Source: the human T2T-CHM13v2.0 reference genome, Homo sapiens. From it: a stretch of 64,000 bases of DNA. Of the stretch, positions 1-64,000 are shown in pieces (the stretch's first letter is position 1; every line of letters starts with the position of its first letter). The stretch lies in the NCBI RefSeq assembly GCF_009914755.1, contig NC_060930.1, one strand, 5' to 3'. The notes under the pieces were generated by a model. That model was not told where the DNA came from and ran no database searches. It worked only from the letters and a program-made list of their open reading frames with translations. The position numbers were made by a program, and so were the translations under genes.

Positions 1-1784
1 TAATATAAAAAAGCCAAGAGATTCCAGAATTTAAAAAAGCTCTTTAATATTCCTTTATGGAAAGGTATAAATAAGAAGCTCGCAATCATGGTATCAAGCC
101 ACATTGCCTCATTCTTCTGCCCTTGGGGAAGCCCATAGCGTAATTTGTCTTTTCTTTTGGCTTTCACCTTGCCTTCCCCAAACAGTGATTGCTTCTTATG
201 TTAGCATTGCATTTGTTCTAAGTCTTATTCTTTTTTTGCACTTTGAAAATTTTCTGTTATGACATGTTTTGTTTTCATAATAAAAGAAGAAAAATATAAT
301 ATCATAAAACGTAGTCCAGGCCACAGAGATGATGAAAGCCTGACAAAGCAGAGATTATGAAGAGAAGGTAAACTGGAGTGGGAAAGATAGGATTAGAAGA
401 TAGAATTGACAAGTCTTGACTACAATTTAAAACACCTGTTTTATGTAATTGTGATGTATTTTAAAGAAATACAAATGCAAAATAAAGGTTTTGGGTTTTT
501 TTCCCACTTGTACTCACAGCAATCAAATCTTAAATGTACTTCATTATTTTTCAGTCACTCATCATTTAAGATGATTTGCCAAGTGTATTTTTAGTCCACA
601 GTATAAAATCAGTCTATATTTGAGGTCATGAAAAATGCTTAGATGAAATAATGGGAGTTCATTTTTCTGCAAGACCAATTTTTTTCAGTTTATCTTAAGT
701 TAATGATAGCAAATCCGTATTGTGAGACTATCTTAACAAGATAGATATTGACGTAAAAACAAAAGGTAAGGACTGAAAGATTAAAGCCCTGAAAAGGAAT
801 GCTTGAAGAGCATTAACTATACCAAATTTCTCAGGTTGGCAGCTATTCTCCTTTGTAAAAAGTGTTAGAAATTGATCTCTATACTTGGAAGGAAGGATTT
901 TACAGAGGGCTTCCAGAAACACATCTGATTTCCAGTTGCAAGATCAGAATATTCTAGTTATATTGATAATCTCCAGAGAAACAAAGTCTCATGAGTACTT
1001 TAGTCAAAACAAAAGATTATCTGATTGTAGAATTTCTAAGGTATTAAATGGTACTCTGCTGTTAAACAACTTTGGGATTGCTATTTTCTAGCTTTTTTTC
1101 TGAAGTAACAACTGTGTTTGGCTATATGTGTTGATAATAATAGTCTGTGTAGAAAAGGGAGAAAAAGAATAAAACAATGTATCCCATTTTGTTATTTCCA
1201 TGAGTGAAAATGAGTCTCTAATGAGATGTCCCCAAACAGTGCTGCCGTTCATCAAAGCACATGCCCCAGATCTGAGTGAGTTTAATTATCGTGGGGACAG
1301 TGAAAGGAGGACATTTAAATCAACTTAAAGTGGAAAAATTCAAAAGATTAAGAAGCAGCATATCTCAGGCTGCATAGAACTAATATTAGTATTTGACATC
1401 TCTTTTCATCTAGAAGGAATCACCTTCGGAAGGGGGCAACAAAGTTAATCCCAAACATGTTTTTGATCAGCCAATACATCAGAATCAGCCCATCATTTTG
1501 GAGAAAGAGATGAGCTCTCTGCATAGATAAGCCTCCCAATGTAAAGAGACAAGCTCTGTGTGGTATCTAGATTGCTGCAGAATAATTTGAGCCTCACGCA
1601 GGACTTTTGATCAGAAGAGAAATTTTGATCAGGAGAGAAATTGTTTTATTAGGGGCATTATCTGAATTTTGCTAGAGCAACCTACTCCTTTACCAGAAAA
1701 ATAAGTTAAAATCAGGATAGAAAATAATATGTTTAATGAAAATAATTCCTTTTTATGAGTCTCCAATTGTTTGGTGATTTTTGG

Positions 1785-4124
<2,340 letters not shown>

Positions 4125-5708
4125 TTTGGTCTTTTAAACAAACATTAAAAGATAGCTAAACTAAGAGATGGGGAGTATATTCATCTATGACTTTTCCTCT
4201 GCTGCTCTGTCTCTTATGCCATATACTAATTTGTTAGCCAATGAATATCTAAGAACCTGGCTGCTCAGTGTTCAGTAAATAATAGCCTAATTAAAATACC
4301 TTGTTGGAATATGGGACCTTTATCTCCAAAGCTGAATGTCTCATTTTTCTTACCATGCTTAGTTGTCATGTCTTTATGATTGTATTAGGGGATATTTTAC
4401 TATTTCTGTTTCTGTTTGTGTTATATGTTGACATGTATTATGTCAATTAAGCCTAATAAAAGATCCTGTTAGAGACCTAAGGAAGTACAGTTATCACCAT
4501 TTAAGATATAAGAAAACTAAGGTTCAAGGCGTGAAATTCCTAGCCTGAGGTCAGAGTTCTCTTAAGTGTTGTAGCCTCAGGGAGGGACCTCTCTAGCCTG
4601 CCAAATTGATTTGTTTGACATCACAGAACAATGCAGTGAAATATCAAATTTCAGTCCCTGTGTATCCTACAGTTATCTCATTTTTCTACCCAAACAGGTC
4701 CTTATCCATTGCCCAACATCAAATTGGACATATGCTCAAAAGGGTGAAGGAAATAGAAATGTATGAGAGAAATCTAACTGTGCCTAGATACTTTCTATCT
4801 AGGCACAGGGAAAAGGGACATAATTTTAAAATACATATTTATATATGAGTAGAGTACAACATATACTAGAGGCCAAGGCCCTTGTTCTCAAAGCACTTAG
4901 ATTCTGATAAGGCAAAAACATTCTCGACTATCAAGTACAGAGTGACATATCAATTAATTACAGAGTGATGTGTCCACTGAAAATATTTTGAGGTATTGGC
5001 TTTCAGTGAATTATGCTAACTTTATCTCTTACACATATTTGGCTCAGGAGTAAAGAATTTGTAACATCAAATATGTTAACTAATAATCAAATAATCAGTC
5101 AGCTATCAGTAATCATAATGAAAATCATGTATTGTCATTATGGCATTTTCTATTTTAGGAAATGCAGCTCTTTCTTCACTACTATTGCCATATGTTTAAA
5201 GGAAAAGAATTACTCCTATGTGACCCAGTTCACACCTTGCCAAATCCTTTTACTCAGTATGTGAGCCAATTACAAAGGACTTGTTTTTACAAATGTGCTT
5301 GCCCATCAGTCAAAAGTACCACTGAAACCAGAAACATTTTCTTAAAATGTAATCTTCCAAACATGGCATTCTAGTAGCATAACCATATATTGTGATTTTT
5401 AAAAATACTCAACATTTCTTAGCCTATGGAAGAATCTCATTTTTCCTCAGGCCTATGGCAGTTCTCAATAATTTTATGAGATATAGTATTGACTATATCA
5501 AGTTGAAGAAAGGCCACAGATCTCCATGTAAGAATTTGTAAGTTATTGGAAAAGAAAAAAGAACAATACATGTAATGAACCATATTATAAGGAAAGTGTT
5601 TTCTGTATCAGTTCATTAGTTTTCAAAGTCCAGCAGCGTGAAATTAATATGATTTCTACCAGCAAATCATCTCTCCAATGTTTTTTCTTTTTTTTCCCTC
5701 TTTCCTAG

Positions 5709-5929
5709 ACTGAAAAAGAAAAAACAAGCCAAACAAAATGCAGAGACAGCCTCAGCTGTAGCTACAAGGACTCATACTGGGAAGGAAGATAATAATACAG
5801 TAGTTTTAGAGCCAGACAAGTGCAACATTGCTGTGGAAGAGGAATATATGACTGATGAGAAAAAAAAGAGAAAAAGTAATCAGTTAAAGGAGATCAGGCG
5901 TACAGAACTAAAGAGATATTATAGTATTG
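5709..5929 (+). CDS. NCOA7: NCOA7 internal coding exon (LKKKKQAKQN...ELKRYYSI)
   Basis: Polypyrimidine tract + TAG acceptor; G|GTGAGT donor; 221 nt, phase 2 to 1. Translation matches the recalled NCOA7 N-terminus. Confidence 0.96.
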
Positions 5930-6100
5930 GTGAGTATTCATGGCGTTACTGCAGTATTTTCATTTAAAAAATCTATAAGAATTTTTAAAAGACTATCATT
6001 TGTGATTGATCATAATAATGGTAACAGTTTATGGAGCAGCTGCTATGTGCCCCTGGCCCTTGCTTTACATACATAATCTTGTGTAAGGGGATCACACTAA

Positions 6101-6608
<508 letters not shown>

Positions 6609-6830
6609 GACACTTGAGAATCTTAAAGGGAATCTTGAAATGAGTCCATAGTGTTATATAGTTTCTCAGAATAACCCGTGCATCTGAAACTACATTCGCA
6701 GAAGTGGCGTATCTAGCTTGACCTGAATCACCCATCTCACACCTACTGTTCTATCACATGCATACATGGATTTTGTTTCAAAGAGAATGCAAATAAATGA
6801 AATAAATAAGGGTACCAGGAATCAGAACTT

Positions 6831-7600
<770 letters not shown>

Positions 7601-7931
7601 CAGTATTCCAAGATAAAATGGACTGCCCTTGAGGTAGTAATAAAAGCTGCATTGCTGATGTTGCTACCGTACAGGCAGATGATCTATCGGCAGCCGAAAG
7701 CATGTGGTTTGTAGCTTTACAGTGGGCTAAGATGATAGTATAATGTATTACATGTCTTAATGGATGTTTTTAATCTCAAGCTATTCAGTATTTTATAAAA
7801 AGCTATAACTGTCAACCTGTTGAAAGATACTTCTGTACTATTAATAAACTTCCTTTTAAAATGTAAATATTAAATATTATCCCTTATTTCCAAAAAGAGG
7901 AAGAGGATTAAGGAAAATTGCATTTCATATC

Positions 7932-8578
<647 letters not shown>

Positions 8579-9047
8579 AGCGTATGCTTTTTTTTTTTTT
8601 AAATGATTTCTCGCTGTAATAGGATAACCTTTTTATGTGGTATACTCTGTCGCGTGTGTAATGCTGAGTCTGAAACAATGTGCTTCACTCTTTACCTGAC
8701 TGGCTCTTACCTGACTTAACAAAATCAGCTCAGTCATCATTTCTTCCAGAAGCCCTCCCTGTCCCTGTCCAGGTTAGACTTCCTTTCTGCATTGTTATCA
8801 TGGATGTATTTGATTACCTATGTACAGGCTGGGGTGACTTAGACCCTAGAGTATTAGCTTTGTGTAGTGTCTTCAGCTTGACGTGTGCTCTTTAAGTGTG
8901 CATTGAAAGGAATAGTTAATACATAGATAAATGAATATTTTTAATTGTTGGAGTTTCAAGAAAACTCTGGAAGAACATAGATAATAGTGTAGTCATTGGG
9001 TCAGAAGTATCCTGTGATTTATCTGGTAGCAGTAAGTAAAGAAATGT

Positions 9048-9335
9048 GGCCAGGCTCAGTGGTTCACACCTGTAATCCCAGCACTTTGGGAGGCTAAGGT
9101 TAGGAGGATCACTGGAGGCCAGGAGTTCAAAGCCAGCTCAGGCAATGTACAAGATCCTGCCTCTACAAAAAATACATTAGCCAGGCATAGTAGCACACAC
9201 CTGTAGTCCCAGCTACTTGGGATGCTGAGGTGAGAGAATTGCTTGAGCCCAGGAGTTGGAAGGTGCACAAATCTACTGCACTCCAGACTGAGTGACAGAG
9301 CGAGACACTGTCTCTGAAAAAAAAAAAAAGAAAGA
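9048..9335 (+). mobile_element. AluJ-like
   Basis: Sense dimer with A tail; TSD AAAGAAATG. Confidence 0.88.
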
Positions 9336-9574
9336 AATGCCATTAAAGCTTACCATCTCTCAAGAATAACAATGATAGCAACCGGTTTGGAGGTTTGAGG
9401 CATTTCCTCAGGAGAAGCCAGTGCTTAGATAAAACCTCTAGGTGGAATTCACCTTTCCACCTAGACCCTTTCCAAATCTGACTAGAGGTGACAAACTCTC
9501 ATCTTGGCAGGTTTGTTGGCTCTCCCAGCGTCTGACCTGGCGTGTTTCTCAGTCCCATCCCAAGGCGATGTTCT

Positions 9575-9593
9575 CTACCGCTAGATGGAGCAT
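9575..9593 (+). promoter_or_regulatory. Possible CTCF site
   Basis: CCGCTAGATGGAGC versus core CCRCYAGRKGGCRS (one core mismatch), in a locally CpG-richer patch. Confidence 0.35.
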
Positions 9594-11007
9594 CAGACCT
9601 CAAGTCAAGAGCATCCCAGTTCACTGCTGCTTTTGGTGGCTCTAGTCTGGGAGGGAAGGGGAGACTTGAAAATGGGAGGATCTCATTGGCTTGCTAAGGA
9701 TTTGGGATTTACCTTGTAGTCAGTGGAGAGCCATTGGAGGAGAATGTCAAGGGAAAAGGAAATTCTTTACTTTTTGTTTGCTCTACATTTAGTTTACCAT
9801 CAACTCTGTGATGAATCTGATATGAAGAAGGCAGGCTGTGCTGGTCTGAGACTAGGGCTTAGGGGAAGGGGCACACCGAAGGGGCACACAGCAGCATTTG
9901 ATGGTCAGTGTAGTGTGTGAGGGAGGAAAAAAAAAAACAGAGGCAAAAATTGACAGACTAGGAAGCTCAAGAAGGAGGAAAGAAGATAATGAATTTGTTT
10001 GGAGATGTTTTTGAGCTGCCAGGTAGATTTGTCTAGAGGGGCCTAGATTTCATGTGAAAGGCCTACAAATTGCTACTTACAGGTATCAGAAGAATCTGCA
10101 TGTGTAAAACAAAAGTAATCCAGTGAATGCACAGAGAGCCAAAATGAAAAGTTAATGGACAACAAGTAATAATGAATGTATCGAAAAAAAGACTAGGAGG
10201 ATATGTAACAATATGTTGATAGTTGTTTTCTCTGGTTACAGAAATTTTGAGGCAGTTTTTTTGTATATTACACATAGTTATTTTTAATATTAATAATCAG
10301 AAAATAGAGTTGAAAATAAAGTAAAAGTAAGGGCTTTGCAAAAATCAAAAGCATTAGACAAATACGAAGTTCTATAAGCAATATATAACAAAATAATTAC
10401 TTTCTGTAGGTATCTATTCCACATCTATAACATCATCTGCCTGATCCAAAGAAGTGTATTTCGATAAAATAATGTTTTTACTTGTGAAATTACTTTTATC
10501 TGTGCCTCACTTAATCCTTGGGTAATAAGTCATTGCTATCTCCTGACACTTAGGAAAACACAACAGTTCAGATACTAATAAAGGATGCTTCAGAAAGATT
10601 GAGTCACTAGAATTGCCTCATAACAACATGGTGCTAATTCTAAAAATGCCTTGTTTTTTGAGAGGGAAGTAGGAGAAAGGAAGCAGAGTGATTACATTGA
10701 GGCAGATGGCATCAGATAAATCTAGATCCAACACCTAGCGCAGCACCTGGCACAAATTAAGCATCAAAAAAACCTTCCAGAATGAGTGAACTGAGCCCTT
10801 TCGTGCTTTCATTTGTGTTTACTAATATATAAAGTACTCCTTTTTCATTTATTCTGTTTGGGTAAACTCTTAAGGAATTTTTTGGTGAAAATGTGTCAAT
10901 ATATTTTTCAAAATTAGTTATTAAGTTAAATTTGATACAAGCACCTTGGAATGTTTATAAATGTATTAAAAGATGTTTGGTCTATATTACAATATCAAAA
11001 TAATTAA

Positions 11008-11382
<375 letters not shown>

Positions 11383-12442
11383 TAGTGAACATCTTTGCTT
11401 CTAAGAATATGGAGATAGAAATGGAAATTTTACAAATATGGGTAACATTTCAGTGTCGGGAAGTTCTTCATTTGAAACATAGCTGTGCAGCCATAAGATT
11501 GGAAAGAGATGGGCACATATTATAAATAAGGGGGGACAAGACTAAATTGGGATAAAATATATTATTATGATTATGTAATGTTTTAATATAAAATGTGAAT
11601 ACCAAGATCTTGGATAGTGAAGTTGAATTTTAAGAAAATTATACTTGGGAGGTCTTATAACAAACATAAAAGACTTAAATAAGAGAGCATAGCTCATTTT
11701 GTGATTATCGTAGTCAAAGATTTATTTAAAGAGAACCTCTGCAGTACAAAGAATGAATTTAGCTTCCAATATAAAATGTGTAATGTCTATATTAATCATT
11801 TCAAATCATAGTTTTCCCTCCTGAACTCAAAAGAAACTTAAAAAAATAAATGAAATCCTCTGCTTTTCCTTTGCTGTCTGTTTTGGTTTTTTGACAATGT
11901 GGAAGTAACAGACTACTAAGTTATTTCTCACAAAGGCAGCCCAACACTTTTCCATACACAGATTACTTTTTCTTAATGTTTTTTTTCCTAACTACACATG
12001 TGAAGATTTCATGTCCATCATTTGTCTTCGTTTTACTTGGCAAGTTCAAAGAGCCAAAGTTATGTTATATTTGATAAATAAACTTCTAAACATAAACAGG
12101 TCAAGCCACAAATGTCTAATAACATTGCTCTTCTGTTCAAAAGTAATGATCGTCCTGGTACTTTAGATCTTAAAACATCAAAGAATATAGGATTAAAATG
12201 GATTTTCATGTAGAAAAAGGATGCCAAGAATCCAATTAATATTTTTTTAATCAAGCAGAATGAGATTTGGGTATAAAATAAATGGAAATTATTTGGATGA
12301 AAATAGTTAGGCCTGTGCTTCTTGGGACCATCAAAGAAGTCAAATTAGTGTTTTCGTGACATACCTGGGTGGTGAGAGGACAAACCTGAGGTGTGCCCCC
12401 AGAAAGCATGCAGTGTGGCTGAAGGAATGAAAGTGATAAGAG

Positions 12443-12756
<314 letters not shown>

Positions 12757-13410
12757 AGTGATAAGATGACAGGTAGGGGAGACGTGAATGAAGAGTCTGA
12801 GGATCAAAGGTGTTCTTGGTGAAGAGGATAGAACCACGGGAGTAAAAACAGTCATCAAAGCTGGAATCAGATAAGAAGATGCTTTCATGAGCTAAAACTC
12901 ATGCCTAAGTGGAGAAATAAGAGCTTACCTTAGTTAGGCAGAATTATGGGGAATACTCAGTCCTCCGAATAACTGTAGCAAATGTTTACAGGTCATGAAT
13001 AAATGATAAAGAGATGATCTTTTTAAAACATTATCTACAAAGGAGCAAAGAAAAAAGAAACAGACTTCTTCATAGTGGTGAATGCCAGAGGAATTAAAAT
13101 CTCTTCAGACTTATGAGGCAAAAGCTGTTTTTCAAGGTCAAAGACAAGACATTCTCAGACATAGAAGAACTCAAGAAAGAGACCTTTTGTGTTGTAGATT
13201 ACCTTAAACAAATTTATGAACAAATTAGGTCATTTTGGCAGTGCCCACGTGAATGGCATTTTTGCCACTGTGGGCTTCAGTGGACTGTTGCTGCTTTTTT
13301 TCTCTCTCTTTTTTCTGTTTTCTACATCATCACTTTTGAAAATGTTTGATAACATTTTCAACATTATTGACTTTTCCATTCACACTGTTGGCAAAAACTA
13401 CTTTACCTGT

Positions 13411-13709
13411 GGCTAGGTGTGGTGGTTCATGCCTATAATCACAGCACTTTGGGGGGCCAAGGCAGGCAGATCACCTGATCAAGACCAGCCTGGCCAACAT
13501 GGTGAAACCCTGTCTCTACTAAACATACAAAAAAATTAGCTGGACATGTGGTGCATGCCTGTAGTCCCAGCTACTGGGGAGGCTGAAGCAAGAGAACCGC
13601 TTGAACCCAGGATGCAGAGGTTGCAGTGAGTCAAGATTGTGCCACTGCATACCAACCTGGGTGACAGAGTGAGACTTCGTCTCAAAAAAACAAAAAAACA
13701 AACAAAAAA
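13411..13709 (+). mobile_element. AluS
   Basis: Sense dimer; TSD CTACTTTAC. Confidence 0.9.
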
Positions 13710-14316
13710 CCCTACTTTACTTAAAAACTAAAAATATTAAAAATATGGTAAACTGTGTTCTGTAGAAAATTGTTCCAAAAGGGAAAAGGAATTTAGAATC
13801 TAGAAATCAGTTATATTTCCTTAGAAACTCCAGTAGTTAGGGAGCATGAATGTTCACAGTTAAGTAGCTGTAAAACAAACACCCCTGAGTACACCTGTGA
13901 TTGCACCAGCTTTGTTTCAAGGGACACTCCTTTCCTGACCTCTCACAGCCCCAGCACTCTAATTAACACAATATTTTGTAACCCATTCTTGTCATTGTTG
14001 AAACAAAAAGGTACAGTCACTATACAAAAGCAACTGTATCTTAACAAGCCTGTTGTACTGTGTGTGAGCTTGAACTCAGAGTTTAGTTCCATTATAATCA
14101 TAGTAGTCTGCATAATGCAAATCTCATACCCTACTTAATCTGTCTTGTTATATTCACTTGCATTATAAAAAATCTCATTGTAAGAGAAATGCCCAAATGT
14201 GGTTTGGGCTGAGGGAAAGATAACAAATAAACTAAGTACAGTCAGGGGTTTTAAGCTTTGAAAAATTAAATTAGAAGTAAACTAGGAAGGATAAAAGAGG
14301 AAAAATACTCTAATTC

Positions 14317-14669
14317 TGTCTTCGGCCTGCTCGATCCACAAAATACCATATAACTGAGTGGCTTATAAATAACAGAAATGTATTTCTCACAGTTCTGGAG
14401 GCTGGAAAGTCCAAGATTAAGGCACTGGCAAATGTGGAGTGTGTTGAGAGCCCATATCCTCATAGACCACCATCCTCTCACTCTGAGCTCACATGGTAGA
14501 AGGGTGAGGGGTCTTTGGCCTCTTTTATAAGGGCAATAATCCCATCCATGAGAGTACTGCCAAGATGACCTAACCACCCCTCAATGGCTCCTTTTCCTAA
14601 TACCACACACTTGTGGGTGAGGATTTCAACATATGAATTTTGGGGGAACATAACATTAAAATCTTAGCA
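14317..14669 (-). mobile_element. MaLR solo LTR (MLT1A-like)
   Basis: TTTCTCACAGTTCTGGAGGCTGGAAAGTCCAAGATTAAGG...CAACATATGAATTTTGGGGG; TG...CA ends. Confidence 0.82.
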
Positions 14670-15169
14670 AATACATTGATGGTTGAAGAGTGATGTGGTC
14701 AGGTTTTTTTGGGGGGGGCAGTTTGGCTGTTTTTATCAAGACCCTTTTTGCGTACTCTTTGACCCAACAATTCTGTTTTTAGAAATTCATCCTAAGCAAA
14801 CAGTCATGAGCATATTAGAAGATTTAACTGCAGTAACTATCATTGCATTGTTTAAAGTAGCAGGAATATGAAAAATAACATAAATGATATAAAATGGAAT
14901 ACTATGTGCCATTTTAAAATGAAGTAGAAAAATAGTTAATGATATGGGAAATTTTCACCAAATACTACAGTAAAAAAGTCGGTTGACAATAGTTACTGAT
15001 TATGATTCCATTTTTGTTTAAAAAAATAATTCACCTACATGCATATAAAAAGAGGTATAGAGAATTTCTAGAAGTGTATTCACCAGAATGCAAACATCAG
15101 TCTCTCTGATTGGAGGGAAAATGGATGACCTTTATTTTTTTTTTAAATTTATTTGTGTTTTAAAATCAC

Positions 15170-15515
15170 TACTATGATCTGAATATTTGTGTCCCCCCAC
15201 CCACCCCCAAATTTACATGTTGAAATCCTACTTCCCAACGTGATAGTATCAGGAGGTGGGACCTTTAGGAAGTAATGAGGCCATATGGGTGGCGACCTCA
15301 TGATTGGGATTAGTGTTCTTAGCAAAGAGACTTCAGAGAGCTGCCTGGTTGAGAATGCGCTATCTACGAGCCAGGATGAGGGAAAAATACGCCGAGTTTG
15401 CCAGTGTCTTGATCTCGGACTTCCTAGTGTCCAGAACTCTGGGAGATAAATTACTGTTGTTTCTAAGCCACCAGTTTATGGTATTTTGTTATAGCAGCCT
15501 GAATATACTAAGACA
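15170..15515 (+). mobile_element. MaLR solo LTR (MLT1A-like)
   Basis: Starts CTATGATCTGAATATTTGTGTCCCC; ends TTTGTTATAGCAGCCTGAATATACTAAGACA. Confidence 0.82.
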
Positions 15516-16320
15516 ATGGCTGTATATAGTTTTGATTCACGTGAAATTGGCTTTCATATTTCTTCTGTTTTCTTCTGAAGTGTTCATATGCACAATTATT
15601 GTCCTTGATCCATTTATGAAAAGAAAAAGCTGTTTTCAATAAAGTATTTTGGAGGGTGGGAAAGAGGGTAAGAAGAGGAGGAGAAGCAACATCAGACACG
15701 AGGAAGAGCAGAAAGAACTATTTTCCATGAATGTCTCCTTTGTGTTAGATCCTTTATTTCACTATTTAATTTAGGACTTATGATCTGCTACAAAAAATGT
15801 AGCCTATTTTACAAACGTAAAAACTGAGAAGCTGAGTAACTGGCCAGGGATCCACTGTTGGCTAGCATGCAGCCAGGATTCATACCCTGCCCTCTTTGGC
15901 ACCAAAGCCTGACTTATTTCCACAAACGAGGAGGACCTTCTCCATGCTGAGTGCAGTAGTAGATTCTAGAGCAAAACGTTTTATAAGATTGGTAACTTCC
16001 CTGTGCTTTAAGCCTTGCATTTTAGATTTTAGCACAGTATGACTCATTTTAGTCGAGAACTATGTTACCTGTGACTTGCTTGAAGGAAGGAAGGTAGGTA
16101 ACATGTACTGCATGACATTTTCCTTTGTGCCACAGGTTAAAACAGAGTTCATATTGAGTATAGGGTTCATTCTTCCCTGACACATCTTTTTTTTTTTAAT
16201 TTAATTATAACAGCTTATACTTTAGGTTTCTCTTAAAGTGCTACCTAACAATACTGAATGTTTTAATTGTGCTTTTTATAGAGTCAGGTCAATAATTTGA
16301 GATGTGTGCATCGCCAATAG

Positions 16321-16677
<357 letters not shown>

Positions 16678-16736
16678 AGAAGACATTCTTTAGGCAGATA
16701 TAAGTGCTATATTTTCTTCAAAGACATATAACTTTA

Positions 16737-17038
<302 letters not shown>

Positions 17039-20000
17039 ATATATAACTTTATTTTTTGCTATTCAGTCTTGAATCTCTCTGCATTGATTTGAGAGTGGTC
17101 CAAATTTTTCTCCAAATCTTAGCCATTATTCACCTAGCTTCATTTAATTATAATCCTTAAAGTCCCTTGAACCCTTACTGTGCACATTGCAAAGTGCTTT
17201 TTCTGAATCACCTTATCAAATTCTTAGGGTAACTCTTTGGGAATCCAGCAGTATCTCCATTTTGTGCACTGGGAGACTGTCTTTAAGTTACTTCCCCAAG
17301 GTTACCTAGTGAGCAGATGGTAGACCAGGACTCTCATTCACAGTCCATCTGATGCCAAAACCTTCCCTCCAACATTAAGTTACATGATATTTATGGGGAA
17401 ATCCAGCCTCCTCTCATTTATAATGGTGCTTTTATTTTCACCAAATTTCTGTTTTTTGGTGATGTCACTGCAATGTTTTAATTGCTGTGGCTTTATAATC
17501 ATGTGTTTCAACATCATTAGAGTGTGCTTACCCTCACTTCTCTTTGAAAAATAATTTTGGATAGTCTTATGTATTTGTGCTTCTAGATAAGCATGGTTTT
17601 CAATTTGGAAACTGTTCCTTTGCCATAAAAAATTATTTTTTATTTAAATTGCATTTAAACATTAATTTGAAAAAAGTGAAATATTTATTTAAAGATGAGA
17701 TTTCCTACTTAGGAGTATTATATCCATTTAGACACTTCAGTTAAGCATTTTAATTTTATTTATGTATATCTTGTCATTGTCTTGTTATATTTATTCCTAG
17801 ATGTCATATAGTTTGATACCACTCTACCTGGGACTTTTCCAATTACGCTTCTGTTACAAAAATTAAAAATTATGATATCTGGCCACCTTAGTGAACAACT
17901 TTATGAATTTTTGACATTTTCATGATAATATTGGTTCTTTACACAGACAATTATGTTATCTGCTAATGACCACATTTTCATTTCTTCTCAGTATTTAAAA
18001 CTTTTCATCTGTTGCTTTGACTAGATTTCAGAACCAAGTTGGGTATAAACCATAAATTGATATTGGTAATGTTTTACTTTAAAAAAAGTACTTCTTTTCC
18101 TTTTGGTTTCTGATATAAGAGCTCATCTCAGTTTATACAGGTGTACTTTAGGAGAGGTTAGAATAGTGCTTAATTTCTCAAGAGACGTTGAGCATGTGGG
18201 TACCTGTAGTGCATTCAAGCACAGAGATTGCCTTGTGGTGCTGTGCAAGGTAGCCTCTGATGAATGGCAGGGATTCCCTCTTTATCCTGGAGTTTCCATT
18301 ATGTTTGTAGTGTTGCTGCTTTTATCTCCACTACAAGGCTTTTTTCTTTATGACCTGAAATACTTGTGGTTTAGCCTCACATTAGGTTCGCCTCTATGTT
18401 GTAATTTAGTGCATACCACTAAATTGGTGGATACCGTGCCCAGAAACCTTAAACACTGTGCTAGAATTGCTGTTAGGCAATTTAGGCCTTTCCTGGCACA
18501 ACTGGAACCAAAGAAAGGGGGTGGAGCTCATGCAGTGCCTGGGGCTATTTTTCCCTCTGCTCACCTGGAATCTTCCTTCCAGAAAGCTGGGGGTGGGGCC
18601 TCACCAGTGCGGTGTTTCGGTAATAAGCCCGCTTCTATAGACCTGGAAGTGACATCGTGAAGTCATTCAGTTTTCATTCCTATGAAGAAATTCCTTTTCG
18701 TATATACTCTTTAGCGTTGCATTGCTTTTTCAGAAGCATATTTCTAGTGAATATCAAGAATAAATATTCATCATTAAAGAAGTTCACTCTATTCTTAGTT
18801 TTCTAACAGTTGGAATTTTTTTGTTCTTTTTAAAAATACAATAATGGCTGTTTAATTCGTCAAATGCTTTTTTAGCATGTATCAAAATGATCAGATTCTT
18901 TTTCTCTGTTAAACAATTTATAAAGCTTTATCATATTAATACTATATCACTGCTGTATTTCTGGATGAAACCTTTTTGCTCATGGTTTATAATTGTTTTA
19001 ACATACTACTCTATTCACATTGCTATTTACTTGTGTTGACTACATTATTATAAATAACAATAGCATTTGTTAAGCATGTGCTCTGTGCCAGGCTCTGAGA
19101 TGAACACTGTATGAATCAGCTTAATTTTCTCAGCATTTCATTTTACAGCTAAACCGTTGCACAAAGATTTAGCTAACTTGATTAATATCACGTGGCTATG
19201 AAAATGTGTCATGGTTGCTAGTTAAACCCAGCTCATTTTGACCCCTAAACCAACCTGTGATCAGAAAGGTGTTTGATGACATAAGTGAGATGGTACATGA
19301 CTTGATTTTATAATTAATACTATCAAACTGCTTCAGCAATCATAGTTGAATGGATCTGTTTCCATTATAGGGACATGCCTGTCATTGGAAACAGATTCTC
19401 CTGTTCATAAATCAGGGTACCCCTTTCTTTGAAAAATCTATAGAGACACAGACAATTTTTGCCTCTTTGAATTCCCCTCATTTGGATGTCATAGAAACCA
19501 TCCTCCCTCTTTAGTAGAGTTACTGATGGTCCTGTGCTGTCAGCCTCCTGAACCCCCTTCAGATGCTCTTATGATAGAAATAGATGGAGGAGAGAGCTGG
19601 TCGTTCATGGGTGAGTAAAGAAAGAAGGGGCACATAGTAAGTTTAAGCCCCATGCAGAACTGGTCCTGATATAATTTAAAAACCTGATAATTTTCCAAAC
19701 TTCTGTTTGTGCTTGTTCAGATACTTGTTAATAACAGAAAAAAAGGCTACGTACTATCTTTTCTTCCCTTCCTATATCTAAGTAGAAATTATGGAATCAA
19801 GATCCAGAGAATTCACAGATGTCTGTACGGATTCTGTTTTCAAGCACAATAATGAATCATGTCCACTGTCCTGAGTTCACCCAGTCCCCAGGGGCCTGTG
19901 ACAGGAGCCAGATGCTCCGGTTTGAAGGACATTATGTATTGACTTGTTCTTGCTGGTTTTTCTCAGAACCAGCATATCTAGCCAGTTCGTTTCTTGACAC

Positions 20001-20129
20001 CCTCCCCAGTCTTCCCCCCCACCAGCATACTCAATGTCCACATCTCACATCACTACTTTGGTACTCAAAAATCTCTTATTTGAATCTCAATTTCTTTTTT
20101 TGTCTTTTCCCACAGATCTGTTCTCCAAT

Positions 20130-20668
20130 TCTGACAGGCAGACTAATGACCCCCTAAAGATGTCCATGTCCTATTTCCCCAAACCTGTTAGGTTACATAG
20201 CAAAGGTGAACCAAGGCTATAGATGAAATTGAGGTTGCTAATCAGCTGACCTTAAGGAGATTTTCCAGGGCTATCAACGTGGCCCAGTGCAATCACAAGG
20301 GACCTTAAAAGTGAAAGAGGGAGGCAGGAGAGAGCACGTGAGACTACTCAGGCAGCGTTGCTGGCTCTGCGGGTGAAAGCAGGGCCTTGGCTGAAGCTTC
20401 CTGCAGACGCAGAACTGGCTAGATATGCTGGTTCGGAGAAAAACCAGGGCTCAAGGCCCTGCTTCCAGGGCCCAAAGTAGCCCACTTCCAAGAGAGAGAA
20501 AAGGCAAGGGAACCAGTCCTCCCCTACTCTCCCTCCAGAAGGAAAGTAGTGAGACCCATGCCAGACTTCTAATCTATGGAACTGTAAAATAATAAATCTG
20601 TGTTTATGCTTTATTTCGAACCACAAATGTGTAGTAATTTGTTATAGAAACAGTAGGAAACTAGTTCA
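20130..20668 (+). mobile_element. MaLR solo LTR (MLT1D-like) with an internal foreign insert
   Basis: CCCCTAAAGATGTCCATGTCCTA; AGGTTGCTAATCAGCTGACCTTAA; ends TAATTTGTTATAGAAACAGTAGGAAACTAGTTCA. Confidence 0.85.
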
Positions 20669-22402
20669 TCATGCCATTCCCCTAACTATTCCAACATCTC
20701 ACTACCTGTATCTCAGCCACTGCTCATCCAGCTCCAGCTGCCTTGCTCTGTGCATCATAACCATACAGGTAGCCGCTTATTTGCTTACTTCTTATGTGGC
20801 CTGTTACCCCGGTGTTGAGACCCCCACCCCAGAGTATAGTGTTACTTCTTAATGTTCACATTTTTGAAACCTCATTTTTGCCATGGTAACTCTTCCAAAT
20901 CTCATTACTCTTACTCCCTCAGTCCTGTCTTTAGTCCACTACATTTTAGTAGATGACCTTACCCCTACTCTACTGGTGATGTTGACAGCATCTGTCTTGA
21001 GCTCCCTTTACTTTCAAAACCTCTCTGTGAATTCCAGTCATCCATTTCTGGGTTTCCATCTCTGGACCTCTGTTCAGCATTTCACAGTGTCAACACCACC
21101 TTCCTTTTTTCCATGGCCTCTGTGACATTGCATTCATTTTCCCATCCCTCTAATTGCTTTTCCCCCTTTATATCAGCCATATTTTTTTCAGTCCTTAAAT
21201 CTAAGCCTTCCTTAGTTTCTGTTCTCAAACTTCAGGCCTCCTTTTAAAATTTATTCATTCTCTTGATGTCATAGCTTCATCCAAGACTTCAGTATCACCA
21301 CTACAAGGGATATCTTCACATCTGGCTGTCATGCCCCTCCAGGCCCCAGGCATACTGCTAGGTAACATCTTCTTTTAGCCCCAGTTCATGAGAGAGAGAG
21401 GGGAGTCTTCTTTCTGTAAACTTGTATTGGGGATTATCTCAGATGCAGGATCTTAGAGTCTTGTGTTCTGGACACTCCAGGCCCTTTTATGGTGTGGCAA
21501 GGGAGGTGGCAGGACTTATGGACAGGGCACCAAGATCCACTTGGGTTGAGGTCAACACAGGTACCCCATTCTTCCTCCCCATTCCAGCTCTTACCTCCAG
21601 GATTTATGCAGAAAGAAATGGGCTAGGCTGAAGGACCTGTGTTTTATTCCTCTAGGGGTTTGGTCAGTTTTGTTACAGGTACTCCTTATGGGACCAGGGA
21701 AAACCTGCTCTGAAGACTTTATTTCAGAGGTGGGCAAGTATGAGGTTCAGTTTGCTCTAAATGGCTTCTGAGGGACACTTGGCCAACTTTTCCCTTGGCA
21801 GTAGATACTTTTGCGTCATTTGCCTTAGGTTCTTGTACACGGGGAGGGTGAGAATTTGGGTAGGTAGAAAGGTCTGTGAGGAGACCTGAAGTTGGAAAGG
21901 TCAGTGTCATTGGAAGACAGTTGCCCTCTTTGGGATGGGTATGGATCCTTACCTAAAACACTAGGGTTGGAGCACCATTCTAAAGCACAATGGAGCAGTC
22001 CTTTCCCATGGCAGCTCATGCCTCGTCCTAGATCTCGCCAGGGCCAGAAGCACCTCCAGTGCTTTGTGGACTATGTGCTGCAGCACCCAGTCCCAGACAC
22101 ACAGGACTTCACTCATTGAGACACATAGTTAACCATCTTTTCAACTCACTGCAAAACAATTATTTCTGAAGTAATATGAAACCTTGCCTTGAGCTATAAT
22201 GATATAAAGACAATTAAATTATATCCTCTTTGCTTCTCTATTGAGCCAACTGTAAAACATAGTATTTGCCTTGTGGCTTTGGCAGGTGCACATGATTTGC
22301 CTGGTGTGATGTTACATCAGTGAAAAGTGTTGCCTCACAATCAAACTCATCAGGCTTATTCATCTGTACTGGAAGGTTTATTCAACTATAAATACAAGAC
22401 AA

Positions 22403-22708
22403 GGCCAGGTGCAGTGGCTCCCACCTGTAATCCCACCACTTTGGGAGGCCAAGGCGGGCAGATCACTTGAGCCCAGGAATTTGAGAACAGCCTGAGCAAC
22501 ATGGTGAAACCCTGTCTCTACAAAAAAATGCAAAAATTAATCTGGTGTGGTGGCATGAGCCCGTAGTCCCAGCTATTCGGGAAGCTGAGGTGGGAGGATT
22601 GCTTGAGTCTGGGAAGTGGAGGTTGCAGTGAGTCATGTTAGTGCCACTGCACCCCAGCCTGGGTGACAGAGGGAGACCCTGTCTCAGAAAAAAAAAAAAA
22701 AAAAAAAG
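22403..22708 (+). mobile_element. AluJ-like
   Basis: Sense dimer with A tail; TSD ACAAGACA. Confidence 0.9.
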
Positions 22709-24731
22709 ACACAAGACATTTAAGGATGGGTGCATCATCACGGTCTTTACCTCCATGATCTCAACATCTTAGACTCTGAAGGGAAGGCGTTTTTTTTGTT
22801 TTGTTTTGTTTTGTTTTTCCTTTAGTAATATTACATGCTTGACATTTTTCTAGCCTACCCACCTGTGGCAAAGGAAGGTAATTTAATTTTTGTACTAATT
22901 CAGGTGAACATAGTTAAGTTTATCCTGAAAGGCTCAGCAAACACATATTTTTCTTTTGTAGCTGTGCAATATGTAAACTGTCACCAGTTGGTGGCTTTTA
23001 GTAGCGCTCCCCATTGGGACCAGAGATATCTAGCTACAGCTTATGGAAGGGCGTTGGCCAGAAGCTGCCAGATATGGGAAGAAGGAAGCATATTGTGGGC
23101 TCTAGAAATAGGAAGCTACCTACAAAATTATATAAAGAGACTATTCTGAAAGCACGAAGACCTAAAGTGACAGCTGTTTATGATGACAGCAAGAAGGGCA
23201 GAAGTATGCAACAAAGAAAATGGAGCTGAGATATTAAAAGGAATGAACAACACTTAACCTAATCCCAAAAGGAACTATGGGAAGAATTAGCCTGGGGTAT
23301 TCATCTACCACATAAACAAAGCAAAAACAAACAATTGAAATTTTTCAGATTCTTTAGAAGGAAAGAAAGACGAGTATTGTTAATGTTTTATTGCTTATCT
23401 GCCAAGAACTACACAAACTAGTTTTTACATTTGTTCTGTCATAAGATTCGTAAAATATGGTGATTGCACTTTTGAATCTCCTTATCTGGAGATCTAAAAA
23501 CATAGTCAATAGTCCTGTCTTCCTGAAGTAATTTAGGTGTGGTTGCCTGTAGGCAGGGAGATCATTTTTTATAGTCTAGAGGAATGTTCAGGGTCTCTTT
23601 GGCTCTGTGAATGGTTCTGATTTGAAGATACGGATGACTAGAACAGGACTGTAATGGAAGCATCTATTTAAATTTATTTTTTCCTCGTAGCTTTAATTTT
23701 TAAATAATTTAAAGGAAATATTTAAAAGTCAGATAAATCCTATGTGAATCAACTATGTTCATGTTTCTATGTCACCCCTCAGTCTTCATCTAGGACCCCC
23801 ATGTTTGTGATATAGATGAAATGATATCGTTGAGACATTTCCGTGTGTGTGTATGTGTGCTGGTAGGACCTCAGACATAGGGGGCTGAGTTAATCAACCT
23901 TCTCAGATCGTGGTCTGTCATTACTGGTCCAAGCCGGGCTTCTTGTCATTTATCATTCATTCCCTTTTATTCTCATTCTCCACTCCCATTTCTTCCCCCA
24001 CTTCACACTATTCTATTGTGTTCAATGTATATAGGTTTTTATTTTTATGTACCTATGAAAATTATTTATGTGTTTTTTTTAGTGTCCATCTGTGATGTAT
24101 GTTTAAAACAGATGGACACTAACATCCCATTCAGTTTTTCTTGATGTAAACCTGTTTACCCTTTTGGTGTATATTTCTGGCTTGTTATTCCTAATTGCTG
24201 GAATCTAATTGCTCTGGAATCTCAGAGCTTACCTATCATGCTTTATTTACCCTCTAGCTCCCCATTGCCATAGATAATACTGTGATGAACATCCTTCAGC
24301 AGGTCCCTTATGATGTACATAAAGTATATACCTGTTGGGAGAGGATGCTTATCTGTGAGTTAAATTGCTAGGTCATATGAGCTATATATACTTAATTCTC
24401 TGGAATGACTGAACAGTTTACATTCCTTGTAGTGGTTCACATTTCTGTCAACATTGGAATTATACAGCTTTCTGATTTTACCAGGCTAATAGGTATAAAA
24501 TGATACATTGTTTTCATTTGCATTTTTCTGATCACATACAGGTTGGAGCATCTTTTCATGGTTAATTCAATTTTATATTCTTTTTGTCACATTTTTATCT
24601 ATTGCAGTACGGTTCTGGGGTTTCTGATATCTGAATTAATATATTGAGATGTATTTAACCCTGACAGTTAGGTTGAATCATATGCAGGTGCCAATGTTGG
24701 CCATTTTTGACCTTTAAAAACAGTGAAATCT

Positions 24732-25167
<436 letters not shown>

Positions 25168-25577
25168 CTAAGAGAAGGATTACTGATTCAGAATGAACTT
25201 TTCTATGGCTATTGTTACATATTGCCAAATCACTTTCTAAAAGGACTGTACTCATTTACATTAGGCATCATTTATATGGTAACTCTACTGGTTTTACTCT
25301 AACTTCATAATCATTATACATTATCATTTAAACCATTAGTAACTAAACATTACCTCATTGTTTTTATTTATATTGTTTAATTATAGTTAATATTAATCAT
25401 TTATTCAGGACGAATAGTGTGCTTTTATGAGTATGATCTATTTGTGCCCTGAGTCCATTTTCCTATTAGTGTCTTTTTGTCAGTTGATTTGAAAGTGGGT
25501 TTCTATATATGGTAGTTTTACCCTGGCTTCAGTCCCTGAAAATGAAATTATTCATTTACATACAATTTATTCTTCAG

Positions 25578-25657
25578 ATGACAATCAAAACAAAACACAT
25601 GATAAAAAAGAGAAGAAGATGGTGGTTCAGAAGCCCCATGGGACTATGGAATACACT
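25578..25657 (+). CDS. NCOA7: NCOA7 exon (DDNQNKTHDKK...HGTMEYT)
   Basis: TTCAG acceptor; GTGAGT donor; 80 nt, phase 1 to 0; continues the frame. Confidence 0.95.
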
Positions 25658-25856
25658 GTGAGTATAACCAAGGTGGTATAAATGTTTGTTAATAGCACTA
25701 CATTTATATAATGGTTTTCCCTGACACATCCTGCCCCTTGGCTGCATTCCTCTTGTGTACCCATTAAACAATCAAGCTTCTTAAGACCAGTTTTAGGTCA
25801 TTTCTTTTTCCTCCATATTTTCTCCCTGGTCAATCTCAAATAAACCAGTGAATTGA

Positions 25857-26077
25857 GAATGTGAGGGTGATCTGGCTGCAACATCCATCACCCTGTTGAC
25901 CACCAGCATTGTTTAGGCTGATCTGGCTGACTAGGCAGGTATCCCTTTCTTCCCCCACCACTCCATGTGCATCCCTCTGGAGCTTGGATGAAGAGGATGA
26001 CCTTCCCCAATAGAGGAGGACATTTCTTGGGTCACGGGTATTCTAGTAACTGTGTTGCCCTGTTAGAACCTCCAAAC
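25857..26077 (+). pseudogene. 7SK RNA pseudogene, 3'-truncated
   Basis: GAATGTGAGGGTGATCTGGCTGC...GCTGATCTGGCTGACTAGG...AGAGGAGGAC...TAGAACCTCCAAAC is collinear with the first ~230 nt of 7SK; many CpG-decay changes. Confidence 0.93.
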
Positions 26078-28951
26078 TGATGACTTGAATTATTTTTGAT
26101 ATAAACAGGGACTACCACTTTTAGGTCACCAACCCAGACATTCTTTTTAAGTTCCAAAGCTATGTACTCATTTGGCTACTCAACATATCCACCTGGTCCT
26201 CCATGCTTGGTCGTCTTTCAAGAAACAATGGCTCCATCATTCCTACATTTGTGCAGGCTAGAACTTAATTCTTGACATCTTCATCCCCTTACTCTCCATG
26301 TTCGTTACTACCTTCTGTGATTTTTCCAGCCAGTCTAGGCCATATCCCTTTTTTAACATTCTCGTAGAATCATGTTGCTTAACTTAATTTATCTCAGTTT
26401 AACATTATTAATTCATTAGCGTGTTGTTATTTTAATCTCTATCTCATGCTTTAATTCATATATCCATGAAGAGAGATTAGACATCTCTTTGTTCACCATT
26501 ATATTCCTGGTAACTTGCAGGGTATAGATCTCCATATTGTTGAGCAGTAGATGAACAATGCTAGGTGTGTGTTCATTACTACAACTCCACACTGTGTGCC
26601 ATGTGCTCATCTCTGTCACTGCATCATAAGCTCCTGGAGGCCGGGAGTTGTATCTTATGTATCCTAGGCTTGGCACAAAGTGGGGACTCAGTTGTAGATA
26701 TATTTTAATTCACTATTAAGTAGCACTCTTGAGGAGTGTTCTCTTTGACTTCTAAGAAGAAATTAAGTACTATTGCCATTGCCTGGTTGTATTTTCCTAA
26801 TGTGTACTTATTTTATAGTCATTATTTGTAAGCAATGCCAGACCCTATATAAGACAGGCAGCAAGATCTAATTCTTTGCTGGTGTTTCTTTTGCAATAGT
26901 AAATCTGCAAGCCTCTGTAGAGTCACATTGAAGATCTCTGTCACAGGCTTTCATGATCAATGCCCTGTGAACGTCTCTAGACATCTTTCTAAAGTGTATA
27001 AGCATAGTCATTTTTAGAAAGGATTTGGGATGATTATATCTTATATTACCATTGTCTAAAATATACTGTTGATTCTCATAACACCTAGAATAGTGCCTTA
27101 CCTCAAAATAGGCACTCAAGAAGTATTGGACTCAATTATTTATTATTAATAACAATATTACTTCTAAAGCCATAATCATTAAGATCTGTATGTGTCTAGC
27201 ACCTTTATTCACATGCTCCTCCAAAGAATGGAGAGGTGCTTTTGCCAGGAGTTACTTCATATAGTATATACTGAATAATGTAGTGACAGTAAAAAAAAAA
27301 AAAAAAATCAAACTCCGAATTAATTAAATATTAACAAGTGATCAAGTCAATAATGCAGGTATGCCTACCTCTCTGTTTCATGTTATGGAGATTAATTTTA
27401 TTTGACAAGTTGGTTTTGTGCTTGTCATTGGAAATAAAAGGTAACTCATATAATTTTGTGTTTAAAGAGCCTGCTAGCACTTACCCGATTGCTTTTACTA
27501 CTCCTGAGCTGTGGATGATCAAGCATTCTGGCTTAGTTTCAGTCATTTGATGATACCAACATCCCTCTCGGGGTCTGTGCCCTAATTCTACATGTATGTC
27601 TTGTCTTTAATAACTGCAGATTGTTAAAGTTTTTCTTACTCTGATCCCCCTATACAGTGTATGTTTTACAAGTTTACTCATAACAATATGAATATAGTAT
27701 ACAAATACATAATACAGTATTAAAAATATTTTTTAACTTTGTTTTTAGTGGAGATGGTTTTACCTAGGGTAGAAGTAGTGGCATATGTTGTTTACTTTAG
27801 TGATTTAAAAAATTATACATACTACATATAATATATCCTAACTTGTTCCAGAAGGGCTTTGAGGCTGTTTCAATGTAATCTGTAACCGTAACCTTTGATT
27901 AGTCTGAGACAGTTCATCTAGTAGTTGGACCTCTGATACTGAAGGCAGCGATGGGTTTAATTCTCCTCCTACATCTCTACCCTTTCACCAGTCCACATCT
28001 TCCTTCAGCCTCCTCACATCTCCACATAATTCAAGGCTCACCTGGTGGAGCCAGTTCTGCTTACAAAGAACTTATACCAGTCTTGACCCAGGGCTATCAA
28101 TTGGAACTTCTCAGTGACATTCATCAGAGTGACCTCCCACTAGCAAGTCTATCTGGCAGCTCTGATCAGGGAGTTTGTCCTGGGATGTTGACATGACATC
28201 AGGGAGCCAACTTTTTTTCTGGGTAGAGCTGTTTTCCTGTGAAGTTTCTCATCTCCTCACTGCCCTCTATTCCTGTTCCTCCTCAGAAGGAAAGAAAAGT
28301 GTACACCTGGGACATATGTCACAAGTTTTACAGATTTAGAGAATAACACTAATTTGACCATAGAAAAGTGTGGTTTTAATGATAGTGAACAATTATTGGT
28401 AGCTAATCTGAATTTCTTTCTGATTTCCTTGCTTTCACAGTATTCATTCATCAACTTTTTGAGTACCCTCCATGTATCAAGCAGTGTGCTGAGCCCAGGA
28501 GAAAACATTTTGCCAGCTTTGCCATACAAGCCAGCAGTTTATAGTATATGGAAAAGTCATGCAAATAGACAGAAAATTATAAGAGAGAAAGTAGCCCCAC
28601 TTCCCCTGAGGGTGGGGACTCTGTGTACATCGTATTTCTTTTCTTGTTGTAGTCTTCATTACAGCTCACGGACCTTTACTTCATGCGCCTCAGTTGCACC
28701 AAAGTAAAATTAGAAATCTATTAGGGGACAGTGAAATTTGAAAATGAGGAAGCCCAGAAATGAATTGCATTTAAGACTTTGCTGTAAAATGATTTTATTA
28801 AGAATTGACAATGTATTCATTCTTTCTTATAGTCTATCTTGATGGAACTATTAGTTTGTTATTTATTCATATTGCAGATAAATTAATAGTATCTATCAAA
28901 AGTAATTTTTTTTGCTTTATTTATTGACTCTTACCTGTTTGATTATTCTAG

Positions 28952-29059
28952 GCTGGAAACCAGGACACCCTAAACTCCATAGCACTGAAATTTAACATCA
29001 CTCCCAATAAATTGGTGGAACTGAATAAACTTTTCACACATACTATTGTTCCAGGCCAG
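28952..29059 (+). CDS. NCOA7: NCOA7 exon, LysM domain core ([36 protein letters not shown])
   Basis: TAG acceptor; CAG|GTAATT donor; 108 nt; LysM pattern DTL..IA.KF.....L..LN......PGQ. Confidence 0.96.
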
Positions 29060-29192
29060 GTAATTATACTCTTACTGGATATAACTCTAGAAATTCTGCA
29101 TTTATCTTTTATTGCCGTTTTCAGTGCCTCACTATTGTTTGTCACAGGATTATGATAAATGATAATGTGCTTTGGTTCAATATTTTCTCTCC

Positions 29193-29435
<243 letters not shown>

Positions 29436-30405
29436 TGACAGCATTGCTGTATGGTTAAGAACTTTAAGACCTCAAATCCTGATTGGCATATGTGTTGGGA
29501 GCAAACCCAAAATTATTTTCTGAAGGCAATAGGAAACTTTCACCCCTGCCCATGATCCAGGCTCACTTCCATGTTGAGGTAGCACATGTTCTGGCGGCTG
29601 CTCACCTCTCTTTACAGTGCAGTCAACTGTTTAAGCACAGGAATTACTCCTTAGATTTGACATTTGGAATGTTCAGACAATTGAATCGCAATCTATGTTA
29701 CCTAATACTTTTTTTAAGAGTTCAGATGCAAAAAAAATTTACTATTAGTGGAGAATTGCTTGGGAAAAACATCATCCATCCATTACTCTAGTTTAGCTAT
29801 ATAAGATAAATAAGAGCTATATACCAAGATCACAAAATTTTAGTCCTTTGTAAATTGCTTTTTACAGAACTCTAAACTTTGGCATTTCCATTGACCCATA
29901 TTGAAGATGCTATAAAAGGCAATACTCCAAAACTGGTTATTGTATTTACTGTTAGTGCATCATAGAGGACAAATAATTCAGTCTAGGATGCTCCTTTGTA
30001 TGAGATTCTGTAGGAGAGTACTTGTACTTCTGAGAAACTTCATTTTTATCTCATGGAAGTTGAATTCTGCTAACTAATGATGTTGTCTCTTTGCATTAAT
30101 TATATGGAAACTCAGAGTCACTTTTATGGCCCACTTCTTAATGAGTGGTTACCAGTTTTGGTGCATATATTTTTAGTAGTTATCAGTCCTCATCTTATAT
30201 CCCCCCTTGACTTTGATTTTCCCACTTTTATTTTAATGTGTTTTTTTATTGTTGTCTCAAATATTTTCTGGATTGAAGTGAGGTTTAAATGACTGGAAAG
30301 ATAGGAGACAGTGAATAACAATATTGATCAGTAATCAGTTGTTATATGATTAGCTCTGAATTCTGTTTTATAACATTAAAGGTCATCATTTTAAGATTAT
30401 ATTTG

Positions 30406-30911
<506 letters not shown>

Positions 30912-31018
30912 TTATACAATTTATCATATAAGGACCTACTGCTTTAGAACTCAGAGCCTGCTTGGAGTTAGCAAGCTGGGTTTGTTCCATTTCTACCTGG
31001 CACAGATATTAAGTTTAG

Positions 31019-31599
<581 letters not shown>

Positions 31600-31778
31600 T
31601 GAGTATCATTTCATGGATTAGTCTAGAAAACCGTAAGTTGCTTATGAGTTTCTTGAAAGCAACCTAGGTCGTAATCATGCACTGAACATGATACTGTGTA
31701 GAGAATAACTTCTCCAAACACTCACTAGTGGTTTGCCTGGTTGCTGGTACTCACCCATCTGTTCTCTCCCATTCTCAG

Positions 31779-31892
31779 GTCCTTTTTGTGCCAGATGCCA
31801 ACTCTCCTTCCAGTACCTTAAGGCTATCATCATCCAGTCCTGGTGCTACTGTCTCTCCTTCATCATCAGATGCAGAATATGATAAATTGCCT
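31779..31892 (+). CDS. NCOA7: NCOA7 exon (VLFVPDANSP...EYDKLP), LysM end plus Ser-rich linker
   Basis: CTCAG acceptor; GTATGT donor; 114 nt, phase 0 to 0. Confidence 0.95.
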
Positions 31893-32077
31893 GTATGTAT
31901 ATTATGCACTGAAGTTCATTTTTATTAAAGAGACTTCTTTTAAGTTGTAGAATTCAACATGTTATTTTTCACAAGATTACATCTGAAATTCTCCCTAGAT
32001 GGTTGAGATTAGGTAATTGGAGAATGCATCCTCTCCAAGGGAAACTTATTCACATTTAAGGTTTCAAAGGCAAAAAT

Positions 32078-32379
32078 GGCCAGACACAGTGGCTCAGCCT
32101 GTAGTCCCAGCACTCTGGGAGGCCGAGGCAGAAGGATTGCCTGAGCCCAGGAGTTTGAGACCAGCCTGGGCAATATAGTGAGATTCTGTCTCTACGAAAT
32201 ATTTTAAAAATTAGCCAGACATGGTGGCTCAAACCTGTAGTCCCACCTACTCAGGAGGCTGTGGTGGGAGGATCACTTGAGCCTGGGAGGTTGAGGCTGT
32301 GGTGAGCCATGATCGTACCACTGCACTCTAGCCTGGGTGACAGAGTGAAACCCTATCTCAAAAAAAAAAAAAAAAAAAA
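32078..32379 (+). mobile_element. AluJ-like
   Basis: Sense dimer; TSD AAAGGCAAAAAT. Confidence 0.9.
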
Positions 32380-32531
32380 GGCAAAAATGCATGCCTTGTG
32401 TAAAAGTATGAAGTTAAATTTCCAGTGACATGGATAGTTTATTTGTATTCCTCCTTTTTTTAAAAAAAAAAAACAAATTGAGTCATGAGTCTAATATGAA
32501 TTTTTTCATTTAGGTTACTAGGTTAGTGTTT

Positions 32532-32843
32532 ATTTTGTTGTTGTTGTTTGTGTGTGTGAGACAGAGTCTTTCTCCGTCACCCAGACTGCTGTAGTGCAAT
32601 GGCACGATCTTCGCTTACTGCAACCTCCGCCTCCTAGTTTCAAGCGATTCTCCTGCCTCAGCCTCCTAAGTAGCTGGGATTACAGGCACCGGCCACTATG
32701 CCCAGCTAATTTTTGTATTTTTACTGGAGACAGGGTTTCACCATATTAGTCAGGCAGGTCCCGAACTCCTGACCTCAGGTGATCTGCCCACCCCGGCCTC
32801 CCAAAGTGCTGGGATTACAGGCGTGAGCCACCACACCCAGCCC
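32532..32843 (-). mobile_element. AluS
   Basis: Antisense dimer; TAGGTTAGT on both flanks. Confidence 0.88.
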
Positions 32844-33114
32844 ATTTAGGTTAGTTTCTAAAGACATTTCATGAGTAAGTTTTATGGGTTCATACATATG
32901 CCTTTGCTTTTTTTAAAAGAAAAAAAAAACAGTTTGATTTGGGTATCTGTTATTACATTTGTGATATTTTTGAAGGACAGAGGATATTTGCCTTTTTAAT
33001 GTTCCACTTAAATAGAAATAGTATACTCACAGGGAATTTATGGGGCTTGATTTATACACATAATTTGTTTGAAAAGTGCTTTTATTTGATTTTGAAATTT
33101 TTTGCTTTCACAAG

Positions 33115-33240
33115 GATGCTGACTTAGCACGAAAGGCCTTGAAACCCATTGAAAGAGTCTTATCGTCTACTTCTGAAGAAGATGAGCCAGGTGTGGTGAA
33201 ATTTTTAAAAATGAATTGTCGATACTTCACCGATGGAAAG
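33115..33240 (+). CDS. NCOA7: NCOA7 exon (DADLARKALK...CRYFTDGK)
   Basis: AAG acceptor after a T-rich tract; AAG|GTATAT donor; 126 nt; KFLKMNCRYFTDGK is typical of the OXR1 family. Confidence 0.95.
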
Positions 33241-34034
33241 GTATATAGCAATGTAATTTGTTTCCTTTCCTTGAAATCTATGAAAAACTAAACAAAGTTA
33301 CAAATTACTGGAACAGAGGCTACATTAAAAGATCTTACCCAAAGTGTCAATTTTAGGTTTGACAAGCATCCATTAGTTTTCTTCTGTTGGATGCCTGGAA
33401 TTTTACTTACTGAGGTAAATGTTGTCACTGAGTGGAAATGTGATTCTTTGTGATCTTGGATTTATTGTTTTTTTCTTTTAGTTTGGGCCTATGAATTGTT
33501 AGGGAGACAATATACTGTACATATAACAGCAAACACTGGAGTCAGACTCACTGAATTTAAATTCCAACTCCACTACCCACTAACTCTGAGACCAGGGGCA
33601 AGGTATTTACATGTCTTAAGCTCCCATTTTTCTCATGCATAAAATAGAAACAATAAAAAAATTTAACTAATAGGATATGATAATGAAAAGTGATAATTTA
33701 TGTAAAGAATTTAGCACCTAATCTGGCTAAATAGTAAGCTCTCAAGCTGTGTTTGCTGTTGATGATATTGGTATTAATATCTGCTGTATCTTCTTTTTAG
33801 TTTTTTGGTTGTTGCTTGATTGTTTTCTGTGTGTTTTTGTTTTTTTGTTTTCACTAAGAACAAATTCAGCTTTTACTGAGCCTCTGGAGAAGGGACTATC
33901 TTGATAACCAGTGAGTTCCTGTGGTCATAGGAGAATTCATACCAGTTTTAGATAATAGGAAAAATATGTTATTGATGTGCATTTATAAAATTTGCAAACA
34001 AGAATAAATAATGCTTGACATAAAGAAATTTTTT

Positions 34035-35070
<1,036 letters not shown>

Positions 35071-35847
35071 ATCTACAAAACTTTTTACTGAGATAATCAC
35101 TAGACTCATTAAAAGTACCAAAATAAATTATTTGCCTAAAGGAAGTTATCTGTATCCTGCTGTTCATGGTAGATAATATCCGTATGGCCATTAAGGTCTC
35201 TTTTATAATTTGAGCAAGCTTCAGACTTCAAAGACTTCACCAAGCTACGACTTTTTGCTTTAATCTCCATAGTTCAGCTATATTCACTCTGGCTACAAAA
35301 GTTTCATGTTCCTATTTACTTTGACTTTTGTTGGATATGGGCTTTCTAAATATTTTAAAGAAAAATATTGGGACTATTCTTTGGCACTGTAACTCTGAAA
35401 CAGCTGCTCCCTTAGCACAGAACCATGCACTTGTCAGACACATGGTGAAGACTTGCAGAGTGAATTGTAAAGCCCTGTATTCTCGATCGGGTAAGCACTT
35501 GGGCAGCCCCTCCCATTTTGCAGACAGAGAACTAGAAAATCTAGGAAATCTGAGACGTGCATGTGAGAACCAGGATCACTCCACAACTGTGCTGTTGCAG
35601 CAGCTGTGATAGAACCAGGCTCAGCTGGTTGCCTCAGTGAGCCACATCTGTTTTCTCTGCCTCACCACCTAGCATTGCATTTCTTCAGCCTGTTTTTCTG
35701 GTCCTCACAAAGGGGATGTAATTGTCACATAGGATACTGTGGTTCACAAAGTCCATGGAGTGGCCATCTGAGTTAATTAAAGCTCTGTGGTAGTTGCTGA
35801 AAGCATTTCTGCCTGAAGTGATTCTGTCCTGTTGCTTTCTCCTGCAG

Positions 35848-36032
35848 GGTGTGGTTGGCGGTGTTATGATAGTGACTCCTAACAACATCATGTTTGACCC
35901 TCATAAATCTGATCCTCTGGTTATTGAAAATGGGTGTGAGGAGTATGGTCTCATCTGCCCCATGGAAGAGGTTGTTTCCATTGCGCTCTACAATGACATT
36001 TCTCACATGAAGATCAAAGATGCCTTGCCATC
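35848..36032 (+). CDS. NCOA7: NCOA7 exon, GRAM-like region (GVVGGVMIVTPNNIMFDP...KDALPS)
   Basis: CTGCAG acceptor; GTAAGA donor; 185 nt, phase 0 to 2. Confidence 0.96.
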
Positions 36033-38605
36033 GTAAGACATTTATTTGTTTACCAGGAAAAAAGGGGTGTTGAGAGAGCTAAATGTAGCTTAAAAATGAG
36101 GGCATTTGCATGATTGAGGGATTGTGTAGAGGTGATTTTGAAGATGGAAGACTTGTGCACTGAAGAAAATGAGAAAAATGAGAAGAAATGAAAAGAATAA
36201 AATCAATGATGGGAAAAGTTGAACATATAAAGATTAAAGGAGAAAAACAAAGAAGCCGTCATGTAAAAATAGTATTTGTTGGGCTTATTTTTCTAAAAAG
36301 CAGTGCACGTTCTTAATGAAATTATGAAGGAAGAAAGGCAGTTCTCTGAAAGAAGTTTATCCAATTATCAATAAGAGAATAATGTTTTCTTCTGGGTTTA
36401 ATTAAGGAGAGTTATGTTTGTCTTCATTTAACTTCTAGGAAAAGCAGTCTCCCTGATTCATGTCCTCCCTCAGTCCTGCATGGAGAGGGGTTTGGGTCTA
36501 CAGTGTAGTGGTAGCCACCTTCTCATGCTGTGAAGAGGGAGTAATACCAGTTTGCTTTTTCCCTGAAATACAGATGAATATAACTTCAGTCCTGATTACT
36601 TTTGCCTTATAATGCTGGATTTATTGTAAAAAAGAGAGGGAAGCTCCCCAGGAAAAAAGAGAAAGCATTAAGAAAGCTCAGGAAATTGATTAACTGATAC
36701 AGATAATCTGATTTTTACTGTCCTTTCGCTCTACTGTGTCTGTTTCTCTATAAAAGCCAGCAGTAAAAAACTTTAAAAACCTTCAGTGATGGGAAGAGGC
36801 AAAGCAGTAGGTCCTAACAGTAAAGAGGGAAACTAGCCCTTGGGGCTTATATGAAAAAAAAAAAAAAAAAAGGAAGTTACTAGGGAAATCCCTGGAGGTT
36901 TATGCAAGTAGATTCCCCTGGACTCCTACAGCCATTAGAATCTGGTCCACTCAGCCCTTCCCCAACCTCAAGCCACTAAGATATCACCAGAACATGGGCC
37001 CTGAAGTAGTTTCCAAATTTTGCTGCCAGAAGTGTCTAAATGGGTGGCCAAACAAATAGGGGCATTCCCTACTGAAATAGGGCTCCTAATGGAGTAATAC
37101 CATTGCACATCTTCAGCCTAGGATATTAAGTATTCTATTTAATAATAGACAGTACATCTTTATATAAAAACTTCTCTCAATGTGAGATTATGTTTAATGA
37201 TCTCGATTACAAGGGATAATGCCATGATTACAGGAAAAGAGCAGAGTTAAGAATCAGCTTCTAATTTGAAATTATTTCAGGGTTGAAATTATTTCAGGGT
37301 TGCACATTGATTCCTGCCTTGGATACAGGTATATAAAGGATTTTTAGTCTAATGAACAAGAATGTGTGAGAGTCAGTGTGAAATAAACTTTGTATTGTCT
37401 TCAGAACTTCATAAGTTGTTTAAAAGTTAAAAATTACTTAAAACATCATTATTACCAAAAGTTTAATGATAAAACAATAAGTACAAATTACCCAGTGGCA
37501 ACGTGCAATAGTTTTTAAAAGTGGGTATGTGTAAAACTCCTCCATCCTCACCTTCAAGTTTGGTATTTGTGTGAGAGTGTGTGTATGTGCGCGTGCACAC
37601 ACGTGCAGGACGTTTTGTAGCTCCGGCTGCCACAGTGAGTAAGAAGGTAACAACTGAAAGGATTGTTGATCATCATTAGGTGCCAGGCTAAGTCTAGAAA
37701 ACATTAATTAACAAACTAGCCAGTTGACAGCATTATGTATGCTTGGCAACTGCACTGCAGAAAAAGCAGATGGTGAAATTAATCTCAAGTGGGGAATGGA
37801 CAGTTTGGATTAGGTAAAAGAAGAAAGGGGTAGACAAGGTAATCTAGAAAGCTAATTAGAGTGCAGTTGAAGGTATTTTTGTGGGGGTCAAGCTAGGTAG
37901 AGAAGGTGAAGAAAGTTTTGCTTATTAATCAAGTATGTGGAAAGTTGGGTTTCTTTGTTGCAGGACTTCTTACAGGCTTTAATATGCCAAATTCAGTTTT
38001 GAGTTCCAATAGGGAGATTATGCTACATTTCACTAACTTGTTTGACTCTAGGATGGAAGCATTTTTGACATCTCCTGGGATGCTGATGTTAGGCAGAACA
38101 TTTTGTGTTTGCAAGTTCCTGCAGAACAGAGATTCTTTCACAGTTGTATTTCAGAATATAGCACTTAGGGGCTCAATGAATGCTTATTAAATTGAAATGA
38201 ATTATAAATTATGAAGGCTTTTTAAAGCATTTGTTGGAGCCAACCAATTACATAGGCTTTTATTTTCTATTGGAAAAAGCATGAACCTTTCATGCAGATG
38301 ATTTATAAAATCACTTTGGGAAGACAGTCTTTTGGAACTTCAGAACTTCCTGGTACTTTGTTGCTTTATTGTCATAACCATTTATGTCAAAGCCAAAATA
38401 GCAGATAAAGTTTTATCTGAAGATGATCTGACCTTTTTAGAAAATACAATTATTTCTGAAATTGAAATGTTATTCTTTAAAAGGTTTTTATATCTCTGCA
38501 TTTCAACCCAGTAATAGTACTACTAGTAGTAGTGGTAAGTGGATGGGTTTACTCAAGATATTTCCAGTCATATTTTTTTCTTACACATATTTGAAAGTAT
38601 TACTA

Positions 38606-38700
38606 TTTTTATTTATTTTCAACTTTTATTTTAAGTTCAAGGGTACATGTGCAGGATGTGCAGGTTTGTTACATAGGTGCATGCCATGGTGGTTTGCTGC
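38606..38700 (-). mobile_element. Very short L1PA 3' end
   Basis: TTTTAAGTTCAAGGGTACATGTGCAGGATGTGCAGGTTTGTTACATAGGT. Confidence 0.8.
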
Positions 38701-39627
38701 TCTCTAGTCATTTTTTTTAAATGTATTTCTTGATCATTTATTTTACACTTGGGAGAACATGTTTAATCAATATTTTCATGTAATTCCGATCTGGGAAGTA
38801 AAGCATCTGTTATTAAGGAAAAATAATTGACTGCATCCCAGGACAATATGTTTCAGCTGATAAACGAGCTGCACCATTGCTATAAAGTAAAGCGATATTG
38901 TTATGAAATATTTACTTAAGAAATGTAAGTACTATACATAAGAGCTTTTTAGATAAGATTTACTTTTCTATACATTTTTAAATTATAAGATGGAGCAACT
39001 GCCGTATACCCACAATAATAGTGGAAGCTTCCTCTTGCATCTCCTTTGGGAGTAGAGGGCTGTCTATGATTAGAAGCATCAGATCCTAAGCCATGAAACC
39101 CAGAATCAGGGTTCAAGGTCAGTGACTTTATATGGAGCAGTTAAGTGAGTAGCTACTAAGTCAACGAGCTTTTCAAAATTAATGTAGTTGTTTTCTACAC
39201 TATTTGATAAAAAGGAAAATGTTTGCACATTTAAGGAATTTTAGACATTGGTACTAAAATATTTCCTCTCCTTTATCCTTTCCTTCATGAAAGTCAGAAA
39301 CATTATTATTTCATATTTAGAAATCTTATGGGTAACATCTTCATGTTCATGTATAACTTCCAATTCCATCATGTGCTTCCAGTAGGATATGCAACTCTCA
39401 TGGTTCATTCTTTCTCCATTTCCTTTAGTTGACCTATGTTTTATTTTGAAATCAATTTCTTGATTTTATTTTTTTATTCTGAAATCATTTGAACATAAAT
39501 TTAAGTTGTGATATATTTATGTATTGGTTTTTGGTTGAGTTTCTGTTTTGTTTTTTGCCTTTCCTCCATTTTGTTTTTGGTTTTATTTTTAACATTCCAT
39601 GTGCACCCACCATTTCTCCCCCAACAG

Positions 39628-40670
39628 TGACCTACCTCAGGATCTTTGTCCTCTGTACAGGCCTGGAGAATGGGAAGACCTGGCTTCAGAAAAGGATATC
39701 AACCCATTCAGTAAGTTCAAATCTATCAACAAGGAAAAACGACAGCAGAATGGAGAGAAAATTATGACTTCGGATTCCAGACCAATAGTACCTTTGGAGA
39801 AGTCCACAGGACATACACCTACAAAGCCCTCAGGCAGCTCTGTGTCAGAGAAATTAAAGAAACTGGACTCCTCTAGGGAGACATCCCATGGTTCTCCCAC
39901 AGTGACTAAGCTCAGCAAGGAACCTTCCGACACTTCTTCTGCATTTGAATCTACAGCCAAAGAAAACTTTCTAGGGGAAGATGATGATTTTGTTGACTTG
40001 GAAGAACTTTCTTCTCAAACTGGTGGTGGAATGCACAAAAAAGACACCTTGAAGGAGTGCCTTTCTCTTGACCCAGAGGAACGAAAGAAAGCTGAGTCAC
40101 AAATAAACAATTCTGCCGTGGAAATGCAGGTGCAGTCAGCCCTAGCCTTTTTGGGAACAGAGAATGATGTTGAACTGAAGGGGGCGCTAGATTTAGAAAC
40201 CTGTGAGAAGCAAGATATAATGCCAGAAGTGGACAAGCAGTCTGGTTCGCCAGAAAGCCGAGTAGAAAACACACTGAACATACATGAAGATTTAGATAAA
40301 GTTAAACTCATTGAATATTACCTGACTAAGAACAAAGAAGGGCCACAGGTATCTGAAAATTTGCAGAAAACAGAATTAAGTGATGGAAAAAGTATTGAAC
40401 CAGGGGGAATAGACATTACCCTTAGTAGTTCTCTTTCCCAGGCGGGTGATCCCATAACTGAGGGCAATAAAGAGCCAGATAAGACCTGGGTGAAAAAGGG
40501 AGAGCCCCTCCCGGTAAAACTGAACTCTTCTACAGAAGCAAATGTGATTAAAGAGGCTCTAGACTCCTCTTTGGAATCTACTCTGGACAACAGCTGTCAA
40601 GGTGCACAAATGGATAATAAATCTGAAGTTCAGTTGTGGCTGTTAAAGAGAATTCAGGTACCCATTGAAG
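39628..40670 (+). CDS. NCOA7: NCOA7 large central exon (DLPQDL...RIQVPIE), acidic and probably disordered
   Basis: AACAG acceptor; AAG|GTAAGC donor; 1043 nt, phase 2 to 1; core of the 421-aa ORF in the track. Confidence 0.97.
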
Positions 40671-41330
40671 GTAAGCTGTTTTTCTTTAATGCCTTTATAT
40701 TCTGTTGCATAATTGCCTTTCTACAATTTGCACATGTAATACCCACATTAGTACATTTATTTGAAAACAGTATTTTCTCAATAGAGTGTATCTTTGCTGA
40801 TAGCATTAACAATTGGGGAGAAAATTTACAAGATATGGTATCTATTTTGGAACTTGAACTGTGACATAGATCTCTAGATACCTACTTCAAAAGTCGTTTA
40901 CTTTTAATCTTTCAAGTTACTTTCCTTTTTTACCTTTATTTTCTAAATCTAGAGGAGTTTAAACTGTTTTTGAAGAAATCTCAATTCTAAACTGAATTGC
41001 ATTATGTTATATTGTGTTCTCAGTAGCATTCATTAATATGTATTCCTGTGAATTGTCCCAATTCTCTATTATTTGCTATTCTATTGGTTTTTAAACTTAT
41101 TTTCAGTATGTAGCAGCTCATGGGATGTAGTTCAACCTGAAACAACCAAAGCTTTTTCCTTGTGTGCTAAAGAAGGCTTGAAAAATTTATTAGTCCTGAT
41201 ACGATGTTGTAGGATGTTTCTGCAATGTTTTGACTAAGAGAGGATTGTGCACTATTTTTTTTAAGTTGAAAAATTCTGCTATTACCAATATTGTCAATAT
41301 TGAGGAACAGTTTTTTCGTGTGTGATTCAG

Positions 41331-41499
41331 ATATACTTCCTTCAAAAGAAGAAAAAAGCAAGACCCCACCCATGTTCCTGTGCATCAAAGTGGGAAAACC
41401 AATGAGAAAATCCTTTGCCACTCACACTGCAGCCATGGTCCAGCAGTACGGCAAACGGAGAAAGCAGCCAGAGTACTGGTTTGCTGTTCCTCGGGAGAG
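41331..41499 (+). CDS. NCOA7: NCOA7 exon (DILPSKEEK...QPEYWFAVPRER)
   Basis: TTCAG acceptor; GAG|GTGAGT donor; 169 nt, phase 1 to 2; PEYWFAVP is an OXR1-family motif. The next exon was not found in the window. Confidence 0.96.
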
Positions 41500-43112
41500 G
41501 TGAGTATGGGCTACAATGGAAAGTCTGTGGGTCTGTTAGGTTTGGATGGCGTTTTGATATTCTTTATCTTAAAATACTTAATTTTATTCTTGAATAAGAG
41601 CTTTATCTGAATTGTAGATTTTAGAATTCTAGAAGGATATTATTTAAAGGGACTTTCTGCTAAATGGTGGTTTTAATATAACAAATATGGAGTCATCATA
41701 GGTACTATGTCCTGAACTGCTTTCATAACTTTCTACCTAGTTGATTTTTAAATGAAAGAAGAATTTGATGTTCTCAAGTACCAGTAATTAGAAGTGCTCT
41801 TTCATTGAGGATAAAGGAATACTATGGAGCAGATCCAAACACCTCTTAAGTGCAAGAAAGAGGCAGGATTATAATTTTCAAAGTGCTTATAATTCTAGGG
41901 AATGAAAGATTTATTGTCCTTATGGAGGGAGCATCTGTAGCTCAGCAGCATAAGAAATGTGATCCCCTGGATAGTCTCAAGGGTTGTATACTCCTATAAA
42001 AAATTATATTTTCAATTCACCAAAGAAGATACCTTCTTGGTTATGTGGCAGTCTAGGATAGGAGGGATAGTGGCATAGAAATTCTTCAACAGTATATCAC
42101 TGAGGATGTCTTTATAATAAAAATAATTAGGGAATATTCTTTTTAGAAAACAATTAATTGCTTTTATTTCATATATGTGGTAGAATAAAAATGTCTTATA
42201 AAGTCCTTGCACTTAGTTTTCAACACTGTTAAAACCATGCATCTTGCCCCTTAAAAACATCATCATCTAGCCAGATATTCTGGCTAACACACCTGCCAAG
42301 AGCAAATACACTCAGCAAGCTTCCATAGCATGATTTCTCAGTAAACAAAATTAAATTCTAAGCAAGAGTGCACCTTCTGGCTGACTACTACCTAGAATGA
42401 TCATTCTTATTGGGAGAGTTGTCTCATTTTAATAAATTATAGTTTAATGTGAAAAATAATAGGCTTTTTATTAATGAATTTGCTAATAGCTTTTACCTGC
42501 CTTAGACACAAACCCACATTAACCCAGGCATTAAACATAACTTGTTTTGCATTTATGTAATATACTCCATCACCTGTGCCTGCAGCCCCCACAGCATCTC
42601 CTGGAAATTTAGGGATATTGAGGAGAATGAGGAGAAAATGTGTCTCTTTTGTTATCATTTTAAAATATTTCAACAGAAGCAGTGCAGATTTCTGAAGCTC
42701 TGTTAAAATTGGAGTCCTAGAATTAGAATTTTACAGCTGAATAATATCTAAGAGATTTAGGCCCATTCTTGATTTTCTAGGTGAGGAAAACAAAGCGCTG
42801 AAACTTTCAGTTACATTGTGGGTTGTGTAAACTTGATCATCTATCAGAAAAACTACCTATCATATATATCACTTTTTCTCTGGGAAAATGTATTCTTTAT
42901 AATATAAGACAATTGTGTTTTTTTCAATTGTGTTATCTTTGCTGCAACTGTCTGCACCAAGGACTCTCGTAGAATAATTGAAGCAATCCCACACATGTAA
43001 TTATTTTACTGTCATTTTTAACCCAGAAGAAATCTTTAATGGTAAAATAGTACTTCTCTTTCACTTCTTATACCACTTCAAGTGGTTTTTGTGAGCTTTT
43101 AAAAGCAGGTCA

Positions 43113-43392
<280 letters not shown>

Positions 43393-44794
43393 GCAGGTCA
43401 CTTGTGGGATTCTGTTATATTGTATTTTATAGTGTCCATTACTTGTTTACCTTCGGGTAGCAAATAACCTGGAATACTTAGTTTTCTTTCTTGAACTAAT
43501 TATGAATCAACCAAAGATTTTCTTGGAAGTGTTATATTACACTGCGTTAATGACAATAGTTTTTTTGTGTAGATGTTAGGAATTTTTTTGTGGTAATTAC
43601 TGCTTCATGTGTTTCCATGTCTACCTCCCCTGAAGGGACCTACATTTTAGTTTAAGTAGGGGGAAGATGAAGCAGTCCCATGGTTAATTCTCATCCAGAC
43701 CTCCACAGTAAGAAATATTTATTTTTGTTTCTAATCCATGAAATTCTTCAGGACTTAAGGCTCAACAGAAGTCCTTAAGGGGGAGCTAAGAAGTGGCATG
43801 TACAGCTTTTCTCACTTCAGTTATAATTTCTGGATTCCCTTGCTGCAGCAAACTGGATGTTTCTACTTGCCTTTCTGTTTAATGGATCCATGCATCCACT
43901 GGAGTTTCAGTTGCAGAGTGAAGCCACCCTAGGAGTGGCTCCCTTCCCCTTCGTGGGTTACAGTGTCCTTTTCATAGACCTTATAGATGTGACAACTTGT
44001 TCTATTTAGGCAAGTCTCTTTGACTTATCCACTATGTTAAAAATTAAAACTCCTTGTCACAGGATAATTAAATTTCGATGGTGAACTTCACAAACATATG
44101 TTTCACTGTTCTCTCTATTGTTCCTAATACTTTTTAAAAATGTTTACTTTTTCCTTTATTATTATTACTACTAAAAAGTTAACTGTACCAAATCTCTCCT
44201 TCTTTATTTACAATGTACCCTATGGGTTTCCCAACTCCATCACTGAATGAATAATCTACCAAGTAAGACCATGGAGAGGGCGGGGCTGTGGGGGGGCCAG
44301 AGGGTGGTAGTAAGGACAGCAACGATGGAAACCTTGCATAGTCTCCGTTAATCTCCTTTGTTTTGGGTAGGTGTTTTTTTCTGTGGCAATTCTTACTAAG
44401 TTTTAGATACTAGAAATTAGAGATGTGAAGTAGTTAAAAACTGCCTAAATACGTAATAGTTTTATTTACCTTGGTAGAAGTTGTCAGATCTAAGACCTCC
44501 ATGAATCCAGGAAAGCCAGCAGTTTCTTCTTGCACACCTGTACACTACGACTTGAAACATACTCAGGTTCACTGAGAATTAAATACTCGTCAACCTTATG
44601 TCCTCCCTGTCTCCAGTGCAGCTTGCAAAATCAGGTCATTCTCTTGAGACAGCTGAAGATAATAGTGGTGTGCTGGGGAGATCTGCAGTTTCCACAACTC
44701 TACTTATAAACCTGGGAGGTGCTGGCTCCTCCTGCTTTCACTCTTGGTGCTAGTTTAAACATAAGGACAATGTTCCACCATATTTTAATCATCT

Positions 44795-45012
44795 AGTACA
44801 AAATTTCTCAACCTTAACACTATTGACATTTTGGACTACGTAGTTTGTTGTTGGAGGGGGTGGGTGGGGGTGAATTGTATGTTTAGCAACCTCCATGGCC
44901 TCTTCCCACTATCTGCTAATAGCATCTCCCCAGTTGTGGTAAACCAAAGTATCTCCAGACATTGCCAAAATGTCCTCTGGAGGACAAAATCACTTCACAT
45001 TGAGAACCACTG
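44795..45012 (+). mobile_element. MER20-like hAT DNA transposon
   Basis: TTTCTCAACCTTAACACTATTGACATTTTGGAC...CTCCAGACATTGCCAAA...TTGAGAACCACTG. Confidence 0.82.
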
Positions 45013-46222
45013 GTCGCGTACTAGACTCGGGCCTCTGTACCATTCTGAAAGTGGGGTTGAAAGCCACAATAGCTAAATAATTTAGAGATTTCACTACTGT
45101 CCCCTTCCCTAGAAGAGGTGTGGAGTCTTGGGCTGAAATAATGAGCCCCAGAACCAGGCAGATGTGAATGGGAATCCCCAGAAGTATGGGCCTTTGAATG
45201 AGATACTTTATCTCCTTGTACCATAATTTCTTAATTTAAAAAATAGATCAATAAGGACAACGTGAAGTTTAAAGTTCAATGCAGAGGATACCTTACACAT
45301 TCATCATCACAGACAAGGAGAAGGCAGAAAAGCTAAAGCAGTCCTTGACCCCTGGTTTGGCAGTGAAGGAGCTGAAATGAACCAGACACACTGATTTGGA
45401 CTGTATTAACCGATTTCCCATTTGCACCAAGAATACTGTGCTGGCAGCAAGCTGTACTTTTTTTTTTTTTTCCTAAATGGGAAATGGGTTAAAATATTTA
45501 AAAATTTAAAAATGTAGATGATTGTAAGCATTAAGTAATTAGATCATATTTGAACAAATAATTATTTGGTGCATACTTCCTGGCAGGCACTTATTTACCT
45601 AGTTTTAAGTAAATAAGACTGGGACCCTATCCTGAGAACCTTATGAAAAGTGATTGAAGATACTTCTTAACACTTTGTAGAGATATAATATTCCGTGAAT
45701 TTGGATACTGTTTTATATTTTAAAAACCTCAATTGTCTTTTTCCCCCCTTCCCTTTCTTAATGCTGACAGATTGTCCTTGATTAGAAAGAACCAATAATT
45801 CTTCTCTAAAGTAAAACTTTTCTCTTTTTTCCAATTATTTATAGCCTTTTAATCTCTGAAATGTTTTATAATAATTCTATATTATCCAGCTTTTAAAATA
45901 AATAAGATGGAAATAGTGTTAAGTAGCAGGAATTATGTAGAGTTTGTCAAGCCATGCATAAATGTTTAATCCAAACTTTTTAAGTTGGTTAGTGTGATTT
46001 GTATAATAAGTAAACTAATAAGAAAGCGAAGGGAGAGAAGGAGAAGGAAAGCTCATGGGGTTTAAATTTTTATTTTTGTTTAACTTGAAAAAAAATTATG
46101 CTGAGATAACTTTAGTAACACTTGAACATACAGATAAGCCAAAAGGAGATGGGGAAAAAATCTATTTTGCAATTGGCTTTTTTCCCACTTAATATCCTGT
46201 GTACATTTTCCACATCATGTGC

Positions 46223-46625
46223 TGCGTTAGGCCATTCTTGGGTTGCTATAAAGAAATACCTGTGACTGGTTAATTGACGAGAAACAAAGGTTTAACTGGC
46301 ACACAGTTCTGCAGGCTGTGCAGGAAGCATAGTGCTGGCCATCTCTGCTTCTGTTGAGGCCTCAGGAAGCTTACAACACCAAGGCAGAAGACAAAGACAG
46401 TGCAGGCTTCTCACATGGCAGGAGTGGAAAAGAGAGAGAGTGGGCGGAGTTGCTACACACTTTTAAGCACCCAGATCTCGGGAGAACCCACTACAGCAAG
46501 GACAGCACCAAGCAATGAGGGATCTGCCCCCACGACCCAAACACCTCCCACCAACCCTCACCTCCAACACTGGGGATTACATTTCGACATGAGATATGGC
46601 AGGGTCACAGATCTCAACCATATCA
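46223..46625 (-). mobile_element. MaLR solo LTR (MSTA/B-like)
   Basis: TG...CA ends; CTATAAAGAAATACCTG; CAGGAAGCTTACAA; TSD TGTGC/TATGC. Confidence 0.85.
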
Positions 46626-46641
46626 TATGCTATGTTAGTTC

Positions 46642-46648
46642 ATATATG

Positions 46649-46679
<31 letters not shown>

Positions 46680-46768
46680 CTGTGTGTGTATATATATATA
46701 AAATATATATATATTATATAATACATATATATACATAATACATATACATAATACATATATATATATAA
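46642..46768. repeat. (TG)n/(TA)n compound microsatellite
   Basis: Read directly from the sequence. Confidence 0.92.
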
Positions 46769-47197
46769 TGCAGTTAGCACACCATTATGTTTTCTGATTG
46801 ATTTAATCATGTACTTACTTTGGATATTAGGTTCTTTTGAATTTTTGGCCATTATAAGCAATGTTACATTAAAAGTATCTGTAAAATCCTTCAGGGAGTC
46901 TTATGAAATCCAAGAATATGTTTAAGGCTTTAAATACATGTTGCACATGAAAGTGTGTGACCATATATACACCCACCAGCATAAGAGTATCCTTTTCTCC
47001 AGATGCTTGGAACACTGAGTGTTATGATTCTTTATATCTAAGTCAGTAGATGAATAAAGAAACAAATGTAGCTATAAAATGTTTTATTTTAAAGGTGAGT
47101 GAGCACTTTTTATATAACATCTGTTTGATATAAGGTAAGGCCAATTGAGGCCGGAGAGTTTTGGTTCTGTGTGATTCCTTTAATAAATAGATTTTAT

Positions 47198-47498
47198 GGC
47201 TGGGCGTGGTACGTCATGCCTGTAATCCCAGCACTTTTGGGAGGCCAAGGTGGACAGATTGCTTGAGCTCAGCAGTTCAAGACAAGCCTGGGCAACATGG
47301 TGAAATCACATCTCTACAAAAAAATACAAAAATTAGCTGGATGGTGGCACACACCTGTAGTTCCCAGCTACTCAAGAGGCTGAAGTGGGAAGATCACTTG
47401 AGCCCGAGATGCTGAGGCTGCAGTGAGCTAAAATCACGCCTCCGCACTCCAACCTTGACAAAAGAGCAAGACCCTGTCTCCAAAAATAAAAATAAAAA
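47198..47498 (+). mobile_element. AluJ-like
   Basis: Diverged sense dimer. Confidence 0.88.
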
Positions 47499-48344
47499 GA
47501 TTATTTATACCTTAATATAAAAATGTATAATACATTTATTTGTTAAAAAGTATTCTAAAGTGCTGTTTCTCTAATTGGCTTCTATTTAGGATCAGCAAAC
47601 TCATTTATACTCAATAGACAGTTATGTTTTGTGTTTGCACACGTATTTAGGATAAACTCATTATGTATAAGTTAAATTGATTCTGTTTTAGAAAGCATGA
47701 TAAGTTATTACATAATGTCAAGCATAATTCAAAGTCTCACTATCTCATTATAATATTTGGGATTTTTGTGCTTTCACAATAAAAATGAGTAACGTATACA
47801 TGCGCACACAGGTATCTGTCAGTTTAAAAGGTATAATCTATGTTGCGTGTATATACCTGATAGTCCAATTTGAGACTAACAGTAGTATTTCCTGTAGTAT
47901 AGTTCATCACCCAGAGTTCTCCATGGTTGCCTGGACCAAAGAGTAGAACCAAGAGCTCAAGGCCCCTTTTTAAGAAATGGTACCTTTTCTTTAAGTCAAC
48001 ATTTCCCCCAGGATATTCAATGGAAAGCTAGTCCCATGAACAAGCAATGGGTTAGAAAATAGATGTTTCATAGTTAAATATGTTTCATACTTAGTTCTTA
48101 GCTCTGTGTAGAGCAGAGCCTTAAGCTCATAGTTTTTATTCCCTAAATAGGCTTCTTTAAGGATTTCTTAGTTTTATTTTCTATTCTCTATTATTTTTCC
48201 TGGAATTGGCATAATAGCACACAGTTAATTTTTACTTTATCTCTAATCACATTTTGATTTTATGAGATTACTTTCATATCAATATATATTTAAAGACATG
48301 TTAGTTCAATCTCTCTGTTGGCTTTAAATTCTTTACTATAGTAA

Positions 48345-48704
<360 letters not shown>

Positions 48705-50509
48705 TAAGACCATGTAGTAACATTTTGGCCACAAAAGCTATATTTTATTGTTAGGAGTGACTAGTTGATGACCGATCATAGTCAGGATTTTTCAACTCTC
48801 TTTCTATCTTCTTTTTCTTTTTCTAAACTATTCACTCTTGGTTCTGGAACATTTAGAGCAAAGCCTGAAAGTCATGAGTACTGAGCTTTTCATGATGTGC
48901 CATCCATCTGAAATCTTACTCATTTTTAAAACTATGGGTGCTAAGCTTCATTGGACCCTGATGTCATTCAGGTGCCTGAATTGCAACATTATAAAAGCAT
49001 CAGATTATTCTGGTTGAGCACATATTTTTACAAAGATCATCCCATGTTATCTTCATCATCCCAAGGAGAATTTCTACTCTTAAAAACTCAAAGAGGAATA
49101 TCAAAGAAATTAACCCACTACCTCAGCTATCAGTTTGCCCAGAGCTAAATCAGAGAGCATTAAGAGAGCAGATTGGGCAACAAATTGATGCCCTTCTTGA
49201 CTTTGTGCTACTCTGATTGTGAATGTAGTACTTGAAAATAACAATTTCCTATTCTTTAGTTCCTCTTCTTAAAACCTATTTTGTACCATATGTCTATGAT
49301 AATCTTCTAAAAAAAAACTATTCTGATCTTGTTTCATTCCCACAAAAATATCTTAAGCCTTCAGGACTCATGTCTAAACCCCTTCTGTATTTTTAAAAAC
49401 CCTTCATAAAAGTGCTAGGATTACAGGTATGAGCCATTGTGCCCAGCCTATAATACATATTCCTAAACATTAGTTGGATGGGTTCATGAATAAATGAGCT
49501 TATAATCTAATAAATAAAAAATGTATTTGTTATTTCTTATAATTAAAATTATACAGACTAATATTTAGAAAATACAGAAAAGCAAAAAGAAGAAAATTGA
49601 AATCTCATAGTTTTGTTACAGAGAACTAACTACAATTCATTTTATCTGTATAGCCTTTTAGCCTTTCTTTCAATGCATGGATTAATGTAATAATACTATA
49701 TAGATCATACATATATAGTATATGTAAATTGCTTTTCCTTAAAAATGTGTATTTTTCTGCCATTAGATATTCTATTCACATGCATTTAGTGAGCATGAAT
49801 TATTTTATAATGAGAATCATAAAAAATAAAATTGATTCCCTATTAAACTTGTTTTACAATGGAAAGATGTTCAAATCCTAAGGACCTTCATGAAGACAGC
49901 AAAATGCTCTTAACAGCACCTTTTCTTAGAAATAAGGGATGAATTAAAGGAATTACAAACTGACCTAGTTTTCTAGCATGAAATCTTTAACCATAGTTAA
50001 TGTGGAATTTTCTGATCAAAAGTCACCTTGCTTCTACTGGGATCACAGCTAACCTGGAATCTTTAATGCCTCCTGGTGCCAAGAAGACCATAATCTTGAA
50101 CATTTTTTAGTACTGTACTTGCTGGAACAACTGAGGTCCTACTCAGCCATACCAGGTATATATCAGAATACAAACCCTGTGATTCGTAAGTACCACTTAC
50201 CAATGTGTTATACTGTAATTTTATGATGATTCTTTAAGTTGAAAGTCACTAGTAAAGAAAAAACCCAAACAAGATCTCCAAAACATCCCTGAAAGAATTG
50301 TCTTCTTGTCTTCCTATTTAGTATGAATTTTGGAAAACCCCTAAACAAATATGTAATTATTGATTATTTTATGTTTTAAAGTGACACTGCTTGCTCTCCC
50401 TTCCTGATTATTTTACCTTTTTTTCATCAACTGAAAATTCCAGAAATTCATTACCCTCCAAAAACACCCTCTTAGGCAACCACCCCCCAGTAACTTCAGT
50501 AACCAGCTT

Positions 50510-50537
50510 TGGCAAATACCTTGAGTTAATCATTCAC
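50510..50537 (+). promoter_or_regulatory. HNF1-type site GTTAATCATTCAC with adjacent forkhead-like GCAAATAC
   Basis: One mismatch to GTTAATNATTAAC at 50525-50537, about 150 nt upstream of the candidate ATG. Confidence 0.45.
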
Positions 50538-50684
50538 TCTACAGTCAGACGTAAGCTCATGAAAAAATAATCTTCTTTGTAAGTGAGCTCTTCACAGTGC
50601 TTTCTGGTGGCGGAGCAAGCTTGGAGACAAGTAGCTTTGGAGAATAGCTGAGGGTCCATTTCCACTGCAGACTAATCCCTGCCA

Positions 50685-50710
50685 ATGGGTGCTGCACACA
50701 GTGTTTGGGA
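50685..50710 (+). CDS. NCOA7: Candidate coding part of an alternative internal first exon (MGAAHSVW + GA)
   Basis: ATG GGT GCT GCA CAC AGT GTT TGG GA followed by GTAAGT. Ends in phase 2, like the exon ending at 41499. Confidence 0.5.
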
Positions 50711-50726
50711 GTAAGTATGCAGAAAC

Positions 50727-51050
50727 AGTAATGATTGCAAACCTAAATGCCTGCAGGGGCTGTGGAATGGGGGTAAAGGAAGCATGAGGCCAGGGTTAAT
50801 TATAGAGCTCCTTCTCTACCAGTAGGGGCTGTGGACCTCTGTAGCTAGGTGGGAATGGGAACACAGGCCTGGGGTGTTGCTACATCTTCTCATCTTTTTC
50901 AAAAAGGAAGCCGAAATATCGATTAAATATATTAAATCTCCCCAGTTGTTAAGTATTGTCCACTGTTTAATTTTAAAGATAGTGAGCAGAGCAAAGAAAA
51001 CATATTTACTTCTGAATCCACGCTATGGGCTGCCAGCCTGAGGCCTCTGG
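50727..51050 (+). mobile_element. MER102-like hAT-Charlie DNA transposon remnant
   Basis: GCAAACCTAAATGCCTGCAGGGGC...GTGTTGCTACATCTTC...GGGCTGCCAGCCTGAGGCCTCTG resembles the recalled MER102 consensus. Confidence 0.6.
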
Positions 51051-52108
51051 CATTGATATTAATATAAACTTTTACGTTTTTATTCATTTTCAAGTAATCC
51101 TTTTTATAACCACAACTGCTGTTTTGAGCTTTCTCAACAGAGCGTTCCTATTATTTTTGGTGAACCAAAGAGTATTTTTCTTTCCAGCTTTATTGAGATA
51201 GAGTTGACAACTTAAAATTATGTATTTTTGAGATGTTCAACCTGATGATTTCATGTATGTGTACATTGTGAAATATACATCACAATGGAGCTAATTAAAC
51301 ATCCTCATTACCACACAGTTAGTTGCCATTTTCTTCTTTTTTGGTATGTGTGGTAAGAACACTCGTTAGCAAAAAAGGACCTGTCTACAATGCATTGTTA
51401 ATTATAGTCACATTGTTGTACATTAGATTCAAAGAAGAGTAGTTGGTTTGTAAATAAATAAAGTTGTTTTTTTTTTATAGACACACTAAGACCCTTTAAA
51501 AATGGACATTATACCTGGGTATTACTAACCATTGATTTAATTTGGAGTTTTAGAATACTGAAACTGGAAGAGGCCCTACAGTGCAAGGAAAATTACCTTT
51601 TTCACATGAGAATTTCCAGCCAGGCCATTAGGACTGGATTTTTAAAGGCAGTCGTTTTCTAGCAGCAACCTCTGTGGTGAAAACTGCTTTGCCCTACTGG
51701 GCTTCTGTAGCTGTTTTCAGAATGGAACCCCCAGAAGTTTTAGACAGACATGCATTTGAATAATTTATGATGGACAATACAAGTGACCAACGAAACTGCA
51801 TGCATATGCGTTTCAGTACTTTCTAGGGCACATTCTTCTTTCCTTTCTTTACATGTCCTCTTTCAGTATTTCCCATTCTCTGTGCCATAATATACTCTGA
51901 AGTATGTTTTTAATGTAATAGCTATTAAATTGTTTAATGGTTCCTGCTTATCAGTTTTAAGTCAAGTGAGTTTCGGGATTATATTTTGCTGTGTGTGCCC
52001 CCAGTTCCTTTTCCTACCAGTCATGCAGCTTTTGATAGGGCAATAATTCCTTAACTGTTCTGGGTTATTTTGAGTACGTTTGTTGGTTTACAACAATGTA
52101 AATGGCAA

Positions 52109-52920
52109 TGAGATGAGAGAGTTCCCTTGACCCCTTTGTGGGACTTGCAACAGGGATATCACCTTTACTCAGCTGCTGCACTGAAACCCCTTGCAGGAGG
52201 GGGAGCACGCAGGTGAGTGGGTACAGGAGCTGGGGCGGGTGCCTTTGGGCACCAGTGGGAATGAACCCTGTACCAGCCCATAGTAGCGTCTAGGGGTTGC
52301 CCACGACCACTGGAGCCCCAGAGGTCATAGGTTACAAACAGTGCTCTTTTAGCATTTGCCATCCATGGATGACTAAGTGTTAAACCAGCTTAGTGGAGAG
52401 TCAGGGTGATAGCCCTTTTCACCCTGCCCTCTTGGTACCCGGGTTCTTGTCCAGCATCCAGGAAGAAATCAGGTCCCATGGCCTTGAAGGATGGTGAATG
52501 TGGAGATTTGATTGAGCAGTAGAAGTGGCTTTCAGTGGGATGGGGAGCTGGAAAGGAGATGGAGTGGGAAGATAGTCTTCCCCTGGAGTTTGGCCAGACC
52601 TGGCTGAACTCCTCCGACCGTCCCCGACCAAACTTCTCTCTGACTGTATTCTCCAATGTCCAGCTGCCTCTTTTCCTCTCAGCATTCAGGCGCTTCTTCT
52701 CATCTTTCCTCTGCTGAGCCACTCTGCTTCTCTGCCAGTGGAGCTTGTGGTTTTTATGGGTGCAGGGTAGGGGGTGTGGCAGGCCAAAAAGTAACATTTG
52801 GGGGGAAAAACGGGGATGTGAAGTTCTCATTTAGGGCCACAGGTCCAGGCTTGAGGGTGGAACCCTTGCAGAGACCCCACCCTTTTTTACCTAGTATTTC
52901 TCTGCCTCCTGTCTATATCA
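52109..52920 (-). mobile_element. ERV1 solo LTR (LTR1-family-like)
   Basis: Minus strand starts TGATATAGACAGGAGGCAGAGAAATACT; TG...CA ends; perfect 4-bp TSD GCAA. Confidence 0.85.
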
Positions 52921-54395
52921 GCAAGATTTTAGATCCTCATGTAGAAGAGACTTTCTAAAAGATCTGTCCAAAAGTAGAATGAACTTCCTTGCGTATTTAA
53001 TAATCCAAACACTGATAGGGTGGGCTAAGTTTTCTTATCTTCATTTTGGAAGCTCAGAGAGGTTAAGGAACTTTCCCAAAACCTCCAGCTAGTAACAGGC
53101 GGAACCAACTTGGGAATTCAAGTGTTTGACTTAGAAATGTATGGTTTTTAAACTTTAACTCATAGCCATGTTTTTTTTTTTTTTAAAGTGGGGATGGAAG
53201 GGAAGCAACAGTAAATTAAATCCTACCGTAACTAGTAGTGAATCTTGTTCAATAAACTAGATTGTAATTTTACCTAAAGTCCATACACCTAAGGCATGAA
53301 TGGTAGGTAGATATATGGTTTGTTTCAAGCATCAACTCTCCAATTTTTCATCAGATTTTCAATCCTTAAGCCCTGGAGCTTTGTCAGTGACAGGCTTTTA
53401 TGAACTAGCAAAACCAGGACAGTGGAAGTGACCCTAAAAGAAACAGTAAAGCATATTGTTTAAGACCATGAACTGACCTTGTGTTCGTCCCAGGTCCACC
53501 CCTAAAATGCTATGTGACCTTGGGTGACTTAATCTATGTAAGCATCTGTTTCTCATGCATTAAATAGGAATGATCATAATAGTGCCTACCTCACGGGATT
53601 ATAATGAGAATAAATTAGCATGCCCATGTATTAAATGAAAATTAGTTGCTGCTGCTGCTGCTATTACCTCTCCTTCAATCTGTTGTGCTTTGTTGCCTGA
53701 GTTAGGTGCTGCCTTCCAAGAAACTATCATTTACCTTCTTTGAATTTCTTCTTTAGAGATGACAACTCTATCTGCTAAACAGGGATTTGTAATTTGAATA
53801 TGGTGTCTCCTTTGGGATAAATCCCTAAAGGAGCCTTGTATTGAAGATAAAGACCTTTGAGGTGTATGAAGAAATCTGATTAAGGCCAAATTTGTAATTA
53901 AACAGAAAACCTAAACAAAGGTGAGGGCCAGATTTTAGATGGGTTGATTTTGTGCCTGGCAGAGCATGTATGGCAGGTTTCTTCCCATGCCCTCTGCCAC
54001 ACCTGGGGTCTGGCCTTGACCATCTCCTGCCTGGATCACCATTGCAGCCATAGCAACAAGGCCTTTATTTCTAGTTGATCCTGTCTCTTCCTGGCCTTCC
54101 CTACTTGGCTCCACAGCAGTCCTTCTCAAGCACAGATTTGTCCATGTCTCTTCCTGCTAAAGCTATGAACGCATGGCCTCCCTGTGCCTGTGGTTTCCTA
54201 TGGCAGCTTCAGCTATTCACATACATTCCCTCCCTCACAAATATCCCTAGATCTGCCTACCATCTATACTACTGTTTACTTAATGGTTGTCTTTAAAGGA
54301 TTTAAATAGTAATTTTTTTTACTTAGTCTTTTCCTAAATAGCAATATCTGTGAAATCAGAAAAATAATATGCTAGTAGTACTTATTTTTACTACC

Positions 54396-54685
<290 letters not shown>

Positions 54686-55943
54686 ACCCTTTAAGTACAT
54701 ATGTAAGTATTAAAATATGTTCTTCTGCATACCCTCTGAAGTCACTGGGACTGCCCCACCACACTTCAGGAAACAGTGGCCACAGGCTGAGTTCCAAGTA
54801 TTTTATCTTATGCTTGGGACTTTCTGTGACCTAGTGACCCACCTGCTCTGTCTTCTTTCTTCTTATCTCCTACCTTTCCATTAAGCAAATGGTAAGTCTT
54901 GTTCTTTTATTCCTCCTCTCAGGAATTCCTTCCCTGCCTCTTGAGTTCCTATTCAACACCAACATCCCAGCTCCGATGCCCCTCAGCTGTTGTGTTGGCA
55001 CTGTGCTAACATTTTTTTGTTTACTCTCCACCACCTGAGCACCTTGAGGCAGGGCCTGGGTATCCTGCATCTCTGTCCTTTTTACAGAATTCTTTGTCAG
55101 AAATCACCAGTGATCTGATGGCATTGTCCTCCTTTTGCTCTGCCATGTCCACTTTGACCTCACTGCAGCATCCCCCTGGTCTTCCAATGCCATGTCTTTG
55201 CATGGGTTCCCTCCAGTAGAATGCTGTTTCTCCTTCCTACTGTAATGGACTCTTCTGCCTCCCTCAACACCCAGTTTAACCATGGCCCCTGGGAAGCCTT
55301 CCCCTACCCCAGCCTTAGACACTTCACTGGGCTTACCTTTGCCATGATTCTTAATTTAAAAAGAAAGCAATAGTGTGAGCACAGAGCCAGAATGGACACT
55401 GGCTGCATTTTGGAGACTGGTGCAAAACAAAGCTCCCAGGCAGCCCCAAAGAGGTCACATTTATCCCAAAACCTATGAGGAGACATTGGGAAAACATTAC
55501 AGGCAGTTAGGTGAAATGCTCAGGTTTGCATTTTATGAGCTCGATTTTGCCTGTCTGCTGTTTCTTCTTGGCCTTGTGCTAGGACGGCTCTGCTTTCTCC
55601 TTAAATATTAGTGGTTTCTTGGGACCCAGTACTTGACCCAGTTCTCTGTTCATGGGTGTTACCACACACCCACTGCTTCAGCAGCAGGTAGCAGCCAGGG
55701 TGAGTAATTACTAGTAATTCTGTTCACTCATCCATCAGCCCTGCTTAGTGTCCTGAGGTAGTGGAAGCCCAGAGAAGCTCAGTGGTTCATCCAGACCACA
55801 GCGTGAGTCACAGAGAGTTTCCAAAAAGCCATTGACAGACCTGCCAAGGTTAAAACGGGTGATGACTGAGATACTGCTGATGTTTACAGTGGATGATCTT
55901 TGAGAAGATCAGCTTCACTAGAGTGGTGAGGGAAGGAATAAGA

Positions 55944-56251
<308 letters not shown>

Positions 56252-56474
56252 AGGAATAAGATTTTAAAACCTGCCACCTTCCAGAAAATACCGGAGCCAG
56301 GTTCGATTTAACAAAGGGCATATACAGAAAGGTGAACAAAATCAGAATAGAAGAGTTCAGGAATGAAAAGAAATTGGGAAATCTGCCAGCCCAGTTGTCA
56401 ACAATACACTCTAAAGGGAAAGTGAGGTGTGGGAGGGACTTTGGGAATAAATAAAATCCGAACCCTTTTTTAAA

Positions 56475-56775
56475 ATTATTTATTTATTTTTACTATTTTT
56501 ATTTTTTGGAGACAGAGTCTTGCTTTGTCGCCCAGGCTGGAGTGCAGTGGCATGATCTCGACTGACTACAACCTCCGCCTCCTGGGTTCAAGAAATTCTT
56601 GTGCCTCAGCCACCCGAGTAGCTGGGATTTTACAGGTGTGCACCACTACACCTGGCTAATTTTCGTATTTTTAGTAGAGATGGGGTTTCACCGTATTGGC
56701 CAGGGTGGTCTCAAACTCCTGGCCTCAAGCAGTCCTCCCACCTCGGCTTCCCAAAGTCCTGGGATTACAAGCATG
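56475..56775 (-). mobile_element. Alu
   Basis: Antisense dimer. Confidence 0.88.
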
Positions 56776-57278
56776 GAATTTATGGATCCAGATGAAGGAG
56801 ATAGGGGAATGGAAAGGTCGCAAGGTGGGGTGGTGGAAATAATAGAGGAAATTCACCAGGGAGTGGGACCCTTAAAAGTACAGAGAGGAGGGTTAAAACA
56901 GGTCAAAGAGCAGTTACTCCTTTTGAAGAAAAAGAGTGCTAAGAGGGATGGCAGAGGGAACACATTTTAAGAACAGTACAATAGAGAATCTTCCATTCCG
57001 AGAGGAGGCAGGTAGGAGAGTGGGGTGAGCTTGAAAAAATAGAGGCTAAATATGTACTGTGTAGAGTAGGAAAGAAAAAAAGCTACAGGTGAGTACGGAG
57101 CTGCACCAGGAGAGGGTTTTTCCTAGCCAAGATTAGCTGCCTTTGTAGTGGACCCATTAAGCCCAAATAAGCAAACCTAGCTACATTCATCATCCCAAGA
57201 GAAGAGCTGGAAAGATTATTGTGTTTGTTTCTGTGGGAAGTTTGGAAGGGCAGGTGCAGAAGGATCGCTGCTGTAGGC

Positions 57279-57297
57279 CTACCTCTAGGGGGCACTG
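57279..57297 (+). promoter_or_regulatory. Strong CTCF-motif match
   Basis: CTACCTCTAGGGGGCACTG versus consensus TGGCCACCAGGGGGCGCTA; CTGCTGT just upstream resembles the upstream module. Confidence 0.55.
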
Positions 57298-60104
57298 GTG
57301 AGGGTGAGCCTGAAAGAGAGATCCTAAAGTATATGAACCCAGAAGAGGCTGAAGACTGGGGAGAGAGGAGGAAGAGGGGTCAGGGCGGGAGCATAGCTGG
57401 TATAGCCAGGAGAAAGATGTGGTTTAGATGGAAGGCAGAGGGATCAGAAGGGGAATTTCAGAGCTTGAGGTCTGTTTCCAGAGGGCAGAGTTGAGTTCTG
57501 GGAAATGACCCACTAGGAAAACCCAGTGAATGAAAAGAACATTCCAATAATTAGGTTAAATAAACAAGGCAACCCTAACCTAGAAGGAAAAACTATGAAG
57601 TCATATCCTCTCCCCCAGGTAAATTGTAAAAATAACCTAAACAAAAGATAGAGAATTGAGCGGAAGGATTGCTGGGAAGAGGGACATTGACTCCTTCCAC
57701 CTCGTCTCCAGAGGACTTAGAACTTAAGTAAGCAAATTGATTCTACATGAATCTTAATATCCTCTTGTGGGACAGGCCATGTCCCTTCTTCATTCCTCCT
57801 CCTCTTCCCTCAGAGGCATAGCATGAGGGCCCTGTCTACGTGAGAGAATGAGGGGATATTATGCGGGAGGCTACTGTTGAGGGAAATAGGAGTCTGCCAG
57901 TGCCCTGAACATCTCAGAGGAAAGAAGAACAAGCATTTGCTGGCAGAGTGCCCCATTGCAGATGTACCTTTGAGGTTTCCCATCTCACCTCCGCTGAGGC
58001 TGCCCAAGGTTTGGGCGACTCTAGTGACTGCAGAGACAGAGGGTACCACCTGAGCGATGGGGGAAGCATTCAGGGCGGCTTCCCCTTCACACTCCCCAAA
58101 CACAGAGCACAGCACTGACGGGCTGGCTCCGGTGGTGCTGTGAGTCCCTCATCAGCGGAAGGTGCAGGAGCGGGAATAACAGGGACTGAGCTGCATGTGC
58201 CCTAAGGGCCACTCGGGACATCTCACTAATACTCCTTTAGATTTATTAATGAAACCTAAAGCCAAGGAAGTAGTTGGCCCATACTATGACATGAGATCTG
58301 ACTATGGACAGATACTAAAATGTTCCCCACCTCCTTGGACTTAGCATTTATTTTAAAAAAGCGGGGGTTGGGGAACAGCTTAGAATTACTGGAACGTTCC
58401 TGGGGATGGGGTGTTTGGGCACATTATTGAGTCTTACCAACTCTCAATTTCCTTAACTTTAAATTTGGCACAGTAATACATGCCTCATAGAGTTACTGTA
58501 CAATGTAAGGTCCTTGAGGCAGGAAATCACAGCTTTTCTTTTTAGGTAGATGGTATATTTTACCAGCATTGGTTAAAACATAAGGTTGCTTTTCTGCTTA
58601 ATGTTAAGTGTTTACGACTCTAAGCCTCTATTGTGTGATATATTGAAAGTGCTTTTTCCTTTTCTCTAGAAACCTTCCTCCAGTGGTAAGTCCCAAGAAA
58701 GCCTGTGCTTACTCAGTTTAAAGGGCTGGCCATGGCTGCTGCAAAATAGTCCACTCTGGGAACAAGCAAACCCAGAGCCTAGATTTACTACTCACAGAAA
58801 ACCCAGCAGTTCCAAAAGAGTAGGCTTGGGATATGCCCCCTTACCTGGTCACCCCAGATTCCTGTCCTAGGCTGAGATATTTCTTCTAGAGAAAATGGCA
58901 CCAGCAGGTAAGAATGCTTTATGCCAAAATTGACACCCCAGTACACTCCATCTCACATCTTCTTGTTAAACCTAAGAAACACACACATATGCACATGCAG
59001 CCATTTCCTTCCATAACATGCCCACAGTGGCAGGGGGCTTGATCTAAGTTTCAGAATCAGTAGCACACCATGCCTCAATTTGTCTGCTCCTAAAATGGTT
59101 ATGGCAAGACCCGACCACTTCTCTAACCCCTTTGGAGAGTTTCCCTTCAGGAACAATGGAATAGAGAAAGGGATGTTGTCTTTTTCTGTTGACTTTCTAG
59201 GACCACCCTAATTCATCAGAGAAGCTCTAATAATATTGAGATCTTCAAAAGAGATGGTATTAGGCGTTTGATTCCTCCTCAGGAAATCCTACAGACTTTA
59301 TATAAATCTTCCTTCTCCCTGACCTACTACCCCATCCACCTTCCCGATGGGTTGTAGGAATGATGAGTGGTCTTCATCAAACAGGGTGTACTCAGTCATA
59401 CCTCTCTCCAGAATACTAAGTCCTACTTATATCTGCATAATTAAACAGGACAATATAATCATGTCCCTGAGCAACTTGATGTTTTTGTCACCAGAAAGGG
59501 AAATGACTAGCAATTGCTAAGATAGTTTCTCTCCCTAAAATCTTAATTGACCTGCACTTTTCACACTTTACGTTTTCTTGCAATGTCTAAGAAGAAATGA
59601 AAGCTTAACTCCAAATCTGTGATTGATTCTTCATTCCCTTGCAGTCTTGCACAAGAATATTTGATTGCATGAACTCAGCATTCTCAGAACATTTCCTTTT
59701 TCACTCGGTGTCTATGATTGTCCAAAGACTTTCCCAAAGTAGAGTAAAATGTTAGAGGAAAAATGAGTAGTGCCTAATGGAAAGTGGGTCCAAAAAGTGA
59801 TTTAAAAATGTGTCTTGTGTTGTAACTAGAAAATTAACTGGGAAATGGTTCAGAAACCACTGTGGAATGAGAGGAGGACTTTTTAGTGTGATAGAAAGAA
59901 CGCTGATTGCCACCTCAGGAGATCTAGTCCTGGCTGTGATCCTGATGTTTTCATTCAGAGCCCTCATTCTCTGATACCTAAGGAAAGTCAGTTGAATGAA
60001 ATGCCATCCAGTGTCCAGCTCTAACATTCCAGAAGGGAGGCTTCATGAAGGCAGGGTCATTGGCACACAGTGGGTGCCCAGGAAGTGTTGTCAAAGGAAG
60101 CAAT

Positions 60105-60982
60105 GCCCTCTAGACAAAGACCAGCAGGAACACACCTGTAATTGAGTAAGTCAGGTTAACTTGTTGCAGTGAGGGAGAACACACACAATATAGGGAACCA
60201 TGGGTTACCTCAGAGGATGTTAGAAAGGAGTGGCTCATGCCTGTAATCCCAGCACTTTGGGAGGCTGAGGTGGGTGGATCACGAGGTCAGGAGATCGAGA
60301 CCATCCTGGCTAACATGGTGAAACCCCGTCTCTACTAAAAAATACAAAAATTAGCCGGGAGTGGTGGCGCATGCCTGTAATCTCACCTAGTCAGGAGGCT
60401 GAGTCAGGAGAATCACTTGAACTCGGGAGGCAGAGGTTGCAGTGAGCCGAGATCGCACCACTCCAGTCTAGCCTGGGTGACAGAGTGAGACCGTGTCTCA
60501 GAAAAAAAAAGAAAGGACTTATGGGATTTTGGTTTGTGTTAGGTGATTTGAGGGAGGATTCAAGGAAGCAGGGCCTTGCTCTAAATGGGATGCTGTCAGG
60601 AAGTAGGGGTAATTTTAAGATTGGGTATTTTATTAAATCCTATCTAGAAGGAAGGAAGACTGGAGAGACTAATGCTATAATTGGGAAGGAAGCACAGTCA
60701 TTCTCATTACCCAAATTAGGGAGACGTTTGGTCATTTTTGTGGCTGGATAATGTTTGTGTTGTTTGTGTTCAGCTCTGATTACAAAGTTGTCTTGTTTTT
60801 GTTGTGATTCATCATGGTCATAGAATGGCCTTATTTAGTGTGGATGTTCTGGAAAATTATATTAAATAGGAAAACATCGGGCATAGCTGTGAATGCTAAG
60901 CCGGCTCTTAGTAACACTGAGGCCTGGCTGATAGTACCAGGCTAGTTCTCAGATATTAGGGACTGCATGCCTTTTTCTCTCA
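60105..60982 (-). mobile_element. Old LTR-like element (family uncertain) split by a sense Alu at ~60229-60512
   Basis: CCAGCAGGAACACACCTGTA...GCAGTGAGGGAGAACACACAC...GGGAACCATGGG resembles old ERV LTRs; Alu TSD AGAAAGGA. Confidence 0.5.
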
Positions 60983-61638
60983 AGTCAGCTAGCCAGCAAC
61001 CTATTAGGAACCACTTATGCCCATACATTTTATCCAGTGTGGCTATGCACATAATATATATTTCCTTTTCCAAAAGTTATAGTGAAGCATAGTTCATTCT
61101 CAACTCTATTTCAAAACATATTTAAGATGGACTAAATTTTTAAGTATTGAAAAAACTAAGATTTATAATTGTATCTTTGTCAAACCTCTCTGGAGTGATG
61201 ATTTATTTCATGTTTTCTAAGTTAACTTTTAATAGGGAAGTTAATTCTACACGGCAAAAATAGTTCAGTGGTTGAAGAGAGAGAGATAGCTGGTGGGAGG
61301 GTAAAAATAATATAATCCCTATACAGCAGAATGTGAGGTTGTATGTGAAAATGACAAGTTGAATTGTTGCTTTCACAATGCAATCCTACTTCTGAGAATG
61401 TCCTGTGGCTTCGCCTGTACACATGTGAAATGAGTCACATGCAAATTTAATTCATCATAGCATTGTTCGTTATGGTACACTCTTGAAAACAACCCAGAGA
61501 ATGGCTATGTAACTATAATAAATCCAGTTAGTAAAGTACTATGTAGCTGTAAAATAAAGAATGAGGGAGCTGTCTATATACTGGTTTGGAAAGCTATCTA
61601 GGATATGTTATTAAATGAAAAAGCAAGATAAAGAATAA

Positions 61639-63492
61639 TGTTGGGGTGATCAGACCCAACACCAGGTCGTGGGGGTGACAAAGTCAGCGGAGTCAAAGGA
61701 TTGAGAAAAAGACAGTGAGAGAAAAAGGTGGGACACCAGAGGACCATCATTATTGTATGGAGGCTGCAAAGGCCCCGAGTTCTGGGAGCCCACGGTATTT
61801 ATTGGTAATCCAACAAAGAAACAGGTGGTGAGAATGTGGAGGTCAAAAGAGCACATTGCGTTAAGCACATGATTTACAGCTGTGATGTTTAGCATTTATA
61901 TGGAACATGTTCTGCTACTTGAGATAATGGGAATAGGAGCCTAGGAGGGCTAGAAGCAAGGAGCCAGCAAGTCTAGACACATTCCAAAGGACATTATGCA
62001 AGCCCTGCCTCAGTTTCCCTCCCACCACTCAGCTTTTTCGCAACATGCCTCCCTTCTCTTTTTTGTAAAAGAGGAACTATCATTATTACTGTCATTATTA
62101 CTAGCATAAGAGGTGGCCTCTTTTAATTGAGCAAGGCACTTGCAGGCTGTGCAGCCCTTTATTGCCAGTCGGTGATCCAGCTTCATTTTTCTTAGCCCTT
62201 ATTCAAACTGGAGTCGCTCTGGTTTGAATGCTTACCACATACCTCCCCTTTCCCTTTTACAGGAGGACCCTTAATCCTAGGGGTTGCAGAAGGATGAAGG
62301 TCCATCTTCTGTAACTTCTTCATGCTGAATAGGGGCAATGATACTCCTGCCTAATTATTAGGGTCTCTTTTATTCAGGGTAGAGAGGAGCTGAGTCAGAA
62401 AGCATTGGTCCATTAAGCATCGTGACTCTGGTCGGTCTTCGTTCCATCTTCGCAATCAGATTCAAGTGGCTCATGGCTCGTACTGGGGGAACCCGGTCCA
62501 TGGTTGGGATCCATGCTCCCGTTCCATGGTCGTACACATCTTGAGGGCATCCACACGGTTTGTTCATCTCCTGCAAAAACACAAGCATACCCTCTCCCCC
62601 ACGTTAGTAAATCTACTGAAACAGAAGCAAAAACTTGTTGTGGTTGTAGCTAGGAGGCATGCCGTTGCTGAAACATTCGTTAACTCGGTTTCTGCCTCTT
62701 TGGTTAATTACCGTGAGGTAAAACTTTCTACTGATAATGAGAAACAGGCCTTCTCTGATTAACAGAAGGCATAGAGAAAGCAAATCGAGGCTTTTCAGAC
62801 CTTCAATTCGTGCTGTACAGGCGGGTCCACTAGATGCTGTGGCTCATGATAGATCTTCAGATGTTTGGTGGGCACCCACACAGGCACCTGATTGTCACCT
62901 GGAGAGACACAAGCAGATCCTCTTCCCCATAAAATTATCTTTAGGCAGGGATTGGAGGAAGTAGATTCAGAGGTAAGGAAAATTTTGGGGGCCTAATGGC
63001 TTCCTAATGATTGATAGGTGTTCCCTCGGAAGTTAGGAATTCCCTTTCTCTCCATATTGCTGCGTGGGCATGGAGGACTAGGTAAGCATACTAAGAGTCT
63101 ATATGTATATTTACTCGTTTTCCTTCTCCTAATTGGAGTCAAAGGATTGAGAAAAAGACAGTGAGAGATAAAAAGGTGGGACACTAGGGTGTCATCACTA
63201 TTGTATGGAGGCTGTGAAGGCCCTGAGCTCTGGGGGCCCACGGTATTTATTGGTAATCCAACAAAGAAACAGGTGGTGAGAATGTGGAGGTCAAAAGAGC
63301 ACGTTGCATTAAGCACATGATTTACAGCTGTGATGGCTTAGCATTTATATGGAGCATGTTCTGCTACTTGAGATAATAGGAATAGGAGCCTAGGAGGGCT
63401 AGAAGCAAGGAGCCAGCAAGTCTAGACACATTCCAAAGGACTATGCAAGCCCTGCCTCAGTTTCCCTCCCAACACTCAGCTTTTTCCCAACA
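61639..63492 (-). mobile_element. Internally deleted HERV-K14 (HML-1)-like provirus with LTR14A/B-type LTRs
   Basis: Direct repeats at 61639-62045 (complete 3' LTR) and 63135-63492 (5' LTR lacking its U5 end); polypurine tract at 62046-62064; AATAA on both flanks; integrase remnants inside; inserted into an old L1M-like sequence. Confidence 0.85.
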
Positions 63493-63809
63493 AATAATAA
63501 TAAGACAAAAAATACATATTCATATTTATATCTACATAAACACTACAAATATAAGAAGTGAATAAAGTGGTCACCTATGGGGCTTGGGGTAGACAGGGAT
63601 GTAAGAAGGAAACTTCTTATTATATGCCTTTTAAAATATAATTTTGATGTTTGAATCATATAAATGTATTACCTATTCCAAATATTAAAATAATTTAAAG
63701 ATAGATATATATACAATATAAAATGTATTTCTCCCACCCCATTCCATTCCCTGGAAGTAACCATTTGGATCTGTTTCTTTTATAGCCTTTCAGAGTAGTT
63801 TATTGTATA

Positions 63810-64000
63810 ACATTAGTCAAGGTTCTTCAGAGAAACAGAACCAAAATGTGTGTATTATACATAGAGATCTGTTTTAAAGAATTGGCTCATGTGATTGTTA
63901 AGGGCTGGCAGGTCTGAAATTTTCAGGACAGGCTGTCAGGCTGGAGACTGGGGAAAGAGTGGGTATTGCAGTATCAAGCCTGAAGAAAGTCTGAAGGTAG
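63810..64000 (-). mobile_element. MLT2-like (ERVL) LTR, runs off the window
   Basis: ATTAGTCAAGGTTCTTCAGAGAAACAGAACCAA...GAATTGGCTCATGTGATTGT. Confidence 0.75.

What the first reader, a model, noticed from the sequence alone, without database searches (positions are those of the whole stretch)
50500..50716. Candidate internal first exon giving an N-myristoylated, TLDc-only NCOA7 isoform
Seen: ATG GGT GCT GCA CAC AGT GTT TGG GA followed by a perfect GTAAGT donor (50685-50716). It ends in phase 2, the same phase as the exon ending at 41499, so it would splice in frame onto the next NCOA7 exon. From the recalled canonical protein this gives MGAAHSVWE-VDHLYTFF..., about 250 aa. Upstream lie a near-consensus HNF1 site (50525-50537) and a forkhead-like site. 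Known: M-G-x-x-x-S is the NMT consensus; TLDc proteins bind and regulate the V-ATPase; NCOA7 and OXR1 use internal promoters for short isoforms; the TLDc protein MEAK7 is membrane-anchored by myristoylation. Inference: a tissue-restricted (kidney/gut/liver) lipid-anchored V-ATPase regulator, distinct from the interferon-induced short isoform. The exon may already be annotated as a minor transcript.
Basis: partly seen in the sequence, partly recalled or inferred. Interest (0 to 1): 0.8.

Follow-up and report, generated by a model that had tools for sequence, protein, structure and literature searches.

The report
Ancient lipid-anchor start exon in NCOA7
A tiny start exon hidden in an intron of human NCOA7 is real and as old as jawed vertebrates, and it would make a short, probably lipid-anchored form of this proton-pump regulator that the NCOA7 papers read here do not mention.

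Summary
ATG 50685 opens 26 coding bases that end in phase 2 at 50710, followed by GTAAGT. The canonical exon ending at 41499 has the same phase. Joined to the next NCOA7 exon (window-equivalent 66023), it gives an open 252-aa frame.

Sequence alone is weak evidence: 6-8% of 300 composition-matched random windows show the same configuration.

Homology decides it:
- A protein named after an orangutan cDNA clone (Q5R8N5_PONAB) starts with the same nine residues, followed by the VDHLY exon.
- 63 further database proteins, all named ones teleost, start MG-x-x-Y-S-[VI]-x-[ED], and a sawfish NCOA7-like isoform carries MGLGYSVRE at the same junction.
- A tree places all of them inside NCOA7, not OXR1.

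The exon is therefore a real, ancient alternative start. It is distinct from the interferon-induced exon at 70047-70121. It is absent from the 18 RefSeq transcripts in the hub table, and the NCOA7/TLDc papers I read do not mention it.

Myristoylation is inferred from the motif only. The HNF1 and tissue-restriction idea and human expression are untested.

The parts
50685..50710 (+). Coding part of the alternative first coding exon: ATG plus 23 bases, leader MGAAHSVW plus two bases (GA) of codon 9, ending in phase 2
   Evidence: Sequence read. Frame and 252-aa join. The same nine-residue leader starts the orangutan cDNA-named protein P0121. Homologous leaders occur in 63 other database proteins and in a sawfish isoform.
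50711..50716 (+). Splice donor GTAAGT (context GGA|GTAAGT)
   Evidence: It matches 6 of 9 positions of CAG|GTAAGT, within the range of 5-8 found for the 14 real NCOA7 donors examined.
50673..50675 (+). In-frame TAA 12 bases upstream of the ATG, so translation in this frame must begin at 50685
50668..50670 (+). Possible CAG acceptor that would make a 40-nt cassette (50671-50710) in the long transcript
   Evidence: including the cassette shifts the frame and stops 49 codons after the junction; pyrimidine content is 12 of 20, lower than all 13 real acceptors examined (13-20).
50525..50537 (+). HNF1-like site GTTAATCATTCAC (12 of 13), 148 bases upstream of the ATG; possible promoter element, function untested
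   Evidence: the only match in the window, with 0.18 expected and 18 of 100 shuffles giving at least one.
50559..50570 (+). Only upstream ATG within 300 bases, a three-codon mini-ORF (ATG AAA AAA TAA); relevant only if the transcript starts upstream of it
41331..41499 (+). Canonical NCOA7 exon that the new exon replaces as partner of the VDHLY exon; same end phase

Best explanation
Bases 50685-50710 are the coding part of a real, ancient alternative first coding exon of NCOA7. A transcript that starts in the 24.5-kb intron after the exon ending at 41499 splices from 50710 to the VDHLY exon at window-equivalent 66023. It encodes a 252-aa protein made of three parts: a nine-residue leader (MGAAHSVWE), the 49-aa VDHLY exon with a linker, and the TLDc domain.

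Shown here: the exon's anatomy, an orangutan cDNA-named protein with this start, conservation of the leader in cartilaginous and ray-finned fishes, and membership of all these proteins in the NCOA7 clade.

Inferred: after the initiator Met is removed, Gly2 is N-myristoylated by NMT. The lipid, perhaps helped by the aromatic-rich segment that follows (W8, Y14, F16, F17, W20), holds the TLDc domain at membranes that carry the V-ATPase. NCOA7's TLDc domain is known to bind that pump, and the arrangement would resemble the myristoylated TLDc proteins mEAK-7 and yeast Rtc5.

In teleosts the same architecture has become a separate gene beside the long-form gene. The promoter and tissue of expression in humans are unknown, and the nearby HNF1-like site is only a lead.
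For: 1. Anatomy. The ATG, the open frame, the phase-2 end, the GTAAGT donor, the matching phase of the canonical exon and the 252-aa frame to the normal stop are all present.

2. Transcript-derived protein. P0121 is named 'Uncharacterized protein DKFZp469H086', Pongo abelii, Q5R8N5_PONAB. It starts with the identical nine residues followed by VDHLY and then runs through the TLDc domain.

3. Conservation. Among the 263 proteins fetched, 198 are at least 200 aa long and contain the VDH exon. Of these, 65 have a leader of 12 aa or less, and 64 of the 65 read MG-[VAI]-[ATV]-[YH]-S-[VI]-x-[ED]. MGVAYSVGE accounts for 54. The one exception is a camel ab initio model starting MFFR. Sawfish P0129 (a cluster of 31 members) carries MGLGYSVRE at the same junction. 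Where I compared lengths, the coding leader is the same, nine residues, in human, orangutan, sawfish and 63 of the 64 MG proteins. All 72 motif-bearing proteins satisfy the PROSITE-type myristoylation pattern, although the regex used there fixed M1, G2, S6 and V/I7.

4. Tree of the last 215 aa of 32 proteins. All NCOA7-type rows separate from OXR1 (support 100). The sawfish MG form pairs with a long shark NCOA7-like protein (100). The orangutan form sits with mammalian NCOA7. Teleost MG proteins and teleost long NCOA7 proteins from the same species (Scophthalmus, Nothobranchius) fall in different subclades of one teleost clade (99), so they are duplicate genes.

5. Domain and partner. Pfam TLDc matches at E 1.3e-48 over residues 89-252. 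PDB chains named NCOA7B, NCOA7-AS and NCOA7 match residues 58-252 or less. Passages in PMC8608904 and PMC8038996 state that NCOA7 binds the V-ATPase.

6. Precedent. Passages in PMC11066047 state that mEAK-7 and Rtc5 are N-myristoylated TLDc proteins.

7. Structure model. In the AlphaFold model of P0121, residues 1-15 have pLDDT below 50 while the TLDc core is mostly above 90. That fits a free N-terminus but proves nothing.
Against: None of the 18 RefSeq NCOA7 transcripts in the hub's table uses the exon.

A search with residues 1-40 of P0121 among proteins of 191-611 aa returned 42 proteins. Only three of them align over the whole 40-residue query: P0121 itself (a cluster of just 3 members), sawfish P0129 and an eel protein. 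No bird, reptile, amphibian or other mammal model with this start appeared. The interferon-type 219-aa cluster, by contrast, has 245 members. Expression in tetrapods may therefore be low or narrow, or the exon may be little used.

Sequence alone is not compelling, with 6-8% of random windows showing the configuration.

There is no biochemical evidence for myristoylation. The six supplementary files of the HeLa myristoylome paper PMC4200515 contain no NCOA7. The leader has no nearby basic cluster or cysteine as a second membrane signal (sequence).

The Kozak context is only moderate: C at -3, G at +4.

I saw no human transcript, CAGE or junction data.
Confidence: 0.7

Rival explanations
1. The exon is real and conserved, but the leader is not a lipid anchor. 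Its conservation would serve another purpose, such as efficient initiation, a contact surface, or an N-terminal glycine signal for turnover. The isoform would then be a soluble short NCOA7.
For: Myristoylation rests on motif and conservation only. There is no second membrane signal in the leader. NCOA7 is absent from the supplements of one human myristoylome study. Residues other than Gly2 and Ser6 (Tyr/His5, Val7, Glu9) are also conserved, which NMT recognition alone does not obviously require.
Against: Met-Gly with Ser6, a small residue at position 3 and no Pro at position 7 is kept in all 64 short-leader MG proteins and in the sawfish isoform. Two other TLDc proteins are stated to be myristoylated (PMC11066047 passages).
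Confidence: 0.15
2. The exon is an ancient one that is now little used or not used in humans. The sequence would persist, but the isoform would have no appreciable role in people.
For: It is absent from the 18 RefSeq transcripts (hub table). Only one tetrapod entry carries this start in the database search. The NCOA7 papers I read name only full-length and NCOA7-B/AS forms.
Against: An unused 26-base coding stretch would not be expected to keep its ATG, open frame, phase, donor and 6 of 9 residues shared with teleosts. An orangutan cDNA-named protein shows correct splicing in a great ape. The human copy is intact, with a closing stop just upstream.
Confidence: 0.1
3. The segment acts mainly as a 40-nt frameshifting cassette (50671-50710) that, when included in the long transcript, introduces a premature stop and lowers NCOA7 output.
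For: A CAG acceptor sits at 50668-50670. Inclusion shifts the frame and stops 49 codons after the junction.
Against: The acceptor's pyrimidine tract (12 of 20) is weaker than all 13 real acceptors examined. The peptide-level conservation of the leader from the ATG onward is what a coding start exon predicts, not a poison exon. The orangutan protein starts at this ATG.
Confidence: 0.04
4. A chance ATG, open frame and donor with no biological role.
For: 6-8% of composition-matched random windows show such a configuration. An unrelated chance hit was found in 100 kb of OXR1, and it gives a TAG when joined.
Against: The same leader occurs in an orangutan cDNA-named protein and homologous leaders in 63 other proteins and a sawfish isoform, at the same exon junction.
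Confidence: 0.01

Closest known systems
NCOA7-B / NCOA7-AS (interferon-inducible 219-aa short isoform, NP_001186551)
   Same: It also comes from an internal start exon in the same large intron region, has the same downstream TLDc exons, and is a known V-ATPase partner.
   Different: Its start exon is at window-equivalent 70047-70121, downstream of the VDHLY exon, and encodes a 25-aa leader beginning MRGQRL with no Gly2. It skips the 49-aa VDHLY exon that the new isoform keeps.
mEAK-7 / TLDC1 and yeast Rtc5 (N-myristoylated TLDc proteins)
   Same: They combine an N-terminal Met-Gly myristoylation signal with a C-terminal TLDc domain that binds the V-ATPase (passages of PMC11066047 and PMC5614904; PDB chains 7u8o_U and others match the TLDc part).
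   Different: They are separate genes of about 456-567 aa with an EF-hand-like N-terminal domain and are only distantly related in TLDc (E 1e-17 to 1e-19). Here the signal sits on a nine-residue leader of an NCOA7 isoform. Myristoylation of the NCOA7 form is not shown.
Teleost 250-286-aa 'nuclear receptor coactivator 7 isoform X1' / 'TLD domain-containing protein 2' gene models starting MGVAYSVGE
   Same: They have the same architecture: a nine-residue MG leader, the VDHLY exon and TLDc. They lie inside the NCOA7 clade.
   Different: They are encoded by a gene separate from the long-form NCOA7 of the same species and are about 55-63% identical to the mammalian protein. They are gene predictions, and I found no paper on them.
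Pongo abelii protein Q5R8N5 (cDNA clone DKFZp469H086)
   Same: It has the identical nine-residue leader and the same exon chain as the human prediction through residue 251.
   Different: It is 349 aa long. After ...EVWAF it continues into sequence that matches the human 3' UTR region in another frame, either a splice within the last exon or a clone artefact. It has one substitution in the VDHLY exon (A for T).
OXR1 short isoforms (OXR1-C)
   Same: OXR1 is the paralogous gene and also has short TLDc isoforms from internal start exons (PMC5614904 passages).
   Different: The homologous OXR1 intron (about 3 kb) contains no ATGGG-initiated candidate at all, so no MG leader was seen there.

Membership tests
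Alternative first coding exon of NCOA7 | ATG, open frame and donor whose phase fits the next constitutive exon, giving an open frame to the normal stop | tested here: met
   the exon ends in phase 2 like the exon at 41499, and the joined frame is 252 aa.
Alternative first coding exon of NCOA7 | Transcript evidence for the splice | tested here: inconclusive
   Met for orangutan, through a protein that its source names after a cDNA clone (P0121). No human transcript data could be consulted, and the exon is absent from the 18 RefSeq transcripts in the hub table.
Alternative first coding exon of NCOA7 | Conservation of the encoded leader at the same exon junction in orthologues | tested here: met
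   sawfish, 63 other MG proteins (all named ones teleost) and orangutan. No other tetrapod model was found.
N-myristoylated proteins (NMT substrates) | Met1-Gly2 with a permissive residue 3, Ser/Thr/Ala/Gly/Cys/Asn at 6 and no Pro at 7 (PROSITE-type pattern, recalled) | tested here: met
   MGAAHSV fits. All 72 motif-bearing homologues fit, with the caveat that the regex fixed M1, G2, S6 and V/I7.
N-myristoylated proteins (NMT substrates) | Gly2 and residue 6 conserved among homologues | tested here: met
   an unconstrained count: 64 of 65 short-leader proteins start MG and have Ser6.
N-myristoylated proteins (NMT substrates) | Covalent myristate on Gly2 | not testable with these tools
   No NCOA7 in the supplements of PMC4200515. 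The zebrafish myristoylome supplements could not be read.
TLDc domain proteins that bind the V-ATPase | Pfam PF07534 above its cut-off | tested here: met
   P0121 scores 165.6 bits against a cut-off of 24.5, over residues 89-252. The human downstream exons encode the same residues.
TLDc domain proteins that bind the V-ATPase | Physical binding of this isoform to the pump | not tested
   Binding is known for other NCOA7 forms (passages; PDB chain names). No solved chain covers residues 1-57 of this isoform.
HNF1-driven tissue-specific promoter | HNF1 palindrome near the start site, beyond chance | tested here: inconclusive
   one 12/13 site 148 bases upstream of the ATG, but 18 of 100 shuffles give such a site somewhere in the window. 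The transcription start is unknown.
HNF1-driven tissue-specific promoter | HNF1A/B occupancy and kidney, gut or liver expression | not testable with these tools
   The listing of 15 of the 22 papers that hold both NCOA7 and HNF1 showed none on this link by title or abstract.

The most novel reading that the evidence does not exclude
The MG-leader form is the ancestral short NCOA7 of jawed vertebrates: a myristoyl-anchored regulator that holds a TLDc domain at V-ATPase-bearing membranes. Humans keep it as an overlooked isoform, while teleosts have turned it into a stand-alone gene. It could be a tissue-specific pump regulator, for example in kidney or other acid-secreting epithelia. Knockouts and antibodies aimed at the long form or at NCOA7-B would have missed or confounded it.
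Probability: 0.45. Interest if true: 0.75.

Novelty: new variant of a known kind. Interest (0 to 1): 0.66.

Why it matters
NCOA7 is studied as a V-ATPase regulator in kidney acid secretion, neurons, antiviral defence and vascular disease. The papers I read describe only the full-length forms and one short, interferon-induced form.

A third form with a conserved lipid-anchor signal would have several consequences:
- It would add a membrane-targeting route to this family, next to mEAK-7 and Rtc5.
- It would change how isoform-specific knockouts are read.
- It would give a simple test: G2A mutation, alkyne-myristate labelling and localisation.

It also shows that the teleost 'NCOA7 isoform X1' and 'TLDC2-like' short genes descend from an internal start exon of NCOA7.

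Tried and rejected
1. Chance. Counts and Markov simulations show that sequence alone cannot settle the question.

2. Forkhead-like site. The 7-mer occurs 165 times in the window, so I dropped it.

3. Repeat origin. Bases 50500-50800 match only themselves in the genome at the tool's sensitivity.

4. Paralogue. The homologous OXR1 intron has no ATGGG candidate. One motif hit 16 kb upstream in OXR1 gives TAG on joining and lies before the preceding exon, so it is a chance hit.

5. Other tetrapods. A search with residues 1-40 of P0121 found no further tetrapod model. Clustering at 90% identity and the length window limit this negative.

6. Literature.
- 21 papers hold both 'NCOA7' and 'myristoyl'. 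18 were listed, and I read passages of two TLDc papers. Neither links myristoylation to NCOA7.
- 'GAAHSVW' occurs in no paper.
- 'ncoa7a' occurs in no paper. 'ncoa7b' occurs in 15 papers; 13 were listed and I saw the listing only.
- For NCOA7 with 'alternative promoter', the one paper I opened concerns the 5' promoters.
- 'DKFZp469' gave one unrelated paper, so the clone's tissue is unverified. My recollection that this library is kidney is only recalled.

7. Myristoylome data. The supplements of PMC4510570, PMC4471546 and PMC10994533 could not be read. PMC4200515 has no NCOA7 in its six files.

8. Structure. The AlphaFold model has low confidence for residues 1-80, so nothing can be said about how the leader sits.

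9. Closed or missing sources. PMC4350146 is not held.
Full report
**What is in the sequence.** At 50685-50710 the + strand reads ATG GGT GCT GCA CAC AGT GTT TGG GA, followed at once by GTAAGT. That is 26 coding bases, so the exon ends with two bases of a codon. The eight listed NCOA7 coding exons of the window read open in only one frame, and the exon ending at 41499 also ends with two bases of a codon, AG|GTGAGT. The window's genome is held, so I fetched the 19.5 kb beyond the window and located the remaining NCOA7 exons by translation. The next exon begins at window-equivalent 66023 with G|GTG GAT CAT, the VDHLY... exon. The interferon-type start exon (leader beginning MRGQRL) lies further on, at 70047-70121.

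Joined in a script, 50685-50710 plus the six downstream exons give one open frame of 252 aa ending at the normal stop. The interferon-type exon gives 219 aa. An in-frame TAA at 50673 closes the frame just upstream. If instead the 40 bases 50671-50710 were used as a cassette in the long transcript, the frame shifts and stops 49 codons after the junction.

**Is this more than chance?** On sequence alone, only mildly. The + strand of the window has 20 open ATG-to-GTAAGT configurations within 300 nt, 10 of them in phase 2. Only this one also has the Met-Gly myristoylation pattern, and the - strand has none. In 300 first-order Markov windows of the same composition, 6.3% (GTAAGT) or 8.3% (GTRAGT) had at least one such configuration.

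The donor matches 6 of 9 consensus positions, inside the range of 5-8 for 14 real NCOA7 donors. The possible acceptor at 50671 has a weaker pyrimidine tract (12 of 20) than all 13 real acceptors (13-20), which fits a first exon better than a cassette. The HNF1-like site at 50525-50537 (12 of 13) is the only one in the window, but 18 of 100 shuffles give such a site somewhere. The forkhead-like 7-mer occurs 165 times and says nothing. The 301 bases around the exon match only themselves in the genome.

**The decisive evidence is homology.** I searched the protein database with the 49-aa VDHLY exon among longer proteins. I then searched with a 268-aa whale NCOA7 model among proteins of 147-469 aa; 338 hits had E at or below 1e-40, and the best 120 were listed. 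Among the hits is P0121, which its source names 'Uncharacterized protein DKFZp469H086' of Pongo abelii (Q5R8N5_PONAB). It begins with the identical nine residues, followed by VDHLY and the whole exon chain through the TLDc domain.

Many database proteins of about 250-340 aa, all named ones teleost and called 'nuclear receptor coactivator 7 isoform X1' or 'TLD domain-containing protein 2', begin MGVAYSVGE followed by the same exon. A sawfish 'NCOA7-like isoform X7' (a cluster of 31 members) carries MGLGYSVRE at the same junction, behind a 27-aa non-conserved extension of the model.

An unconstrained count gives the same picture. Of 198 fetched proteins of at least 200 aa that contain the exon, 65 have a leader of 12 aa or less. 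Of those 65, 64 read MG-[VAI]-[ATV]-[YH]-S-[VI]-x-[ED]. The one exception is a camel ab initio model. Human shares 6 of 9 residues with the commonest teleost leader, and the coding length of nine residues is the same. A neutral 26-base stretch would not be expected to keep its ATG, frame, phase, donor and most residues across that distance. This last step is inference.

**Orthology.** I built a maximum-likelihood tree of the last 215 residues of 32 proteins, using the quick method with SH-aLRT support.
- All NCOA7-type rows separate from OXR1 (support 100).
- The sawfish MG form pairs with a long shark NCOA7-like protein (100).
- The orangutan form sits with mammalian NCOA7.
- The teleost MG proteins (83) and teleost long NCOA7 proteins (98) lie in different subclades of one teleost clade (99), including pairs from the same species.

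So teleosts carry the MG form as a separate duplicate gene. One Xenopus row sits on a very long branch (2.56), and its place is unreliable. The MG leader was therefore most likely present in the NCOA7 gene of the ancestor of jawed vertebrates. The homologous intron of the paralogue OXR1 (about 3 kb) has no ATGGG-initiated candidate. A motif hit elsewhere in 100 kb of OXR1 gives TAG on joining and is a chance match.

**What argues for caution.**
- None of the 18 RefSeq transcripts in the hub's table uses the exon.
- A search with residues 1-40 of P0121 among proteins of 191-611 aa returned 42 proteins. Only three of them align over the whole 40-residue query: P0121 itself (a cluster of 3), the sawfish cluster and an eel protein. 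No other mammal, bird, reptile or amphibian model appeared. The interferon-type 219-aa cluster has 245 members.
- Clustering at 90% identity and the length window weaken this negative. Even so, the form is at best rarely modelled in tetrapods, which points to low or narrow expression.
- I had no access to human transcript, CAGE or junction data, or to other tetrapod genomes.

**Mechanism.** Shown here: the isoform keeps the 49-aa VDHLY exon, a linker and a full TLDc domain (Pfam PF07534, E 1.3e-48, residues 89-252 of P0121). PDB chains named NCOA7B, NCOA7-AS and NCOA7 match residues 58-252 or less, and none covers residues 1-57. Passages in PMC8038996 and PMC8608904 state that NCOA7 binds the V-ATPase.

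Inferred: the leader fits the N-myristoyltransferase pattern, which I recalled from PROSITE, and Gly2 and Ser6 are kept in every homologue. I therefore think the protein is N-myristoylated and that the lipid brings the TLDc domain to pump-bearing membranes. Passages in PMC11066047 and PMC5614904 state that the TLDc proteins mEAK-7, EAK-7 and yeast Rtc5 are N-myristoylated. The leader has no basic cluster or cysteine. A second signal would have to come from the aromatic-rich segment that follows, or from binding to the pump itself. The AlphaFold model gives pLDDT below 50 for residues 1-15 and mostly above 90 for the TLDc core. That is compatible with a free N-terminus but not informative beyond that.

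**Promoter and tissue.** The region is not CpG-rich, with 9 CpG in 1.5 kb, and has no TATAWA box in 50400-50684. The HNF1-like site 148 bases upstream of the ATG is a reasonable lead, but I could not test it. I recall that the DKFZp469 orangutan library was made from kidney, which would fit. I could not verify this, because the search for the clone prefix found one unrelated paper.

**Is it known?** Every NCOA7/TLDc paper I read describes only full-length forms and one short form, NCOA7-B/AS: PMC5614904, PMC8038996, PMC8608904, PMC11066047 and bioRxiv 10.1101/2024.02.26.582142 (passages). A 2026 review, PMC13570293, has no occurrence of 'myristoyl'. No held paper contains the peptide word GAAHSVW. 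The isoform does exist in public databases, as an uncharacterised orangutan entry and as fish gene predictions, and it may be present in human annotation sets that I could not see. I file it as a new variant of a known kind: a third class of NCOA7 product, with a lipid-anchor-type start.

**Verdict.** Myristoylation is probable but untested. Regulation by HNF1 and use of the exon in humans remain open.

Noticed in passing
L002:6047-6121 (window-equivalent 70047-70121): The interferon-type start exon of NCOA7 (leader beginning MRGQRL, 25 aa, donor AAG|GTATGT) lies outside the window. It is downstream of the VDHLY exon, so the two short isoforms differ by that 49-aa exon.
   Followed up: yes
P0121 residues 252-349; L003 about 5787-6122 and 7499-7630: After ...EVWAF, the orangutan cDNA-named protein continues for 97 residues. 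These match translations of the human 3' UTR region. The cause is either a splice inside the last exon that removes the stop or a clone artefact.
   Followed up: partly
Proteins P0001-P0022, P0036, P0081: Many 88-182-aa database 'proteins' from metagenome-type sources are read-through translations of the vertebrate VDHLY exon with its flanking intron. They look like vertebrate DNA in those data sets called as open reading frames.
   Followed up: no
Proteins P0172, P0187, P0213, P0219, P0232: Some teleost MG-leader proteins are named 'TLD domain-containing protein 2' by their source, yet representative teleost MG proteins group with NCOA7 in the tree (these five rows were not in it). Several models also add non-conserved residues upstream of the MG start.
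   Followed up: partly
window 50551-50556 and 50579-50584: Two more donor-like sites (GTAAGC, GTAAGT) lie 100-135 bases upstream of the ATG, inside what would be the 5' leader if transcription starts near the HNF1-like site. I did not establish whether they are used.
   Followed up: no
G000:C8:107825337-107825362 (L015): A 26-base ATG-to-GTAAGC stretch in OXR1 (leader MGMGKGMY) mimics the NCOA7 configuration. It would give TAG when joined to the OXR1 DHLY exon and lies upstream of the preceding exon. It serves as an example of the chance background.
   Followed up: yes
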